Of a stretch of DNA of 64,000 nucleotides, positions 1 to 64,000 are shown in pieces. Origin of the DNA: an uncultured virus (IMG/VR IMGVR_UViG_3300033112_000355) (taxonomy: Duplodnaviria > Heunggongvirae > Uroviricota > Caudoviricetes); the IMG/VR virus record IMGVR_UViG_3300033112_000355. One strand, written 5' to 3'. The position numbers were made by a program, and so were the translations under genes. Numbering within the stretch: position 1 is the first letter of the stretch; each line of letters begins with the position of its first letter. The notes beneath the pieces were generated by a model. That model was given only the letters and a program-made list of their open reading frames with translations, searched no databases and was not told the DNA's origin.

Positions 1-154
1 ACCAGGATCTGAACTAGCTATCAATGAACACTTTGGTTTATCCTCCAGTGTCAAGGTGAATCGGGTGAAAGATAAAGCCAAACGGCTTATCTATGAAAAT
101 ACTAGCATCTAGTAATTTTATATACCAGGAGGGGAAAAATCCCCTCGGTATATA

Positions 155-1192
155 TCATTCCATCACAAACAGCTTGTTAGCCATTGTGCCTGGATTTGCC
201 TGGTTAAGAATACGCCAAGCATTTTGCGGGTCGTTGACCATCTGCTGATCGAAAACATTCCAAAACTCCCGAGTATTTTGGGGGCTGGACTGCGCGGGAG
301 GAGCAGGCATAGCTGCGCCACCAAGTGAAGTAGGTGCAGTCGGATACCCGGTAGTTTCAAGCTGTTGCTCGGACTCATAAACAGGGTAAGGACCTTCGGG
401 ACCGAAGAACTGCAGAGTGTAATCAGACAGAACATCGGGATTAGTTAAAATCTCGTTGAATGCCTTGTTTTCGACATGCTCATTGACAGCGAATTCCGCA
501 TACTTAGTAAGGGTGTTATGTGCCCAAATAGCATATTCGGCATAATCTTCTAGACACGCACGCTCGTCATAAGCCCAAGCGACAGCGTCATCGAGAAGTT
601 TTTCCAGGTTTACGGCGTACTGGTTTAGAATTCCTGGAGCCTCTGGACCGAACGCGTCCAGAACTGTCCTCGTTTCCTGACTCAGGTTGTAATGGTCCGC
701 GACCATCCTGTCCACCGCCAGCGCTTGCTCCTGCGCGGAGGTTGTTGAGTAGGTTTGGGAATAATTGGGCGAGGATACCTGGTTGGGAGACCAGGTCAGG
801 CGATCCGAGCGTGAAATACCCGGGCTGATTGCCTCCGCTTGTGCCCAGCTTCCCGGGATAGCTTGAGGTAACGTCGGGGCCGGAGCTGACGGTGCTGCCT
901 GGAACGGGGAGGGGGCTGGCTGACTCAGTAGTCCCACCACCCTGTTGAACGCCGTCTCCCATGGGCTGGACGGGGGAACCGCCGCCGGTTGGGATTGGGG
1001 GACGTATTGAGACGGGCTTGATGGGTAACTGGTAGGTTGACCCTGTGCCTGTTGGGGGTAGTTCATACCCACCGGAATTTGAGCCTGAGGCTGCGCCACC
1101 GGAGCCGGTGCTGCCGCCACGTAGCTGCTGGGGGCGACGGCCACTGGTGTTTGGCTCGTCGGTTGGATCGATTGGACGGTAGCGTCCTGCAT
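155..1192 (-). CDS. Probable capsid scaffolding/assembly protein (Pro/Gln-rich N-terminus, acidic helical core)
   Basis: 345 aa ORF directly downstream of the portal, preceded by SD-like AGGAG; function inferred from position and composition. Confidence 0.45.
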   Translation of the reverse strand: MQDATVQSIQPTSQTPVAVAPSSYVAAAPAPVAQPQAQIPVGMNYPQQAQGQPTSYPSSPSQYVPQSQPAAVPPSSPWETAFNRVVGLLSQPAPSPFQAAPSAPAPTLPQAIPGSWAQAEAISPGISRSDRLTWSPNQVSSPNYSQTYSTTSAQEQALAVDRMVADHYNLSQETRTVLDAFGPEAPGILNQYAVNLEKLLDDAVAWAYDERACLEDYAEYAIWAHNTLTKYAEFAVNEHVENKAFNEILTNPDVLSDYTLQFFGPEGPYPVYESEQQLETTGYPTAPTSLGGAAMPAPPAQSSPQNTREFWNVFDQQMVNDPQNAWRILNQANPGTMANKLFVME

Positions 1193-2954
1193 AACTCATC
1201 TCCTGTTGTAATGCTTCGAGAGTTCGATACAGATAAGGTGTTAAATCCAAACGTGGATCTGCAGCCATAGGTAAATCTGGTGACTGCGGGTGGGGGGTCT
1301 GCATCATTCCGCCCACCAGGCGACTGAATGCTTGGAAAGCTCCTTGCAATTCATTCACCATCCTGAATGGGAACCCCGATAACATCGCGGCTCGTTCCTC
1401 ATCCGTTTTTTGTGGGAAAAGAAACTTCAGTGCTTCTATACTATCAACACCCAATTCTTGCAAGTTTCTAACAACAATTGAATTGTTAATTAAGTCCTGC
1501 GAGGTGTCTTCATATACGGGACCAAGCCAACGCCATTGAACAGTTAAGTCCCCGTCGGGAATTAAACCAATGACAGATGGTGGCAGCATTTCAGTTTGCA
1601 ATGCAGCCATCATGATCCGCTTAACTTGCTGATCATAATTAGCCATTGCCTCTTCATACATCTCTTCCTGCTGTGGCGTAGATTCCTCAGTCAAATCGAC
1701 TGGTTTTTCTAAACCAACTGCAGCAGCTAAGCTATCTCTGAAGAGCCTTTCTTCCTGATAAATAATTAACTCCATGCAACGTGCAATGCCGTGCGTATAA
1801 ATAGCGCGACACTTTTTCTTTGCCGTTGCTGCAACGCGACCGTAAATAGATTTAAGTTCAGTCGCAGTTACACTTGCCGAAATACTGATTTCATCCTGAC
1901 CACCTAAGGCAGTACGGATTTCTTCACGTAAAGTTCGGCTGAAAGATACCTGATCACCTGTAACAGCGTCGGGTACGATATAACCAACACGGTCGTTTGG
2001 TTCTAGGTTTGCGATAACACGGGGAACACGAAGTTGTCCATCCATGCCTCGCGAGATTGGATCTGCTTTAAACATTGATTTGCTTAAAGCACTGTTTCCC
2101 ATGAAGCCAGAATTAGCAGCAATCGATGGTCGTTGGACCACCGCGTCTGTGCCTGTCTCCATAAGATCGGTCTTTGGCCGAGAAGATAACAAGGTTGGAT
2201 TGCCAAAGAACTGAATGTTCTTCCGCATGTTTTTAACCATGTCATCGTGTAGACAAATCTGATCCGCTAAGGAATCAAATTCACCAACACCTTCTGTCGC
2301 AAAGCCTTTGGGGTTGTTGAAAATTTCAACACAAGGAATGAAACCTAAGGTGTTCTTAAGTTTCTTCGTCTTTCCAGGTGCCACTTGATCGGGCATCTCG
2401 AAAGACATATGTCCATCTGAATGCGTCTCTGTAATAATACGTTTTTTAATTGAAAGTTTGATGTATTTTTTATTGCCTCCTCCATTACCCATGCCATGCA
2501 TATGACCTGTCATGGAAGAGTCATCAATAACAGTAGGCTGCATAAAGCCATTGCCTTGACGCACTTTATAGCTATAGATGATTACGACTTCATCTAATTC
2601 GCCATCGACGTTGTAATACGTCCTGTATTCATGTTTTCTGAAAAAATAAAGTCGATAGTTGTTGTTAGTAGGTCGAATGTAAAATAAACCTTGACCGTCA
2701 CAAAGAAAATAATCCCAAATAGAGTCTAAACGTGTATCTAATTGGTTGTATTTAGCGACGCGATCTAAAAAGTCTTTACGTTGATTGCCAAAATTATCTT
2801 GACCGGGGAAGAATTCTACCCCTTGGCGAATGCCAAATAATCGCATCTGTGCTAAATGTCCAGCAACGATCCCGGTGTCGATTCCAGCGCCACCATCCTT
2901 ATCTAAATACGAATTAACAATGTCTTTTAAACGCGCTTTGGAATCTACCGCCAT
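588..2954 (-). CDS. Probable portal protein, with a long low-complexity C-terminal tail overlapping the next gene
   Basis: 788 aa; NTLGFIPCVEIFNNP...GVGEFD segment resembles SPP1-type portals; lies between terminase and scaffold candidate. Confidence 0.7.
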   Translation of the reverse strand: MAVDSKARLKDIVNSYLDKDGGAGIDTGIVAGHLAQMRLFGIRQGVEFFPGQDNFGNQRKDFLDRVAKYNQLDTRLDSIWDYFLCDGQGLFYIRPTNNNYRLYFFRKHEYRTYYNVDGELDEVVIIYSYKVRQGNGFMQPTVIDDSSMTGHMHGMGNGGGNKKYIKLSIKKRIITETHSDGHMSFEMPDQVAPGKTKKLKNTLGFIPCVEIFNNPKGFATEGVGEFDSLADQICLHDDMVKNMRKNIQFFGNPTLLSSRPKTDLMETGTDAVVQRPSIAANSGFMGNSALSKSMFKADPISRGMDGQLRVPRVIANLEPNDRVGYIVPDAVTGDQVSFSRTLREEIRTALGGQDEISISASVTATELKSIYGRVAATAKKKCRAIYTHGIARCMELIIYQEERLFRDSLAAAVGLEKPVDLTEESTPQQEEMYEEAMANYDQQVKRIMMAALQTEMLPPSVIGLIPDGDLTVQWRWLGPVYEDTSQDLINNSIVVRNLQELGVDSIEALKFLFPQKTDEERAAMLSGFPFRMVNELQGAFQAFSRLVGGMMQTPHPQSPDLPMAADPRLDLTPYLYRTLEALQQEMSYAGRYRPIDPTDEPNTSGRRPQQLRGGSTGSGGAASGSNSGGYELPPTGTGSTYQLPIKPVSIRPPIPTGGGSPVQPMGDGVQQGGGTTESASPLPVPGSTVSSGPDVTSSYPGKLGTSGGNQPGYFTLGSPDLVSQPGILAQLFPNLLNNLRAGASAGGGQDGRGPLQPESGNEDSSGRVRSRGSRNSKPVRRKPGKTSR

Positions 2955-2986
2955 TACTGGGTCATCTAGATCCTTTTATTTTATCA

Positions 2987-3196
2987 CTATTTTCCCTTGT
3001 ATTTTTTAGCCGCACGCGCAGCTTTACTTGCTTTCTTTGCTGTTTCTGTATTTGGTACAAACTGCTTTCCTTTTTTACTAGCTGCTTTCTTCTTCTCGTC
3101 AGTTTCCCTGCGTTCTTCTTCTGACATCTTTGCCCATGCAGCTTTAGGTAGATATCTTTCTGTTCTACCTTTTTCTATAGCTTTATCAGCCATCAC
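2987..3196 (-). CDS. Small basic protein (C-terminal half of a DUF5872-like protein)
   Basis: ERYLPKAAWAKMS...GKQFVPNT motif; Lys-rich. Confidence 0.5.
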   Translation of the reverse strand: MMADKAIEKGRTERYLPKAAWAKMSEEERRETDEKKKAASKKGKQFVPNTETAKKASKAARAAKKYKGK

Positions 3197-3483
3197 CTTT
3201 TATCCTTTGCTTTTTTTGCAGCGGTTGCGGCTTTCTTGGCTTTGTTCTTATCGTATTCTTCTTTAGTCTGCCAATCTTCTTTACCCCACTTCTTTAAACT
3301 CTTTTGGCTCTTGCCCTCTCCTCCTTTGTAGCCTCCGCCTGCTTTTTTATATTCAGATGCAGTGAGCTGAGCTTTACGCGCAGACCACTGACCAGGCTTA
3401 CCTCCTTTACTTCCAGCCATTACGCGCTTCTTAATCGATTCGCGCAAGGCTGGTTTTGTATATTTGGAGTCGTCTTGTGGCAT
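3193..3483 (-). CDS. Small basic protein (N-terminal half of a DUF5872-like protein)
   Basis: GGKPGQWSARKAQL...YKKAGGGY...QKSLKKW motif. Confidence 0.55.
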   Translation of the reverse strand: MPQDDSKYTKPALRESIKKRVMAGSKGGKPGQWSARKAQLTASEYKKAGGGYKGGEGKSQKSLKKWGKEDWQTKEEYDKNKAKKAATAAKKAKDKR

Positions 3484-4067
3484 TATGAAACGAACTTATT
3501 TGCGAAACCTGAAGCACGTGCAGGATACGGGTCAGGAGGTAAACCTTGTGCCAATGTTGGATCGCTGCTATACATACGATTTTCCTGATCTTCTCGACGA
3601 ATTTCTTCTAAAGCTTCTCGTCGTAACTGATCAATTGATCTTGGGCCTATAAAGCCATCTCCGGTCGGAATTTCGTTAATAGTACCTGGCATATTGTAGA
3701 AACCTGGTCCTCGAGTTTCTGGAAATGTATCAACAAAAGTCCTTGGAGGTTGAGAACCTCCTGGTAAATTGCCGCCAAAATACTCAGCATCTGTGCGGCG
3801 ATACAGAGAACCAAGATTATTGCGTCCTGTTTCAAGGGCACGTCGTAACGGGTCTAATATTTGATTAGGTCTACCCGATAGGTCACCAAAGTTCCTACGG
3901 TCAAGATCCATGATCGATCCAAATGGATCAAAAGCAAGTTGAGGATTCCCGCCTTTGTCTTGACCACCTGTATTAATATTAAGTCCAGCCATGTCCGCAC
4001 CTAGGGTTGCCCTTTGCATTCCCTCAAAATTACCAGGTGCCCCTGGACCCATGCTGCTGTAATACAT
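3483..4067 (-). CDS. Hypothetical Gly/Pro-rich late protein
   Basis: 194 aa ORF, stop/start coupled to the next gene. Confidence 0.5.
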   Translation of the reverse strand: MYYSSMGPGAPGNFEGMQRATLGADMAGLNINTGGQDKGGNPQLAFDPFGSIMDLDRRNFGDLSGRPNQILDPLRRALETGRNNLGSLYRRTDAEYFGGNLPGGSQPPRTFVDTFPETRGPGFYNMPGTINEIPTGDGFIGPRSIDQLRREALEEIRREDQENRMYSSDPTLAQGLPPDPYPARASGFANKFVS

Positions 4068-4106
4068 TTAATAACCCTCTAAAATTTTTTTAACAAGTGA
4101 GGGCTA

Positions 4107-4397
4107 TCAAGCCTCCTCTTCAGCGCCCATCGGACCGGTGCGTCCCATCGGACCCATAGGGCCCATAGGACCCATAGGACCCATCATGCCTCCGCCCATC
4201 ATTTGAGCGCCTGCTGCATACATGCGCTTGAAATCCATAGGGGTAAGAGGGCCATACATTGCCTGGCCGTTCATTGCCATAGGTGGATTAAGGTAACCCA
4301 TCCCACCACTTGGTCCAGGGATCATGCCCATGTTCATCAGGGCTCCGGTGTTTCCAGGTGCTCCGGGCATGTTGGCATCGCCACCGCTCATCATCAT
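4107..4397 (-). CDS. Hypothetical Met/Gly/Pro-rich protein with GPM repeats
   Basis: GPMGPMGPMGPM run; shares an N-terminal PGAPGN motif with the neighbouring ORF. Confidence 0.5.
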   Translation of the reverse strand: MMMSGGDANMPGAPGNTGALMNMGMIPGPSGGMGYLNPPMAMNGQAMYGPLTPMDFKRMYAAGAQMMGGGMMGPMGPMGPMGPMGRTGPMGAEEEA

Positions 4398-4416
4398 GGT
4401 CGTAAAAGCTTTTTAA

Positions 4417-4596
4417 CTATTCTATTGGTATAAACTTTTCAGGCTCATTAACCTTGTTAAAAACAATTCCATTTCCTTTTAGCCTGCAATCCAGAACATC
4501 TCCTTCACTCCAATCAAGGATTTCAAGAAGGTCATCTGATAAAACTACATAAAACGTTCCGTCCGGTGCTTCGCAGATTTCAGTGACTTCGATCAT
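4417..4596 (-). CDS. AbrB/MazE/SpoVT-like small DNA-binding protein (59 aa, not in ORF track)
   Basis: Manual translation MIEVTEICEAPDGTFYVVLSDDLLEILDWSEGDVLDCRLKGNGIVFNKV; ATGA-coupled to the upstream gene. Confidence 0.55.
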   Translation of the reverse strand: MIEVTEICEAPDGTFYVVLSDDLLEILDWSEGDVLDCRLKGNGIVFNKVNEPEKFIPIE

Positions 4597-4859
4597 CTGT
4601 TGTCAATAGTTCTCTCAACAAGCTTATCAAGCTTAATGTTGATTTCAGAAAAAGTATCGTTCATTCTTTGCATCTCTCTGACATAATCTGCCTTCAATAC
4701 ATATTCGATAGGCATTCGTTCAACTTTATTTTCTATTTCTCGCATGCGTGTTGAAATCTTAGAGAGTGTCCAACCACCCCCTGTAATTGCTGCTATAGCA
4801 ATTGCTATTAATTGTTCCATAGAGGGTGCCCTTTCTTCTATTATAAAGGTGAGAATCAA
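4593..4859 (-). CDS. Small membrane-anchored coiled-coil protein
   Basis: One hydrophobic helix (LIAIAIAAITGGGW) followed by a coiled coil; probable start at MEQLIA. Confidence 0.5.
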   Translation of the reverse strand: MILTFIIEERAPSMEQLIAIAIAAITGGGWTLSKISTRMREIENKVERMPIEYVLKADYVREMQRMNDTFSEINIKLDKLVERTIDNR

Positions 4860-4868
4860 ATGAGAACA

Positions 4869-6395
4869 TCAAAAATCTATTTGTAGATTACCTTTTCTTG
4901 ATAGGCCGTTCAGTAACCAAACCAACGCATCTACACAGTCATCATGGCTAGAAACTCCGAAATTAGTTAGCTCTTCAAACATCGCAGTGAAGTTTCGATA
5001 ACGATTAAAGATTACTTTTCTTTCTTCAAAGAGACCAATCGTGCCTCTAAATCTAGCAAGCTTGTCAGAGCGGAAGCCTTTGACTGGATGCCAGACTAAG
5101 TTCCAGAGACTATCTTGGTTAAGACAAACTCTTTTAAAGTCAGCCTCCAGACTTGCTTGGTAAGCGACTGCTTCACTATAGATGTCACATGTAGACATCG
5201 TCGGGTAATACAGTCCTTTTTCATCCTGACCAAGAATATTCCAGTCGGCCAACATCTCCTTTAACGCATCCAGCTTTTCCAGATTACCCATAACGCGTAT
5301 TCGTCGATAATCAATGATATGAATTCGATCTTCGATTCTTCCGCCTAATACCATCACTGTATAGTCATTCTTTTCTTTGACTCCTGAAGACAAATCAATT
5401 CCTACTGCAAGCGAATCGAATTCAGTCGCAATCTCAGCTTTAACAACTAACTCAGGAGCCAGAGACAACTCATGTTGCCTCACCACTTGATTCATGTATT
5501 GAAAACTAAAAGCAACGGGGGCTTGTCTTTTTTTTTCCAAGAGATAATCGATTGACCAAAACTCAGGCCAATAGCTGATTTGTTCTCCTGTCTCTTCATC
5601 AGTATTAATCGCTGAAAGAACAACTTGATTCCAATTGTTATTTTCATTAAATGTAGTGGCATGTATATCATCATGTCTAAAACGAGTCCCTAGACAGATT
5701 GCTCTTGCACCCTCAAACATCGTAGGTGCAATAACTGCATTCCAGTTATCTTCCATCTGCTTTCTAACGTCTGGGTTAGAAATATCCGATGCTGATTTAA
5801 TAGGGTCATCAATCATCACCAGGTGAGAACGTTTAGATGTAACTGAGCCTTTCAGACCAGCTGCACATAACGTAAATTGTTCTTCGCCTGTAGTATCAAT
5901 TCCTGCAAACCTATGATCAATTGACCAGTATTCATTAGAAGTTACATTCTTAAGAAGCTTTACCTTTGGAAAAACTTCTTGATATTTTTTACTCTCAATA
6001 ATTCGTTTAATCGTTGCAGATTTAGACCGCGCAATATCTACGGTGTAAGAAAGATAAAGTATCTGTAAGGGCTGTCCCGCAGTTGTATGAACTCCTATCG
6101 CCCATGCAGTTAATAAACCAAGCACAGTAGACTTTGCTGATCCTCTAGGGGCCAGCAAATCAATATTAGGTCCACCGATTTTTAATAGGCACTTTGTGTC
6201 TAATTTGGTAATAAAATGTTTATTCCATTCTTTATGGTGTGATGCTGGGGGTTTATCTGCTACATACTCACAAAAGAAACCAAAATCTTCACGTGCCTTC
6301 TCAATCTGTTCTTGATTCTTATGTGGTTTAATTTGTTGCCTTGCTGCAGCTGCACGTGCATTTCTACGATAAGCTTGATAACTGTAAGAAGGCAT
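4869..6395 (-). CDS. terL: Terminase large subunit
   Basis: Walker A LLAPRGSAKST, Walker B VMIDDP, coupling motif GTR, RNase H-like nuclease GIDLS...NDYT...HDDCVDAL. Confidence 0.92.
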   Translation of the reverse strand: MPSYSYQAYRRNARAAAARQQIKPHKNQEQIEKAREDFGFFCEYVADKPPASHHKEWNKHFITKLDTKCLLKIGGPNIDLLAPRGSAKSTVLGLLTAWAIGVHTTAGQPLQILYLSYTVDIARSKSATIKRIIESKKYQEVFPKVKLLKNVTSNEYWSIDHRFAGIDTTGEEQFTLCAAGLKGSVTSKRSHLVMIDDPIKSASDISNPDVRKQMEDNWNAVIAPTMFEGARAICLGTRFRHDDIHATTFNENNNWNQVVLSAINTDEETGEQISYWPEFWSIDYLLEKKRQAPVAFSFQYMNQVVRQHELSLAPELVVKAEIATEFDSLAVGIDLSSGVKEKNDYTVMVLGGRIEDRIHIIDYRRIRVMGNLEKLDALKEMLADWNILGQDEKGLYYPTMSTCDIYSEAVAYQASLEADFKRVCLNQDSLWNLVWHPVKGFRSDKLARFRGTIGLFEERKVIFNRYRNFTAMFEELTNFGVSSHDDCVDALVWLLNGLSRKGNLQIDF

Positions 6396-6439
6396 AAAAA
6401 TTTCCCTATTCTTCTACAGTAACAAAGAATAGAGAAATT

Positions 6440-7336
6440 TTAACGGTTTTGCATACGCTTAAATCGCCGGGCCATTCTAGCTGCTCTTCTAGCTTTGCGT
6501 TGGTCCATCCGCGCTTGCTTTATTTCCCTTCTTTCTGCCCTATCTGCTCTCCTTTCTTTACGCACTGCTGCAGTAAATTTACGTTCACGACCTGCCCTGC
6601 TTTTGCCAATCTCAGGTGTTTCACTGAAAGGCCCAGGAGTCGCTGCAGGAGTAGGAGCTTCTGCAGATTCAAGACCTAAGTCTGCGGCTGTAAGGGGTTG
6701 ATCAGCATCTTCGCGAAAAAAAACAGAATCTGGCCGCTTGCGCAATAGATTGCCAAAGGGATCTCTAAAGTCTGGTCCTTCATAAACTTCACCTGGTTGA
6801 ATAAACTCAGGTTCAGCATTTTTAGCAGCAGTAGAAATTGCATCGAAATCTGCTCGGGTTACAGGTGAACCGAATTTACCACTCCGAATATTATCTCTTA
6901 GTTGTCCAAACTTTGCTGTCAAATTATTGTAAGCATCTACAACAGCTTGTGGAACTTTTTGATTTCGAGGACCTTCTCCAAATGCTGGTGTTTCTGGTCT
7001 TTTATAATTATATGCACTACGCGGATTCGCTTTCAGTCTTTCAATTTTTTGTTGTTGTAATTCTTCTTCGGTGTAAACAGGGATATCTTCTACCCGATCA
7101 AAGCGTTGAATGTCTTTCAGCGCATCCTGTCCATACAAACCTCCGTAAACGCGTCTAGCCTCATCTTGACGCGCATTGAAAGCATCAAGATCATCTTGAG
7201 AGAACCTAGAACCAGGTCTTAGCTTAAAATTATCTGCCAATCCTACGTTCGCATTACGGTCAAGAAGAGGACTTGGCCTGCGAAAAAACTCACGAGCTGC
7301 AAGTTGTATAGGAGTACCGCCACCGGAAAAAGTCAT
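6440..7336 (-). CDS. Hypothetical protein with Arg-rich C-terminus
   Basis: 298 aa ORF in the late cluster. Confidence 0.5.
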   Translation of the reverse strand: MTFSGGGTPIQLAAREFFRRPSPLLDRNANVGLADNFKLRPGSRFSQDDLDAFNARQDEARRVYGGLYGQDALKDIQRFDRVEDIPVYTEEELQQQKIERLKANPRSAYNYKRPETPAFGEGPRNQKVPQAVVDAYNNLTAKFGQLRDNIRSGKFGSPVTRADFDAISTAAKNAEPEFIQPGEVYEGPDFRDPFGNLLRKRPDSVFFREDADQPLTAADLGLESAEAPTPAATPGPFSETPEIGKSRAGRERKFTAAVRKERRADRAERREIKQARMDQRKARRAARMARRFKRMQNR

Positions 7337-7411
7337 GAATTATCGCCTCAATAAAGTGATCGTTTCAGAAACGTTGTTATTTAACTATTTTAAGTGAATA
7401 AATTTATTGTC

Positions 7412-7762
7412 TTATCCCATCTTGCGACGTGAATCACGAGTTGCTCGGCCAGGCCCCATATCAAGTCCTTCAACTTCTTCTTCCATTCCCATACCTTGCA
7501 TCATGCCATCGGTGTTTTCTGCGTTGTCACCTAACATGGCATTTAAGTTATTGCTAAAGTCAGTACGCTTCATGCTTGTTCCTTGCATTCCACCTGTATT
7601 TTCTCCCTCTCCTACCATCATATTCATGGGATTTTCACCACTCATACCGGGAGTATTGCTCATGCCAAAATTATTAGCCGAGTCAGCGTCTTGACGCTCT
7701 AACATCATGTTTTGCAAGTTCTCGTAAGTATTCTCACGAAGACGCTGATTTGACTGGCCCAT
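7412..7762 (-). CDS. Hypothetical Met/Gly-rich protein
   Basis: 116 aa ORF with AGGA upstream. Confidence 0.5.
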   Translation of the reverse strand: MGQSNQRLRENTYENLQNMMLERQDADSANNFGMSNTPGMSGENPMNMMVGEGENTGGMQGTSMKRTDFSNNLNAMLGDNAENTDGMMQGMGMEEEVEGLDMGPGRATRDSRRKMG

Positions 7763-7797
7763 GTTTAAATCCTATTTATATACCTATAATATATCAA

Positions 7798-8427
7798 CTA
7801 TTCCTCAAGCTGCATCCGTGCCCACACGGCCATTGATGCTTCTTCTAATGGGATAGAGATAGGATCATCTTTAAAAATCGCAAGCAATTCACGAATAGCC
7901 CTATCTGCTCCAGCAAGCAATAGACCCTTACGATCTTTCATTGTGGTGAATTCTTCAACCTGTGCGATGTTGCCACGAATCTCACGCTGCATTTGAGCAT
8001 TCCTAGCAACACCTACATCCCTTTTAATTAATCCGTTTTCTACATCTTCACGTAATTTACGCACATCCTCTGTCATTTCATTGATTTGAAATAACAATGT
8101 ATGGATGTGATCAGGCTTTTCGAAAAGTGAAGTTACCCAAATATCACAATCCGCAACGGTCCCTTTATAGCCAAGGAACCGTGCATAGATGTAAATTTCT
8201 ACAACCGAATACTTGTCGCAAGCAAACGACATGAAAGTCTCTCTTGTAGAAGAATCCAAGTTCTCTACAAAGTGAGAAAAGACCTCAGAACTTATAAGCT
8301 CGTCGTGCTTGAGCGTTGTCTCGAGCTTCTTGTGTTCGCTCGGTTTTACGCTGCTCTGAGGCACCTTTTTCGATCGTTTGTCTTTCTTGAGAACCTTGTT
8401 CTCTAAGTTTGCGTTCTCCGAATTCAT
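7798..8427 (-). CDS. Hypothetical helical protein (possible small terminase; true start probably downstream of 8427)
   Basis: Coiled-coil C-terminal half, located upstream of terL; function inferred only. Confidence 0.35.
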   Translation of the reverse strand: MNSENANLENKVLKKDKRSKKVPQSSVKPSEHKKLETTLKHDELISSEVFSHFVENLDSSTRETFMSFACDKYSVVEIYIYARFLGYKGTVADCDIWVTSLFEKPDHIHTLLFQINEMTEDVRKLREDVENGLIKRDVGVARNAQMQREIRGNIAQVEEFTTMKDRKGLLLAGADRAIRELLAIFKDDPISIPLEEASMAVWARMQLEE

Positions 8428-8572
8428 ACGCTAAATCGTAAGCCTTTCTGTACCGCTGAATGTCGTCGTCTGATAAATCTAACCCAGACCTAGGCGGTCC
8501 AGCGGACGAATCGCTAACGTTTCTCTCTTCATCAGAGAACATATCAACAACTTTATTAGATGAAGATGACAT
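8285..8572 (-). CDS. Hypothetical (probable internal virion) protein
   Basis: 95 aa ORF with GGAG SD. Confidence 0.45.
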   Translation of the reverse strand: MSSSSNKVVDMFSDEERNVSDSSAGPPRSGLDLSDDDIQRYRKAYDLAYEFGERKLREQGSQERQTIEKGASEQRKTERTQEARDNAQARRAYKF

Positions 8573-8592
8573 GATATATTCTCCGGGAAAAA

Positions 8593-8841
8593 TCAGAAGT
8601 TAGCAAACATGCTGGACAGACCCCGGGTGTAGATGTTCTGACGTTCTTGAGCCTGAGCATCACGGTTCTGACGGATCTTGGAGCCAGTAAGACGATCTAA
8701 CAGGAAGTTGAACTGCTGGCGATCAAAACCAGGTCCATACTCTTCTGCTGCAAGGTTGAACTGCAGGTCTCGTTTCTGCTGTCTATTAAGGTTGGGATCG
8801 GCAGCAATTGCTGCTTGCCTTTGCTGAAAACTTTGTGACAT
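8593..8841 (-). CDS. Hypothetical (probable internal virion) protein
   Basis: 82 aa Gln-rich ORF. Confidence 0.45.
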   Translation of the reverse strand: MSQSFQQRQAAIAADPNLNRQQKRDLQFNLAAEEYGPGFDRQQFNFLLDRLTGSKIRQNRDAQAQERQNIYTRGLSSMFANF

Positions 8842-8889
8842 GTGCGTGTTTCTAGAAACTACAAACTAATTATACAAGAAGTTCACTTT

Positions 8890-10185
8890 TTAGCTAAACA
8901 AACCTGCAGCTAATCCTTGGACCATTCCGTACTGTCCCTGAATCACAGCAAGCCGCTCTCTTCCTTGATCTTTGATCCTTTGGAGACTCTTATCAATATC
9001 ACCTTGAAGTGAGGTCAAACCAGAGTTGTAAAGATATTTACGCTCGTCACGTCGTTGCTGTTGAAAATCTTCGATTTCAGCTATTGTACCTGTGAAGGTG
9101 TAATCATCGATAGGTTTTAGACCTGCTCTTCTCCGTGCTTTCTTCGAAAAATTGTCCGGAGCAAACTTAACTTCTCTTTGGTCTGTAATGACTTCTTTCG
9201 TTGGTCCTACGGCATCTTGATAAATAAAATCTGAAGTTTCTCCTCGGTCAATGGGAACCTGTCCGCGCCCAGCAGCATCTACATTTGTATATGTTCCATC
9301 CTGTAGCCTTCTGATGAAATCGTTTTCTCCACCCTGAACATTCTTGCCCTCTAAATAGTTAGGGTTCTGTTTTAAATATTTAACAATCTCATCGTCAGAA
9401 TATCCTGCCTGACGTGCTTTAAATACGTCATAGCCTCCAAAGTCAGGGCCTAAACCATAGCGTGTGCGGATTGCATCTAAAGATGGTCTTTGATATTCTT
9501 GTTGCTCTCCCTGCTCCACAGGAACTGTTTCTGTGAGCCTCTTGCCATAGTATGCATCCGCATACGCATCAAACAAGCCACCTGTTCCAAACTTGTCTTT
9601 GTACTCCTGACTGGCTGAAATATCACCTATAAGCTGATCGTAATCGTAACCTGGGATGCCTGCTTCAAGTCTTCCGGTAAATTTGAGCAGTTCATTACCA
9701 GTGGCTTCGCGGCCTAACGTATTCTGGAAAGCCCTTTTGACTTGCTCTTCGTTTTGTTTAGGTACAACTACTTTATCGTATTCTCTATAAATGCGATTTA
9801 AATCCTGGCCGAACCTAGGATCTGTGTCGAAAAGATCGTTTTCTGTAATAAAGTTTTGTAGATTTAAACCAGCGGTAATAGGACCTTGCCGTCCTGATAA
9901 AAGGCCAGAAAACTGATTATCTCTAAAACCTTCATAAGCCTCTGCTGCATTTGCCCTACGCTGAGGATTGTTAAAGACGTTATTGCCGCGTTGAATTACG
10001 TCTTGTGTAGTTCCAAAAGAAAGATCAAGGAACTCTTCTAAATTCTCGTTTTCACCTGGCTCAAATACTTGGGCGGTACGTTGTCCACCACCGCCGCCTC
10101 CACTGCTACCGCCTCCGCCAAGTGCTCCAGCGATGCCTCCAATGACCGGACCTGCGGCTGCTGCAAGTAATGTCCCAAATACCAT
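8890..10185 (-). CDS. Probable internal virion/ejection protein
   Basis: Gly/Ala-rich hydrophobic N-terminus; internal AFQNTLGREA...Y..L...S.EY segment; AAGGAG SD. Confidence 0.5.
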   Translation of the reverse strand: MVFGTLLAAAAGPVIGGIAGALGGGGSSGGGGGGQRTAQVFEPGENENLEEFLDLSFGTTQDVIQRGNNVFNNPQRRANAAEAYEGFRDNQFSGLLSGRQGPITAGLNLQNFITENDLFDTDPRFGQDLNRIYREYDKVVVPKQNEEQVKRAFQNTLGREATGNELLKFTGRLEAGIPGYDYDQLIGDISASQEYKDKFGTGGLFDAYADAYYGKRLTETVPVEQGEQQEYQRPSLDAIRTRYGLGPDFGGYDVFKARQAGYSDDEIVKYLKQNPNYLEGKNVQGGENDFIRRLQDGTYTNVDAAGRGQVPIDRGETSDFIYQDAVGPTKEVITDQREVKFAPDNFSKKARRRAGLKPIDDYTFTGTIAEIEDFQQQRRDERKYLYNSGLTSLQGDIDKSLQRIKDQGRERLAVIQGQYGMVQGLAAGLFS

Positions 10186-10196
10186 TTTTAATCTCC

Positions 10197-10769
10197 TTAG
10201 ACAACTAAATTGGAAACGTTTACAGGAGCAGCACTACCGAACATTGCTGCCGTTTGTCCTATTCTACCGGCAAGGTCTCTTTGAATTGCACGTTTGTTTG
10301 CTTCCTGTGCGGCTTGCTTTGCTGCAGGACTGATTGCAATCTCATTAGCAATTTGAGCATCTCTGATATTTCTAAACCTTGTTTTTTGATCCGCTAAATC
10401 TTCACGGAAAAAGTTCAGGTCTGCACCTGGTCCATATGTGAAGGCTGTGTTGAACTGATTCTGTGCTAGCTGGGCATCAAGGGCTTCCCTTCTAGCTGCA
10501 TTAAGGAAGTTTAACTGCCCTTCAGCCGCTGCAAAGGCTGCATCAGCAGTGTTACGTGCCCCTGCCCCTGCAATCCCTGCATTAAGACCACCTAAGATCC
10601 CTGTCGTTAAATCGCGTCCTGTCAGGTTTCCAAAGAAACCACCTTGGTTTGTGGGGGTTGGCTGGGAGCCAAATCCACCGAAAGTAGAGCTAAATCCACC
10701 ACCGCCTCCAAAACCAAAATTGGTTCTGCTTCCTAAGTCAACTGCCGTTCCAAAATCAAGAAAACTCAT
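10197..10769 (-). CDS. Probable ejection/pilot protein (Gly/Ala/Gln-rich)
   Basis: Composition typical of ejected proteins; part of a tandem cluster. Confidence 0.45.
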   Translation of the reverse strand: MSFLDFGTAVDLGSRTNFGFGGGGGFSSTFGGFGSQPTPTNQGGFFGNLTGRDLTTGILGGLNAGIAGAGARNTADAAFAAAEGQLNFLNAARREALDAQLAQNQFNTAFTYGPGADLNFFREDLADQKTRFRNIRDAQIANEIAISPAAKQAAQEANKRAIQRDLAGRIGQTAAMFGSAAPVNVSNLVV

Positions 10770-10781
10770 CTTTTTAATCCT

Positions 10782-11294
10782 CTACGAGAAATAACCACCT
10801 GCTTTAGGATTTAATGCACCACCTCCAATATTAATTCCGCCCATACTGGCAAGTGCATCGGTTGCAGTCTTAGCAGAACCTAAGGCAACTGTTGCAGGTA
10901 ATACAGCAGCCTGTGTAAGTGTCCTGGGAATTTGATACATCAAATTGTATGGCGCAGCTTGAGCCAGGCGCTCTGCCTCAAACTCATTCTTTAAAGCTAA
11001 AGTTTCACGTAAAAAATTTGGATCAGTTTGCCTTTCTACGTAAGTTTTAAGCCAATCGTCATTATCTGCGTCAGTTGTATCGAGTAGTTGTAATGCTGTT
11101 TTGTCATCTACTCCGTACTGTTCTTTAAGCCTTAGAAACTGTTCTTGTCGATCGCTCAAACCTTTACCCGTGAATGTGGGTCTTGGCTCTAAAGTGCTTG
11201 ATTCAGATGCAGGTTGAAAAGGATTAAAGCCGTCAGCGTAATTGAACCTTGGCAGTTCAACTCCTAACGTAATCCCTCCGGTTCCAAATGACAT
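10782..11294 (-). CDS. Probable internal virion protein
   Basis: 170 aa ORF, GAGGTG SD. Confidence 0.45.
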   Translation of the reverse strand: MSFGTGGITLGVELPRFNYADGFNPFQPASESSTLEPRPTFTGKGLSDRQEQFLRLKEQYGVDDKTALQLLDTTDADNDDWLKTYVERQTDPNFLRETLALKNEFEAERLAQAAPYNLMYQIPRTLTQAAVLPATVALGSAKTATDALASMGGINIGGGALNPKAGGYFS

Positions 11295-11304
11295 TTAAAT
11301 CACC

Positions 11305-11814
11305 TCAAAGGCTAAGGCTTACGCCGCCTAAAGCGGTTTGAGCGTAAGGATTTGCATTACCCATCAAACCTTCTAGCATCCTTGCACCGGTCGTTTGTGC
11401 TCCTCCAGCCAACTGGTAGCCGTACTTTTGGCGAGCAAGGGCACCTTGAATCTGGCCGGCTTGTGCCGTTGCTGCCATACCACGTTCCAGTTCTGCATTC
11501 CGCAGCTGTTGGACAAGGGGTAACAGCTGTCTTGCTTGGTCAACAGTTATACCAGAAGTTTGTCTTAACAGATTAATGGCGTCAGCATCTGAACCCATTC
11601 CAGGGCTGCCGCTAGTCAAAGTCTCGCCCTGTGCCAGCTTCTCTCCTCTTACTGCGTCCACACCTGCTTTTCCAAGTGCGCCAAGGCCTAAGACTCCTAA
11701 CCCAATACCCGCAGGAACTGCTGCAGACTTTAAAGCAGGACCAGCAGCCTTGGCTACACGTCCTCCTTGTGTTGCAATTGTATTTAATAGATTCCCGAAC
11801 ATTTGTCCGCGCAT
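11305..11814 (-). CDS. Probable ejection protein with a Gly-zipper hydrophobic helix
   Basis: AGIGLGVLGLGALG; AGGAG SD. Confidence 0.45.
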   Translation of the reverse strand: MRGQMFGNLLNTIATQGGRVAKAAGPALKSAAVPAGIGLGVLGLGALGKAGVDAVRGEKLAQGETLTSGSPGMGSDADAINLLRQTSGITVDQARQLLPLVQQLRNAELERGMAATAQAGQIQGALARQKYGYQLAGGAQTTGARMLEGLMGNANPYAQTALGGVSLSL

Positions 11815-11856
11815 GCCAGTAAACTCCTAAATATGTTTTTATTTTACAACAACTAA

Positions 11857-12456
11857 TTATGCGTCAAATGTTGTAACTTGATATGAAGGTAAACCACTAA
11901 ACAAAGATCCTGCGGAACTCGATATAGCTGTACCTGCATTTAAAGCAGCGGCAAGATCTTGAGAGTTTGCACCGGCTAAATTACCCTGCATCTGTGCTTG
12001 TAATTGCATTGCCTCAATTTGTTGATCAGGGGTAATCGTTTGCGCTGGAATTGTCTGACTTCTATTTCCAAGAAGTCCTACTGCTCCTTGCGATGCTACT
12101 TGACCTACTATTTGCTGGGTAAGAGGATTACCGGCTAGTGCTCTTAAACCTGTTCGGCCTGCTGCAGGTCCAGCAAGCGCTCCTAAAAGTGCAGACGTTC
12201 CAATATTAGCTGCCCCCGCTCCCACTCCAGCGCCTAAGCCTCCTTGAATAACTCCCCCTATTGTCTCTCCAATTAATTGAGGGCCTGCTTGATTCAGCGC
12301 CTCAGCCACTCCTTCTTTACGTAATCCTCTAGAAGCTGCTGCGGCAACGTTGCGAACAGCTTGAGCGCCTTGCCCTTTGCCGAGAGCACCTCCGAGTTTA
12401 CTTCCGGCCTTTGCAATTAGTGGTGCAAGCCTTCCAGCTAAAGCAAACCCAGCCAT
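11857..12456 (-). CDS. Probable ejection protein (Gly/Ala-rich)
   Basis: GGLGAGVGAGAA glycine zipper. Confidence 0.45.
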   Translation of the reverse strand: MAGFALAGRLAPLIAKAGSKLGGALGKGQGAQAVRNVAAAASRGLRKEGVAEALNQAGPQLIGETIGGVIQGGLGAGVGAGAANIGTSALLGALAGPAAGRTGLRALAGNPLTQQIVGQVASQGAVGLLGNRSQTIPAQTITPDQQIEAMQLQAQMQGNLAGANSQDLAAALNAGTAISSSAGSLFSGLPSYQVTTFDA

Positions 12457-12499
12457 GTTATTTACCCTTAATATTTTACAATTCTACTTTAAAAAATTT

Positions 12500-13099
12500 T
12501 TATTCCTCTTGGCTTTCTTTCTCACTTCTTTCTTCTTCTTTACCACCTTCACCTGCTAGTAATTGTGCAACAGACCTATCGTCTGAGTTAGCACTTTCAA
12601 CACTAGCCATTGCCATTCCCTCAATAAATCCATTTGGATCTGGGTTAGCGTAACTTGGATTAGGATTCTTTGGTTTATCTCCAGGGTTCATCGTAGGGCT
12701 CATCCTAAAGGCCTCCATCCATGTAGGGTTAAAATCAGGCTGGTCCTCTGGTCGTTGAGCTGTTAATGGTCTACCTGCTGTGAAATCATACTGCTCTTGA
12801 CGATTAAATCTACCAATACCTTGAAATAATTCATGACCCTCAGATAACTTTGAGCCGTCTGCAAAATAAGGTGAATTACCTACGTTTTTTAAGTCAGGGT
12901 TTAAAGTAACTTTTCGCGTCTTCATTCGGCGCAATAAGTCTTCAGCTCCGAACCTTGAAGGATTCCAGGGGTATTGCCCTCCTTCTGGTTTCGAACTAAA
13001 GAGATCATTAAAGTTTAATTTCTTTAACTGCTTACCCCTTTGATCAAAGGGATTACTTACATAACGTCCTAGATCTAAGCGATGATCTCTTGCCATCAA
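12500..13099 (-). CDS. Hypothetical late protein
   Basis: 199 aa ORF coupled to its neighbours. Confidence 0.5.
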   Translation of the reverse strand: MMARDHRLDLGRYVSNPFDQRGKQLKKLNFNDLFSSKPEGGQYPWNPSRFGAEDLLRRMKTRKVTLNPDLKNVGNSPYFADGSKLSEGHELFQGIGRFNRQEQYDFTAGRPLTAQRPEDQPDFNPTWMEAFRMSPTMNPGDKPKNPNPSYANPDPNGFIEGMAMASVESANSDDRSVAQLLAGEGGKEEERSEKESQEE

Positions 13100-13338
13100 C
13101 CTTTACCTTTCTTACGTTTATTTAATCTAACAAGGGTTTCCCGAAGTTGCGCTTGCTTCCTTGTTTTTTCATCATATTTATCAGGATTTTTTTCTACATT
13201 TGTCTGGAGCTGAGCCGTGGTAATACCCTTCTTCTTTGCTTTACCAGTAAAACTTCCAGGGTTGTTAATTGCTTTTTTGATCCAGTCTTTTCTCCTTTCT
13301 TCCTTTTTAGTGTTCTTATTCGATTTTGTATTAGCCAT
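13096..13338 (-). CDS. Small basic protein
   Basis: WIKKAINNPGSFT motif, Lys-rich. Confidence 0.5.
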   Translation of the reverse strand: MANTKSNKNTKKEERRKDWIKKAINNPGSFTGKAKKKGITTAQLQTNVEKNPDKYDEKTRKQAQLRETLVRLNKRKKGKG

Positions 13339-14833
13339 CGATCATTTGCCCCTTAATTGACTGCAGGAAATCTTGAGCTTCTTGACGTGCAGTAGGCCGA
13401 CCACTTGTTTGAATCCGACGAAGCTTTTCACTAGCCTCAAAAGGTGACATGCGCGTCTGTGCTGCGGGTACAGTCTCTTCAATGATAGTAGTTTTCTTTA
13501 CAGTGGGTTCTGCTGAAAGTGTCATTGAAGGTGCGACAAGAGCAGAGCTTTCCTTAGAACCGGTTGAAGTCTCTGCTCTGAATTCAGGTTTCACATAATT
13601 ACCAACCATCTCAGGTGTTGGTGCAAATGCTGGTGTCTCTTTTTGGGAAAGCTGCTCCATTGTTTTACTAAGAGTATTTTGAAGCACTTCAGCTGCAGTC
13701 CTATTTGATTTAAAACCAGGTCCTTGCTCATCCACTGAGTTAATTGCATCCATCTGTTGATCTTGCACGAAAGGTTCTCTATTTTCCTGCTGATTGTATA
13801 ATGTTTCACCACGTAATTGACCTTGGAGTAGACCACCGGAATTACGGGGAGTATCTACTTCTGGGTCTACGACCATCACAGTTTCTGGATCAATAGAACC
13901 TTTGCCTGCTAAATATTTAGTTGCAAAGTTAAGTTGACGTTCACCAGTGCTGGGATCAGCCGGTAAATTTGCATAGAAGTTAGCCAGACTCTCTTCATCT
14001 TCTTCTTTGCGTGCTGCTCGTGCCATCGGCACACCGCCTTTTACTCCAAAGGTTTCATTGAAACCCATTGGCTCCCTTGACAACAAAGGATTCGAACTGG
14101 GTGCCGCAGCTGTGTAAGGAGTTGACCTACGCTCTTCGTCAGTGAACGTAACATCAATTGTTTGACTTGGAGCTTGACTCTGCAGCTGACGCATCGTCAT
14201 TGCTTCCATTCCGGCTGCCACGCCCTTTTCGTAATCACTAGGCTCTTCTTTTTTCTTTGGATAAGCAGCCGCTTCTTTCTCCAGTCCGCGCAGTCGATTC
14301 ATCTGTTCTTGATCAACCATTGCGCTTAGATCTGTTACAACCAAGCCGGGCATCCGTTCGGCTCGCGCTGCTTTGACCAAGGCTTCTCCTTGACGGGTGC
14401 GTTCAGTCATTGTGGGCTCACCGCCCTTCAATAAACCGTAAGGAGCATAGCCTTCGGTCTGACTTGGTGCAGTTTCTGCCGCGCCAGGTCTTGGCGGTGG
14501 GCTGGCTGGAGTTCTTTCATTAAAGTTTTGAGCCTCTCCTTGAACTGCACCCTTGGGTTCATTGTCAAGAAGACCATAACCCCTTGCCATTTGAAGGGCA
14601 TAGTTAGCACTTGTGCCAAGGTTTAGCGCAGTTCTTGTAAAGTCTCTGAAGCGATCACCTAAATCTTTTTCTTCTTCTGTCTTTCTTTTCTCTGGTTCAA
14701 AAGCATCAAGCAACATATTGCCTACACTATTAGCTGCTTGACCAATAAGTATGTTTCTTACCATGCCTCGTCCACCTTCTTGATCGCGCATTGCGAACAT
14801 GGTGCCTTCCATACTTGGCTGTTGATACCGCAT
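13331..14833 (-). CDS. Large low-complexity protein, probably virion-internal
   Basis: 500 aa ORF, first gene of the leftward late unit. Confidence 0.5.
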   Translation of the reverse strand: MRYQQPSMEGTMFAMRDQEGGRGMVRNILIGQAANSVGNMLLDAFEPEKRKTEEEKDLGDRFRDFTRTALNLGTSANYALQMARGYGLLDNEPKGAVQGEAQNFNERTPASPPPRPGAAETAPSQTEGYAPYGLLKGGEPTMTERTRQGEALVKAARAERMPGLVVTDLSAMVDQEQMNRLRGLEKEAAAYPKKKEEPSDYEKGVAAGMEAMTMRQLQSQAPSQTIDVTFTDEERRSTPYTAAAPSSNPLLSREPMGFNETFGVKGGVPMARAARKEEDEESLANFYANLPADPSTGERQLNFATKYLAGKGSIDPETVMVVDPEVDTPRNSGGLLQGQLRGETLYNQQENREPFVQDQQMDAINSVDEQGPGFKSNRTAAEVLQNTLSKTMEQLSQKETPAFAPTPEMVGNYVKPEFRAETSTGSKESSALVAPSMTLSAEPTVKKTTIIEETVPAAQTRMSPFEASEKLRRIQTSGRPTARQEAQDFLQSIKGQMIDG

Positions 14834-14888
14834 TTCTAATTCTCTAATATATTCAATATTTTACCGCTGCTAAACTTGTTATATTGCT

Positions 14889-15131
14889 TTGATACTATTT
14901 ATGGACGAGTTTAAACTTACTCAACGAGTTCAAGGGCTTGAAGATATAAAAGCACGGGCTCTTGAGATGGCCGAGGCAGGTGCTGATGACCTTATGGTGC
15001 GTGATTTCATTGACGATGGAAAAAAAGCATTGGCTTATGCAGTGCCAGATGAGGAAGCAATGCTTAAAGCAGCCGATGCAGCAAAAAGATTCCGCACCAT
15101 GACGTTCAACGATAGGCCTGAGGAGCGGTAA
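14889..15131 (+). CDS. Hypothetical protein
   Basis: 80 aa helical ORF (probable start MDEFK). Confidence 0.5.
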   Translation: MILFMDEFKLTQRVQGLEDIKARALEMAEAGADDLMVRDFIDDGKKALAYAVPDEEAMLKAADAAKRFRTMTFNDRPEER

Positions 15132-15377
15132 TCGAATTCGCCATAGCGTTCAGAGGGCTGGTCCGGGTGTGACTGGCCTTTTTTTTGTAAATTTTTATTT
15201 TTAAAACCGGGAAGTGGCCCGTATGGGGGCGATTTTTTGAAAATTATAATTTTTTTGAGAATCGAAATGTTAAGAAAAGGTAAAAAAGGCCCTATATAGG
15301 CCGATTTGGGAAAATATTCTGCTGATCCTTCTAGCAAGGGCTACATCTTTGCACAACCGAGAGGAAAAAAAAATAAT

Positions 15378-15568
15378 TGTGGATAAGTCTGTGGAGAACG
15401 GGGCGGGGCCTGGGGAAAACGGAGGGTGTCCTGTGGAGAACCAGGGTTGAGACGGGTGAGACCTGGGGAAAACCGGGGGAATGTGTGGGAATCCTGACAA
15501 TCACAGGGGAATTGTTAAGATTTCTTGCAGATATTCCTGTGGAAAACTACCGTTCTGGCTGTGGAAAA
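15378..15568 (-). repeat. Array of about 8 co-oriented DnaA-box-like 9-mers
   Basis: TGTGGATAA 15378 (perfect TTATCCACA on minus), TGTGGAGAA 15390/15432, TGGGGAAAA 15411/15464, TGTGGGAAT 15484, TGTGGAAAA 15538/15560. Confidence 0.65.
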
Positions 15569-15678
15569 CGCTGAGATCCATTGCGGCGCAAGGGATGTCG
15601 AAATTTAGGGGTAAGGGGCGGGCACTTACATCGGTGTGGTATGTATGCGCGTGCGTTCCTATGTCTCCCGTGGGGTGG

Positions 15679-15708
15679 TTGACGGTGGGGCTGTGGTGTG
15701 GTTAATAT
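15679..15708 (+). promoter_or_regulatory. sigma70-type early promoter P1
   Basis: TTGACG-18 bp-TAATAT. Confidence 0.55.
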
Positions 15709-15744
15709 GGATTCAACGGGGAGGCCACAGCCGCTCCGCCCAAC

Positions 15745-15773
15745 TAGACAAGGGCCACCAACCCTGCTACAGT
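15745..15773 (+). promoter_or_regulatory. sigma70-type early promoter P2 (extended -10)
   Basis: TAGACA-17 bp-TACAGT with TG at -15/-14. Confidence 0.6.
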
Positions 15774-15904
15774 TGAACCAAGCGAGACGGATCACCACTC
15801 CGNNNNNNNNNNNNNNNNNNNNNNNNNNNNNNNNNNNNNNNNNNNNNNNNNNNNNNNNNNNNNNNNNNNNNNNNNNNNNNNNNNNNNNNNNNNNNNNNNN
15901 NNTC

Positions 15905-15913
15905 TGCTACAGT
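15905..15913 (+). promoter_or_regulatory. Early promoter P3, extended -10 (-35 lost in gap)
   Basis: TGCTACAGT identical to the P2 -10 region. Confidence 0.5.
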
Positions 15914-15947
15914 CTTCACGGGAGGTCACCACCCTTCCACAGACACA

Positions 15948-15980
15948 GTGAGGTTCGCCTCGCACCTAGACAATTGCATA
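15948..15980 (+). promoter_or_regulatory. rrn-like antitermination signal (hairpin plus boxA-like sequence)
   Basis: GTGAGG-TTCG-CCTCGC hairpin followed by GCACCTAGACAATTGCATA, close to the cyanobacterial rrn boxA context GAACCTTGA(A/C)AACTGCATA. Confidence 0.55.
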
Positions 15981-15981
15981 A

Positions 15982-16161
15982 GAGTCCCGGCACCGACTGG
16001 CGGCAGGTAGGCAAAGCAGAGCCATCCACAGCACGGCCCGGAAGCGTGTGACAACGATCAGGGTGTCACAGCCAGGGGGAGACATCCTCTGTAGCCGAAA
16101 CGTAGTCTCTGACTGAGATGATGGTAGGTAAAGTGTGCGGAGTGGCAGCCGCAGCGGGCTC
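15982..16161 (+). ncRNA. Unclassified multi-stem structured leader RNA
   Basis: Closing stem GAG(T)CCCG/CGGGCTC; hairpins TGTGACA/TGTCACA, CAGGGGGA-GACA-TCCTCTG, TGCGG/CCGCA; loop-E-like CCGAAAC...GGTAGG. Confidence 0.5.
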
Positions 16162-16172
16162 ATAGATTCACC

Positions 16173-16222
16173 GATCCCGGTCCCAAGGGGGGACTGTGCA
16201 GGTTCGAGTCCTGCCGGGATCC
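16173..16222 (+). ncRNA. Minimal tRNA-like element (acceptor stem, one hairpin, T-arm)
   Basis: GATCCCG/CGGGATC stem, GTCCC/GGGAC hairpin, GCAGG-TTCGAGT-CCTGC T-arm; no D-arm, no CCA. Confidence 0.65.
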
Positions 16223-16259
16223 TTGGCAGCAGTAATGTTGCCATTGTTCTATCACCACT

Positions 16260-16919
16260 ATGAACATGTCAGAATTCGTTTCTGTTGATCCCAAGTTCTG
16301 GTATTGTCCTTCACTGTCAAGTGATGCACACATCTCAAAGACTTTAGGTGAACCAATCTCTCTCCCTGAGAGTATTGATTGCCACCACTGGGTAAGTGAT
16401 TGTGAAGATGAGTTATTAGCTCACTTCGCAGAACTTACCGGGGAATTGTATTCTTTCCACACTCGTGATAATACTTACAATTCAGAGAATGATTTTGACT
16501 CTGAATTTGTATTCACAATTGCTGCACCATGTGCGTCAGGTGATTACATTTATTGTCACGATGTTTTCGTCATTGTTGAGAAACATCTTGGCGGAGATGT
16601 TAGAGGAAACTATGGTCCTTTTGCGGTTTACCGTGTGGACAATTTAGGTGACACTGGTTTCTTTGATTGGACTTTGGGATGGTATGTTTCTCCTGTTAAT
16701 CAGGAGAGGGCACTTGATCAGATCGATACTAAAGAAATCGATTACCTAAATCAGCAGTTTTCTGCTGGGTATTCTTCTTTACCTACTTCACAAGTAAGGG
16801 ATCAATTATTAAACGGCGTTGAGCCTACTTGGAGTAAGCGCTTAAACTGTTTCGTTGCTCGCTTTGAGAATCTAGAGTTCGTCTGCCGTCTTGATGTTTG
16901 TGAACCTTACTATTGTTGA
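16260..16919 (+). CDS. Acidic early hypothetical protein
   Basis: 219 aa; HLGGDVRGNY motif; first gene after the leader. Confidence 0.6.
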   Translation: MNMSEFVSVDPKFWYCPSLSSDAHISKTLGEPISLPESIDCHHWVSDCEDELLAHFAELTGELYSFHTRDNTYNSENDFDSEFVFTIAAPCASGDYIYCHDVFVIVEKHLGGDVRGNYGPFAVYRVDNLGDTGFFDWTLGWYVSPVNQERALDQIDTKEIDYLNQQFSAGYSSLPTSQVRDQLLNGVEPTWSKRLNCFVARFENLEFVCRLDVCEPYYC

Positions 16920-16920
16920 T

Positions 16921-16985
16921 GTCGAAACTATCTCCTTCGGGAGATAGTCTCCGGGATTGGCATTCCCGGACTGATGAGACTGCCA
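16921..16985 (+). ncRNA. Type II hammerhead ribozyme (predicted cleavage after C16949)
   Basis: GTC-GAAA-CTATCTCC-TTCG-GGAGATAG-TC|TCCGGGA-TTGGCAT-TCCCGGA-CTGATGA-GAC; loop TGGCA can pair with 3' TGCCA. Confidence 0.93.
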
Positions 16986-17085
16986 NNNNNNNNNNNNNNN
17001 NNNNNNNNNNNNNNNNNNNNNNNNNNNNNNNNNNNNNNNNNNNNNNNNNNNNNNNNNNNNNNNNNNNNNNNNNNNNNNNNNNNNN

Positions 17086-17126
17086 TAGTCTCCGGGATTG
17101 GCATTCCCGGACTGATGAGACTGCCA
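17086..17126 (+). ncRNA. 3' part of an identical hammerhead after the gap (second copy or assembly overlap)
   Basis: 41 nt identical to 16945-16985. Confidence 0.6.
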
Positions 17127-17147
17127 CTGTTGTCTATCACCACTAAG

Positions 17148-17849
17148 ATGACTAAGTTCAAAGGCTATGTTTTACAGAGGATTTCTAGTCCTATTGATGG
17201 CAAACCCTTGGTCATAATCATGACCATGAAGAGTGCTAATCGCAAGACGAATAACATGTGCCAGATCTGGATCCTGCGAGAGGATGTTAATCCTGTCGAA
17301 GCCGTTGAATCTGGCGCTGACTTATCTATGTGCGGCTGGTGTTCACATAGGAAGAAAGATGATAGTTCACGTAGTTGCTATGTGAATCCAGGTCAAGCAC
17401 CTTTAGCCGTGTGGGAATCTTATCACCGTGGAATCTACGGTGAGTTAGATGACTTAACTCCTGACTTATTACAAGATCGTGAGGTTAGGTTTGGTGCTTT
17501 CGGTGATCCAGCAATGATGAGCCCTGTTATTGCACGGTGGATTGTTGACAACTGCAAGGCGCACACTGGTTACACTCATCAGTGGAAACGTGAATTTGCA
17601 GACTGGACTAAGGGATTGTTCATGGCTTCATGTGATCATTTCCAAGACTATTTGGACGCCAGTTCATTAGGTTGGAAATGTTTCAGTGTTATTCCTAAGG
17701 GTACAACTGCGAATCACATTGGCAAGTTGTGTCCTACAGAGGCAACAAACAGCCAGGCTACTTGCAAGACCTGTAAGTTATGCGATGGTGCCAAGACTGA
17801 TGTTTTCATTCCTGCTCATGGCAGGGGTGCAAAATACGTTAAGTTCTAA
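17148..17849 (+). CDS. Cys-rich phage protein, gp88/radical-SAM-like fold candidate
   Basis: SANRKT, CGWC, SCYV, VRFGAFGDP, TGYTHQW, CP...CxxCxxC...AHG motifs; ATG at 17148. Confidence 0.6.
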   Translation: MTKFKGYVLQRISSPIDGKPLVIIMTMKSANRKTNNMCQIWILREDVNPVEAVESGADLSMCGWCSHRKKDDSSRSCYVNPGQAPLAVWESYHRGIYGELDDLTPDLLQDREVRFGAFGDPAMMSPVIARWIVDNCKAHTGYTHQWKREFADWTKGLFMASCDHFQDYLDASSLGWKCFSVIPKGTTANHIGKLCPTEATNSQATCKTCKLCDGAKTDVFIPAHGRGAKYVKF

Positions 17850-17915
17850 GGCGAAACTATCTCCTTAGGGGGATAGTCCAGGGGATTGACATTCCCCTGC
17901 TGATGAGCCTGTCAA
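17849..17915 (+). ncRNA. Type II hammerhead ribozyme (predicted cleavage after C17878)
   Basis: AGGC-GAAA-CTATCTCC-TTAG-GGGGATAG-TC|CAGGGGA-TTGACAT-TCCCCTG-CTGATGA-GCCT; loop TTGACA can pair with 3' TGTCAA. Confidence 0.93.
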
Positions 17916-17952
17916 TTATCATCAGAAGTCACAAACATTATTCTTTCAAACC

Positions 17953-18324
17953 ATGCAAAACTACAGCATTCTTCGTGCTCTTAATGTTCTGAGCACAATG
18001 ATCCAAACCTCTTACAAACTCGGCTATGAGTTTGGTAAGTTCTACAGACAGCATCTACATCATCACGTTGTTTCTGCTGTGGCATTATTAATCACAGTCT
18101 GTGTTCACTTATGGGTGAACCGTCATCGATACATAAAGACCGTCGAGTCTTTGTTTGTATATCGATATGAACCTATGGTGAAGCTTGCACCTATCGTGCA
18201 TCCTCTCTATGCTTCCATGGAATCGCTCATGGATAAGACATCAAAGCAGCTCCGTTCCATCACTGGAATCAAGCGTAAGGTGTCTAAGGTGAGGATGGCT
18301 GGTCAGTATCTTTCAATGGTCTGA
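17953..18324 (+). CDS. Early membrane protein with a basic C-terminal helix pair
   Basis: One TM helix (VVSAVALLITVCVHLWV); C-terminal TSKQLRSITGIKRKVSK. Confidence 0.55.
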   Translation: MQNYSILRALNVLSTMIQTSYKLGYEFGKFYRQHLHHHVVSAVALLITVCVHLWVNRHRYIKTVESLFVYRYEPMVKLAPIVHPLYASMESLMDKTSKQLRSITGIKRKVSKVRMAGQYLSMV

Positions 18325-18334
18325 TCACCGGTAA

Positions 18335-18429
18335 CTGGGCCGCATCAGGGCTCGTCTGTGTGGTGCTTTCGTCCCCTGATTCTCTACGGCGTAAGACCCA
18401 GGTTCGGGAGATAGTTGCCCCTATCTCCC
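18335..18429 (+). ncRNA. Unclassified structured RNA after a stop codon
   Basis: Nested stems CTGGG/CCCAG, CCG/CGG, ATCAGGG/CCCTGAT, then 9-bp hairpin GGGAGATAG/CTATCTCCC. Confidence 0.45.
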
Positions 18430-18490
18430 CAGCATTTAATTCACGAGACTTAATCACCACTAAAGTCTCACCCATACATCAAATCAAACC

Positions 18491-18757
18491 ATGCTTAATT
18501 CATTTCGACTCGGTCAAAACAAATTTCTCACGTTGGATTCGTATCGTGAGGAAGATTACAACACAAACAGCATGAAACTTCACCACTATTTCTTATCAGT
18601 CATTGCTGGTATTGGGGTGGGCACATTACTAACAATTGCAGCTCAAAAAGAGATCAACAAAAGGGTAGAGACTAGGTGCTATGGTCCAGCGGATCAGATT
18701 GTATCTATCCGTTCTTTCATGGGCACTGTTAAGTTCTGCGTTAAGGGGACCAACTGA
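18491..18757 (+). CDS. Small membrane protein
   Basis: TM helix SVIAGIGVGTLLTIAA. Confidence 0.5.
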   Translation: MLNSFRLGQNKFLTLDSYREEDYNTNSMKLHHYFLSVIAGIGVGTLLTIAAQKEINKRVETRCYGPADQIVSIRSFMGTVKFCVKGTN

Positions 18758-19044
18758 TGAACCGAATTGAACGCATCAAATCCCTGATCAATGAAGCTGG
18801 GTCACGGTATGTTTCTGTCACCTTCATTAAGAAGGATGGCAGTGAACGTCAGATGACATTCAATCCTAAGGATGTGAATGACATCAAGGGCACAGGTGAC
18901 ACCAGTAAAGTTGATCCAAATATCTTCCGTGTTCGTGAGAACGCCCAGCAAGCATGGAAGTCATTCGATGCACGTCGTGTGCTCAGAATCAAATCCCAAG
19001 GTAGAACAACGGAGTTCAATGATGAAGAAAACAACCCCCTATGA
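18757..19044 (+). CDS. SH3-like beta-barrel (WYL_2/DUF2693-like) protein
   Basis: VSVTFIKKDGSERQM...AWKSFD signature. Confidence 0.65.
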   Translation: MNRIERIKSLINEAGSRYVSVTFIKKDGSERQMTFNPKDVNDIKGTGDTSKVDPNIFRVRENAQQAWKSFDARRVLRIKSQGRTTEFNDEENNPL

Positions 19045-19266
19045 CTGGACGCCCTCACTGATCCTGATAGGTTGCACAGTGCTGTTCCCTGGCCCTGGCT
19101 TCCTGATCGGTGGCATTGCCTTCTGTGCCTATGTGCTGCTGAAGGCTTTGCTCTTCCCTCCTGCCGCTGATACGGAAGGGGGGAGGGATCACAAGTCTGG
19201 TGAACAGTCCAAACAGAACAGACCATTGCTTCCCAAACCAAGACCAACGATCACCCGTAACGACTC

Positions 19267-19669
19267 ATGAACAATTATTATTCACTGCTAACTGCAAAAG
19301 ACACATCATGGATGGCCGATGATGAATCACCATTCAGGTTTCCAATAAGCTTCAAGGGGATTCCGTTTGTCCACTGTGAGCTAAGGAATTTCAAGCGTAG
19401 CTCTCTGAAGAAATTAGTGAGGCCAGTGGTAGAGAATCCAAAACTATACATACCCTCTGAGACCGGAAGAAAGTGTCTAATTTTTTCAGAATGTAGTTCT
19501 AAATCGATCTCTGTGCGAGCTAAGTTCAATTGGCAGATGCAACAGTGTATCGACAAGTGGCATAAACATGCGGAAGGTTTGGGCTGTGATGACCAACGCC
19601 CTTACCTTCGTTTGTTTGACGATTCATTGGCAAGTCTTTTCCCCCGTCCACACACAGCAGGTAAATCAT
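19267..19669 (+). CDS. Hypothetical protein (truncated by gap)
   Basis: Open frame running into the N gap. Confidence 0.45.
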
Positions 19670-19769
19670 NNNNNNNNNNNNNNNNNNNNNNNNNNNNNNN
19701 NNNNNNNNNNNNNNNNNNNNNNNNNNNNNNNNNNNNNNNNNNNNNNNNNNNNNNNNNNNNNNNNNNNNN

Positions 19770-19925
19770 ATGACTGAACAAGACATCAAGATCTATCTCC
19801 GTGACACAACGTCATTAAGTGAGGATCAGTTGCAGCTTGTGGCTTACCAAATAAGGCGCAGGCTTAACTACGCTCCGATCTATGACCAAATCGATGTACT
19901 AAAAGACGAATTCATTGACTCATGA
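19770..19925 (+). CDS. Small hypothetical protein (MTEQDIKIYL...DEFIDS)
   Basis: Manual translation; ATGA-coupled to the next gene. Confidence 0.5.
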   Translation: MTEQDIKIYLRDTTSLSEDQLQLVAYQIRRRLNYAPIYDQIDVLKDEFIDS

Positions 19926-20333
19926 AATTCACTTACGACGACGGCGGGCGCAGCCGTTACTTCAGAGGTAAGACAAGTGACTGCGCCACTCGTGCCATCG
20001 CTATCACAACTGGCCGGGATTACAAAGTCATTTACGATGAGCTGCGGGAGCTAACTGGCGAGTCACCCCGTAACGGCATCGACATCAGGCAGCCTAAGTT
20101 CCGCCAGTGGCTCGCTGAGCAAGGCCTAGAATGGGTGCCGACTATGAAGGTTGGCAAGGGCTGCACGGTTCACCTGCACGCGGATGAGCTGCCATCAGGC
20201 CGGTTGATCTGCCGCTGCAGCAAGCATCTAGTTGCTGTGATCGACGGTGTGATTCATGACACCTACGACAGCAGCCGGGAAGGGAAGCGCTGCGTTTATG
20301 GCTACTGGCAACGACGAATTCATTGACTCATGA
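19905..20333 (+). repeat. 21-bp perfect direct repeats GACGAATTCATTGACTCATGA flanking one gene
   Basis: Copies at 19905-19925 and 20313-20333. Confidence 0.85.
19922..20326 (+). CDS. Papain/C39-like fold phage protein (Cys-His-Asp)
   Basis: DCATRAIA...HLVAVIDGVIHDTYD motifs. Confidence 0.55.
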   Translation: MKFTYDDGGRSRYFRGKTSDCATRAIAITTGRDYKVIYDELRELTGESPRNGIDIRQPKFRQWLAEQGLEWVPTMKVGKGCTVHLHADELPSGRLICRCSKHLVAVIDGVIHDTYDSSREGKRCVYGYWQRRIH

Positions 20334-20459
20334 CGTACAACACAAATGCAGCTAGTGAAGCTGTCATTCGTCAGCTGATGCGTGAGCGTCAGGTTGACAG
20401 GCAGACGGCTATCAAAATCTATTTGAAAGAACGTCTCGAATCCCTAAACTGATTGAACC

Positions 20460-20684
20460 ATGAACCAACAAAAGCCTCACGTGACTCACACCATTGAAGA
20501 ATTTATTGATGGAGTTTGGGTTCCTTTAGAAGTCTTTGAAGCTACAGAAGAGTTTACTTCAAAAGAATTGGCGCAGGCATCTTTGTTCAACAAGCGATCA
20601 TTAAGACTTGATGGCATGGATCTCTATCGTCAAATGCGAATCATGAAAACAATCACCTATGAAACTCAATCAAACAATGACTGA
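20460..20684 (+). CDS. Hypothetical protein
   Basis: 74 aa ORF in the early cluster. Confidence 0.45.
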   Translation: MNQQKPHVTHTIEEFIDGVWVPLEVFEATEEFTSKELAQASLFNKRSLRLDGMDLYRQMRIMKTITYETQSNND

Positions 20685-21012
20685 CACTGACCTGGATCTA
20701 GAGCGATCAATGACAGAGCAACTGCCCATTGATCGCACCATATTCAAAACAGATCGCGGCATTGTCTGCACTCCAACAGTGCGAGGCAGGGACCGTGAGT
20801 TCATCAATGACAAAGGAAAGAAGATGAATGGGGACTGTGCGTCATTCAATGGCGGCATCCTGAAGCTCTGGTGGAACGGCAAGTGGTGGGAGGTGCCATC
20901 AATGGCTGAGTTCCAGGAGTGGACGATGGATAGCGTCTGCCCCACGCCTGATGGAGAGATGGTCGAACCAGACCATGAGGATTCGTGGCTGACTTTGGCT
21001 GGGCTGGTGTGA
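20659..21012 (+). CDS. Hypothetical protein
   Basis: C-terminal DSVCPTPDGEMVEPDH..SWL motif. Confidence 0.55.
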   Translation: MKLNQTMTDTDLDLERSMTEQLPIDRTIFKTDRGIVCTPTVRGRDREFINDKGKKMNGDCASFNGGILKLWWNGKWWEVPSMAEFQEWTMDSVCPTPDGEMVEPDHEDSWLTLAGLV

Positions 21013-21198
21013 CGAGCACGAGCTAAGTGGAGCTACGGAAAGGTAGCAAGGAGAGGAGGGAATGCAATAAGGAATCAGGAGGGGCGAGAGGATACCATAC
21101 GAACAAGGCGAAGCTGTATTTGAACTTAATGCACTTGAGTGAATCCCTGTGGTGCCAATGCATCTCAGGGATTTTTGCTGTAACAATCGAGGAAATCG

Positions 21199-22066
21199 AT
21201 GCACAAATACCGATTACACCTCTGATTTAATTCACTATAGAGAAACCGTACATAAGAGGGTCTTAGGTACAGAACATGTGTCTCATGTGATCCAGCTGAG
21301 TCAATCTCATTAATCTTTTATGAGACTTAACTTCCATACCTAAGCGGTGTTTGTGTACGTTTTTCTATAGGGGGATTCGCGAAGGGGTGTAATCGGGAAT
21401 TATGCACGGATAAATTTCCGACTATGAGCGACCGCAAGGGATCTCAGCTAAGGTGTAATCGGAAAAGATGCACACCCATCCTTTCTTGAGAACACTTCTC
21501 ATTAACTAAGTAATCACCACACAGAAAAATGAATCCAATTCTTGAAATCATTTCGATCGAACCAGACCTCGTCGAGAAAGACGGGACGACTCATTACATC
21601 GCCACGGCAGTGCTCCAGGATGTCTACGAAGTCCCGACGGGCCGGTTAGATCCACCGGAGTGGAAGCCGGGGCAATGCTCCACAGCATTCGCGATCGATC
21701 CAATGGAAGAGCATCCCCCGCTCACTGGCTCGGCCCAGGAGCAGCTCAGCTATGTCGAGAGCCTGCACGTGACATGGGTAACGGATGACGATGATGCGCG
21801 TCTGATCTAACCCGGACTAAGCAGTGGACTAACCCTGACCCAACGGGGTGAGAATCATTCTCATTTCTATGTACCAACACAGCACCACCCCCTACCTACC
21901 AATGAACCAGCCCCAGATCATCTCCTTACATGCTCCAGTAATGCACAAAACTCGATTACAACTACCACGATCTCACTTATCCACAACAAAAACATACACA
22001 TCTACCCCTTGTGTACGTTTCTTTAGTTCCAAGATAAATCATAGGTGTAATCGGTTTTTATGTACA
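21199..22066. repeat. Cluster of GGTGTAATCGG-N5-RTGYAC sites in two inverted pairs plus one extra site (candidate origin)
   Basis: Cores at 21210-21220(-), 21386(+), 21452(+), 21952-21962(-, variant), 22044(+); TTATCCACA at 21977. Confidence 0.75.
21529..21810 (+). CDS. Acidic hypothetical protein
   Basis: 93 aa, LDPPEWKPG motif. Confidence 0.55.
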   Translation: MNPILEIISIEPDLVEKDGTTHYIATAVLQDVYEVPTGRLDPPEWKPGQCSTAFAIDPMEEHPPLTGSAQEQLSYVESLHVTWVTDDDDARLI

Positions 22067-22094
22067 CTTACTCCATCAACCTCCACCCACACCC

Positions 22095-22367
22095 ATGACT
22101 GACAAGTACACAGCCAGATGGAATCTACAGATGATGGAAAAGTATCCAAACTGGTATGACCATCTCGATAAAGTAGATGCAGCCATCAAAGAGCAGGATC
22201 GGATCATCAAAGTCCGCCTCGCTGCTGGATGGGAACTAGACGAAGGGGGATGGATGGCTCCTGACCCCGACAACGAAGGACAACTCATCCCTGAATACGA
22301 ATGGATCGATCACGGGCTACTTCCCCCAGAGGAGACATGCGATTCTCAGGAGAAGGATGCACCCTGA
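22095..22367 (+). CDS. Hypothetical protein
   Basis: 90 aa ORF. Confidence 0.5.
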   Translation: MTDKYTARWNLQMMEKYPNWYDHLDKVDAAIKEQDRIIKVRLAAGWELDEGGWMAPDPDNEGQLIPEYEWIDHGLLPPEETCDSQEKDAP

Positions 22368-22571
22368 ACTACACCATGGAGCTATCACCACAGCTCCAGA
22401 AAAACATCGCTGTCACATTCGACACAGTCCAATCCTTCTATGACTGGCTGAATGATGACTGGCTTCACCTACGGCTGACTCACACAGCCTGGATCACCCG
22501 CATCGATATGGGAATCACAGTTCTCTATCCTTGCAACAACACCAAATTCAAATCCATCGAATTATCTGATC

Positions 22572-23072
22572 ATGACAACCAAGAACGAGACCAAGACGAG
22601 CGGAAGAAACCGCCGTACTAATGAGGAGCGGGAGGAGCACATCGCATTCGCCAAGCGGATGCTTGATCTCAATGTCCCCTCCTATGCAATCGCACTGCAA
22701 ATGCAGAAGCGCTTCTCCCTTTGCCGGAGCAGCGCCTTCAGAGACATCGCAGTCGCCAACAACGAGAGAGCAAACAAGGATGAGGGTGGGATCAAGGCAA
22801 CGCCTCCGGTCATGGAGATGCGTGATGTGTTGATCAACATCCTGTTCCAGTCAGTCCTTGATGCCTCTAGTGATAACGATGCCAAGTCATTGCCTCGTCT
22901 CACCAAAGAGATCAGGGAGCTGATGAAGCTCGGCGGTCCCGGCATCGGTCGCCACCCGGAGGCCGGGCCGGACAATGAAGAGCAGCTGCTTTCTCAGATC
23001 CAGTACATGTACAACCGTCGCATGGAGAAGGAGAAAGAACAGCAGGCCGCCGAAGGCCAGGGCCACTCCTGA
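22572..23072 (+). CDS. Probable HTH DNA-binding protein
   Basis: AIALQMQKRFSLCRSSAFRDIA helix-turn-helix-like segment. Confidence 0.5.
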   Translation: MTTKNETKTSGRNRRTNEEREEHIAFAKRMLDLNVPSYAIALQMQKRFSLCRSSAFRDIAVANNERANKDEGGIKATPPVMEMRDVLINILFQSVLDASSDNDAKSLPRLTKEIRELMKLGGPGIGRHPEAGPDNEEQLLSQIQYMYNRRMEKEKEQQAAEGQGHS

Positions 23073-23084
23073 CCAGACCACCCA

Positions 23085-23120
23085 CCAGTCCCGTAAATTT
23101 ATGGGACTGGCCCCCTTTTT
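23085..23120 (+). terminator. Intrinsic terminator-like hairpin
   Basis: CCAGTCCCGTAA/TTATGGGACTGG followed by CCCCCTTTTT. Confidence 0.55.
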
Positions 23121-23136
23121 CATCCCATAAAAACCA

Positions 23137-23595
23137 ATGCCTTACACTGCCTTCAGCGCTCTCAAGAGTGACTCAATCAAATGTGATCTTTACGATGTTC
23201 ACACTCTCATCTTTGATGAGATGCAGATGAACTATGACGCACTGGATGGGCTTTCCAAAAAACTAGCTGCGGAAAGGGATCCCGAAGTTTTCAGTTCTTT
23301 ACAACAGGAGTATAGTCGCATCCTGCACATGATCCAAGGCTTAAAATCTCTCTGGTCCAAAGTAAATGCTCGACTCGATGAGTACCGCTCTCTCGCTAAC
23401 ACCACACCAACGGAATCTATTAAGGTACATTCAATATCACCAGAAGAAATATCCAACAGCACCGTGCTTCATACCACGACAAAGTTACTGCCGGAAGAGA
23501 TTAATGCACCAGCTGGAAGTGATGGAGACGAAGAAATTAATAAGGGTGAAAAGAAACGGGGAAAATTATATGCGGTGGGAGGTGAGTCTGTATAA
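23137..23595 (+). CDS. Coiled-coil hypothetical protein
   Basis: Helical N-terminal ~85 aa; C-terminal part overlaps another frame. Confidence 0.45.
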   Translation: MPYTAFSALKSDSIKCDLYDVHTLIFDEMQMNYDALDGLSKKLAAERDPEVFSSLQQEYSRILHMIQGLKSLWSKVNARLDEYRSLANTTPTESIKVHSISPEEISNSTVLHTTTKLLPEEINAPAGSDGDEEINKGEKKRGKLYAVGGESV

Positions 23596-23614
23596 ACCTA
23601 TGGGCAGACTCTGA
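23378..23614 (+). CDS. LexA-like winged-helix protein
   Basis: LTPHQRNLLRYIQYHQKKYP...LEVMETKKLIRV resembles the LexA DNA-binding domain. Confidence 0.5.
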   Translation: MSTALSLTPHQRNLLRYIQYHQKKYPTAPCFIPRQSYCRKRLMHQLEVMETKKLIRVKRNGENYMRWEVSLYKPMGRL

Positions 23615-23632
23615 GTCATCGGCTATTCCCCA

Positions 23633-23777
23633 TCAGGCATTCACTTCTGTATGCAAATAAATTTCTTCAGCGGTGTATTTATTTGCGTATTGGAGGCTCC
23701 CTTAAATCTTACTGCACTAAGATTTAATCCTATTTCTGGAGTCATGAGGCCAGGAAGAGAAGTGATGTAAGTCCTGA
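23633..23777 (+). ncRNA. Unclassified multi-branch structured RNA
   Basis: TCAGG/CCTGA and TCACTTCT/AGAAGTGA enclose hairpins TATGCAAATAAAT/ATTTATTTGCGTA, TAAATCTTA/TAAGATTTA and TTCTGG/CCAGGA. Confidence 0.5.
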
Positions 23778-23791
23778 ACACCTTCGCAATC

Positions 23792-23818
23792 ATCCCTGCA
23801 CATGCGGGGATTTTTTAT
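23792..23818 (+). terminator. Intrinsic terminator
   Basis: ATCCCTGCA-CA-TGCGGGGAT followed by a T run. Confidence 0.65.
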
Positions 23819-23926
23819 TGCTTGTAAATCTTAAGTAACAATAAAGAATAATTTGTTCTGTCATCATTCCCTGAATGTTAAGTGACACTTAATCGAATGC
23901 AGAGTATCTTTGCTTTGTCCGAATCA

Positions 23927-23984
23927 GCTAGGCATCCGGTAGGTAACGCCGCCTCCAGGAGACACCGAAAGTGTAAGTCCTAGC
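23927..23984 (+). ncRNA. Small structured RNA immediately 5' of tRNA-Leu
   Basis: GCTAGG/CCTAGC closing stem with internal hairpins; candidate promoter GTGACA-17-TATCTT at 23882-23910. Confidence 0.4.
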
Positions 23985-23986
23985 CA

Positions 23987-24075
23987 GGGAGCGTGCTGGA
24001 ATTGGTAGACAGAACGGACTTAAAATCCGTCGAGCTGTAAAGCTCATGCGGGTTCAAGTCCCGCCGCTCCTACCA
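23987..24075 (+). tRNA. trnL-UAA: tRNA-Leu(UAA), long variable arm, CCA encoded
   Basis: GGGAGCG/CGCTCCT acceptor, ACGGA-CTTAAAA-TCCGT anticodon arm, GCGGG-TTCAAGT-CCCGC T-arm. Confidence 0.96.
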
Positions 24076-24090
24076 ACTACTTCAATCACT

Positions 24091-24300
24091 ATGGAACTCA
24101 CTGAATCAACTCGGCCAACAAAGAGCGTCAGCCTCGTCGACCTTTGCACCCTTAGTTCATCACCTGATTATGTAGAGGCAACAGAATGGACCAATGGGGA
24201 AGGCATTGACTTCTATGTAGACAGCAGAGGAGGGAAAGAAAAGTTTTCTCTCACATACGGTGAAGCTAAAGCTGTAACCCTTCTCACAACTCTTTTCTGA
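24091..24300 (+). CDS. Hypothetical phage protein
   Basis: YVEATEWTNGEGIDF motif. Confidence 0.55.
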   Translation: MELTESTRPTKSVSLVDLCTLSSSPDYVEATEWTNGEGIDFYVDSRGGKEKFSLTYGEAKAVTLLTTLF

Positions 24301-24322
24301 TCTCCTTCATCAATTCAATCCA

Positions 24323-24622
24323 ATGCCTAGAAAGAAACAGCCTTACAATCGATTCAAACCTGGCGACAGAGTCGTAAAGAAATCAAACATGACTGTCATC
24401 GGCAAGTCGATTGGTTTAGTCGAGAGAAGACTACCAAGAATTGTTCATGGTGAAGTGCTAGAAGTTTTTCTTATGAAAAACAAGAGGGGAGCCTTTCATC
24501 CTTATTGCAAAGTTAAATGGGATGGACAATCAGGTATTGATACAGCAGCAGCCAATCGTCTATGGCCTGAAGATGAAAAAGATAAAATGGTTGCAAGTCA
24601 AGTTGAATCTATCGGAGCATAA
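24323..24622 (+). CDS. SH3/KOW-like small protein
   Basis: FKPGDRVVK...GEVLEV...CKVKWDG. Confidence 0.5.
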   Translation: MPRKKQPYNRFKPGDRVVKKSNMTVIGKSIGLVERRLPRIVHGEVLEVFLMKNKRGAFHPYCKVKWDGQSGIDTAAANRLWPEDEKDKMVASQVESIGA

Positions 24623-24624
24623 TA

Positions 24625-24966
24625 ATGAATAGCATAAAGCATAAAGCAAAGAATTTTCATTGTCCAAAGTGTAGTTGTTTAACAATTGTAACGTCTAGCA
24701 AGAGCACTTTCTCTCTTGGTCATCTTCGTTATCGTGAATGTAAATATTGTTCTTATTCTTTTAAGACTTTAGAAAACAATTCTTTAGAAACAATTTATCC
24801 AGGCATTAGAAAAAAGTCAGTTCGTTTTACACCCAAGGATATTAAACGAATAAGATTTTTATCTAAACATGGTATGACTCTTAAAACAATTGCACTTAAA
24901 TTTGATTGTTCTTATACAACTGTACAACGTGTTGTAAATCTAAAGGTACATAAGAATGTAACTTAA
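24625..24966 (+). CDS. Zinc-ribbon (NrdR-N/Ogr-like) plus HTH protein
   Basis: CPKC...RYRECKYCSYSFKTLE, then GMTLKTIALKFDCSYTTVQRV. Confidence 0.65.
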   Translation: MNSIKHKAKNFHCPKCSCLTIVTSSKSTFSLGHLRYRECKYCSYSFKTLENNSLETIYPGIRKKSVRFTPKDIKRIRFLSKHGMTLKTIALKFDCSYTTVQRVVNLKVHKNVT

Positions 24967-24968
24967 CA

Positions 24969-25208
24969 ATGAAAGATTCTATTCAGCAAAAGCTCGCACT
25001 CTGTCCTAGCTGTGGGGAAAAATCTTTTAGAATTATTTGCACAGCTAAGATTACACACGCCACTCGCAGACGTTATGTCTGTGACCATTGTAAGTTTCGG
25101 GAATCCAAATATGAATTGGATGAAGAGACTTATGAAAAGTGGAAGAGGTATGAGTATGTTCTCAGTAAGATCAAAGAACTTGTTTTATTTCTAAAACTCA
25201 AGCATTAA
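24969..25208 (+). CDS. Zinc-ribbon protein
   Basis: CPSC...RRRYVCDHCKFRESKYE. Confidence 0.6.
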   Translation: MKDSIQQKLALCPSCGEKSFRIICTAKITHATRRRYVCDHCKFRESKYELDEETYEKWKRYEYVLSKIKELVLFLKLKH

Positions 25209-25213
25209 TTTCA

Positions 25214-25504
25214 ATGACCACAAGAAAGTTCTACCCTGCTCCTGCTTGTCCCAAATGTGGAAAGCAGGGTGCTGGTTGTTCTCACGTAAAGAACACAGCT
25301 TATACAGATAATGAAATCATTCGTTATCGAGAGTGTGACTTTTGCGGATGGAAGTGGTGGACAAGACAACCAGAAGAAACCAGTATTGATCCATTGGATC
25401 ATCGAGTAGTTATTCCTGACTACAAAAACATCCCTCGCAATCAAAAACGTGTCTACAAAATCGAACCAATCTTTCAACAACTCCCTCAGAATCAAGAGAT
25501 ATAA
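25214..25504 (+). CDS. Zinc-ribbon (NrdR-N-like) protein
   Basis: CPKC...IIRYRECDFCGWKWWT. Confidence 0.6.
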   Translation: MTTRKFYPAPACPKCGKQGAGCSHVKNTAYTDNEIIRYRECDFCGWKWWTRQPEETSIDPLDHRVVIPDYKNIPRNQKRVYKIEPIFQQLPQNQEI

Positions 25505-25514
25505 TTCACTTCTT

Positions 25515-25838
25515 ATGCTTACGTGTGCTTACTGCGGCAACCAATTTCAACGTCATCGTGGCCGTGAAGCATTCAGGATAAAGCATAAAAAACAAGGCCC
25601 CTTTTGCAGCAAATCTTGTGCTGCTAATGGGACCTCTAAGTTTGCCAAAGGCGAAAAAAATTTAGCTAATATTTTAAATGAAAAAGCTGTAATGAAGATT
25701 CGTCACATGAGAGAAAGAGGTTACAAAGTATCTGAACTTACAAGGATGACTGGTATGTCAGAGCAGTGCATCAGATCGATTGTAAATTACAAAAGCTGGA
25801 CACATCTTCCAAGAGTATCAAAAGATTTCTTGACCTGA
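25515..25838 (+). CDS. Zn-finger plus HTH protein resembling the DNA-binding parts of HNH homing endonucleases
   Basis: CAYC...FCSKSC; GEKNLANILNE...IVNYKSWTH. Confidence 0.55.
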   Translation: MLTCAYCGNQFQRHRGREAFRIKHKKQGPFCSKSCAANGTSKFAKGEKNLANILNEKAVMKIRHMRERGYKVSELTRMTGMSEQCIRSIVNYKSWTHLPRVSKDFLT

Positions 25839-25979
25839 CAGGTTTGCCTGGTCCAGCTTCTTTTCAAACTCTTTCTTATTGTCACTCTTGATTTGCTTCA
25901 GCAAATACTTCAGAGTGATGGACTCTGACTTGTAAGCAATGCCCCTGTACTTGAGCAAAGTCTTGGTGTTTGTTGTCAT
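25818..25979 (-). CDS. YRG-motif (DUF4278-like) small peptide, 53 aa (not in ORF track)
   Basis: MTTNTKTLLKYRGIAYKSES...; GAGGA SD; lies behind a Downstream-peptide RNA. Confidence 0.75.
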   Translation of the reverse strand: MTTNTKTLLKYRGIAYKSESITLKYLLKQIKSDNKKEFEKKLDQANLSGQEIF

Positions 25980-25997
25980 GATTAGTTCCTCGTCAAA

Positions 25998-26054
25998 ACC
26001 TCAGGATCCGTTCCACCCCTGAGTTAATGCGCCAGTAGATCACTGGTGAACGTG
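25998..26054 (-). ncRNA. Glutamine-II (Downstream-peptide) riboswitch
   Basis: Minus strand CGTTCA-CCAGT gatct ACTGG-CGCA-TTAA-CTCAGG-GGTGGAACGGAT-CCTGAG; CGTTC/GAACG pseudoknot; YRG ORF downstream. Confidence 0.8.
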
Positions 26055-26059
26055 CTTAC

Positions 26060-26088
26060 ATTATAGAGCATGTGTATCTATTGTTACA
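26060..26088 (-). promoter_or_regulatory. Promoter with TATAAT -10 and an overlapping NtcA box
   Basis: TGTA-ACAATAGA-TACA (GTA-N8-TAC at 26074-26087), 8 bp upstream of TATAAT (26060-26065). Confidence 0.75.
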
Positions 26089-26162
26089 AAGAATTCTTAT
26101 TTCAAAACCCTGTTGCACTTTTTTTCTAACCAGCTAATCTACGCCTGTCGCTCACCGACAAA

Positions 26163-26828
26163 ATGCCAGTTATCAAAATTCAACCCAATCAAAATGCATC
26201 GAACAATCTCAAATTACCAGAGGCTCTAAAAGGAACTCACAACAGCTGGGATGAATACTTCGCTCTGGCAAAGCCTCGCCTTCGCGCCAGGGCAGAAGGG
26301 TTTCAAAAGATCTTCGATTACACAATTGAAAATCTTCTTAAAGATCTTTGTATCGTTGAAACCGGAACCTACCGTGAGATCAATAACTACGAGGGGGACG
26401 GCTGCTCAACTCTGTTGTTCGATCACTTTGTGAAGTACAACGGAGGTAAGCTTTACTCTGTTGACATTGACAACGCTGCATGCATCCTTGCTGATGCCAG
26501 CACGGAGAAGGCTGAGGTTGTGAAGATGGACAGCGTCGAATACTTAAATGAATTTGACGAAACAATCTCTGTTCTTTATCTTGATTCATACAACATTCAA
26601 GATTGGAACCATGATCATGAAGCAGCTGCTCATCACCTGAAAGAATTATTTGTTGCTAAAGAAAAACTTAAGGATGGTGCGTTAGTTATTATTGATGACA
26701 ACATCAAAAGTCCTTTCAACAAAAAGTTGATTGGTAAAGGTCGTTTAATCTATGAAGTATTGCATGATGTTCTCAACATGGAACATCTTGTAGACGACTA
26801 TCAGCAAGCTTTCATCTGGAACTCCTAA
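26163..26828 (+). CDS. Class I SAM-dependent methyltransferase (Methyltransf_24-like)
   Basis: IVETGT, YSVDID, DSVEYL, VLYLDS, GALVIIDD. Confidence 0.75.
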   Translation: MPVIKIQPNQNASNNLKLPEALKGTHNSWDEYFALAKPRLRARAEGFQKIFDYTIENLLKDLCIVETGTYREINNYEGDGCSTLLFDHFVKYNGGKLYSVDIDNAACILADASTEKAEVVKMDSVEYLNEFDETISVLYLDSYNIQDWNHDHEAAAHHLKELFVAKEKLKDGALVIIDDNIKSPFNKKLIGKGRLIYEVLHDVLNMEHLVDDYQQAFIWNS

Positions 26829-27058
26829 TGTCTTACGTCATTTCAACCAGCATCAGCGGCATCACTCATTGTCTCAAGCCTGATGAAGATACAGGCAAGT
26901 TCATTCTCATTCCTGTCAACACTGCCTCAGATGTGGCGCGTGCCTTAAATGCTCCACAAAAAACTATTGCAATTCAAATCCTAAATTGGGTACAAGAAAA
27001 TGACACCGACCTTTCTTCGCACAGATTTGAAGTTTCTGCTTCCTCAAAGTTCGGATAA
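26828..27058 (+). CDS. Hypothetical protein
   Basis: 76 aa, TAATG-coupled. Confidence 0.45.
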   Translation: MSYVISTSISGITHCLKPDEDTGKFILIPVNTASDVARALNAPQKTIAIQILNWVQENDTDLSSHRFEVSASSKFG

Positions 27059-28865
27059 AAAAGTATTTCTTTTTGACATAGAAACTAATGGCTTCTACGA
27101 TGATGTTAATAAGATCCATTGCATCGTTATCAAGGATGTCAAGACAGGACAGACTTTTAGTTATAGGCCTGACAGCATTAGTAACGCTCTTATCCATCTG
27201 GACTCAGCTGATGTTATCGTTGGGCACAACATAATCTTCTACGATATTCCTGTCATCGAGAAGTTATTTCCTGATGTAATCGACTTCTCATGTAAAGAAG
27301 TTGTAGACACATTGGTGTGCGTGCGTTTGTTATGGCCAAAGGAAAAGCTCTACGAAATCGATCAAAAGGATTACAACCATGTTCCCACCCGTCTTATGGG
27401 CTCTGCTTCCCTGGAAGCATGGGGCCACAGGTTCAAAGACTACAAAGGTGATTTCAAGGACTTTGAAAACTTCTCGCAAGAGATGCTTGATTACTGTATC
27501 CAAGATGTCAGTGTATCCTTCAAGCTACACCAACTGTTGTGTGATCAAGCCGGTCCTTATGAAAGATCACTCCGACTGGAACATGATCTCGCTCGGTGCA
27601 TTGAAAGACAGATTAGGTCTGGTTTTGGATTTGATGTTGATGCTGCTAATGATCTGGTGGATGAACTTGAAAAGCGTAAGGGAGAGTTAGAGGTTGAACT
27701 AAGAGAAGCTTTCCCCGCAAAGGATGAAGGCGATTGGTTTGTACCAAGGGTAAACAACAAGAACAAAGGTTATGTTGCAGGCGAAAAGGTTTGGCGGCCA
27801 AGGATCGTTGAATTTAATCCTGGTAGTCGCCAGCAGATCTGTGAAAGATTAATAGATAAATATGGATGGGTGCCTACAGCTAAGACTGAAAAAGGTAATC
27901 CAATTGTTGATGACGAAGTATTAGAAAAACTTATATATCCCGAGGCAAAATCTTTGTCAGAATACATGTTAGTCAAAAAACGTTTAGGTCAAATCAAGGA
28001 CGGCGCAAATGGATGGCTCAAGCTCGTTACTTCTGACAACTATATACATGGCGATCTTATTACCAATGGTTGTATCACTGGGAGAGCTAGCCATATGTCT
28101 CCTAACATGGCACAGATTCCGGCGGGGTATTCACCCTTCGGGAAAGAGTGTCGCTCTTTGTTTATACCTCCTGACGGCTTCAATCTTATTGGTGTTGACG
28201 CTAAGGCCCTTGAATTAAGATGCCTCGCTGGTTACTTGGCTCTCTATGATGATGGTGAGTATGGGAGGTTAGTCTGTGATGATGACATCGACATCCATAC
28301 TTTCAACCAGGAGAAGTTTGGAGTAGCAACTAGAGACATAAGCAAGCGTCTTCTTTATGCAGTTCTTTATGGTGCGGGTTATTACAAAGCTGGTACCATC
28401 GTTGATCCAAACGAATCTGACTCTGAGAAAATTAAACAGCTGGGAAGAGATGCGATCACTTCCTTCATGGAAGGTGTTCCCGCACTAGCACAATTAAAAA
28501 ATTCTCTGACTTCAAACTTACAGCGGCGTGGTTTTCTTCTTGGCTTAGACAAGCGTCCTTTGTTTTGTAGATCAGAATTCAAATCTTTGAATGTGCTTCT
28601 TCAAGCTGCGGGTGCTGTCTTGATGAAGCAAGTCGTGATTAACATCCATCGCAATTTACATGAGGAAGGTTTGAACTATGGAGTTGACTGGCAGCAGCAC
28701 GCCTTTGTTCATGATGAGGTTCAGCTTTCATGTCGCCCAGGAGTATCAGAAATAGTTCAAGAACTTTCTCTAAAATCTTTTCTGGAGTCGGGTGAAGACT
28801 TTAAGTTTCGCGTGCCAATTGAAGGTGATGCGAAACTAGGATCATGTTGGTATGAGACACACTAA
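27000..28865 (+). CDS. polA: Family A DNA polymerase, T7-like, with 3'-5' exonuclease
   Basis: ExoI FDIETNG, ExoII GHNIIFYD, ExoIII YCIQDV; motif A DAKALELR, motif B RDISKRLLYAVLYG (Tyr at the 762-equivalent), motif C VHDE. Confidence 0.95.
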   Translation: MTPTFLRTDLKFLLPQSSDKKVFLFDIETNGFYDDVNKIHCIVIKDVKTGQTFSYRPDSISNALIHLDSADVIVGHNIIFYDIPVIEKLFPDVIDFSCKEVVDTLVCVRLLWPKEKLYEIDQKDYNHVPTRLMGSASLEAWGHRFKDYKGDFKDFENFSQEMLDYCIQDVSVSFKLHQLLCDQAGPYERSLRLEHDLARCIERQIRSGFGFDVDAANDLVDELEKRKGELEVELREAFPAKDEGDWFVPRVNNKNKGYVAGEKVWRPRIVEFNPGSRQQICERLIDKYGWVPTAKTEKGNPIVDDEVLEKLIYPEAKSLSEYMLVKKRLGQIKDGANGWLKLVTSDNYIHGDLITNGCITGRASHMSPNMAQIPAGYSPFGKECRSLFIPPDGFNLIGVDAKALELRCLAGYLALYDDGEYGRLVCDDDIDIHTFNQEKFGVATRDISKRLLYAVLYGAGYYKAGTIVDPNESDSEKIKQLGRDAITSFMEGVPALAQLKNSLTSNLQRRGFLLGLDKRPLFCRSEFKSLNVLLQAAGAVLMKQVVINIHRNLHEEGLNYGVDWQQHAFVHDEVQLSCRPGVSEIVQELSLKSFLESGEDFKFRVPIEGDAKLGSCWYETH

Positions 28866-29185
28866 TGTTTTCTATTTTTCGCGACCCTTCTCCTGAATCT
28901 CCCCTGGATGAAAACCATGATTTGATTTGCGACCTTGTCTACCTGATGAAGCCTGCAGAATATAAAACTATAATCGAATCCTTGGTTGAGCTAATGGTGT
29001 CAGATATGCCAACGGATGTATTAGAAAAGCTGACTGGAAATAAAACTGGTGATGAAGAAGCACTAGAAATGCTATTAATATTTTATGATGCAGAGGGCAT
29101 TTACACATGCCTATCTGATTCTCTAAAACTTTTGAGCAACGACAAAGTTTGCTCAGCTCTCAACAAACTTTTTTCCGAACGATGA
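28865..29185 (+). CDS. Acidic hypothetical protein
   Basis: 106 aa, coupled to polA. Confidence 0.5.
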   Translation: MFSIFRDPSPESPLDENHDLICDLVYLMKPAEYKTIIESLVELMVSDMPTDVLEKLTGNKTGDEEALEMLLIFYDAEGIYTCLSDSLKLLSNDKVCSALNKLFSER

Positions 29186-29967
29186 ACTTCGCCTCCCTAA
29201 CAGTCACACTCGTTGGTGACCCTGTTGCTGACTCAAAAAATCCCAACTGGTTTGTATCAAGATGCTTAGCTAACGTAAGTCAAGCAGGAAAGAATAGAGT
29301 TGAGACACCGCTTGAGTTAGTCGTTGTCGGTGATCGTGCAAAGATGTTTCAAGACAATGCCAAGGCTGGCATGAAAGTCTTTGTTAACCGTGGGACACTG
29401 CGGCATGACCTAGAGACACGAAAATTTTCTGTAATTTCTGGCTCAGTAGAACCAGTGGGAGATGGCTTCACTCGCTTCAACGATATTATTCTGTCCGGTC
29501 GTTGTATCAAAGACATCAATGAATCCGATCCAAAAGCCGTGCGTCGAACCAGTGATGGTTTGCTGATTGTTAATCAAACTCTTCAGGTCCGCACAGGTGA
29601 CGGTCAAAGTGACCTATTTAATCTTGTGGCAATCAATGGCGCAAGCGATAAGCTGCCCATCGCAAGGTTGATTGCTGACTTCACCCGCAAAGGATCTGGT
29701 CTGACAATTCATGGAAGACTTTCGACCAGAGGATGGGTAGACGAGAGCACTGGAGAGCCCCGTCAAAGCACACAGATTTCTGTAAGTAAGATGACTCTCC
29801 CTCCTCGTCCGCAAGCAGGTCAGGCCCCAGAGATCAAACCAAAGGTCAGCATCTCTGAAGGCAGTCCTACGAAATCTCTCTGGCCAGGCAGCTCAGAAAA
29901 TGGATGGTCGCCTCAGCAGTCACAGTTAACTTCAGTAACTCCGGTGGATGACAACGAGCCTTTCTAG
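29182..29967 (+). CDS. ssb: Single-stranded DNA-binding protein with tandem OB folds
   Basis: Two SSB-like halves (KAGMKVFVNRGTL; RKGSGLTIHGRLSTRGW); acidic tail DDNEPF. Confidence 0.7.
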   Translation: MNFASLTVTLVGDPVADSKNPNWFVSRCLANVSQAGKNRVETPLELVVVGDRAKMFQDNAKAGMKVFVNRGTLRHDLETRKFSVISGSVEPVGDGFTRFNDIILSGRCIKDINESDPKAVRRTSDGLLIVNQTLQVRTGDGQSDLFNLVAINGASDKLPIARLIADFTRKGSGLTIHGRLSTRGWVDESTGEPRQSTQISVSKMTLPPRPQAGQAPEIKPKVSISEGSPTKSLWPGSSENGWSPQQSQLTSVTPVDDNEPF

Positions 29968-30100
29968 AGCTATCGTCTGATTGTTGGGAGGTGAGAGACC
30001 CCAACACTCTCTCTACAGAGTCTGAAGAGAGGGCCGGATACAGTTTGTGAGTTCTGTACAAAAACTCACACCCCAATCACGCACCATCACGAACCATCGC

Positions 30101-31084
30101 ATGCCTTCAAGTCTTAAGAAGCGCTCCGCTAGCGACTTCCAGCGATTTTCAAACGCTAAGTACAAATCTGGTTATCAAACTCTTGCTACTCTCCAGCCAC
30201 TAAACAAATCCAAAAGGATGGGCTGGTTCCTGAAGGAGCAGGACATCCCTCACTGTGAGTGGACAGCTTCCGAAGAAGACCTGGAATATCCGGAGCATCC
30301 CAAAGGTGCTGTCATCTTTAACTATGAACAAACCTTTGGTGGCCATGGCTCAAACAAAAGTGTAGAAAGGGGAATCAACTTTACAGCGATTCGCTTTCAG
30401 CGCCTGCATGCAAGTCCTCTAATTATTCAAGAGACTGGCGGCAATAAAGAAATGATCGGGACTTTCGATCATCCTGTCGCTAAGCAATTGTTTGATGAGG
30501 ATAAAGAGCTTGCAGAAAAAGAAAGTGATTACAAACGCAAGTACACAGTTCGCACTATGTACTGTGTTTACATCCTTACAAAGGATAACAAGCGTGCTCA
30601 CAACAAGCCTATTGTCTTATCCATTAAAGGTTTGAATGGTGTAGATCTATCTAAGAAGACAAAAGATTTTGACAGAGCTGTTGAGTCCTGTCTTAATCGT
30701 GTTAATGAAGAGGAGATTAGTGCAACGTTCTCCGAACAGGTTCATGCTCTATCCGTGTTCAGCTGCTCCTTCGAACGTGCGATGGAAGGGCAACGTGGTG
30801 TAGAGATCTGCGGCATCGAAAGCTTCGAGATGCCTTTTGCTGAGAGCATCGAAGAAGCCGCTGAAGCTCTTGATACCTTCATGATCAAAGAAGAGGACTA
30901 TGAAAAGACCTGGTCTGATCAAGAGAAGTACAAGGGTTACATCCAGTCATACTGTGAAATGCTCCAGGCAAAGCTGAATGGTCAATACGGAATCAAAGAA
31001 GGAGTAGAGATACTTCCTGCTGTTGCATCCGCGACTAAAGCTCTACCCTCTTCTAATCCGACAGGAGAAGACGCATCACTCTAA
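30101..31084 (+). CDS. Hypothetical replication-module protein (DUF5895-like)
   Basis: Long ORF after SSB; RTMYCVYILTKDNKRAHNKPIVLSIKG. Confidence 0.45.
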   Translation: MPSSLKKRSASDFQRFSNAKYKSGYQTLATLQPLNKSKRMGWFLKEQDIPHCEWTASEEDLEYPEHPKGAVIFNYEQTFGGHGSNKSVERGINFTAIRFQRLHASPLIIQETGGNKEMIGTFDHPVAKQLFDEDKELAEKESDYKRKYTVRTMYCVYILTKDNKRAHNKPIVLSIKGLNGVDLSKKTKDFDRAVESCLNRVNEEEISATFSEQVHALSVFSCSFERAMEGQRGVEICGIESFEMPFAESIEEAAEALDTFMIKEEDYEKTWSDQEKYKGYIQSYCEMLQAKLNGQYGIKEGVEILPAVASATKALPSSNPTGEDASL

Positions 31085-31276
31085 AGGAAACTCTGCTTCC
31101 ATTAGAGCGTTAGTTAGACCTGTTATAACTCCTGCTCGCTGTGTCGCGATCCTTGCCAACAGGGTCGCGATTTCTTTTAACTCTTTTGTTGAGTCCATAG
31201 ATTCTATGGTCCTTTTGACCTTCTCCTCCCAAAACAAATCTTTAGTTGAGGGTTCAAATTTTAATTTGCTGAACAT
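31076..31276 (-). CDS. NblA-like small protein (marine cyanophage type)
   Basis: 66 aa two-helix pattern STKDLFWEEKVKRTIESMDSTKELKEIATLL. Confidence 0.45.
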   Translation of the reverse strand: MFSKLKFEPSTKDLFWEEKVKRTIESMDSTKELKEIATLLARIATQRAGVITGLTNALMEAEFPLE

Positions 31277-31414
31277 AGAATTATTTGTTTTAAATTATTT
31301 TAACTACAATTTTTAAAATGAATCTTTTTATTTTCAAAAGCTCATTCTTGTTATTATCTCTAGCTACCAGTGCAACTGTGACTGCTTTGCTAGTTCGCAG
31401 TAAGCGCAAGGCAC

Positions 31415-31855
31415 ATGCTAGGGTCTGTGAAGAATCGGATGATCCCGTTCTTTTCATCTAATCACATGACAATCTCAACCTACCAATCAACCTTCTACCA
31501 AGGCCTCAAAAAAAAGGCGAATTTAATTTCACCTAGTAGATGGTCAAATCTACATCCTCACTTGAACGCAAGCTTTTACGAAAAGCTCACTCCTCCCACA
31601 TCCCAGGGCGACGCAAAAATTCTCTCGCGCACTCATAAAGATGCTGCTGAAGATTTTCAATGCCAGATTGAAGTAGTAGATCAAGAAATATTGATGTTGA
31701 AAGATCCTATCGATAACACAATTCCTGAATACAACTGCGATCAATATGAAGATTGTCTTGAGAAAAAGAGACGTTTAATGCTGAGCAAACGTTTTCATGT
31801 TAATGCAATGAATGCTTATGACTATTTCTGTTATTGTAAAAGTAATGCTCTCTAA
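31415..31855 (+). CDS. Coiled-coil hypothetical protein
   Basis: ORF track; probable start MTISTY. Confidence 0.5.
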   Translation: MLGSVKNRMIPFFSSNHMTISTYQSTFYQGLKKKANLISPSRWSNLHPHLNASFYEKLTPPTSQGDAKILSRTHKDAAEDFQCQIEVVDQEILMLKDPIDNTIPEYNCDQYEDCLEKKRRLMLSKRFHVNAMNAYDYFCYCKSNAL

Positions 31856-31870
31856 ATTTATTCCATCGTC

Positions 31871-32134
31871 ATGAACCACGAACAAGCCACACAGTTAATG
31901 GATCTTCTCGCAAGGTTCACAAATGATGGGACACCTCTTCAAGCAGTGCTTGGAGATAAGTTTGAACTTGGTGTGACGCTTCTCACATGTGCAATGGTTT
32001 CAAATGAGAACCTCGCAGCATGCATGGAGCCTGATGAACAAGTAAGGGCAGCTATCAATTACTACAATATTATTCAAGAACAGATCGGTATTTACAGAGA
32101 TAACCAAGCACACTCACTGGAGAAACTTATATGA
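31871..32134 (+). CDS. Hypothetical protein
   Basis: 87 aa ORF. Confidence 0.5.
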   Translation: MNHEQATQLMDLLARFTNDGTPLQAVLGDKFELGVTLLTCAMVSNENLAACMEPDEQVRAAINYYNIIQEQIGIYRDNQAHSLEKLI

Positions 32135-32353
32135 TAAAGTTAAAAGACTTTCATAAATAAACGTGTCCAGCTCAGTTGCTTGCATCTCCTTCAATGTTGA
32201 GGTGGAGATAGAGTACGACTCTTTCAAAGGTAAGACACTAGATCAGTTTACAGAGAGTCTCGAAGATGATCTGCATTCTTTAGTCGCAGAGTTACGTCCG
32301 GATGATATTTCTTGTTTCATTACCTCTACAAACAAAGTTCGTCTTGTTGACCA

Positions 32354-32653
32354 ATGAACAACCCGACCATGATCAGTGGCTCAATTATTGATTGGGACAT
32401 CAACGAAGAAAATAAAAGAGTTGTTTTCATGGAGCACATGTATCGTTGCGATGGTCGTGAAGATCCGTCGCATCCGAGGCACGGCACCTACACAGACTTA
32501 TGGAAAAACTTTTGCCTACATGAAGCAGGAGTAGCCATGCGCGACCTTTGGTTTGAGCGCATGGAAGCTGCTGATGAATACATCAGGGAGCAACAAAAAA
32601 ATAGTGCTATGGGAATTGAGATTAGGCCATTCATTCCCACTTACGACGACTAG
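32354..32653 (+). CDS. Hypothetical phage protein
   Basis: MYRCDGREDPSHPRHGTYTDLW motif. Confidence 0.5.
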   Translation: MNNPTMISGSIIDWDINEENKRVVFMEHMYRCDGREDPSHPRHGTYTDLWKNFCLHEAGVAMRDLWFERMEAADEYIREQQKNSAMGIEIRPFIPTYDD

Positions 32654-32802
32654 GTTTTTTGTTCGGGGTCTTCGAAACCTGGTAGATCCCTTCCAGTCTC
32701 AGTAATGTTTGATGCCCGCTTGTAGAACCAGGTGTCTGTTTTCCCTGCCTCTTCCAGCGCCTTCTTTACTTTTCTCCAGTTCTCTACTTGGTACGCTTCC
32801 AT
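32650..32802 (-). CDS. Small hypothetical protein (50 aa, not in ORF track)
   Basis: MEAYQVENWRKVKKALEEAGKTDTWFYKRA. Confidence 0.5.
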   Translation of the reverse strand: MEAYQVENWRKVKKALEEAGKTDTWFYKRASNITETGRDLPGFEDPEQKT

Positions 32803-32929
32803 CGGTTAAATCCTACTTTGTAGTTTACTTTTCTAGCCTTCTTTAAAATCTTTTGCGCTTCCTCCCTGGTTGTACATTCTTCTGCCCTAACATTAAGCGA
32901 CGCTAATTTTTTATATTGTTTTAATAAAT

Positions 32930-33160
32930 TCATTGATCCCTCCTGTTGATTTGTATCCCCGTTAACAATGCTAACGTAGTTGCAGTCATTCCGGCAAACA
33001 TTGTAGTTGCTCTCTTATCCAGTTCAGGACAAGGGTGATCATCAAAACCCTGCTTATCTATGTGCTCGAAACATTTGTTTACTGTTAATACGAGCACCAA
33101 TATTTGGCCGAGAAAAATACAACCAAGAAAAGCTAATAATATTTTTTCTTTGGAACTCAT
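32930..33160 (-). CDS. Two-TM small membrane protein (holin candidate)
   Basis: Two hydrophobic helices. Confidence 0.4.
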   Translation of the reverse strand: MSSKEKILLAFLGCIFLGQILVLVLTVNKCFEHIDKQGFDDHPCPELDKRATTMFAGMTATTLALLTGIQINRRDQ

Positions 33161-33162
33161 TT

Positions 33163-34446
33163 TTACCTGTTAGTTTCTTGCCAACCTAATGATGCAAGTA
33201 CATCTGCACCTGCTGTATCAGTCGATGCGATTAAAATCAACTCGAAAGGAGTGCTGGTAAAACTATTACGTTGAAGTTGATACTCAAATAAATTATCACG
33301 TTGCAATTCTGCTGTAGTTGATCCTTGATTAGAGCCGACTGTATAACCAGCTGTTAATACCTCTCCGTCGCCAAGACTATAACCTGTCGCGGTTGTGTTG
33401 TATTCAACTAAAGAAGAACTATTGGTTGTGCTCCAGGTACCTCCCGAAGTGGTTCCTCCTTGTACAAGCTCCCAGCAGTAATTGGCATTGTTAGATATAC
33501 CTAAAACATTTAGCGAATCTAAAATAGCAATACCATCTAACTTTGTACTCTTGAGACGTAAAGAAATTACAGGATACTCAGTTGAAACGTTAGTTAAATC
33601 CCTGGGTGAAGCAATAGGAAGCTTTGCTTCTGCTGAGCTACCTCTTATCTCATAGCCGCCTTCTGAAATAACAGTCGCACAAATTTGTTTCAAAGTGCTA
33701 CTGCTACCTGTAGTATCTGTGTTAGTAATTTCTACACGTAGAGGTAAGCTGGCTGTCGTGATGTAAGTTCCTACAGTTACATTTGCATGATGGAATGAGT
33801 GACAATGAATGTATAAACCATTAATGATGAAGCCACATCTTACTGTTCCTGAACCAAGCCATTCAAAATCGAACCAAACGATTTGAACCTTGGTTAGATC
33901 TAAAGAAAGTCCTGAAGGTCCCGTGCCATCAAGACGATCAACATTCCAGCTGCTCTGAGATACTTCCGTGTTTACTAGTGATCCAGTGACAGAACTTCTT
34001 TTAACGAAAGAAGGTGAGTTAGTGCTATTAAGCTCAAGGTAAAAGCCATTCTCACTTCCAAAATATCCAACGCGTTGCCGTAGATTACTTTGAGCTTCTT
34101 CAAAGTTGAAAGATAAAATAGCTAAAAGAGATTTACCGGGTTGGTAATTAAATACTTTTTTTGTTTCTCTTAATACTTGTGAGCCTGATGCAGTGGTGAC
34201 TGTCATGTCAAGCAATCCTGCATCTGAATCAAATGTTGTAGAACCTCCTGCTGCTGTTGACTCAGCCCAGGCACCATTATCTACATAGCGATGAGAAGAA
34301 TCAAATAAAGTAAAAGGATTTGAGACCCTTAGCCTTCCAAAGGCATCTGTACTTGTAGTTCCAGATGCAGTGATTGCTGTTGTTACAGGATTTACAACGT
34401 AAACATCTTTAACTAATTCGGAATTGTAATAACGACCTTGTGCCAT
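33163..34446 (-). CDS. Virion structural protein (Ser/Thr-rich beta protein)
   Basis: TDAFGRLRVSNPFTLFDS, YQPGKS, FEWLGSGTVRCG motifs seen in cyanophage structural proteins. Confidence 0.6.
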   Translation of the reverse strand: MAQGRYYNSELVKDVYVVNPVTTAITASGTTSTDAFGRLRVSNPFTLFDSSHRYVDNGAWAESTAAGGSTTFDSDAGLLDMTVTTASGSQVLRETKKVFNYQPGKSLLAILSFNFEEAQSNLRQRVGYFGSENGFYLELNSTNSPSFVKRSSVTGSLVNTEVSQSSWNVDRLDGTGPSGLSLDLTKVQIVWFDFEWLGSGTVRCGFIINGLYIHCHSFHHANVTVGTYITTASLPLRVEITNTDTTGSSSTLKQICATVISEGGYEIRGSSAEAKLPIASPRDLTNVSTEYPVISLRLKSTKLDGIAILDSLNVLGISNNANYCWELVQGGTTSGGTWSTTNSSSLVEYNTTATGYSLGDGEVLTAGYTVGSNQGSTTAELQRDNLFEYQLQRNSFTSTPFELILIASTDTAGADVLASLGWQETNR

Positions 34447-34545
34447 TTGATTTAGCTATTAAATTTATATCCTTTATTTTAAGACCCCTGTAAAAAACTT
34501 GGATTAAAATTGAATTATATATTACTGAAAACACTTGTTATAGCA

Positions 34546-34971
34546 ATGTTGTATTCCTTGTTTGGCGACTTTAGTGAGAGCACAGAACCTCAACAGGGTG
34601 CAACCTTTAAGGGAGTGCCTTTAACAAATTTTTTAGATTCTGATTTTGGTGGATTCATAAATAAAAAGAATGTTAAAGGCGGGGGCTTTGTCCGCAGATC
34701 TCCTGATGATCCATTCGTACAGCTTTTGGCTGGCAAAGGAGCGGCATCACAATTCTTGGCTCCCTTAAAAAATGCAGGTCTTAATACACAGGACTATCAG
34801 TTCTATGCAGACAGAGCAGGAATCACAAATGTGAACAGCAGAAGTGACCTGGATCAGATCATCGACGCTTTTGAACAAGATAAAAGAATGCCCCAGGCAA
34901 TGTCTGACGAAATGGTAGCGTCGCCTATGACTCAACAGACAATGGCTGGTAAATATTTAGGTTTCTTCTAA
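34546..34971 (+). CDS. Hypothetical protein
   Basis: ORF track. Confidence 0.45.
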   Translation: MLYSLFGDFSESTEPQQGATFKGVPLTNFLDSDFGGFINKKNVKGGGFVRRSPDDPFVQLLAGKGAASQFLAPLKNAGLNTQDYQFYADRAGITNVNSRSDLDQIIDAFEQDKRMPQAMSDEMVASPMTQQTMAGKYLGFF

Positions 34972-35040
34972 TTGATTTTTGACAGCAATTAATAAGGACT
35001 TTATTCTAGAATGTGAGATATAAAGTGACCCTTAAAGTTA

Positions 35041-35571
35041 ATGGCTCAGTTCCCAGATCCTTTTGAAGATAAGCAGCAGCAAACCATCGAGACACCTGTA
35101 GAACCTACAGTCAAGTACAAGAAAGAAGATAAGACTGCGAAATTTGTTTCAGACCTGACCAGGGTTTGCAGCACGTTGGATCATCTGCGGATTCAGGCGC
35201 ACCTCATTCATTTAAATTATGAGGCAGCAAACTTTTTGGGGGTCCATAAGTTTCTGAAAAAGCAGTACGAAGGGCACTCAGAGCAATTTGATCGCGTGGG
35301 TGAGTACATACGTTCGATGGATTACCTTCTGCCGATGTGTGAGAAAGGTTTGAAATCCGCTTCAAAAGATGTAAAGCATGTTGATTCATACGAGCCAACT
35401 AAAATGCTGCTCACTTATTATACGAACCTTGAGTCTTTTGCATTATTTCTTAAAGGTGTAAGGAAGCAAGCAGAGCGTATCGATGCTCCAGATGTAGAGA
35501 ACTACTTGGCTGAATTGATTGGCGAGATGTTCCTAGCTGCTTGGAAAATTAAATCAATGCTAAGAAATTAA
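35041..35571 (+). CDS. dps: Dps/ferritin-like protein
   Basis: HLIHLNYEAANFLGVHKFL...QFDRVGEYIR ferroxidase-centre pattern. Confidence 0.75.
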   Translation: MAQFPDPFEDKQQQTIETPVEPTVKYKKEDKTAKFVSDLTRVCSTLDHLRIQAHLIHLNYEAANFLGVHKFLKKQYEGHSEQFDRVGEYIRSMDYLLPMCEKGLKSASKDVKHVDSYEPTKMLLTYYTNLESFALFLKGVRKQAERIDAPDVENYLAELIGEMFLAAWKIKSMLRN

Positions 35572-35830
35572 AGACCCAGGTTCTCATCCTGGGTCTGCAT
35601 TTCCCGTAGCCGCTTCTTCGGTTCCTTTTGATAGTGTGGAGGGGCTTTCGACAATTGCCCCAGGCTCATTTGCCTTGTCAGAGCTTACTCCAGATCTTTC
35701 TTTTTTAATACGTTCTTCATAAATAGAATCATATTTAGATGGCAAAGCTTTCTCCCTCCAGTCAGAGGGAGGCTCTGGCATCCACTGTGCAAGTTCTCTG
35801 AAGTATTTTGCGAAGCGTTCCGCATCCGCC

Positions 35831-36100
35831 TCAGCTTTCTTTTTCAAACTCACACTTCTTCACCATTTTTAAGTGCTCATCCAGGTCTTCCAATAATGCG
35901 TCCATAAAATTAAGGGACTCAATTTTGGCAATGATGTCTGTGATTGAACTGATTAGTACGGCGTTTTCAGATCGTGCGGCAAATGCTAATGCTTCACGCA
36001 TAGCATGGTTTGCTGCATCCACTGGAATTTTTACCTGGGTTGATAGAGCCATGAATGATTTATCACTATACAAAGTATAGCTGTTAAAAGCATATTGCAC
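35831..36100 (-). CDS. Hypothetical cyanophage protein
   Basis: MALSTQVK...MREALAFAARSE. Confidence 0.5.
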   Translation of the reverse strand: MQYAFNSYTLYSDKSFMALSTQVKIPVDAANHAMREALAFAARSENAVLISSITDIIAKIESLNFMDALLEDLDEHLKMVKKCEFEKES

Positions 36101-36177
36101 ACTTTAGTTATAACCGAATTCGAATTTAGTGTTGTTACTAAATACATTGTATTATTTTTTTAATACATAAAGATTGA

Positions 36178-36999
36178 ATGGCTTCCAAAAAAGTCTGGAA
36201 AAGGGATCAGATGGAGGCCCTTAATAATAAAGAGTGTCGTATTACGATCGATGGAAGAAGGCATTACACCACGCCTTTCGGTCCAGCTCCATCAGTAACT
36301 ACTATTCTTTCTGAGATTGCTAGTGAAGAAAATAAGAAGAAACTTGAGATGTGGAGTAAAGCTAATCCCGGAGCAAAGGAGGCAGCCGCAGAAAGAGGTA
36401 CAGCAATTCATGCTGCGATGGAACATTACCTTGCAGATGGAATTAAAGAACCTGATATTAAAGAAGAATATGCTGAGTTCTGGCAAGGTATGCCTGCAGT
36501 CTTAGATCAATTCGATGATTGCATCTGGGCAGAGAGACCTCTTTTAAAAGAGCATCAATTTACTGTAGGTGGCGATGGTGTGGCCAGAGTATTTGGAATT
36601 AATGATGAGGGACACTGCTTTGCTGGGGCCCCGGATGTTATTGGATATGTAAAAGGAAAGCTTGTACTTGCTGATTTAAAGACTTCAGTCAAACCTTACT
36701 CGAGACGATGGCCCAAAGATTTGCAAAAGGGTTCACAGGAATGGCGGGATCTACTTGGTGGCTATATGAAATTTAAAAAAACTATTAAACAATTAGCTGC
36801 TTATGACATAGGTATCGAAAACACTTTGGGTTTAAAGGTTGACCAAGCTGCAATCCTTGTTTCGACTCCGCTTCGTACGCAAGTCTTTAAAATCAGCAGA
36901 AATTTTTTAAACTCTTTAAGAGAGGACTGGTGGAAGTGCTGTGCAGAATACTTCGAACAAATGGAGAAGTATGGTCCTGTTGATAAAGATTTAATTTGA
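36178..36999 (+). CDS. PD-(D/E)XK exonuclease (RecB/Cas4-like fold)
   Basis: PSVTTIL, RGTAIH, FAGAPD...DLKTS, QLAAY. Confidence 0.85.
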   Translation: MASKKVWKRDQMEALNNKECRITIDGRRHYTTPFGPAPSVTTILSEIASEENKKKLEMWSKANPGAKEAAAERGTAIHAAMEHYLADGIKEPDIKEEYAEFWQGMPAVLDQFDDCIWAERPLLKEHQFTVGGDGVARVFGINDEGHCFAGAPDVIGYVKGKLVLADLKTSVKPYSRRWPKDLQKGSQEWRDLLGGYMKFKKTIKQLAAYDIGIENTLGLKVDQAAILVSTPLRTQVFKISRNFLNSLREDWWKCCAEYFEQMEKYGPVDKDLI

Positions 37000-37301
37000 T
37001 AACGGTGGATTGTTGCAAGAAGAAGAAAGCCAACAGGGCTAAAAAATTAAAACATAGATACGGAATTAGCATTGAACAGTATGAACAAATGCTTATCGAT
37101 CAAAACTATCGGTGCAAGATTTGCGGTTCTACTGATCCCGGACATAAGAAAAAACATTTTTCCGTTGATCATTGCCATGAGACAGGGAGGGTAAGAGGTC
37201 TTTTATGTGCCAACTGTAACCTTACCTTAGGTTATGTAAAGGATGATGTAGCATTGTTGAAATCTTGTATCGGTTATTTGCAATCAGCTTGCCATGTTTG
37301 A
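36996..37301 (+). CDS. Endonuclease VII-family protein
   Basis: YGISIEQY...CKIC...VDHCHETGRVRGLLCANCN. Confidence 0.85.
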   Translation: MITVDCCKKKKANRAKKLKHRYGISIEQYEQMLIDQNYRCKICGSTDPGHKKKHFSVDHCHETGRVRGLLCANCNLTLGYVKDDVALLKSCIGYLQSACHV

Positions 37302-37755
37302 ATGTGCTCGCTTTATTCTCACGGGCTTTTTTATTTACGTGCGGTTAAAGCTTCTTGAGATTTGCAGAAAAATGAAATGCTACTTCACCCAAAGGCGGAA
37401 CAATCCTTAAGTTCTACAGTGGTACGTTGTTGGTTTGAGTAGTACTGGTTACTTTTAGGGGCACCGCACAGAACCCTTGCAATCACTGGCTTTTTGTCGC
37501 TTAATCCTCTATCTTTAATCGAATTCACTAAATTACCCACCCTAAAATAAACTCAGCTGCAAATTGAATCTATGAAATACGTCGTACATCCGGCGGAGTT
37601 TTCTCGTGCCATAAAATCTTTGATCATAGATGCAGTAGACGGTGATGTATTGCTTGTTCCTTATGCAATGCAAATGCATGTCTTTAATTTATTAAAATCG
37701 AATATCTGTCCAGAGAAAGATATCACCGTACAATTACTAGACGCAAGCAACTAAT

Positions 37756-40359
37756 ATGTCCATCGATTTCCAACTCAAGCCAGGTGAAATCCGTTTAGAT
37801 CTTATACCCAGCTCCTGGCCTCTGACTCCACTGGGTATCGACAAAGCCCCATACATCCTGGGATGGCAGAGAAATCCTCTCTCAGTTTCTGAGATTTCAG
37901 AAGAGATATATTCTAATAAAGCTAAAGCAGTTGGCTTGCTTTCTGGACCGGTGGGAAATGAGCCCTACGGTTTAGTCTGGGTTGATGTTGATGGGAAAAG
38001 CGCATTTGATATTGTTGAAAAGCTTTCAACTGAAGAGTTTGATAAAGCTCTACCTCCTACTCTTGCTATTTCCAGTGGTAGAGAAGGGCGAGTAAGAAAG
38101 CTTTATAAAGTATCTAAAAGTGACTTTGATGTCTTCGCTCGCTCGAAGTATCGCTGGCTTGGAGATACAGACGAGCAACTAGAAGTTCTCTGGACAAAAC
38201 GCCAGGGTGTCCTTATGGGGAAACACCCTGATACAAAAGGGTTTTTTACTTTGCCAGGGCAAGGTTTTGAGCACTGTGCAAATCTTCCTCTTGTTCCCGA
38301 ATGGGTTATCGCAAACGTCCATGCTCAGAATAAAAAGAAAGGAACTCCGACAATTGAAAGGCAGAGATATGTAGGATTAAATTTCGCAATCAACAGTGAG
38401 ATCACTGTCGAAAGAGACATTCGCATCGCTGAAAAAGCAATCTTCAGTTTGCCTGTAGAGCATTGCGATAACTACGATAGTTGGATCTCAGCTGGGCAAG
38501 CTCTTCATTCAATTGATGACAGCTGTCTTGAAATCTGGGATTCATGGAGCCAAAGATCAGAGAAGTATAAACCTGGTGTTTGTGCTGCCAAATGGAAAAC
38601 ATTTGATCGTGAGGGTGGAGCAGGTATTGGCTCGCTAATTGAAGAGGCTAAGAAGTATGGCTTCAGTCTTAGCCAAGACTTCAAAGCCCATTCTGTTTCT
38701 GACAAAGAAGTTGCTGCTGCGGAACAATATTTAAAGACTCTCGAGAAGGAGGAGGAAGAAGATCCGATCGAACTGCTTGAGCAGGAGATGATAGCATTTC
38801 TTCAGGAAGATAAACAACAGCGTCAAAGCTTTGAGAAAGGAAGCATCCTACCCAAGCAAACCAGGAAACAAAAGGGTTCATTAAGTCAGAGCCAGATTTT
38901 TCATTTGCTGGTTCAAGCTTACGACGATAACCTGAGATACTGCGAAACTCTAAGACAGTTCCGTTTGTTCGATCCAAGTAATGGACACTGGGAGCTTTTG
39001 TCTGACAATAAGATGGGAGCTGACTTGATGCAAAGGTTGGATATCCTAGCCGAGTCTGGTTTGATCACTGGTTACGACAACAAATTAATTAATGATCTTA
39101 AAAATTTATTAAGCAATAAATTTACATTTAATAATTGGTACGAGGATCGAGAGTACTTGTTGTTTACAAATGGAATACTGCATGTGCCCAGCCAAAAGCT
39201 GATCACTTTTGACAAGAATATAAAATTTGCACACGATCTATTTCTGATTAATCGTCAGCCCTATGCCTATGACGACAAGCAAGTCGCAAGTAAGATCATC
39301 GACTGGCTTGAATGGACACAGGATGGAAGAAAGGATCGCGTTGAACTTCTCCGTGCTTTCTTGCGAGCAGTGCTTCTGCAGCACCATGAAGTCCAGAGGT
39401 TCTTAGAGATCGTGGGCTACGGCAAGACCGGTAAGTCAACCTTCGCAAACCTGTGTGTCGCCCTGGTAGGTCGCGACAACATAGCGACGACTAGCTTTAA
39501 AGAAATGGAAAGTAATAAATTTGAACTGACTAACTTCGCGGGCAAGAAGTTAATTGTCTTGCCTGACCAGGATAAGTATGGAGGAAGCGTTGGCGTTCTC
39601 AAAAACCTCAGCGGTGGTGACATGGTGCGCAATGAGGTGAAGAACAAAGCCAATGTGACTTCTTTTCAGTACAAAGGAATGATTATCATTACTGCCAATG
39701 CGGAAATCCAATCTACTGATAAAAGCACTGGGCTTCAAAGAAGACGCATTACTTTATATTTTAACCGTGTTTTTAAAGGTAAACCGTCCGAACAGCGAAA
39801 TCTCATCTCATTTAGCAAGGGTGGAGAGCCAATTGGAGAATTTTCTAAGGAACTTCCAGGGTTAATTAATTGGTTGCTCTCTATGTCTGAAGAGACAATG
39901 AAAGAGTATCTGATGGCAACCTCTTCATATGTTGAGGGCTACCACAAAGAAGAAAGCGATCGTGATCGAAGGGTCTCAACTCTCCATGACTGGCTAGGTG
40001 AGCATGTGATTTACGATCCGGAGTACTGGACTGCGGTCGGCGTTAGTAGAGAAAAGCCTTTTAACCAAGAAGGAAATCACAAGTATGCCAACTACAACAT
40101 TGACCTGTACCCGAGCTACCTAGAGCACTGCTCTAACATCGGACAGAAATCTTCTACGCGAGGCAACTTCCTTTCAAACTTACTTGAATACTGTCGCACT
40201 AATAACCTCGATGTGATTAAAGAGAAGTGCAATAGGTCCAATGGCTTAAGGGGACTGCGCCTAAGAAATGAAAGCTCAATCGTAAAACAAAATGATTGGC
40301 CTTCTATTCTTGATTACGTAAACGACAAGGAAAGCTATAAAAATATCTACGAAAAATAA
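37756..40359 (+). CDS. Primase-helicase: PrimPol, PriCT-2, D5_N and SF3 helicase domains
   Basis: VWVDVDG; YDSWISAGQALH...WDSWSQRSEKY; LLFTNG; Walker A GYGKTGKST; LKNLSGGD; IIITAN. Confidence 0.9.
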   Translation: MSIDFQLKPGEIRLDLIPSSWPLTPLGIDKAPYILGWQRNPLSVSEISEEIYSNKAKAVGLLSGPVGNEPYGLVWVDVDGKSAFDIVEKLSTEEFDKALPPTLAISSGREGRVRKLYKVSKSDFDVFARSKYRWLGDTDEQLEVLWTKRQGVLMGKHPDTKGFFTLPGQGFEHCANLPLVPEWVIANVHAQNKKKGTPTIERQRYVGLNFAINSEITVERDIRIAEKAIFSLPVEHCDNYDSWISAGQALHSIDDSCLEIWDSWSQRSEKYKPGVCAAKWKTFDREGGAGIGSLIEEAKKYGFSLSQDFKAHSVSDKEVAAAEQYLKTLEKEEEEDPIELLEQEMIAFLQEDKQQRQSFEKGSILPKQTRKQKGSLSQSQIFHLLVQAYDDNLRYCETLRQFRLFDPSNGHWELLSDNKMGADLMQRLDILAESGLITGYDNKLINDLKNLLSNKFTFNNWYEDREYLLFTNGILHVPSQKLITFDKNIKFAHDLFLINRQPYAYDDKQVASKIIDWLEWTQDGRKDRVELLRAFLRAVLLQHHEVQRFLEIVGYGKTGKSTFANLCVALVGRDNIATTSFKEMESNKFELTNFAGKKLIVLPDQDKYGGSVGVLKNLSGGDMVRNEVKNKANVTSFQYKGMIIITANAEIQSTDKSTGLQRRRITLYFNRVFKGKPSEQRNLISFSKGGEPIGEFSKELPGLINWLLSMSEETMKEYLMATSSYVEGYHKEESDRDRRVSTLHDWLGEHVIYDPEYWTAVGVSREKPFNQEGNHKYANYNIDLYPSYLEHCSNIGQKSSTRGNFLSNLLEYCRTNNLDVIKEKCNRSNGLRGLRLRNESSIVKQNDWPSILDYVNDKESYKNIYEK

Positions 40360-40389
40360 GCTACACTAACAACGAACGTTGTAGTTAGC

Positions 40390-41580
40390 ATGGCTAAAAA
40401 GAAGATTTTATGGAGCGGCGATATTGTCGCTATGACTGGATTCGCTCGTGTAACAGAGAATTTAATTACTAGGCTTGACCATAAATATGACATCACCGTA
40501 CTTGGTAACAACTGGTGGGGGGACCCTGCGCCAGAATTGCAATCGAGGTTTCGGATGTATCCTTCCTCGAACAGGCACCAGACAGAACCTTTTGGTGTGC
40601 AACGAATTAAGGAAGTAGTATCACGTGAAAAGCCTGACATCGTATTTGTAAACAACGACATCTGGATTGTTAATCAAATCTATTCACAGATCGAAGATCT
40701 GCATAAGCAAGGAGACTTTAAGTTCATCGCTTACTGTCCCATGGATTCTTATGAGTGGGCTGGGGGACTGTTGGATAAGAGCCCTGCATGGGACAAGCTT
40801 GTCATCTACACCAAGTTTGGTGCTGAAGAGTTTATGAAGGCTGGCTACCCAAATGAGATCGCCGTCATCCCTCACGGTGTAACAACATCTCAGTTCTCTT
40901 CATTGGATAAGAAAGAATGCCGTCGCAAGCTTGGTCTTAAGGAAGATGCATTCATTGTCTTTAATGGCAACCGTAATCAAGCACGTAAGCGTCAAGACGT
41001 GACCATCGAAGCCTTTGCGGAGTTTGCAAAAGACAAACCTGAAGCGATGCTTTACATGCACATGGGACTAAAAGACCAAGGCTGGGATATCATGTCTGTG
41101 TTTGCACAGGAGATGAACAAGCGCGACCTTGATCCAAACGGGCGGATCATCATGACTGCAAACACTCCTCATCCTCCCAATGTTCCAGTAGAAATGCTTA
41201 ACGTTATCTACAATTCAGCGGATGTTGGAGTTAACACCTGCAAGGGTGAAGGCCACGGACTCGTTAATCATGAGCATGCTGCATGTGGAGTGGCTCAGGT
41301 TGTGCCTAACCACACATCACTGAAAGAAATTTTTGAGGGTGCAGGGATTCTGATCGACAATGCCTTCATTGATGTAGATATGAATTACAACCGGAGGATG
41401 CCGATTCCCTGTGCCAAACATCTTGCTGAGATTCTTACGGACCTCTACAACGATCGTGAAAAACTAAAGGAAATCGGTGAGGCTTGTAAGGAACGCGCTT
41501 TGGATCCAATGTACCAATGGGACACTGTGGCTGAGAATTTTGAAGAGGTCTTTGATGAAGTATTGGCTGTAAAGGGGTAG
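40390..41580 (+). CDS. GT-B glycosyltransferase (GT4-like)
   Basis: TGFARV, IPHGV, NRNQARKR, YNSADVGVNTCKGEGHGL. Confidence 0.85.
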   Translation: MAKKKILWSGDIVAMTGFARVTENLITRLDHKYDITVLGNNWWGDPAPELQSRFRMYPSSNRHQTEPFGVQRIKEVVSREKPDIVFVNNDIWIVNQIYSQIEDLHKQGDFKFIAYCPMDSYEWAGGLLDKSPAWDKLVIYTKFGAEEFMKAGYPNEIAVIPHGVTTSQFSSLDKKECRRKLGLKEDAFIVFNGNRNQARKRQDVTIEAFAEFAKDKPEAMLYMHMGLKDQGWDIMSVFAQEMNKRDLDPNGRIIMTANTPHPPNVPVEMLNVIYNSADVGVNTCKGEGHGLVNHEHAACGVAQVVPNHTSLKEIFEGAGILIDNAFIDVDMNYNRRMPIPCAKHLAEILTDLYNDREKLKEIGEACKERALDPMYQWDTVAENFEEVFDEVLAVKG

Positions 41581-41607
41581 TGTGCCAATATTAAAATTTT
41601 GCTTCTA

Positions 41608-41635
41608 AAGCTCCTCCTGGAAGAGGGGCTTTTTT
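41608..41635 (+). terminator. Intrinsic terminator
   Basis: AAGCTCCTC-CTGGAA-GAGGGGCTT followed by a T run. Confidence 0.6.
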
Positions 41636-41648
41636 ACACTCTGTCTAG

Positions 41649-41699
41649 TGTACGTTTTCCCTTATACTAATTAGAATTGAGGTGTAATCGGTTTTTATG
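41649..41699 (+). repeat. Distal copy of the bipartite TGTACG...GGTGTAATCGG motif
   Basis: GTACG at 41650 and GGTGTAATCGG at 41681, same 31-bp offset as the copies at 21-22 kb. Confidence 0.75.
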
Positions 41700-42095
41700 A
41701 TGCCTTTGCAGACCCGCCGTCGCTACAAGCCTCTGCCCTTCGATTCCATTGAGCACGCTAACGAGTATCTGAAACTGTCTGAAAACTACCCAAGTGGTTT
41801 GGAGTGGGTCTATGAAGACGGTTGGCGAACCAAAGGTGAGATGTGCGGTAAATGGAACGCCACTGGTGAGTACTATGTCGTCCGCTTGTTTGGAGAGCAG
41901 TATCATGCTCACCGCATTGTCTACTACTTAAGGACTGGAGAGGATCCTGCAGGTAAAGACATCATCCATGAAGAAACAAATAAATCTAAAGACAACAGAA
42001 AAGATCTATTGGCCTGGGAAGGCCTTAGGGTCAACAATGTGTCCAACAGAGGCGCACTCCGTTTTCGTACCATCAAAGAAAAGAAAAGTGCCTGA
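41697..42095 (+). CDS. HNH-type homing endonuclease-like protein (degenerate)
   Basis: YHAHRIVYYL..G......IIH...K.DNR. Confidence 0.55.
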   Translation: MMPLQTRRRYKPLPFDSIEHANEYLKLSENYPSGLEWVYEDGWRTKGEMCGKWNATGEYYVVRLFGEQYHAHRIVYYLRTGEDPAGKDIIHEETNKSKDNRKDLLAWEGLRVNNVSNRGALRFRTIKEKKSA

Positions 42096-42729
42096 AAAAA
42101 AACAACGAATCGTTCTTCCTTTTCACAAAGACATTGATAACCTCGACGCTGAAGGCCTGGAAAATCTAGGCCTTTATCGAGGCATGGAATGCATCCATGG
42201 GCACAGCATACGTAACATGCAAGACAAATGGTGTTATCACTGTGCTCATAGAATCTCAATAAATTCTTGTGGCTTTGATGTTAACTACATCGATAGCGAA
42301 TATAAAATTCGCTTCTTAGAGTTTTTAAAACACGTAAGGATAAAAGACACAGATGAGTGTTGGCCATGTGACATCAAGACTAAAAGATTCACCTTTCCTT
42401 CTTATAGATCAGAGTCATCGGCTGCATTCTCTGAGAATTTTGGGGTGGCTAAGATCATGTACACAGCGGCGTGGGGTGACATAGGGGCACTAAGACTTAC
42501 CAGGAAAAAAGGTGTTTGTACAATCGACAACTGTGTAAACCCTCTGCATTGGGAGTGTGTTTTAAATCTTGATGTAGCTCCAAAAACAATTCATCCTCTG
42601 ATTTTTGAATTAGATTTTGCAAAGATAAAACACTATGGAATTTTAAAGCAGCAGAAAAAGGTAGAGGCTTATCGACTTGCTCAATTCAAAAAGCACATCA
42701 TTCACCCATCTTTATTGATAGAAAACTGA
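41968..42729 (+). CDS. Cys-rich hypothetical protein with a degenerate HNH-like C-terminus
   Basis: CIHGH...WCYHC; DECWP; C..DNCVNPLH. Confidence 0.5.
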   Translation: MKKQINLKTTEKIYWPGKALGSTMCPTEAHSVFVPSKKRKVPEKKQRIVLPFHKDIDNLDAEGLENLGLYRGMECIHGHSIRNMQDKWCYHCAHRISINSCGFDVNYIDSEYKIRFLEFLKHVRIKDTDECWPCDIKTKRFTFPSYRSESSAAFSENFGVAKIMYTAAWGDIGALRLTRKKGVCTIDNCVNPLHWECVLNLDVAPKTIHPLIFELDFAKIKHYGILKQQKKVEAYRLAQFKKHIIHPSLLIEN

Positions 42730-42772
42730 AGGACACCTTCGACTAAAATTAAGTTAATACAATTAACTTATA

Positions 42773-43630
42773 ATGTCACGTATATCGCAGACAACTCCTC
42801 AAAGAGGGAGAAATGCAAACACTCCTTTCCCTTTAGGTACTTTTAATCAGCTTACTCTTCGGGTACTAACAGGTGAATTAGGTCCTGTATATAAGCCTGT
42901 TGGCTTTTCTGACACCCTTAGAAATTCCAATGGTGGCATGGGAGGTGGTACATACAACGCTTGGTTTCAAGTAGAGCTTGCTGTACCAGCGTGGATAATT
43001 CTAACTAAAGGTGCGTTTAAGCCTAGAGATTTAAATGTATCTGTTTATGATCTAAATCAGATAGAAAAATTTGGCAGAAATATATTCGAAAAAACAAGCA
43101 TAAGTACTGAAGTTGCTGTGCGAGATTTTAGTATTGATCCGGCTTCTATAACTGTTTCTATGCCTCCGCTTACACGTGAAACTTTCACTGATTGGACAAA
43201 AACTTTGTCGGGAGAAACCTTTAATTACTATCCCTATCACAATACTGTCGCTGCCACGGGCTCAGATTTATACAATACCTATGAAGCTCACAGGCTTGAT
43301 AAAGGGGATGAGATGTATTACCCGTTAACTGTGGGTAAATATCTCATCTGCATTTCTATGACAAAAAATGAACCACGTCCTTATGAAGTTGGCTTGGTTA
43401 TTGAACCAAAGGATGACATTGTTTACGTTCTTTGTGAGGATGTTTCTCTTGTAAATCTCGGACTCGAAGATACCACTCCTCCTGGCAATTTTTTAGGCGA
43501 TGCTACGCCTGGTTTCTTTGACACTACTCATGATCATTCATTATCTGATTGGGACGCGGCATGGAAACGGGATAACAAACCTAATTCTCAATTGCCTGTA
43601 ATATTTTATCCTTTATTAAACAGAAGATGA
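42773..43630 (+). CDS. Hypothetical (possibly virion) beta-rich protein
   Basis: 285 aa ORF. Confidence 0.5.
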   Translation: MSRISQTTPQRGRNANTPFPLGTFNQLTLRVLTGELGPVYKPVGFSDTLRNSNGGMGGGTYNAWFQVELAVPAWIILTKGAFKPRDLNVSVYDLNQIEKFGRNIFEKTSISTEVAVRDFSIDPASITVSMPPLTRETFTDWTKTLSGETFNYYPYHNTVAATGSDLYNTYEAHRLDKGDEMYYPLTVGKYLICISMTKNEPRPYEVGLVIEPKDDIVYVLCEDVSLVNLGLEDTTPPGNFLGDATPGFFDTTHDHSLSDWDAAWKRDNKPNSQLPVIFYPLLNRR

Positions 43631-43663
43631 GCGTTTTGCCCTTTAGAATAGATTGTTAGCAAA

Positions 43664-43828
43664 ATGAGCATGTCGAAAAAAGTATTAGTTTCAGAAAAAG
43701 ATCGGGATCTAATTTCTTCTTATTGGAGCGGACCTGCCAAACAAAAGAAATCGAATCCTACAAAAGCTTTTGAACAGTATTGCAAAGACGAGCCCTGGCA
43801 GTTAGAGTGTAGAGAATATGATACTTAA
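43664..43828 (+). CDS. CP12-like small protein (54 aa, not in ORF track)
   Basis: C-terminus FEQYCKDEPWQLECREYDT matches the CP12 C-terminal C-X8-C...YD motif; preceded by TAGAAT. Confidence 0.6.
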   Translation: MSMSKKVLVSEKDRDLISSYWSGPAKQKKSNPTKAFEQYCKDEPWQLECREYDT

Positions 43829-43830
43829 AT

Positions 43831-44565
43831 GTGTCTACGCTTATCACTAACATCCCGCCCCAAAAAGTCTGGGTACGTAAAGAGTATCTTAGGGATTTAC
43901 GTGATGGCTTTGGTGAGTACGTACTTGGTTATTGGGTCTCTCTTAAGTCCTTACCAGGGAGGCCGTTTTACTTTGAAACCTACTTACCGGAATATGGTGC
44001 GCTCTATGACAAGCTACCGATCTCTGCTTTTTTAACCTGGGATTCAGATTTTCCTGAATGCCCTGTCGCTCCAGATCCAGATCTTGATCTTGAAAACTTG
44101 CAATTTTGGAATTGTTTTAGCCATGATATTGTCACACTTGAAAAAAATCTTACTTACACAATGCGGTGGGAGGTCCGTACTAAGACCTTTGGCACTCTTT
44201 GCGGTGATTACTTGTTTACTATCGACAGCTTTAACGGTGATCGCAGCCGCACAGACATCAGCTTCTCGGAAACACCTGACGAACACAAGTCCTTCAATGT
44301 TCTCGAATTGCAGAATGGTCAGTTTGCAGCCTATCCCAACAACAGATGCCGCCTTATTGATCCTTCTTTGTCTCCCGAAGAACTCAAAACCCCGGATTTT
44401 CTTGTCTCCACCCGCTACTACAATGTTGAATATCCCAACGCAAAATTTGGAAGGCTAGGTGAGTCTGAGGAATATTTCTGGGAAACAGAAACAGAAAAGA
44501 AAAATAATAAAGTACCATATAAAGTATTTGTCCCTGCGAATGACCAGGAACAATTTGACCTGTGA
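43831..44565 (+). CDS. Conserved phage hypothetical protein
   Basis: VWVRKEYL, LYDKLPISAF, QFWNCFS, NGQFAAYPNNR. Confidence 0.6.
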   Translation: MSTLITNIPPQKVWVRKEYLRDLRDGFGEYVLGYWVSLKSLPGRPFYFETYLPEYGALYDKLPISAFLTWDSDFPECPVAPDPDLDLENLQFWNCFSHDIVTLEKNLTYTMRWEVRTKTFGTLCGDYLFTIDSFNGDRSRTDISFSETPDEHKSFNVLELQNGQFAAYPNNRCRLIDPSLSPEELKTPDFLVSTRYYNVEYPNAKFGRLGESEEYFWETETEKKNNKVPYKVFVPANDQEQFDL

Positions 44566-45017
44566 ACGAAGAAGAAAGAAGCTTACTTTTATTAAACGTT
44601 TTGATAATGGTCAGCTTCTTAAGGCTTTTTTAACGCCTGCTAATATCAAAAACAATAAGTGTATATGGAATTTTTCCATAGCTGTTAGCCGTTCTAACAG
44701 GCAAATAAATGACTGGAATAGGGGTAGGAGAAATAAGCGTGCAAATAAACTCAAATCTAATCTGACTGGTAATGTAGGAACCAAATCTTTAATAGAAGCT
44801 GCACGGATAACCAGAAAGTGCTTCGTGCATATACAAAAAGGAGATTCTATAATTTTTAAGTGTGAATCTTCAATGCGCCAAAAGCAATTGAGAGTTTTTA
44901 AGAAGTGGCTTATAGGTAGAGAGAAATTAAATTGGGAATATTTACAAGATTTTAATATTTTCTTTATATATAAAAAGTAGAAGCAATTATAATTAAAGCA
45001 AGTAAATAATTAAAAAC

Positions 45018-45164
45018 ATGGAAGACATTCTCAGCAGCCCAATTACCTGGATTGTAATCGCCGCTCTCTCTGAAATTATCGGACTTTCTCCTTTGAAAGA
45101 TAACAGTGTCATTCAGCTGGTGCTTAAAGCTCTTAACAGCATCAAGCCTGCAAAAAAGGAATGA
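45018..45164 (+). CDS. Small membrane protein (holin candidate, 48 aa, not in ORF track)
   Basis: MEDILSSPITWIVIAALSEIIGLSPLKDNSVIQLVLKAL; near a lysin. Confidence 0.5.
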   Translation: MEDILSSPITWIVIAALSEIIGLSPLKDNSVIQLVLKALNSIKPAKKE

Positions 45165-45591
45165 CACCACCAGATGGCAAGATTGTATTTACGCTAAGCA
45201 CGCGTTCACTTCTAGATGATTTTGATCGAGAGATTAAACGTCAAAAGTTCTACGCAACATTGCCATACAAGCTAGATGCTGCCGAAGATAAATGGCATAA
45301 GAGCCAGCCTCCCAACATCCCTGGTCCTATAGAGATCGGGGATTTACATATTCGTGCGCCGTGGTATCAGTCTTCTAGCGGCTGAAACCAGAACACAACT
45401 CCATCATTTTCTTCGCAATATTTTCTTGTAGCGTAAGCGTGATCTTGGTCCATAGTTTCGCACTTGCGCTCATCATCAATTTCCCAACAGATGTTTACTC
45501 TAATTGGTTTCTTTTTTCTCATCCGACTTTAGTAGTTGTGATCAAAATTACAGAGGCTATGCCCCATAATGTCAATAAAGGAATAATAACT

Positions 45592-46281
45592 CTACAGAAT
45601 TCCAAAGACCTTCTTGCAAATTTGATACTTAGCTAAGCGATCATCGTATCCATTCCAGCCGCCATTGATCCGATAACAACACTCATCAAATCCTTTATGA
45701 ATACAGATATCCAGGAGTTTGTTATCTTCGATCCAGCTTAGTGCTGAACGGAACGGATATTGCTCTGCAACGTAATCACAACCTCTTTCAAGAATCAGCG
45801 GATCATGAAGTTTTTCTGCAGCACGACTATAGTTATAGCGTCCTGTTAATTGCAAAACTCCTGCACCTTTGAATTTAGGTCCATCACCAGGCTGTGTATT
45901 TCCTAGGTCAGTGCGTCCTTCATAAGCAGCTCCATTTGCAATCTCTTTCATGTAGACAAAGTTTGCAGTCTCATGCATAAAATTTGCAGTGAGCATCGCA
46001 ATGGCAAAGTCAAACTTATCAAAGCCTGTTGCCATCAACAGCTTATTGAAGTCGCCACAGAACGTTGCATCGAAACTAGATGCAGAATGTCCTGTTAACT
46101 CCTGCATGATTTGAGGAGTAATGATCTGAGAAATGGGATTAGAAGGTCCTGCTCTATATAAATCAGCAAACTCATCTAATACTTCATCCGGAATCTTAGA
46201 TTCTAAGAAGTTAAAAGCCGCAATTTGATGCGGCAATTCTTTGTAATACTTTGCTGCGTTATTCAGGTTGATCGTCATCAC
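45592..46281 (-). CDS. GH19 chitinase-like endolysin
   Basis: HET, YEGRTDLGNTQPGDG.KFKG.G.LQLTGRYNY, RINGGWNG..DR. Confidence 0.88.
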   Translation of the reverse strand: MMTINLNNAAKYYKELPHQIAAFNFLESKIPDEVLDEFADLYRAGPSNPISQIITPQIMQELTGHSASSFDATFCGDFNKLLMATGFDKFDFAIAMLTANFMHETANFVYMKEIANGAAYEGRTDLGNTQPGDGPKFKGAGVLQLTGRYNYSRAAEKLHDPLILERGCDYVAEQYPFRSALSWIEDNKLLDICIHKGFDECCYRINGGWNGYDDRLAKYQICKKVFGIL

Positions 46282-46465
46282 TCACCTCTTTCTCTTCGGG
46301 ATCGAAATCAAGAGTGTCGATTAGTTTTTGAATTAATTCTGCAGAATATGCGATCAGGTTAGGGTCACCTGTTGTCCTGGCAGAAGCAAAAGAATTAATG
46401 CCAGAGACTAATTCACTTTTTTTGCAGGCCATTAGATCAAATTAACTTCAATAAATATACCATAA

Positions 46466-46774
46466 TTACCAAGGAATTCCATCAGCAGTTGTAGGATTTA
46501 AAATTTCTTCTTCTTGTGAAGCTAAACCTGATTCAATTTCAGATACAGTTTCAGGTCCTAAAGCAGCCTTTACCCAATCAACTGCCTGAGTTTCAGTGAT
46601 TTCATCATAAGGAGTGTAATTGTCTGGATCAGGAGCACCTAATCCCACACTTCCGTAGTTATATGCTTCACCAAGTTTTGCGGTCCAGTGAACTGCAGTT
46701 ACCAAACCCTCAGGAGGTGTGTCTCCATCTGGGAGATCTCGCTGCATAGAAACAACGTTCCAGATTACTGCCAT
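46466..46774 (-). CDS. Tail-fibre-associated protein
   Basis: VTAVHW...YGSVGL...TPYDEITE..AVDWVKAALG...GIPW; downstream of the fibre gene. Confidence 0.55.
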   Translation of the reverse strand: MAVIWNVVSMQRDLPDGDTPPEGLVTAVHWTAKLGEAYNYGSVGLGAPDPDNYTPYDEITETQAVDWVKAALGPETVSEIESGLASQEEEILNPTTADGIPW

Positions 46775-46825
46775 GTTTACTTATGTATATTCTTTTATTT
46801 TAGAACAAGTAATCATTGACCTGCG

Positions 46826-47062
46826 TCACTTAACCGATTTTCCCCGAATAATTGCTTCTTCAAAAGGCTGAAGGTTTTCTTCGGTCCAATAATCTTTTTC
46901 GACCATCAGCTCAAGGTGACGGACATTGCGATCGACTGTTGCCACTTGTTCCTCGTCTAGAGAATCAAGATCCATCAAATCGTTGATCAGATTTACGCTG
47001 TCCATGGCGGCAAAGTAGTGCCGCGCAATTTGTTCCGCAGTAGGTTTGTTAGTGCTGGTCAT
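46826..47062 (-). CDS. Tail-fibre-associated small protein
   Basis: AAMDSVNLI...RNVRHLELMV..DYW. Confidence 0.5.
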   Translation of the reverse strand: MTSTNKPTAEQIARHYFAAMDSVNLINDLMDLDSLDEEQVATVDRNVRHLELMVEKDYWTEENLQPFEEAIIRGKSVK

Positions 47063-47090
47063 TGGAAACCTTCAGAAGAATAGAGTGTTT

Positions 47091-50000
47091 TTAGGCGCTC
47101 TTGAGCGCTGCAATTTCAGCTTGTAGATCCTTGACCATAGTGGTCAGTTCTTGTACGGCATTTACCAGTACAGGAACGAGATGCTCGCCTTTGTACTTTA
47201 AGCGCTCGGGATCTTCCGTGTCAATAATAACGGGGTTATCGCCTTCAAGGGCAAGGATGTCCTGTGCTTTGAAGCCATAGCGCACATCACCGTTAGGCTC
47301 TTCAGTATCACGATCCACCTTGAACTGATAGGCGATCGGCTGTAGTTGATTGACAAAATCCAGTCCATAAGGTACTGGAGCGAAGTTCATTTTGTCACGC
47401 TCGTCCGATACAACGGTCCAGGAAACCTGAACGTATGCGTTGGTAATAGCTGTGTGACCTAGTACAAGACGGTTGTTTTGTGTCGTTGGGTTAAACACTG
47501 GCGCGTACGTTCCAGCATTGTTCAAAAAGCCAATGCCGATATTTCCACTGCCAGTGGAGTTGCTAAAGAGAGCGCTGCGTCCATAAGCTGTGTTGTTAGA
47601 ACCAGTGGTGTTGCTTAGGAGAGCGTTGACTCCAATAGCTGTGTGTCTGGAGCCAGTGGTGTTAAGACCAAGAACGCCTTTTCCAACAGCTGTGTTTTCA
47701 AAGCCAGTCGTGTTAGCTGACATACAGCTGACTCCGTTAGCAGTGTTGCTATAGCCTGTGGTGTTACCAGCAAGAGCGCCGTATCCAACAGCTGTGTTGT
47801 CAAGGCTAGTGGTGTTGCTTTGGAGAGCGAGGGCTCCGATAGCAGTGTTAAAGATTCCAGTGGTGTTGTTTTGGAGAGCACGTTCTCCAACAGCTGTGTT
47901 TCTACTGCCACTGCCATTTGAGGACAGCGCCGAGGCTCCAACTGCCGTATTAGTGCTGATTGCACCAGAACCACGGCCAACTTTTACGCCGTAAATCAGT
48001 GCGTCGCTATTTGCAACCTCTAGCGTTGCCCCAGGATTAGTCGTACCGATACCAACTTTGCCGCTTCCATCGATTCTCATATATTCATTATTATTCTCAC
48101 CGAAAGTAATGAGATCGCTATCTTTACTACCAAACTGTATGAAACCCATAAGGGTTACATCGACTTGTCGGTAAATTTTGTGCGCAGCAGATCCCCAATC
48201 TCCTCCGTTTGTTAATCGTTTTATCTTAAACCGGAGCGAATCAGAATTTGCTGTTCGTCCACCAAGGCGCAGTAAATCAAGGGTATTGTTTGCAGTGCCT
48301 CCAAGTGTTCCGCCATCAACTTGTAGTTTGGAGGAAATAGTATCAGTGCCGATACCAACGTTGCCCCCGCCTCTTTGCAGAACGAGATCCCCCCAATTTT
48401 GTCTGCCGTCTTGCAGTGATCTTATTTCAGTGTATGTATCGCCTGTTGTTGCGCCAGTTCTAAAATCTAGAGAAGTTCCTGTAGAGCCAGCGACAAAATC
48501 ATCATTTGTCAGAAGAAGCTTTCCAACAGTATTACTCTGTACATGTAAATCTGATGCAGGAGTACTCGTACCAATACCCACGAAGCCGCTGGAATCAATC
48601 CTTAATCTTTCAGATCCAGCAGTAGTCCAGGCGTGCTCATCTGCTGCTGGACGATACCAATAAGTATTGGAATCGGCTGCAAAATATGCTCTTGCAGAAT
48701 TAGTATCTATCGTAAATGCAAAAGTAGGACCATCACTCTCATAGAAGTTAACCGTAGCATCTGCAAAAATATCAATACTACTTGAACCTGCCTTGATCTT
48801 CTCAGTACTAGTAGGACTATCATCAAACCATATTGTTCCAGTGGTTGGAAGTTTGATATCTCCGTCTACCTCAAGTTTATATTGAGGATTGGTGGTGCCG
48901 ATTCCCACGTTACCGTCGGAAGCGATGCGCATTGCTTCGGTAGGATTAGAATTAGACGATGAAGTTAGGAACGAAATTTCACCGTCATCTTTGTTCGTGC
49001 CGTCAGCGCCGTTGACGAAATTAATAGAAGATACGTTGTTACCGTTCCACTGACCAAAAATCTGCCCACCGACGAGATTAGCAGCTCGATTACTATTAAC
49101 GGCAAATTTGCCTGTATTGTTTCCTGTTGCACGAGATGCAATGGTGGGCGAGGTTGAAACAACTTCAAGTTCGGTCGCAGGACTACTCGTACCGATACCA
49201 ACGCGGCCGTTATTTTGAATGCTAATTGCTTCTGTAATGGTTCCACTGTTATCACTCGGGTAGCCAATAGCAATTCTTGGTACTCCTGATCCGTCTGATT
49301 TAATCCCAAACTTACCTAGCCACTGTCCAGTTGGCAATCCGACTTGAATTCCGAAGTCTTGGTTGTTAGCAAAAACTCCATCTCTTACGTCTAAAACAGG
49401 CCCAGGACTACTGGTACCGATTCCCACTTTGCCGCTGGAAGTGATGCGCATGCGTTCGTTGGCTGCACCATTTGTAAGGAACCTTATGTTATTCCCGCCA
49501 CTGCTATCAGCTTGAAGATTTAAACCTCCACTGTTGGTGTAAATAACAGCTGCACGTGCATTGCTTCCTTGAAACTCAATATAAGAGGTGGAGGTAGCAG
49601 CAGTTGTATTGTTATCTGTAATTCTTAGTCTCGGACCGCCTGAAGAAATCTCCAGCAATTGTTGTGGATTAGTCGTACCGATGCCAACGTTGCCACTGGA
49701 ATCGATGCGCATGGAATCGGATCCGCCAGTGAGAATTCGCATTCCATCGCCGATAGATCCAACTCTTACTTGAGAATTGCTAGTAGTGTTAGTGTCAGCA
49801 AACGTGATATACGAAGAACTATTAGTGCTTGATACTAAGATATTGTTTACATTGTTTCCTCCGTCTACATGAAGTCTAACCGCTGGACTACTCGTCCCGA
49901 TACCAACGTTGCCGGTGGAAGTGATCCGCATCCGCTCCGTCGGGTTGCTGTTGGTGGCCGCAGTAGTCGAGAACACTAGACGGCCTGGCATGTCATTAGT

Positions 50001-53000
50001 GCCAGGGGTGCCGTCTACAGCAGCAGTAATCTGAGCGCCTACAGTGGCTAAATCAGTTCCGTCTGCGCCGCAGAAGTAAAGGTTGCCCAGTTCATCGCCA
50101 TTTTGAACAATAGTAGTACTTCCTTTTGAAGTGCCTCTGGTTTTGGTTAAAACAAAACGTGGTCCCAAAGAGTCGGCTGACCGATTAAGAATTGCAGACA
50201 GACTCCCGCTTGAAACTGTAGATAAACCTTCCAGTTGAATTTGTGGAACAATTGAATTTCCTGTAATCACAGCACTAGATACTCCCACTAACAGCCTGCC
50301 TGTGGAATCGATGCGCATGCGTTCGGTGTTGACAGCGCCAGATCCTGCAGTTCTCGTGCCGAAGACAAGTGCTCCTGCATAATTTCCGTTTGTATTGTTC
50401 TCTTTAATACCTGTGATAACTGCAAAATCTGCGACCGCAGTGGGTGCTGCTGTATTCCATTTACCCCTAAAACTTATACCAGCACCTACGCCTTTAGCCG
50501 CAGTCCTGTTATCAGTAAGTCTTACATTAAAGCCTTGAGTAAAAGTTGTGTTTGTTTGTCCTTCTAAATCTAGTGCTACTTGAGGATTACTCGTGCCGAT
50601 TCCAACGTTGCCATCGGAATCGAGGCGCATGCGTTCGGTGTTACCTGTTTTCCACGTATGTTGGCTTGCACCATTTGCATCCAACGCAACTGCGTAAAAA
50701 GTATCGTTAAATGTATTATTTGAATTTCGATTTTGAAGTTCAAAAGCATCATTATTTCTAAGGATACAGGTAGCTTCGACTCCAGCGGTAGCGCCGCTTG
50801 TGTCTTCTATTGTAAAAATAGGAGTAGCAGCAGCAAGGTGTAGTTTAGTGTTAGGATTATTCGTACCGATTCCTACGTTGCCTGTTCCCGCTGCAATATT
50901 TAGACGATCAGTTCCGTTTTCTTTAATAGAAAAACCAAAATTATTTACTGTTTGATCAGCAACAAGATCCCAGTAATTATCAACAGTTCCACCAGAGCCC
51001 GATTCTGCTAGCCGCAAAGTAGCGTCTGCCGTGGTGATACTGGTGTCTGTACTTCTAATTGTTAGCACTGGGCTAGATGCTGCAATTTCAAACAGACTGT
51101 TGGGATCACTCGTACCGATTCCCACGCTGCCGTTGTCTTTGATCGTAAGCCGATCGGCTGAACCTGATTCGTCGCGAATTGTTAGCGCAGTGCCAGCATT
51201 GCCCATGGAATATCGCCTAGTCCCAGTGTCGGTGAACGCAATTCGAGCACCATTGCTGTCTTCCAGGTCTATTTTCTGGGTCGGACTACTCGTACCAATG
51301 CCAACTTTACCATCGCTTAAAAGAGTAACGTTTGTTGTGTATGAACCTCCACTAAAATCAGCAATCTGTAGTAAACCTGCAGAGCCATTATCAGAAACAA
51401 ATATGCGCCATTGCGCTCTGTCATCACTTCCGCCTTTAAGTTTTACTGAAACACCTAAAAAGTCAACAAGGTCAAATTTGTCAGTAGGATTACTAGTGCC
51501 AATTCCAACTCTACCGATGGAATCAACGAATAATCTGCCTGTGCCATTTGTTGTAATTGCAATCTCATTTGCAAGTGGAGAATAAATTCCTGTATTTAAA
51601 TCACCAGAAAATGTAATAGAAGGCGCACTCGCTGTCCCAGAACCAAATATGCCCGTAGACATAGTCATGCCGCTGATATTAATGGTATCAAAAGCCCCGT
51701 TTACAAAAACACCACTTGTTGCCTGGATCGTATTTCCAGTAATTGTGGTTCCAGACAGATTTGTAAATACGCCACTTGTGCCTGAAACTAAGTTACCGGT
51801 AATGCTTGTTCCCGAAACGTAGGTATATACCCCGCTAGTTCCTGAGATTAAATCTCCTGTAATACTTGCTCCAGAAAGCGCCGTAAAGACTCCGCTTGTA
51901 CCTGAAATTAAATCTCCTGTAATACTTGCACCGGAAAGGTTTGTATAGACACCACTCGTACCTGAAATTGTGTTACCTGTAACATTTGTACCCGAAACGT
52001 AGGTATATACCCCGCTAGTTCCTGAGATTAAATCTCCTGTAATACNNNNNNNNNNNNNNNNNNNNNNNNNNNNNNNNNNNNNNNNNNNNNNNNNNNNNNN
52101 NNNNNNNNNNNNNNNNNNNNNNNNNNNNNNNNNNNNNNNNNNNNNTTGCTCCAGAAAGCGCCGTAAAGACACCACTTGTGCCTGAAACTAAGTTACCGGT
52201 AATGCTTGTTCCCGAAACGTAGCTATATACCCCGCTAGTTCCTGAGATTAAATCTCCGGTAATAGTTGCACCGGAAAGGTTTGTATAGACACCACTTGTA
52301 CCAGAAATTAAATCTCCTGTGATTGTGGCTCCTGATAAAAAAGTATAGATGCCTGAAACGCCTGTGATTGTTGTACCAGAAATAGTTCCTGACGTTACAA
52401 TGTTTTCGATAAAGCCTGTCTGCTCAATAATTAAACTTGCTTCGCCTGTTATATTTCCAACGATCCGTGCACCGCCACTGACTGTTAGATCTTCAATAAC
52501 CGTGAAATCTCCGCTAATCGTTGTGTTGCCTGGGAAGGTCATGTTAATAGCGGTCAAGTCATGAAAGACGCCAGTATCACAATCAATACGATTTGCTTGA
52601 ATACTAGTTCCGGTGACATTGGTAAACACTCCGGAAGTTCCGGAAATATTTGTATATACACCGGACACACCTGTGATTGTAGTTGCTTGAACTATATTTC
52701 CAGTAATTGTCGCACCTGAAATGTGTGCGAATTGTCCTCCTGTTCCTGATATATTATTTCCTGTTATAGTTGCTCCTGATATGCGAGAATAGACACCACT
52801 TGTGCCGGAAATTAAATCTCCCGTAATACTTGTACCTGAAAGATATGTAAAGACACCGCTTGTACCAGAAATGGAGTTTCCAGTGATAGTGTTACCGGTA
52901 ATAGTTCCTGTTATATAAGCACCAGAAGCAGTTAAAAGTCCGCTGACACCGAGAGCACCGCTTACCGTAAGCTCCCCAGTGACAGTAACGCCACTTATGG

Positions 53001-53574
53001 TTACTGTTTGCGCTGTTAGTGTTCCAAATTCACCAGAGACACCTGTAATAGTTCCGCCACTAATATCAGCCGCTGTGAAATTAGAAGTTGCAAAATTTAA
53101 AGCATTAACTGTATCCCCTGTTATAACTGCTCCTGAAAAATAAGAAGTTACGATACCTGTTGAATAAGTAAAGGTTGTGCCAGTTAGCGTCGTAACTGTG
53201 CCAGTCCCAATTTCAGATTGATTAAAAAATGAATTATCGCCAGATACAGTATCCCCACTAATAGTTCCAGAAATAATTGCATCGTCCTGTACAGTCAGCC
53301 CAGACACGGTGGCAGCGTGGGTGACTAGCAGACCAGATGTAGTAGTTAATCCGCTTATTGTCGCGTTGCCGCCAACAATAATATCTCCTGAAAATGTATT
53401 ACCGCTCGTGTTCTGAAAGTACTGATCCAGATAAACAACTAGTTCATCAAACTGAAATTTCTTATTACGTAAAGAAGGATCTGCTTCGTTAACAGCTACG
53501 ACTGTAAGCAGATCCTCATCAACAATAGAGCCGCCCTCAATATTGGGCATCTCTGTAATTTTCCTATTAGCCAC
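47091..53574 (-). CDS. Giant tail fibre with C-terminal intramolecular chaperone (peptidase S74-like); one gene interrupted by the gap at 52046-52145
   Basis: N-terminal ANRKITEM anchor, 20-aa SGTSG repeats on both sides of the gap, more than 10 GNVGIGT..P repeats, NTAVG..AL repeats, SDERDKMN chaperone motif. Confidence 0.88.
51720..52900 (-). repeat. 60-bp tandem coding repeats (ITGDLISGTSGVYTxLSGAx)
   Basis: 60-nt periodicity visible by eye; probable cause of the assembly gap. Confidence 0.85.
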
Positions 53575-53611
53575 CGAAAATCAAGCAAGTTCTGATACAA
53601 TTATAAATCTT

Positions 53612-54037
53612 TTATTTTTCCCTAATCTCAATCCGCGATAAAATATCTGTAGAAAAACCCCATGCAAATTGAGCACCTGCCAAGATTCCCGTTGATAATG
53701 CCAGGATAATTAGAATTTCTGCAATTGTTAGATTGCGGCGCAAATAAACCACATTCGGCTGTGGCGCTGGTGCTTGGTACTTCGGAGTTGGTGATGGTTG
53801 CGGACGAGGCGGGGCTTGAGGCGGTTGAGCCAAAGGCGGGGTAGCCATTGGGTTGGCAGGGGGCTGCATACCGCGAGCTGCAATTGCCTGTTGCATCGCA
53901 AGGTCACGGGCACGTGCCTTTAAGGATTCAAGATTTTCTGGATTAAAAGTAGGTTCTTGATAGGTCTGTTCGTATTGCGGCTGCTCGTCTACTTGAGCAG
54001 GATTGCTTGAAGGAATTTGCTCTTGCATACTAGACAT
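53612..54037 (-). CDS. Pro-rich membrane protein
   Basis: Pro/Gln-rich linker plus C-terminal TM helix. Confidence 0.55.
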   Translation of the reverse strand: MSSMQEQIPSSNPAQVDEQPQYEQTYQEPTFNPENLESLKARARDLAMQQAIAARGMQPPANPMATPPLAQPPQAPPRPQPSPTPKYQAPAPQPNVVYLRRNLTIAEILIILALSTGILAGAQFAWGFSTDILSRIEIREK

Positions 54038-54080
54038 TTACTTCGTAAATAGATTAGCATTATTGAAAATAAAAAGCGAT

Positions 54081-54518
54081 ATGACAGATGAAATCTCTCG
54101 CTGTCTCAAGAAAATTGGAACTGAACTTGAGAATGTCAACAAGGCATTAAATAGTATTTGGTACAGCCGCTATCAAAATGGAGAAACCGACGTACTAGAT
54201 CCAAGATGTCATGCGGATGAGTATATAACACTTGAAGTATGCGCTAAACGATTACACGTGACTCCGCAGACGATCAGAAACTGGATCAAAACCGGAATGC
54301 ACAACGACAATAAGGGCTGGAAACAGGGCATTCACTACGTAAACGTAGCCGGAGACGCAAGGATTAAGGGATACTTAAGAGTTCCTTGGAATAGTCTTGT
54401 GCAGACTTTCGCCAAAAATCCAATTGAAAAAGAAATTCTCCACAAGAATGTGGGTGGACGCAGGCTTTATAAAGACATTCCTAGGCCTGATGACGAAGCA
54501 GATCATCCGAAGTTATGA
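54081..54518 (+). CDS. HTH (excisionase/MerR-like) DNA-binding protein
   Basis: YITLEVCAKRLHVTPQTIRNWI...WKQGIHY. Confidence 0.65.
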   Translation: MTDEISRCLKKIGTELENVNKALNSIWYSRYQNGETDVLDPRCHADEYITLEVCAKRLHVTPQTIRNWIKTGMHNDNKGWKQGIHYVNVAGDARIKGYLRVPWNSLVQTFAKNPIEKEILHKNVGGRRLYKDIPRPDDEADHPKL

Positions 54519-54970
54519 GTTATAGATTTTACGGCTTCAATATAGAAGATGTCAATTTGGAAAATTACTCGGATATCCTGCCGAAATCTTTGGCGTACCA
54601 AATAGAAATCTTTTTGCCGCCTGAAGGGTCTTTTGCAACCCCTGATCTTCAGCGGTACTTGCAAATTTTAAAAAATTATGAAGAAGAGGACGAGGGATCT
54701 AGTATGACACTCGCAAATAGATTACGTGTTGCCTTTAGAGATTTGAAACCGGATACGATCTGCGGAAAATTTCCACAGGCAGAACTTCCTCTAAAAAGAA
54801 GACTCAGGTGTGTAGCCGAATATCTTATACGTTCAAATGAATTTAGAAAACTTCGTGATGAAAATGGTAAACTCATCAAGAGAAAGGGTGTACTAGGGAA
54901 AATGGTAGTTATCTATCAACCTGAACCTAAGCTCCTTGAATCCTTACGTCGTCAAGATTTACTGCAATGA
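54515..54970 (+). CDS. Hypothetical protein
   Basis: 151 aa, ATGA-coupled. Confidence 0.55.
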   Translation: MSYRFYGFNIEDVNLENYSDILPKSLAYQIEIFLPPEGSFATPDLQRYLQILKNYEEEDEGSSMTLANRLRVAFRDLKPDTICGKFPQAELPLKRRLRCVAEYLIRSNEFRKLRDENGKLIKRKGVLGKMVVIYQPEPKLLESLRRQDLLQ

Positions 54971-55371
54971 ACAGAAGAGAAAAGCTTTTATTAAGCATCC
55001 TTGGTAAAGAGCCTGATCTAACTAAGACAAGGATGTTGGATACGACTGTAAAAATTATTCTTGGTGACCTGGGAAAACAGTATTCAAAATTCTGGGAGCT
55101 TGAAGGCCCTGGCGTCATGTGTTTTCAGCCCCATCAGGAACGCTCAATGTTTTACATGACGCTTAAAGAAATTCATTCAGCAGAAGAAAACTGTCAACGT
55201 GAGAACGACGGACAACTTGCAGAAACTTTTCGTCGAATCTTAGAGGCAGGACAAAAAATCGACCCGAGTGAAAAGGCTGGTTACATAATCAATGACGATA
55301 ACGGAATTCGTTATTTTGAAATTTGCTACAACACCGCCAGTGAAAGTTCTTTAGAAGACGTTGTTCAATGA
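54967..55371 (+). CDS. Hypothetical protein
   Basis: 134 aa, ATGA-coupled. Confidence 0.55.
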   Translation: MNRREKLLLSILGKEPDLTKTRMLDTTVKIILGDLGKQYSKFWELEGPGVMCFQPHQERSMFYMTLKEIHSAEENCQRENDGQLAETFRRILEAGQKIDPSEKAGYIINDDNGIRYFEICYNTASESSLEDVVQ

Positions 55372-55949
55372 GACCTTTTGTAGAGAATGAAGATTTTGAA
55401 CTGATCTCAAACTATGACTTAGTTCAGAGTGCTCATGCTTTACTTGGCGGCATCGACTTAGATGTTGCGAGTTCAGACAAAGCAAATTGCTACGTAGGTG
55501 CGGATGCATATTACACACCATCTATGGATGGGCTAAACGAACAGCCCTGGTCGGACAGCATTTATTTGTTTCCTCCAGGGGGTACTTACTTCTGGCAGCA
55601 CAAAATGCAGCGCTGGAAAAAGACAAGGTCTGCATCAGTAACACTCACATCGTCTCAGGCTGTTTGGTTCAGGCGGATGTACCGTGAATGGATGAAAGGA
55701 AATATCAAACAAGGCGTATTCATGACAAATCATCCTGACATGATTCGACATGATCAGCGTATATTCGATTTTCCAATCTGCATATTGAAACATGCGCCGA
55801 TGATGATTAAAAACACAAGTCAGGGTGTAGACGAAAGAAAGCAAACATCAACAACCATAATCGTTTATATGCCTCCACATGGATTAAACACAGCAAATAT
55901 CGAGAAGTTTATCGAGATTTATTCCGAAAAAGGCAGAATTATTTGCTAG
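55368..55949 (+). CDS. Phage N6-adenine methyltransferase-like protein with altered catalytic motif
   Basis: GGIDLDVASS..AN...DGLNEQPW...YLFPPG (canonical NPPY replaced). Confidence 0.55.
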   Translation: MRPFVENEDFELISNYDLVQSAHALLGGIDLDVASSDKANCYVGADAYYTPSMDGLNEQPWSDSIYLFPPGGTYFWQHKMQRWKKTRSASVTLTSSQAVWFRRMYREWMKGNIKQGVFMTNHPDMIRHDQRIFDFPICILKHAPMMIKNTSQGVDERKQTSTTIIVYMPPHGLNTANIEKFIEIYSEKGRIIC

Positions 55950-55975
55950 GCTTTTCCTTAAGCAATGAACAAAAG

Positions 55976-56563
55976 ATGACGCTGTTAGCCGACTTTGAAA
56001 TTCGAGATCTTGCCCGTGTTCATAAGATGATCGAACCTTTTGTTGAGCATGTAGTCAAAGAAGAGGACGGTCAAAAGGTTCTGAGTTACGGCTTGGGTTC
56101 TTATGGATATGACATTCGTCTTGATAGTAAAGAGTGTTTTTTATTCGGCGGTGTTCAGACAGGAGTTTGTGATCCAAAAGCTTTTGATGAAGGAATTCTG
56201 AAGCCTCTAGACTTGCATGAGGATGAAAGGGGAAAATTTTTTATTCTTCCTCCCTATGGTTATTGCCTGGGTGTTGCAAAAGAAAGGCTTAAACTGCCTC
56301 GTAATGTAACTGTAATTGCTGTTGGCAAATCGACTTATGCTCGATCTGGAATCATGGTCAACATTACACCAGCTGAAGCTTGTTGGGAGGGTTATCTGAC
56401 ATTAGAAATCAGTAACTGCACAGGACTATTTAATAGAGTCTATGCCGAAGAAGGAATTACTCAACTTTTATTTATGGCTGGGAGGCCTTGCTCTGTCAGC
56501 TACCAGGATCGAAGCGGTAAGTATCAATCACAACCCCATCAAGTTGTCTTCTCTAAAGTCTAG
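55976..56563 (+). CDS. dcd: dCTP deaminase
   Basis: SYGLGSYGYDIRL, GKSTYARSG, TPAEACWEGYLTLEISN, Y.DR.GKYQ. Confidence 0.92.
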   Translation: MTLLADFEIRDLARVHKMIEPFVEHVVKEEDGQKVLSYGLGSYGYDIRLDSKECFLFGGVQTGVCDPKAFDEGILKPLDLHEDERGKFFILPPYGYCLGVAKERLKLPRNVTVIAVGKSTYARSGIMVNITPAEACWEGYLTLEISNCTGLFNRVYAEEGITQLLFMAGRPCSVSYQDRSGKYQSQPHQVVFSKV

Positions 56564-56907
56564 AAACCGTAGAACCTTCCAAACCTGAAACCTGGTTTCT
56601 TACTGACCATCATTCCGCCTGCACCGGGTCTTCCGTAATTCCGACCACGGAGACTCGGCAGCTCAACGCCATTGATTGAGAACTTACCAACTGGAATACG
56701 AGAACCAAACCCTGGCTCATTAATGTTTTGTCGTTTCCGATATTCTCCTGCTGCTTTGGCACTAGCTATTCGCCTTCTGTTTTTATCTTCTACTCTTTCA
56801 GGATTAGATCTTTCCTGAAAAGCAAATCGTGCAGCTGCATTCAAGCGACGATTATCTCCTTGAAGAAATCGCGCATCTGCTGAATAAGTAGACTGTATTT
56901 TTTTCAA
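56560..56907 (-). CDS. Basic hypothetical protein
   Basis: Arg/Gly-rich ORF. Confidence 0.45.
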   Translation of the reverse strand: MKKIQSTYSADARFLQGDNRRLNAAARFAFQERSNPERVEDKNRRRIASAKAAGEYRKRQNINEPGFGSRIPVGKFSINGVELPSLRGRNYGRPGAGGMMVSKKPGFRFGRFYGF

Positions 56908-56961
56908 AGTCTAAATTACTGCCTGTTACTATTATAAAAGGACATAATCAAAGTAATAAAA

Positions 56962-57456
56962 ATGTTTGATGTAGCCACGAGTTTTCTGGAGAACTTCGTT
57001 GGAAGCAATCCTTATGTAAGGAGGTGCGTTACAGGCTGTGATACAAATGGACAGCCTTTAGATAATTATTATGCAGACGTTCCGATGTATGATAATTACA
57101 ACAACGGACTTTCAACATGCGAAGAGGGTTACAACAGGGAGAACCTTGCGCTAACGGGCAACAATCAACCTGTGTTGATGTCTCCGGAAGCAATGGCAGA
57201 TCAACAAGTGACCCGGATGCCAGGAAGTCAGGCATCAGTAGACAGGGGTTTTTATATCGGGAAGGAAATGGCTCCAGTGATTCCGGGACAAGCTCCGGGA
57301 GCACGGCCGGGCCTGACGGGCTACATTCCGAGCATGGAGGAAGCGCTGGCTGCAGGGACGACGAACGGAGTTACCGGGTCGTTGATGATGGTGGAGCTGG
57401 GTCCGGACGAGCAGATGATGCAGGAGTCAATGAAAAGGCGTGGTTTGATCCGGTAG
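56962..57456 (+). CDS. Hypothetical protein
   Basis: 164 aa ORF. Confidence 0.5.
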   Translation: MFDVATSFLENFVGSNPYVRRCVTGCDTNGQPLDNYYADVPMYDNYNNGLSTCEEGYNRENLALTGNNQPVLMSPEAMADQQVTRMPGSQASVDRGFYIGKEMAPVIPGQAPGARPGLTGYIPSMEEALAAGTTNGVTGSLMMVELGPDEQMMQESMKRRGLIR

Positions 57457-57458
57457 AA

Positions 57459-57731
57459 ATGGATTGCCCTGGGGGTGTGTGTCCAGTACCTTGGGCCAAC
57501 TCAAAATCAGATACAACTGAATCCGATAATGTGAATCATCCGTCACATTATACGGATGGAAACATTGAATGCATTGAAGCCATAGAAGCACAGCTTAGTG
57601 CAGAAGAATATAGAGGCTACCTCAAAGGCAACATCGCAAAATACTTGTGGCGAGAAAAGCACAAAGGCGGAGTTGAGTCTTTAAAAAAAGCCGAATGGTA
57701 TTTAAAAAGACTCATCGAAACTGACGGATAG
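57459..57731 (+). CDS. DUF3310 (SaV-like) protein
   Basis: DNVNHPSHYT..IECIEAI...KGNIAKYLWR...SLKKAEWYL. Confidence 0.8.
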   Translation: MDCPGGVCPVPWANSKSDTTESDNVNHPSHYTDGNIECIEAIEAQLSAEEYRGYLKGNIAKYLWREKHKGGVESLKKAEWYLKRLIETDG

Positions 57732-57732
57732 T

Positions 57733-58023
57733 TTATAAAAGACAATTGTCATCATCGTCTTCACCTATTTGGTCCTCAGGAATGTAAGACACAAGCTCTG
57801 AAAGCTCTAGGTCAGTAGGGATATCGAATTCAATATCGACTTGTTCTTCTGCCATTAGGGCTTTCAGTGCGTTCCATTCCATCAACCTTTGGTGATAGAG
57901 GTTTAGCAATGCACAAATTAATTCATCTCGATTTAAATCCTTGGCATGCACCTCTGCCTTACGCATCGCGAATTGCATTTCCAAGGGGAGATGAAACTCT
58001 TTAGTCTCAGAACTATGTTCCAT
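57733..58023 (-). CDS. NblA-like phycobilisome degradation adaptor with acidic tail
   Basis: LPLEMQFAMR...DLNRDEL...LLNLYHQRLME.NALKALM resembles the NblA LSLEQQF...LY.Q pattern. Confidence 0.6.
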   Translation of the reverse strand: MEHSSETKEFHLPLEMQFAMRKAEVHAKDLNRDELICALLNLYHQRLMEWNALKALMAEEQVDIEFDIPTDLELSELVSYIPEDQIGEDDDDNCLL

Positions 58024-58045
58024 GTAACTCCTCTTTTATACAATT

Positions 58046-58717
58046 TTACTCTAAAGCATAAAAGAGTCGATCAATTTCTTGCTCTATCGGAAAACTAAGA
58101 GTGGCATCTAAACCGAATTCATTTGCAAATTCGGATAGTACATAAGGGTTGACGCGCTCTTCGAATTTGCGAATTGCATTCACCTGACGCATGGATGCTT
58201 CATAATCTCTAAAAGCTTTTAATAAAACATCTGGCGGCATCCAGGCAAGCTCATCGATGTTTGTTAAAAATACATCTCCTTCCTCTCGTCTTCTTTCTAA
58301 AAGACCGCCAATTACTTTGTGTTCATCGTCAAAAACCCAACGGTTGAACTCATGGATTACTTCAGCAAAATCTCCTCTCTCAATTGCATCGACAATTGAG
58401 CTGTACAGAAAAGCTTCCCACCCTACAGAGTGAATGAAAGATAGTAAAGCATTCTTCATATGCGGGTCTAGATCTAATTTCAGCGCATCAAGTTCGCTGT
58501 CAATCACGTCTAGTTCTGCAAGCAAATACTCAAATGCTTTTTTTCTTGAAACTAGCTGACCCTTTAATACGGGAGACCCATCTGGATAAAACTCTGAACC
58601 GTAACCAATTGTATAGGGTTCTCCGCCAGTGGCTGGATCAGGACATGCACGTTCATTAAAACCCTCGTACTTTTTTATGATACAAATAGCAGGAGAAAAA
58701 TCGTGCATGAGATACAC
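58046..58717 (-). CDS. GH24 lysozyme-like protein
   Basis: KKYEGF...PDP...YTIGYG; GLLERRREE. Confidence 0.8.
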   Translation of the reverse strand: MYLMHDFSPAICIIKKYEGFNERACPDPATGGEPYTIGYGSEFYPDGSPVLKGQLVSRKKAFEYLLAELDVIDSELDALKLDLDPHMKNALLSFIHSVGWEAFLYSSIVDAIERGDFAEVIHEFNRWVFDDEHKVIGGLLERRREEGDVFLTNIDELAWMPPDVLLKAFRDYEASMRQVNAIRKFEERVNPYVLSEFANEFGLDATLSFPIEQEIDRLFYALE

Positions 58718-58772
58718 AGAGCTGAGCTGATTATAAGCTATTTGTAAAAGAAAATGATTGTTACTCTAGAAT

Positions 58773-58976
58773 ATGCATAACCAAACTATTTCTATGACTT
58801 CACATCAGTCAAAGCAGGGTCGTGCTGGCGCAGCAAAAGCTAAGACTTCTGCTAAAGCTCCAAAGAAACTAGAGAAGACTCCTATGAATGGAAAGGCAAA
58901 AGCAAAAGGGCCAGGTAAAGAAGAGTCAATGAAGGAGAAGATGGCCCGGCTTCGTGCTATGCGTAAAAAGAAGTAA
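58773..58976 (+). CDS. Small Lys-rich basic protein
   Basis: KEKMARLRAMRKKK. Confidence 0.5.
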   Translation: MHNQTISMTSHQSKQGRAGAAKAKTSAKAPKKLEKTPMNGKAKAKGPGKEESMKEKMARLRAMRKKK

Positions 58977-58978
58977 AA

Positions 58979-59092
58979 TTATTTTCCCTGACCGCGCAGT
59001 TTCTTTTTACCTTTCTTGGGGCGAGAATGTTTCCCTTGCCCCTGAGAGGTTTTCTTTGGCTGACCTTCAACGTAACCGCCGCTTTTAATCAT
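58979..59092 (-). CDS. Tiny basic protein (37 aa)
   Basis: PKKTSQGQGKHSRPKKGKKKLRGQGK. Confidence 0.45.
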   Translation of the reverse strand: MIKSGGYVEGQPKKTSQGQGKHSRPKKGKKKLRGQGK

Positions 59093-59261
59093 TTATCAAG
59101 AGAAGCTTCACATATTATACTAAACAAAAACAGTTTCATTTGCTGTAATTTCACTTGTTCTTCTGGAGGTCTGGCAGGAGAACCAGGCCAATATTGAATG
59201 GCATCACAGACAGCCGTGTACAAAGTTCTGCAATCTTCAATCGATAACTGCAGTTCTACAC

Positions 59262-59534
59262 TTACCATGCTTTACAACTCCAATATCCTGCACTCATTTT
59301 ATCTTTCTTTTCGTCGCATTTATGACGAGCCCTAAAGCTTTTCCTTCTTTCTGGATTATCTTTTTTGATTGACATATTGGCATCTCCAAAACGCACAATC
59401 TTTTCTTTACCTCCTGAACAAGCTTTTACGACAGATTTTTTGCCTCCTTTTACATCCCTACGCGGTTTGTTGCAAGGCATCTTATCTTTCTGAATTTTCG
59501 CAGCTTTTGCTGCTTTTAATCTTTTGTTAGACAT
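59262..59534 (-). CDS. Small basic phage protein
   Basis: KIVRFGD...RRKSFRARHKC...AGYWSCKAW. Confidence 0.6.
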   Translation of the reverse strand: MSNKRLKAAKAAKIQKDKMPCNKPRRDVKGGKKSVVKACSGGKEKIVRFGDANMSIKKDNPERRKSFRARHKCDEKKDKMSAGYWSCKAW

Positions 59535-59536
59535 AA

Positions 59537-62353
59537 TTAGAATCCAAATCCACCGAAGCCGCCAAGGCCGCCAGATGCTCCTCCTAATAACCCTCCTCCT
59601 AAGTCAGAGGTAAAGTCATCTAAGAAAGATTGACCTGATCGCGATTTCCTTGTACCAATTCTATTATCAGTATTGTCAAAGTCGGAAAAACTATCTGGTG
59701 ATGGAGGGGTAAGAGGCGCATCAAGAAAACTGCCAATTGAACTCAAAGCTGCCTGAGGACTTGAGGTGTTAAGGCCTGACAGCAAATCAAAATCTCCAAA
59801 CTCAGCTTTCACTTCTTCTTTGCTTTGTCCTGGGAAGAAAGACTCATAAAACTCTTTTTCTGTTCCACGGAAGCCTGCTTGCTGAAATATTCCAAATAGA
59901 CCGGCTCCAGGTCCAACTGACGCCTCTTTATCTGTTTCTCTCTCAATGTAATCTACACCCAATGTCTTTTGAGTAATTTCTTCACCTGCTTCGGCAAGTT
60001 CTTTAATTCTCTCTCTTAACTCAAGAGTTTCGTCACCAGCGATAACAGAGCTAATAGTATTTCTAATATCATCTAATTCGTCATCACCTCCTGCAAGGGC
60101 AAGTTGCCTGCCAGCAGCAGTATTGGGGCCAATTCCTGCATCATCTAAAACGCCTTCAGTAAATTCCTCTGGCGAAATAAAATCACCAAACACAGAAGTT
60201 CCATCTCTTTCAACCTGTCCAATAAGACTTGGAATTAGATCAAAATTTTGAAACTGTTTAATACGATCAGGGTCAATTGGATTATCAAAAGCGGCAAAGG
60301 TAATAGGCGCACCATCTAATAAAATTTCGTTGCCTTCAATGTCTTTACCTCCTCTTGTAATATCAAAAAGTGTTCTGGCAAAGCCTGCTTTATCAATTGA
60401 ATATACTAAGCTGCCGTCAAATGTAAGAGAAGGCTCAACAGCAACTCCACGTGTAAGAAGAGCGTTAATATATTTCGGATCACCTGCCTGTGCTTTTTTA
60501 AGCTCTGATGCAAAAAAGTCTTTCTGAAATTCTAATTTTCTTTCATACCTAGAGCCATCTGCTGCCTTTTGTTCTTCTACAGGTCGATTAAAGAATGGAT
60601 TTTCAAAAAACCGAGCGTCAAATGTTTCATTTACTGGTTTTAAGTTATTTAAGAACTCTTGAGTCTTTTGAGTTGCAAGATTATTCAAAGAATCTTGAGT
60701 AGTCTGAGTCTGGAAAGGGTTTTGAAACTCTTCGTCAACATTAATAAAGTTAATAAATTCATTGATTGATTTAGATGCATTAAAGCGTGGGCGTAGATAA
60801 TCATTGATAAAATCACGCGCAAACTGAGAATCAACGTTTACAGCTCTAATATTTCCATTTTCATCTCTTAATCTACCTACGAAATCAAAATCTGGATTGT
60901 TTGGATCATCTATACGTTTAATTTCATCGTCTAATTCTTTAATACGTGCATAAGGATCTAACTCTCTACCACCTACGACAAACCTAGTTCCTGTAAGTGT
61001 CTTTAAAACATCTTGCCCACCTGGTGCATTTTGTAAATATTCAACTACTTCGTCAGAGGTTTGGAAGCCAATTTCTCTCAAAAAACTATCTTTAAATTTA
61101 CCCGTTTCTGTATCAAAAACTTCTCCTTTTTCTTCTAATGCACGTGATCTAAAATTTGGATTGCTTTTGTTTGCATCATAAAACTCTTTACCAAATTGAC
61201 TAATAGAAATAAAATTTGGATCTCCTGGTACCAAGCCAGCTATGCGTTCGTTATACTTGGCTAATACATCATCACGACTCTGTACATAAGCTGCAAAATC
61301 ATCTGAAGAAGGTATAGCATTTTCAAAGATATCTTTTTCTAATTCCAATGCTGCGAATTTTTCGTTATAATCTTTTGCGTATCTTTCAGTTAAATCTTTT
61401 TCGAAAAAATTCTGCCAATTAACAATAGTGCTATTGCCAAAAGTGCCTAAGGCTGAATTGAATGTACCTTCAATCTGATCTCTTACGCCAGGAGGAATGC
61501 CAGGCAGATCACCAAGTAAACTGTTAGCAGCATTTGTACCTATATTAAGAATTTCGTTAAAGCCTCCAAGATTACCTAGTAAATCAAATTGATTTTGTTG
61601 TCTCTGTGCTCGCTCAAGCCTATTAATAGTTTGTCGTAAAACATCCTCTGCAAGCAGGCCAAATTGTTCAGTCCTTTGCGTAAGGTCTTCTCCAGCTGCA
61701 GTTATAACTGCATCTTCCGTTATTTGGCCCTCTTGCGCTGCTTTGAAACCCCTAATTGCAGTTTCTGTAGCAGGGGCAGCACCTTCGAAACCTATTAATT
61801 CATCTTCTGTACCTTGAAATTTTCCCTTCTGTGCAAAAGCATTAGGTGCCCTGCCCTCTGGGATACCTTTCATCACATAGTTTCCGCCTGCAAAAGAATT
61901 GAGGTCTGTGAAACGTGCTGTGATATCTAGATTGCCTTCTGCAACTGCCTTGTCATATTCTGCTTTTACATCAGGATTGTTTTCTAAATAGAAGATAGGA
62001 TCAAAAAATTTATCACCTACTCCTTCGGTTTGTCCTGGTGAAGCAGGAGCATAACCTGGTACTTGTTTAGTATCAAAAGGTTTTACAACATTTTTTTTAT
62101 AAAACTTATCGAATGCTTTTAATAGTTGATTTTTACCATTTTTGCTTAAGTTGATTCCATTATTTAAAGCTGATTTAAAATTCAGATATTGATTCATTGT
62201 GCCCTGAGCTATCCTGGCCTGCAGCACAGTGAAATTCAAAGCTTCATTAAATCTTTTTTTCTGTTTTATTTGCCTGGGAGTTCCTGTGGTTATGTCTTTT
62301 TCATTTACAGTAAAGGTATTTGTTGTAGGATCAAACGTAAATAAATCTTGCAT
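59537..62353 (-). CDS. Large probable internal virion protein
   Basis: 938 aa; FDPIFYLENNPDV-type motifs; Gly-rich C-terminus. Confidence 0.55.
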   Translation of the reverse strand: MQDLFTFDPTTNTFTVNEKDITTGTPRQIKQKKRFNEALNFTVLQARIAQGTMNQYLNFKSALNNGINLSKNGKNQLLKAFDKFYKKNVVKPFDTKQVPGYAPASPGQTEGVGDKFFDPIFYLENNPDVKAEYDKAVAEGNLDITARFTDLNSFAGGNYVMKGIPEGRAPNAFAQKGKFQGTEDELIGFEGAAPATETAIRGFKAAQEGQITEDAVITAAGEDLTQRTEQFGLLAEDVLRQTINRLERAQRQQNQFDLLGNLGGFNEILNIGTNAANSLLGDLPGIPPGVRDQIEGTFNSALGTFGNSTIVNWQNFFEKDLTERYAKDYNEKFAALELEKDIFENAIPSSDDFAAYVQSRDDVLAKYNERIAGLVPGDPNFISISQFGKEFYDANKSNPNFRSRALEEKGEVFDTETGKFKDSFLREIGFQTSDEVVEYLQNAPGGQDVLKTLTGTRFVVGGRELDPYARIKELDDEIKRIDDPNNPDFDFVGRLRDENGNIRAVNVDSQFARDFINDYLRPRFNASKSINEFINFINVDEEFQNPFQTQTTQDSLNNLATQKTQEFLNNLKPVNETFDARFFENPFFNRPVEEQKAADGSRYERKLEFQKDFFASELKKAQAGDPKYINALLTRGVAVEPSLTFDGSLVYSIDKAGFARTLFDITRGGKDIEGNEILLDGAPITFAAFDNPIDPDRIKQFQNFDLIPSLIGQVERDGTSVFGDFISPEEFTEGVLDDAGIGPNTAAGRQLALAGGDDELDDIRNTISSVIAGDETLELRERIKELAEAGEEITQKTLGVDYIERETDKEASVGPGAGLFGIFQQAGFRGTEKEFYESFFPGQSKEEVKAEFGDFDLLSGLNTSSPQAALSSIGSFLDAPLTPPSPDSFSDFDNTDNRIGTRKSRSGQSFLDDFTSDLGGGLLGGASGGLGGFGGFGF

Positions 62354-62362
62354 CTAACAAAA

Positions 62363-62728
62363 CTAAGCTATCTTCAATTCTACAGGACCACTGATCAAGC
62401 AATAAATATCAATGGTTTCTTGAGCCACCCAATTATTAATTTTAATTAGCCGGGTTTCGCAAAAGAACTCCTGTTTTCTATACCACTCCTCCATCTGGTA
62501 GCTGGCTTTATTTGAATTACACCTCTGACATGCAGGGATTAAATTGTTTCTGTTGCTAGATCCCGAACGATAACGTGGTATTACGTGATCAAGAGAGGTG
62601 GCGGGAGCACCACAGTAAGCACATTTGTTATCCCATGAATTGTATATTGATTCTCTAAAACGTCGTTTGGCTCGTTTGGGCGTTAGTTCAATGAGTAGGG
62701 CAAGCGGATCCTGTTCATTGTTAAACAT
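62363..62728 (-). CDS. HNH endonuclease
   Basis: CAYCG...LDHVIPR..G...NLIPACQRCN. Confidence 0.85.
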   Translation of the reverse strand: MFNNEQDPLALLIELTPKRAKRRFRESIYNSWDNKCAYCGAPATSLDHVIPRYRSGSSNRNNLIPACQRCNSNKASYQMEEWYRKQEFFCETRLIKINNWVAQETIDIYCLISGPVELKIA

Positions 62729-62835
62729 GCCTCTCGAGCAGTTATCTTATTCTAATCGAATTAACTCAAAAAATCGAATTTGACAAAGCACTATAAACGT
62801 ATAGTGTACATATGTACAGCTGCTGCGTTTGCAGT

Positions 62836-63048
62836 ATGAAAATTTCAAAAACCTGGAAGACGGTTCAGAAAACCCTTAATGAGCTGGGAATTGAAAAGGA
62901 GACATTGTTTAAGTACAGGGACGATGGAACCTTGAAGCTTGGTCCACACTTCCTGGCTTTCTCTGATACCTATTCAAGGGATAGTTATCGCTGGAATGTT
63001 AATGCAGTTAAGGAGCACCTAACAAGCAAGGGCTTGCTCGCGGCCTAA
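62836..63048 (+). CDS. Excisionase-like HTH protein
   Basis: LGIEKETLFKYRDDGTLKLGPHF...YRWNV. Confidence 0.55.
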   Translation: MKISKTWKTVQKTLNELGIEKETLFKYRDDGTLKLGPHFLAFSDTYSRDSYRWNVNAVKEHLTSKGLLAA

Positions 63049-63423
63049 GTAAAAGTTATTCTTTCTATCGCTGTGTGCGGCCAGGAGTGTATCGACATCT
63101 AAGTCGGTCTTCCCTGCTTCTATAGCTCTTTCAAGCGACTTCGAAAGATTAGATAAACGGCCTTGGATATTCCGAGGCTGTTTTTTTAACTCAAAAATTA
63201 CTGCCCAATGTGGATGCATTGGTTTGATGGGTCTTTTCCTTCCTTGCAAAAGGACTGAATTATCTGGTCCCCAGGAAAAGTCTTGTAATTGTGAAGGCTT
63301 TAAACCATATGTGGCAACCATGCCGTACAGCCACGCAATGCTCTTACTGCGTTCGCCTCTATCTAAATAAAAGAAATCATCAATGATGCGTTGGTCTACT
63401 GGTGTAGCCATGGCTAGAACCAC
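63019..63423 (-). CDS. Truncated, degenerate tyrosine-recombinase-like protein
   Basis: WLYGMVATYGLKPSQ resembles cyanobacterial integrase W..GM.ATYGLRP.E; PMHPHW..F.L; no HxxR or catalytic Tyr region. Confidence 0.55.
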   Translation of the reverse strand: MVLAMATPVDQRIIDDFFYLDRGERSKSIAWLYGMVATYGLKPSQLQDFSWGPDNSVLLQGRKRPIKPMHPHWAVIFELKKQPRNIQGRLSNLSKSLERAIEAGKTDLDVDTLLAAHSDRKNNFYLGREQALAC

Positions 63424-63469
63424 AGAGATCCATTTGTAAAAGCTTGCGTCTAGTTTAAACCATTTAAAT

Positions 63470-63769
63470 CTATGCTGGGGTGCCTCCTGTTATAGTCGCT
63501 GCCCAAGCATCGCCCATTGCACCGATGGTTGATGTTTCTCCTGAACCAAAAGGTAAGTTGACTGTGTCTCCCGCGTGGTATCGCGAAGGGTTACCTGAAA
63601 GCTTCACAGGGCTTTTACCAAATTCTCTTTTGGTTAGCTGGCCTTCTGAAAGCTCAACTCTTGTTTGGATAATATCTCCGAATCCAGGTGTGCTAGACAT
63701 TAGAAGGTTTGCCTCCAGTAGCAGGTACGTAAGCATTGCCGTCTTTATCATACATAGTAAAACCTTCAA
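63470..63769 (-). CDS. Hypothetical protein (probable start MSSTPG)
   Basis: ORF track. Confidence 0.4.
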   Translation of the reverse strand: MKVLLCMIKTAMLTYLLLEANLLMSSTPGFGDIIQTRVELSEGQLTKREFGKSPVKLSGNPSRYHAGDTVNLPFGSGETSTIGAMGDAWAATITGGTPA

Positions 63770-64000
63770 TTTTAATAAAGCTAGCAGGGATATTCAGCAT
63801 CTTCTGCATCATGCTGATCATGATGGGGCTTTGTACATTCAGCGGAGGCACATCCATATAAGACAAACCATATGTGGTTATGTTGTTAAAAGCTTTTCTT
63901 TGATCTCTTTCTGTCTCATCAACTAATCTTTGCTCCCATGCCGCTTGTTCAGTTGTGAATGCAGGGAAATCAGAAGGCTCAGGAGGAAATAAATCGTCTG

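Follow-up and report, generated by a model that had tools for sequence, protein, structure and literature searches.

In the early transcript of phage T7, the polycistronic RNA is cut by host RNase III at gene borders, in long hairpins. In the punctuation model of animal mitochondria, tRNAs mark the borders of the transcripts. RNA 3' ends are made by RNase P at tRNA-like folds in MALAT1/mascRNA, in the C4 RNA of phage P1, and in the CI RNA of phage P4; the C4 RNA of P1/P7 and the CI RNA of P4 regulate as short antisense RNAs, and their proven targets belong to the transcript from which they come. Forner et al. 2007 (PMC1920247) describe tRNA-like t-elements at mRNA ends in plant mitochondria, at which cutting was mapped. 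Perreault et al. 2011 (PMC3088659) describe hammerheads in prophages that flank single genes, in one example an anti-restriction gene; a role in mRNA processing was proposed, and cleavage of polycistronic constructs of about 2 kb was reported both in E. coli and in vitro. Theta ribozymes, which are HDV-like, have been described beside phage tRNAs (PMC10879173).

In the present study, we analysed a stretch of 64,000 nucleotides (hereafter, the window), which we assigned to an S-EIV1-like marine cyanophage. Its early operon contains hammerheads at the borders of the first genes and a tRNA-like fold before gene 1. The best reading, which we consider probable, is that one polycistronic early transcript is cut by RNA-encoded elements into single-gene messages. 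The initial annotation had proposed such cutting, by self-cleavage and tRNA-mimic processing, of an antiterminated transcript; the cutting remains the best reading, and the antitermination was not upheld. It had also suggested that the combined architecture may be undescribed. The clustering of hammerheads and the idea of mRNA processing have been in print since 2011, and a mix of hammerheads with a tRNA-like element was not found in our literature searches; this mix of hammerheads with other RNA folds is an unusual variant of the published hammerhead layout.

The proposed scheme resembles that of T7 in having an early polycistronic transcript made by the host polymerase, cuts at gene borders, and hairpins at the message ends. 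It differs in that the T7 enzyme is a host protein specific for double strands, whereas the activity proposed here lies in the RNA itself or comes from tRNA-processing enzymes. As in the C4 and CI RNAs, part of a phage leader would be freed by RNase P at a tRNA-like fold; unlike those RNAs, no target pairing above chance was found here. The t-elements (PMC1920247) are likewise non-decoding tRNA-shaped folds at mRNA borders with proposed cutting by RNase P and RNase Z, whereas the present element is in a phage, occurs once in each operon and always separates the leader from the first gene, shares its transcript with ribozymes, and is cut by prediction only. With the clustered type II hammerheads of prophages and phages (RF02276; PMC3088659), the locus shares the ribozyme type with its pseudoknot, the coding-strand placement around genes, either single or in short blocks, and the proposed role. 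In contrast to the cases described there, the arrays belong to a lytic-type cyanophage lineage from marine metagenomes and are found in promoter-proximal cassettes only, the flanked genes are small early genes, most copies (not the one ahead of gene 3) are joined to a conserved 5'-UTR hairpin, and in relatives non-hammerhead folds use the same slots. Theta ribozymes (PMC10879173) also combine small self-cleaving ribozymes with tRNA-shaped RNAs in phage transcripts, but they are another ribozyme class, lie beside real tRNAs, and serve tRNA maturation rather than message separation.

All features of the operon given below are on the + strand. Genes 1 to 3 are open frames, as first annotated. Gene 1 (16266..16919) encodes 217 amino acids counted from the second ATG and has no family match; its first ATG is AAG in relatives. 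Gene 2 (17148..17849, 233 amino acids) belongs to phrog_2554 and gene 3 (17953..18324, 123 amino acids) to phrog_3587, and scans of genes 1-4 against protein families gave nothing beyond such PHROGs of unknown function. Gene 4 (18491..18757) opens a tightly packed gene block without junction elements, and genes further downstream abut or overlap; the RNA elements are confined to the promoter-proximal, variable part of the operon, where each of them is found at a gene border and in the coding orientation. Terminator-like sites in the operon numbered 6, against 3.4 ± 2.2 expected, and none of them had a real U run; no convincing terminator was found between the promoters and gene 4. When 15903-16985 and 17087-19660 were compared by blastn with 50,697 phage records, no match was obtained, and a search of viral contigs with the exact hammerhead string and gene 2 gave nothing usable. 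Among sequencing runs recorded as RNA, none was listed that contains 17087-19660. In the cultured relative S-EIV1, of which 42 kb were examined, we found no hammerhead, T-loop, J5 loop, or hairpin cluster (the last three are described below), which indicates that such phages in general do not require these elements.

The two hammerheads of the initial annotation were confirmed. Hammerhead 1 (16920..16985) matched the Rfam model Hammerhead_II at 16920-16988 with 38.3 bits, above the gathering threshold of 37, and hammerhead 2 (17849..17917) matched it below that threshold, with 31.1 bits and an E value of 0.0015 when 4 kb were searched; in the latter, the pseudoknot is UGACA/UGUCA in place of UGGCA/UGCCA. 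Four copies in relatives scored 37.7-40 bits against Rfam. Both are type II hammerheads (RF02276), and self-cleavage is predicted after C16949 and C17878, in agreement with the 5' ends at 16950 and 17879 expected earlier. A model built from 30 related copies gave 88 and 83 bits for hammerheads 1 and 2, and a third copy at 17080-17130 with 36 bits (E 1.9e-6); in the rest of the 64-kb window, the same model found no further hammerhead.

The hammerheads of the window and 15 related contigs amount to 37 copies, 30 of them distinct. Among the distinct copies, the core sequences CUGAUGA and GAAA are invariant, and the cleavage triplet is GUC. The pairing holds in 99.4% of 690 cells (at most 44.6% in slid controls), and 12 of the 23 pairs show compensatory change, distributed over all four helices: stems II, III, and I are paired in 100%, 100%, and 99.5%, with 1, 4, and 5 compensatory pairs, respectively, and the five-pair pseudoknot between loop I and the 3' tail is paired in 98%, with 2 compensatory pairs (UGGCA/UGCCA, UGACA/UGUCA, and UGGUA/UACCA). 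Every one of the 37 copies starts between -2 and +8 nt from the stop codon of the upstream frame, 31 of them within 0-4 nt. The comparison across related contigs that had been suggested earlier shows the folds kept by compensatory change, and the tRNA-like fold placed after the leader and ahead of the first gene in all lineages that cover this region. The analysis shows the folds directly, together with how they are conserved, how they covary, and where they lie.

We also considered whether the junction modules act mainly as DNA, that is, as repeats for the homologous swapping, gain, and loss of early gene cassettes, with RNA cutting being secondary or vestigial. The genes between the conserved modules do vary by contig (clusters g12, g8, g18, g17, g29, g26, g27, g31, and g32 occur in differing orders), the gene block from gene 2 onward is stable, and a near-identical pair of hammerheads lies just 141 nt apart. 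However, a pure DNA repeat would not preserve RNA pairs by compensatory change or an invariant catalytic core, and placement on the coding strand only, flush with stop codons, is not expected of one. We judge this explanation unlikely.

The 141-nt pair consists of hammerhead 1 and the third copy, of which the 3' part is readable (17086..17126, 41 nt; the 5' half is N). The third copy is near-identical to hammerhead 1, with a predicted cut after C17090; it was absent from the initial annotation. The spacing of the predicted cut sites, 16949 and 17090, would suit the excision of a small RNA, with 5'-OH and cyclic-phosphate ends, that a host ligase closes into a functional circle. Circular or spliced products are mentioned as possible by Perreault et al. 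(PMC3088659), but the same authors report that they failed to detect such products. Moreover, the interval in the window is mostly N, and the next shortest interval in relatives is about 410 nt and holds a gene. Such a circle is thus highly improbable in our estimation.

The element before gene 1, first annotated as a minimal tRNA-like element with its 5' end at G16173, was reproduced as a fold and covaries. It occupies 16173..16222 and lacks an anticodon: it consists of a 7-bp acceptor stem (16173-79/16215-21), a small D-like hairpin (16180-94), a T arm with a 5-bp stem (16198-16214) and the loop UUCGAGU, and the discriminator C16222. The 15-nt hairpin stands in place of the D and anticodon arms, so that there is no cloverleaf with an anticodon arm. 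Single-sequence folding gave exactly this shape, with z -3.0 and none of 200 shuffles as stable in the window, and z -4.2 in the related contig L019. In five sequences, which are two very different versions from essentially two lineages, 3 of the 7 acceptor pairs and 2 of the 5 T-stem pairs are compensatory; the T loop, closed by G-C, varies as UUCGAGU, UUCGAAU, and UUCGAUU (UUCGANU). In each lineage that extends to this region (the window, L014/L025, L028, L019, and L022), the fold separates the leader from the first gene. Its 3' end carries no CCA, and position -1 is C. As for a functional tRNA at 16173-16222, ARAGORN found only a tRNA-Leu at 23987 in the window, and the Rfam tRNA model gave no match in 15300-19300 at E up to 10. 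An integration scar was rejected as its origin, as both acceptor strands are present and covary. The minus strand of the fold gave a weak Plastid-ycf2 match at chance level (21.8 bits, E 0.39). The fold is followed by the hairpin UGGCAGC-AGUAAU-GUUGCCA (16224..16243), seen in a single-sequence fold, in which 2 of 7 pairs are compensatory; it would form the 5' end of the gene 1 message.

Upstream of the tRNA-like fold lies a conserved non-coding leader core (15964..16172). Over 15965-16172, its identity is 177/208 (85%) to L014 and 172/208 (83%) to L028. A structured leader of about 180 nt had been annotated in this region; the sequence is conserved, but a structure was not borne out, since the fold is no more stable than those of shuffles (z +0.43). 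Only three distinct sequences of the core were available in all, too few for judging covariation. Two leader motifs matched only two contigs in a search of viral contigs and had no match in prokaryote genomes. A Rfam match to c4-a1b1 was at chance level (17 bits).

These data bear on the possibility that the operon yields the leader as its first product, in the form of a small non-coding RNA that acts on the phage or the host. RNase P, cutting at the tRNA-like fold, would generate the 3' end of this RNA. This explanation agrees with the RNA-cutting explanation and extends it. The nucleotide identity of the leader (85% and 83%) exceeds the amino-acid identity of 59% between the gene 2 product and its L011 homologue, the tandem promoters drive the leader, and the region holds no conserved open frame, the frames of each lineage belonging to a different cluster. 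In addition, a second, unrelated type of leader, about 400 nt long and near-identical in L019 and L022, likewise ends in a tRNA-like fold. Against it stand the fold stability at the level of shuffles, the small number of sequences, and the absence of an Rfam family match for this leader; the second type has none either. An antisense action of the leader on the UCACCAC hairpins described below, at which RNAalifold hinted, was rejected, as 54-93% of shuffled leaders pair equally well; the best pairing of the leader with these hairpins is at chance level, being equalled by 58-77% of shuffles. We regard a leader RNA of this kind as possible, though less than likely.

Three tandem sigma70 promoters had been annotated ahead of the leader. 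Two of them were found by consensus scan with -35 and -10 hexamers at the sigma-70-type spacing of 16-18 nt: P1 (15679..15708; TTGACG, 18 nt, TAATAT) and P2 (15745..15773; TAGACA, 17 nt, TACAGT, with TG ahead of the -10). The hexamers are kept in four related lineages; in L014, L028, L019, and L022 both P1 hexamers are conserved with a variable spacer, and P2 corresponds to TTGACA/TTGACG ... TACGAT/TAAGAT in relatives. The possible third promoter was readable only as an extended -10-like box, TGCTACAGT (15905..15913), its -35 region being within the N run 15803-15902; relatives carry tandem TGCTAnnnT boxes.

A hairpin with a UCACCAC loop, CGGA-UCACCAC-UCCG (15788..15802), directly follows P2 and abuts the N run; its counterparts in relatives have other stems (CGGG/CCCG, GCAGG/CCUGC). 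Another, GGGAGG-UCACCAC-CCUUCC (15920..15938), lies where a transcript from P3 is predicted to begin. Downstream of it is a UUCG-loop hairpin (15948..15963; from sequence and alignment), which is missing in L014. All seven promoter-proximal TCAYCAC sites, from five lineages, have a stem of at least 4 bp, and the stem sequences differ. The same type of hairpin was found at start codons. In the hairpin at 16245..16266 (AUCACCACU loop), the last base of the stem is the A of the gene 1 start codon; at 17129..17152 (also AUCACCACU), the gene 2 start codon is inside the stem; and at 18447..18467 (AAUCACCACUA loop), the hairpin is 24 nt upstream of the gene 4 start. In 37 of 42 distinct contexts, the start-codon hairpins have a stem of at least 4 bp, compared with 26% of shuffled flanks. 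The hairpin occurs directly before AUG after the tRNA-like fold, the B fold (see below), and hammerheads, the exception being the hammerhead ahead of gene 3. The initial annotation did not list the UCACCAC-loop hairpins after promoters and ahead of start codons.

In the initial annotation, a hairpin and a boxA-like signal after the promoters were taken to load an antitermination complex, so that terminators would be read through before the RNA is cut. The hairpins are present at 15920-15938 and 15948-15963. Nut-type hairpins are sited just after promoters, and the UCACCAC hairpins with covarying stems lie just past the promoters in five lineages. However, the best matches to boxA in the readable stretch had 4-5 of 13 mismatches (rrn boxA) and 2 of 8 (lambda boxA) and are at chance level: by a rough hand estimate, about three such rrn boxA sites are expected there. 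The protein family scans gave no N- or Q-like protein. As no boxA stands above chance and there is no convincing terminator to override, antitermination is not supported. The recurrence of the UCACCAC hairpin directly before start codons points instead to a role in translation or message stability. We therefore consider the antitermination reading very unlikely.

Another folded RNA had been noticed after gene 3, and this was borne out as a covarying element, here called J5 (18335..18433), which consists of a branched domain and then a covarying hairpin. Pairing holds in 95.9% of cells across 12 distinct J5 sequences, with compensatory change at 15 of the 39 pairs; the loop CUGUGUGGUGCUUUCG and the strand UUCUCUACRGCGUAAG are invariant. 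A Y-shaped fold, here called B, occupies gene-border slots in relatives. Neither J5 nor B matched an Rfam family at E up to 10 or E up to 1, and the same holds for both types of leader. One broader interpretation is that the border slots hold interchangeable modules (hammerhead, anticodon-less tRNA, B, and J5). B and J5 would then be processing elements of undescribed kinds, either self-cleaving RNAs of a new type or novel targets of the tRNA-processing enzymes. The UCACCAC hairpin, which occurs at primary 5' ends as well, would serve the early messages as a novel common control signal, and the GUGGUG loop of J5, which is invariant, might recognise it by loop-loop contact. We hold this interpretation, taken as a whole, to be rather unlikely. 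As to the pairing of the J5 loop with the hairpin loop, 9-10% of shuffles pair equally well, and it remains a lead only.

The preferred reading, cutting of one early transcript into single-gene messages, is drawn from the position of the elements on the coding strand at gene borders, the compensatory change in relatives, the lack of a convincing terminator, and the published cutting, in vitro and in vivo, by comparable hammerhead arrays of prophages. We infer the cleavages, the enzymes, and any effect on expression from the sequence, as follows. Host RNA polymerase would start at two or three tandem promoters and make one long early transcript. The anticodon-less fold at 16173-16222 would be mistaken for a pre-tRNA, and RNase P would cut before G16173, freeing a leader of about 250-390 nt. 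A 3' tRNA-trimming enzyme of the RNase Z type would cut after C16222, so that the gene 1 message begins with a hairpin. The type II hammerheads are predicted to cut themselves after C16949, C17090, and C17878; each upstream message would then carry a cyclic phosphate at its end and be closed by the stem III hairpin, a few bases beyond its stop codon, and each downstream message would bear a 5'-OH and have the stem I hairpin at its start. The outcome would be single-gene messages with protected ends, whose stability and translation may vary by gene. The UCACCAC-loop hairpin just upstream of the AUG on most messages is probably a common recognition site for some factor.

The function of hammerheads in bacteria and phages has so far been argued largely from gene context. 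The present operon offers a compact case, in which a ribozyme and a tRNA mimic apparently do the same job in one operon, in at least 15 related contigs and with cut sites that can be predicted to the base. Engineers release guide RNAs by flanking them with ribozymes or tRNAs; if both release devices do operate in one natural operon, phages use this design too. B and J5, which occupy the same slots and are unclassified, were picked out as candidates by the guilt-by-association logic through which earlier classes of ribozyme were found. The UCACCAC hairpin that the messages share may reveal how marine cyanobacteria deal with mRNAs that have no Shine-Dalgarno sequence.

The window was phage DNA, encoding a large terminase, portal-like and tail-fibre proteins, a DNA polymerase, and a primase. 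The terminase shared 78% identity with its counterpart in Synechococcus phage S-EIV1, and no more than 25% with any other record. Four runs of 100 N were present, two of them (15803-15902 and 16986-17085) within the operon described here. In blastn searches with 15903-16985 and 17087-19660, which together omit 15679-15902 and the N run 16986-17085, no match was obtained among 50,697 deposited phage records, and none of the operon's RNA elements was found in the 42 kb examined of S-EIV1, a cultured relative. Relatives with the same operon were obtained from IMG/VR and metagenome contigs by way of the neighbouring structural proteins and gene 3. The window also encoded a tRNA-Leu(UAA) whose variable arm is long (23987-24075, + strand; Rfam 56.3 bits, in agreement with ARAGORN).

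The initial annotation had proposed two hammerhead ribozymes between the first genes. Both are real, as judged from Rfam matches and covariation among relatives, and the operon holds a third. The Hammerhead_II copies are on the + strand at 16920-16988 (Rfam 38.3 bits, gathering threshold 37) and 17849-17917 (31.1 bits, E 0.0015 in a 4-kb search); directly after the second N run, the readable part of the third (17086-17126, +) repeats the 3' 41 nt of the first copy. With a covariance model constructed from related copies, the three sites reached 88, 83, and 36 bits, and no further hammerhead was detected in the 64-kb window. Cleavage was predicted after C16949, C17090, and C17878, the first and last of which match the cut sites originally placed at 16950 and 17879. 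Two near-identical hammerheads are just 141 nt apart (interval 16950-17090); this interval, mostly N, is insufficient for an ordinary gene, and the intervals in all relatives are longer.

A pattern scan gave 37 hammerheads (30 distinct), two in the window and 35 in related loci; of the 16 such loci scanned, all except the short L030 contributed copies. The catalytic core did not vary across the alignment, standard pairs occupied 99.4% of 690 cells, and 12 of the 23 pairs were changed on both sides, with covariation in all four helices, including the pseudoknot between loop I and the 3' tail. When the partners were slid by 1-3 columns as a control, at most 44.6% of the cells paired. Relative to the stop codon of the upstream frame, the hammerhead started at -2 to +8 nt in all 37 cases and 0-4 nt past it in 31. 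By sequence, the copies belong to the ordinary type II hammerheads and are complete; they lie at gene borders on the coding strand, and self-cleavage is predicted.

Between the leader and gene 1, a minimal tRNA-like element had been suggested, and the fold at 16173-16222 (+) proved to be real. It consists of a 7-bp acceptor stem, a 15-nt hairpin that keeps GG in its loop, a 3-nt linker, and a T arm (5-bp stem, UUCGAGU loop closed by G-C) followed by an unpaired C, and lacks an anticodon arm; neither ARAGORN nor the Rfam tRNA model called it as a tRNA. Minimum-energy folding of the sequence by itself returned precisely this shape (z -3.0, with none of 200 shuffles as stable). Among five sequences, compensatory changes were found in three of seven acceptor pairs, two of five T-stem pairs, and one of five hairpin pairs, and the version in L019 and L022 has another sequence with the same fold; because the five sequences form essentially two lineages, this covariation gives modest support. 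In all lineages reaching that far, the element lies between a long leader and the first gene.

With respect to the proposed element order and structure, the folds and the position of the tRNA-like element were kept across related contigs, but the kind of element in a given slot varied. In relatives, a slot may contain a hammerhead or a Y-shaped fold (B fold; z -4.1 and -3.6) that is built on the same overall plan as the tRNA-like element. The B fold, which occupies gene-border slots that elsewhere carry a hammerhead, occurs in L014 (3306-3375 and 3748-3817), L021 (410-479), and at the start of L016, and comprises a 5-bp closing stem and two hairpins with zero unpaired junction bases. No Rfam match was found for it, and its four copies are too nearly identical to offer any covariation. 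A map of 16 sources showed that junction elements are confined to the promoter-proximal part, where the contigs differ in gene content; from gene 4 onward, genes abut or overlap without such elements. Gene 2 (17148-17849, +) encodes a cysteine-rich protein (phrog_2554) without a match in Pfam, NCBIfam, or PDB; in tblastn, 151 phage records from widely differing hosts (Mycobacterium, Klebsiella, Gordonia, Microcystis, and Roseobacter) contained homologues at about 38-41% identity, and one record labels the protein as anti-restriction.

Hairpins with a UCACCAC loop were absent from the initial list of elements. Of the window's 15 TCACCAC words, six fall within 15792-18586 on the + strand, and five of these six form hairpin loops: two just after the -10 boxes of promoter P2 and the possible promoter P3, and three shortly ahead of where genes 1, 2, and 4 start. 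Across loci, a flanking stem of at least 4 bp was found in 37 of 42 distinct contexts, versus 26% of shuffled flanks; the stems vary in sequence, and promoter-proximal sites formed hairpins in seven of seven cases from five lineages. In the hairpin at 16224-16243, after the tRNA-like fold, UGGCA pairs with UGCCA, as in the hammerhead pseudoknot; in relatives the B fold is likewise followed by a UGGCA/UGCCA hairpin and a UCACCAC hairpin. In gene 1, two ATGs lie in frame at a distance of six bases (16260-16268); because relatives have AAG in place of the first, translation more likely starts at the second (16266), with which the UTR hairpin ends.

The folded RNA noted after gene 3 (J5) is also real, as indicated by covariation among 12 distinct sequences. 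A branched domain (18335-18401, +), a hairpin (18402-18433, +), and a third hairpin after J5 (18447-18467, +) are common to all 12. Pairing was kept in 95.9% of the cells, versus at most 52% in slid controls, and compensatory change was seen in 15 of 39 pairs. The 16-nt loop CUGUGUGGUGCUUUCG is invariant, as is the joining strand UUCUCUACRGCGUAAG but for one purine position. J5 matched no Rfam family, and the single-sequence fold (z +0.21) alone would have missed it. GUGGUG in the invariant loop is the sole operon sequence complementary to the UCACCAC hairpin loop; this pairing was equalled by 9-10% of shuffles, and a contact between the two loops is only a lead.

Upstream, three tandem promoters had been proposed. 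P1 (15679-15708) and P2 (15745-15773) matched the consensus scan, with hexamers kept and spacers varying in four other lineages; the readable part of the third (P3) is TGCTACAGT alone (15905-15913), and three promoters are plausible because relatives carry two to five tandem TGCTAnnnT boxes. Just upstream, five of the window's 11 TGTGGRNAA matches cluster on one strand (15378-15568, +), as also seen in L014, L019, L022, and L028. The reverse complement resembles the DnaA box (TTATCCACA-like), and the cluster is possibly an origin of replication or else a control region that depends on host DnaA.

For the leader of about 180 nt, proposed to be structured, conservation was found, but structure was not supported: two relatives share 85% and 83% identity with the core, more than with the flanking promoter region, but its fold was no more stable than shuffles, and the three sequences, beyond which a search found no further copies, show hardly any covariation. 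L019 (~1000-1398) and L022 (~1200-1595) have a second leader type of about 400 nt, nearly identical between the two contigs and unrelated to that of the window, which terminates in a covarying form of the tRNA-like element; neither leader type has an Rfam match. The boxA-like signal was not upheld: the best matches to boxA consensus sequences were no better than chance. Antitermination of the early transcript is unsupported; the operon has neither a boxA above chance nor a convincing terminator.

Hammerhead arrays in phage operons are already known. Perreault et al. 2011 (PMC3088659) describe prophages in which single genes or short gene blocks are bordered by multiple hammerheads, propose processing into gene-length mRNAs, and report that constructs of ~2 kb were cleaved both in vitro and in E. 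coli; the hammerhead part of the mechanism has a direct precedent there. In plant mitochondria, tRNA-like t-elements mark mRNA ends (PMC1920247). Among the matches listed in full-text literature searches, as judged by title, no paper joined a tRNA mimic to hammerheads within one phage operon. Most likely, one transcript is cut at the tRNA mimic and at the hammerheads, all of which cleavages we infer. The tandem promoters would give one transcript, RNase P and a 3' tRNA-trimming enzyme would cut it at the tRNA mimic, the hammerheads would cut it at the next gene borders, and the products would be messages with hairpins at both start and end.

Follow-up and report, generated by a model that had tools for sequence, protein, structure and literature searches.

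The window analysed here, a 64,000-nucleotide stretch of uncultured viral DNA, includes genes for a terminase, virion proteins, a family A DNA polymerase, a primase and a tail fibre. Its terminase is 78% identical to that of the Synechococcus phage S-EIVl, and the window is colinear from end to end with a complete IMG/VR genome of 69.8 kb that has terminal repeats (G001; 143 tblastn rows). The window comes from an uncultured, S-EIVl-like cyanophage; a blastn search of positions 15000-20000 against phage records gave no match. The structural genes run leftward and diverge at ~14.9 kb from a long rightward gene block, near the start of which lie two hammerhead ribozyme sequences, HH1 and HH2. 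Three genes on the plus strand are concerned. The upstream ORF (16260-16919, 219 aa) has no Pfam or PHROG match and no counterpart in the colinear G001, which makes this upstream position a variable slot. The flanked gene (17148-17849, 233 aa) belongs to PHROG 2554, of unknown function, and weakly matches DUF7227. The downstream ORF (17953-18324, 123 aa; PHROG 3587, of unknown function) begins 38 nt downstream of HH2 and keeps its synteny in G001 and in a further genome, G003. No terminator-like sites were found between the three genes.

Elsewhere in the window, positions 23987-24075 encode a phage tRNA-Leu (anticodon UAA) with a long variable arm, and at least six copies of an iteron-like repeat, CCTG(T/G)GGA(A/G/T)AAC, lie at 15390-15570 in the divergent region between the leftward structural and the rightward genes. 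The repeats are present in G001 also and may be an origin or an operator array. The S-EIVl terminase CDS (L090, KJ410740.1 54080-56620) measures 2541 nt, while the window terminase has 508 aa and matches it in two pieces over 2475 nt; from this two-piece match, ~1 kb (an intein or similar) seems to be inserted in the S-EIVl gene and to be missing in the window.

HH1 (16920-16985, plus strand, 66 nt) was identified by its sequence, by Rfam and by its predicted fold. Its 3-bp stem II pairs GUC at 16921-16923 with GAC at 16978-16980. Between these strands lie the GAAA element (16924-16927), stem III (16928-16947; 8 bp, UUCG loop), the GUC triplet whose last nucleotide, C16949, precedes the predicted cut, stem I (16950-16970, 7 bp) and CUGAUGA (16971-16977). 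A 5-bp pseudoknot is predicted between UGGCA in loop I (16958-16962) and the tail UGCCA (16981-16985). HH2 (17849-17914, plus strand, 66 nt) was identified by its sequence, the Rfam model and its fold, and has the same layout: stem II formed by GGC at 17850-17852 and GCC at 17907-17909 (3 bp), GAAA at 17853-17856, stem III at 17857-17876, a GUC ending at the predicted cut site C17878, stem I at 17879-17899, CUGAUGA at 17900-17906, and a 5-bp pseudoknot of loop UGACA (17887-17891) with tail UGUCA (17910-17914). The stop codon of the upstream ORF, TGA at 16917-16919, is separated from stem II of HH1 by the single nucleotide T16920, and the TAA of the flanked gene (17847-17849) is directly followed by stem II of HH2.

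Under the core and no-mispair criteria for hammerheads in PMC3088659, the conserved core (C3 U4 G5 A6 N7 G8 A9, G12 A13 A14, A15.1-U16.1 and H17) is found in HH1 and HH2 alike. The core-adjacent pairs 10.1-11.1, 1.1-2.1 and 15.1-16.1 are intact in HH1 (G16978-C16923, U16950-A16970 and A16927-U16948) and in HH2 (G17907-C17852, C17879-G17899 and A17856-U17877). Rfam alignments and folds give the type II order in both, with an open stem II and with stems III and I as hairpins, and the three-way hammerhead junction is both the minimum-free-energy and the centroid fold (z = -3.07 for HH1 and -3.19 for HH2). By these features HH1 and HH2 are complete type II hammerheads with a predicted loop I/3'-tail pseudoknot. 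The sequence-only reading had claimed complete cores, siting at stop codons, and compensatory differences between the two copies in stem II, stem I and the loop-I/3'-tail pseudoknot, and each of these was found in the sequence.

That reading had also named the Rfam type II model as a check. Against RF02276, with its gathering score of 37, HH1 scored above the threshold (38.3 bits, E 3e-4 in the 64-kb window), whereas HH2 stayed below it (31.1 bits, E 0.0011 in a 3-kb scan) and was absent from the whole-window listing at E<=1. Since clear orthologues of these hammerheads in G001 and G003 also score only 35.4-36 bits, the threshold appears tight for this subfamily. HH1 and HH2 share with the RF02276 family the permuted topology, the capped stems I and III and the short open stem II, and the loop I UGG and the tail GCCA agree with the Rfam consensus. 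There is no structural difference from the family. HH2 falls 6 bits under the gathering score, stem II has 3 bp where Rfam models 2, and stem III has 8 bp closed by a UUCG or UUAG loop.

Between HH1 and the flanked gene, the window contains a scaffold artefact at 16986-17126, made up of 100 N (16986-17085) and a 41-nt duplicate of the HH1 3' part (17086-17126), which the sequence-only reading had not mentioned. Contigs of four DNA runs (X1-X4) were placed on 16500-17600; X1 is possibly the sample of the window itself, and X2-X4 are from the same study. In one X2 contig, 16944 is followed at once by 17086, so that 141 nt are absent, with an ambiguity of 41 nt. In one X3 contig, HH1 continues into a strain variant of the leader, and a protein 96% identical to the flanked protein (P0001) was called from within a contiguous hammerhead. 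Because the X2 contig crosses the region without the gap, and the X3 contig and P0001 agree, the gap is a scaffolding artefact and HH1 is single: in the true sequence, 16985 continues straight into 17127. With the gap collapsed, the two cut sites are 788 nt apart and HH1 ends 21 nt before ATG 17148. The ATG inside CUGAUGA was considered as a gene start and rejected, being in frame with the downstream ORF in 27 of 84 hammerheads, about one third, as expected by chance; the flanked gene starts at 17148.

For relatives of the locus, a search with the single protein found no loci, and an alignment-based search found them. A covariance model built from four hammerhead copies detected hammerheads in only two of 80 viral loci encoding relatives of the flanked protein. 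One is G001 (L007), where the gene has hammerheads both upstream and downstream; the other (L035) has an upstream hammerhead only. A pattern scan added G003 (L088), in which the gene likewise lies between two hammerheads, with the same 123-aa gene downstream. In the orthologous upstream copies, the middle pair of stem II is U-A in the window, A-U in G001 and G-C in G003, and stem I has changed on both sides too. The S-EIVl record holds no relative of the flanked gene, and no hammerhead was found in it, either in a first look with Rfam (0 candidates; such first-look blanks are weak, as such a look missed the L035 hammerhead that cmsearch found) or with the covariance model over the whole record. 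In the closest hammerhead-less relatives, the gene is packed tightly against its neighbours. Given the two loci in 80, S-EIVl and these packed relatives, the hammerhead pair is a trait of this phage lineage rather than of the gene family; and since most relatives and S-EIVl are without hammerheads, the ribozymes are dispensable for the flanked gene family.

A degenerate pattern fixing the core and a CUGNCA tail yielded 50 viral loci, from which the covariance model recovered 92 hammerheads (82 distinct ones) in 49 sources; the core is intact in every copy. In the alignment of the 82 (A4), standard pairs fill 96.5% of 1701 pair cells, pseudoknot included, and double-sided changes occur in 20 of the 23 pairs, counts that lean towards structure because A4 was fitted to the covariance model built here and its 50 source loci were picked by pattern. 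The pattern pre-selected the core and the tail, not loop I, and the pseudoknot helix is 91% paired over the 82 relatives, with double changes in three of its five pairs. The observed covariation score was 0.635, against 0.138 for shuffled alignments and at most 0.082 with the partners slid, and none of 500 shuffles reached the observed value by any measure. Compensatory changes in all four helices show that selection acts on RNA structure and not on DNA identity. The covariation proposed from the two window copies is strengthened by the G001 and G003 orthologues and by this alignment.

The siting at stop codons, which these relatives likewise strengthen, is real and general among related hammerheads. 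We located the longest nearby-ending upstream ORF for 84 non-redundant hammerheads, and it has at least 40 codons in 77. In 61 of the 84, the stop of such an ORF falls between -2 and +7 nt from the first base of stem II, compared with 979 of 16,800 positions taken at random on the same strand of these loci (5.8%), and in 14 it overlaps stem II. On the other side, a complete ORF of at least 40 codons begins within 130 nt after the tail in 74 of 84, at a median start distance of 20 nt. Flush with the stop and ~20 nt from the next start, the ribozyme fills the intergenic gap and leaves room for a ribosome-binding leader, and genome compaction explains the siting without further assumptions. It follows from the siting that cleavage would leave ~30 nt past the stop and that a terminating ribosome would cover part of the ribozyme; as stem II and half of stem III would be covered, cleavage in vivo could be hindered.

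In two proviruses, the hammerheads form arrays with one copy per gene: 17 on one strand in 8.5 kb of a 51.7-kb provirus (G009:C1:5564-14103, minus strand) and, in a provirus of 49.3 kb, 10 within 4.7 kb (G007:C1:8307-13042, minus strand). Smaller sets occur in G008 (7), G010 (5) and G011 (3). The G009 and G007 arrays are far denser than the published examples with which we compared them. A survey of the genes that follow the 84 hammerheads covered 68 of the 74, the six from the window, L007 and L088 being excluded; 14 of the 68 match a PHROG, in every case of unknown function, and there is no recurrent family among them beyond near-duplicates.

The flanked protein has 790 relatives at E<=0.001. 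Its Atlas neighbours are viral hypothetical proteins, of which a minority carry a DUF7227 or GP88 label. Seven cysteines (C62, C65, C77, C195, C206, C209 and C212 in the numbering of the window protein) are invariant, as is an H139/H144 motif. A search against PDB sequences gave no match (best E 0.6), and Foldseek with the AlphaFold model (mean pLDDT 79) returned nothing at E<=0.001. The best fold matches of the model, by VIA-align, are radical-SAM partial barrels such as QueE and PFL-AE; Z scores of 3.4-4.2 make them a lead but are too weak to call. An antirestriction label is attached to one homologue, from a Pseudoalteromonas phage record.

After HH1, a leader hairpin at 17132-17149 (plus strand; stem GUCU/AGAU) with the conserved loop AUCACCACUA abuts the start codon at 17148. 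Hairpins with the invariant loop AUCACCACU(A) occur three times in the window (16245-16266, 17132-17149 and 18445-18469), in G001 (L147) near 16924, 17185, 17627, 17936 and 19300, in L088, and in L145 near 250. Their stems covary (GUUC/GAAC, GUCU/AGAU, GAGACUU/AAGUCUC and GGCUUC/GAAGUC), and most copies abut a start codon; a copy comes next after HH1 and not after HH2. The motif ATCACCACT was counted 73 times, against ~4 expected, in 573 kb of loci that include many overlapping copies of the same contigs, and nearly all of its copies are in this phage lineage. The loop is similar, not complementary, to the 3' end of 16S rRNA, and the hairpin may be an operator for a shared regulator.

Other gaps in the operons of the window, G001 and G003 hold different structured modules ahead of the shared leader hairpin. 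In gaps without a hammerhead, a GNRA-capped 8-bp hairpin lies just 5' of the leader hairpin; it reads UGGCAGCA-GUAA-UGUUGCCA at 16224-16243 of the window and, with a compensatory change, UGUCAGCA-GCAA-UGCUGACA in G001 (L147 17158-17177 and 17600-17619), and its outer pairs, UGGCA/UGCCA, are identical to the hammerhead pseudoknot pairing. Another hairpin, GGGAGAUAG-UUGCCC-CUAUCUCCC (18406-18429, in the 165-nt gap before ORF 18491), has the arms of hammerhead stem III in swapped order. At 16173-16221 lies a three-way element that looks like a tRNA. It has an acceptor-like stem of 8 bp, a short arm and a T-arm (CAGG-UUCGAGU-CCUG), is called by neither ARAGORN nor Rfam, and might be acted on by tRNA-processing enzymes. 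The element closes a stretch of GC-rich DNA (15961-16263) that has no convincing ORF, shares 88% identity with G001 and is the best-conserved DNA in the area. A second run of 100 N (15803-15902) falls in the conserved non-coding stretch, so any large RNA there would be incomplete in the window. As a rather doubtful but specific idea, the hammerhead, the tRNA-like element and the GNRA hairpin could be interchangeable modules for mRNA 5' ends before the AUCACCACU leader. The early operon would then be a 'punctuated' transcript whose cistrons are released by ribozyme or tRNA-processing enzymes and jointly controlled by one loop-specific factor.

The hammerhead class, the pseudoknot, gene-flanking prophage clusters and the mRNA-processing idea are already present in PMC3088659 (2011), in which Perreault et al. 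reported the first natural type II hammerheads. Mutations demonstrated there that the loop I/3'-tail pseudoknot is needed for fast cleavage, and related pseudoknotted type II hammerheads cleaved fast at 0.5 mM Mg2+. For clustered prophage hammerheads, cutting of polycistronic transcripts of ~2 kb was seen both in vitro and in E. coli, triple arrangements were cleaved in vitro and the A. tumefaciens triple in E. coli as well, and the text implies that long phage transcripts are processed into single-gene mRNAs. By the cluster criterion of Perreault et al., at least two hammerheads of the same orientation bracketing a phage gene or short block of phage genes, HH1 and HH2, both on the plus strand, form such a cluster. 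Like the prophage clusters described in that paper (the A. tumefaciens ardA triple, C. scindens and A. caulinodans), they share one orientation and bracket an individual gene; the genes flanked in those clusters vary, and cutting into single-gene mRNAs was proposed for them too. The present case differs in its setting, an S-EIVl-like cyanophage, in its DUF7227/GP88-like gene and in the conservation of the pair across three related genomes. The main text of PMC3088659 nowhere uses the phrase 'stop codon' (0 occurrences), and the abutment is quantified in the present work.

Further comparisons come from Desulfovibrio vulgaris, in which three type II hammerheads cleave in vivo according to PMC8782182, as demonstrated with cyPhyRNA-seq by captured 2',3'-cyclic-phosphate and 5'-OH ends. 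They likewise lie near phage-like genes, two of them ~300 nt apart, but on a bacterial chromosome. HHphage of the haloviruses HF1/HF2, as described in PMC3088659, lies 13 nt upstream of a start codon in an early polycistronic transcript, similar to the placement here, and a 5' end was mapped within 3 nt of its cut site; it differs in its core variant, its archaeal virus and its single copy, which does not bracket a gene. A 2019 review (PMC6765202) still calls the roles of bacterial and phage hammerheads largely elusive, and PMC13725137 concerns RNA viruses. We found no account of cyanophage hammerheads or of a stop-codon rule in the literature covered, partly available as text and with subscription journals outside its range.

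We consider it probable that HH1 and HH2, flanking a small cyanophage gene, cut a long phage message into single-gene pieces. Beside the observed sequence, fold, covariation and conserved placement, it is cleavage in vivo and its effect on expression that we infer; no RNA run was found to contain positions 17086-18400. Each ribozyme would fold during transcription, with the loop I/3'-tail pseudoknot keeping stems I and II parallel, and self-cleavage after C16949 and C17878 would free an RNA of 788 nt carrying only the gene of the DUF7227/GP88-like protein. By the chemistry of hammerheads and the type II topology, the stem III hairpin and a 2',3'-cyclic phosphate would close the upstream fragments ~30 nt beyond the stop codon, and downstream fragments would open, ~20-40 nt ahead of the start codon, with the stem I hairpin, bearing a 5'-OH at its base, and the pseudoknot. 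Linked by the 3-bp stem II only, the products should separate. That the new ends would stabilise the RNAs, as the sequence-only reading had suggested, is something we only infer. The likely result would be neighbouring cistrons uncoupled in stability and translation, a natural insulator. RiboJ-type synthetic insulators were engineered from a satellite-RNA hammerhead, and by cleaving themselves they strip off the upstream context, so that the downstream message begins with a hairpin; the parallel with HH1 and HH2 is a functional one only.

The close abutment to stop codons could instead point to a translation-gated switch, in which a terminating ribosome melts the ribozyme and cleavage reports translation of the upstream ORF rather than being constitutive processing. 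Of the 77 hammerheads preceded by an ORF of 40 codons or more, 43 have the stop at -2 to +2 nt from stem II, the overlap in 14 copies fits such coupling, and stops are enriched at 73% versus 5.8% at random positions. Yet tight packing alone accounts for the abutment, a hammerhead with a leader of ~20 nt occupying a short gap, and fast pseudoknot hammerheads may cleave ahead of the first ribosome; we therefore hold a switch to be unlikely. DNA-level recombination offers another explanation, by which HH1 and HH2, as 63-nt direct repeats (83% identical), would mainly serve as boundaries at which cassettes are swapped or deleted. HH1 is 86% identical to its G001 counterpart against 71% in the flanking 2 kb, the gene immediately upstream of HH1 is unrelated between the window, G001 and G003, and assemblies break at HH1. 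The compensatory changes in all four helices, with every core intact, indicate instead that RNA structure is selected, and recombination could be a by-product of the ribozyme role and not an alternative to it, so that a primarily DNA-level function seems quite improbable.

Processing of another kind would follow if the excised 788-nt RNA were ligated, by host RtcB or by the reverse reaction of the ribozyme, into a circular mRNA. Ends with a 5'-OH and a 2',3'-cyclic phosphate have the right chemistry for RtcB. Spliced or circular products were raised as a possibility in PMC3088659, but its authors failed to detect them; moreover, the junction of the HH2 5' half with the HH1 3' half would give a stem II of GGC/GAC with a G-A mismatch, which leaves a circular mRNA very unlikely. 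Hardly any weight falls on inactive relics or chance hairpins with hammerhead-like motifs. HH2 does score below the Rfam cut-off, but complete cores, a 5-bp pseudoknot and a position conserved in three genomes with compensatory changes speak against decay or chance, as do covariance model scores of 94 and 92 bits, obtained with a model built from these copies, beside which independent relatives reach up to 93.

These findings leave the accepted picture unchanged and support the mRNA-processing idea. They add a clean case: three related cyanophage genomes retain orthologous ribozymes on either side of one gene, although its upstream neighbour has been exchanged. The start at the stop codon and the end ~20 nt before the next start provide general constraints for models of these ribozymes. 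The phages with one hammerhead per gene, up to 17 in 8.5 kb, constrain such models as well, and the survey indicates better test systems than an uncultured phage.
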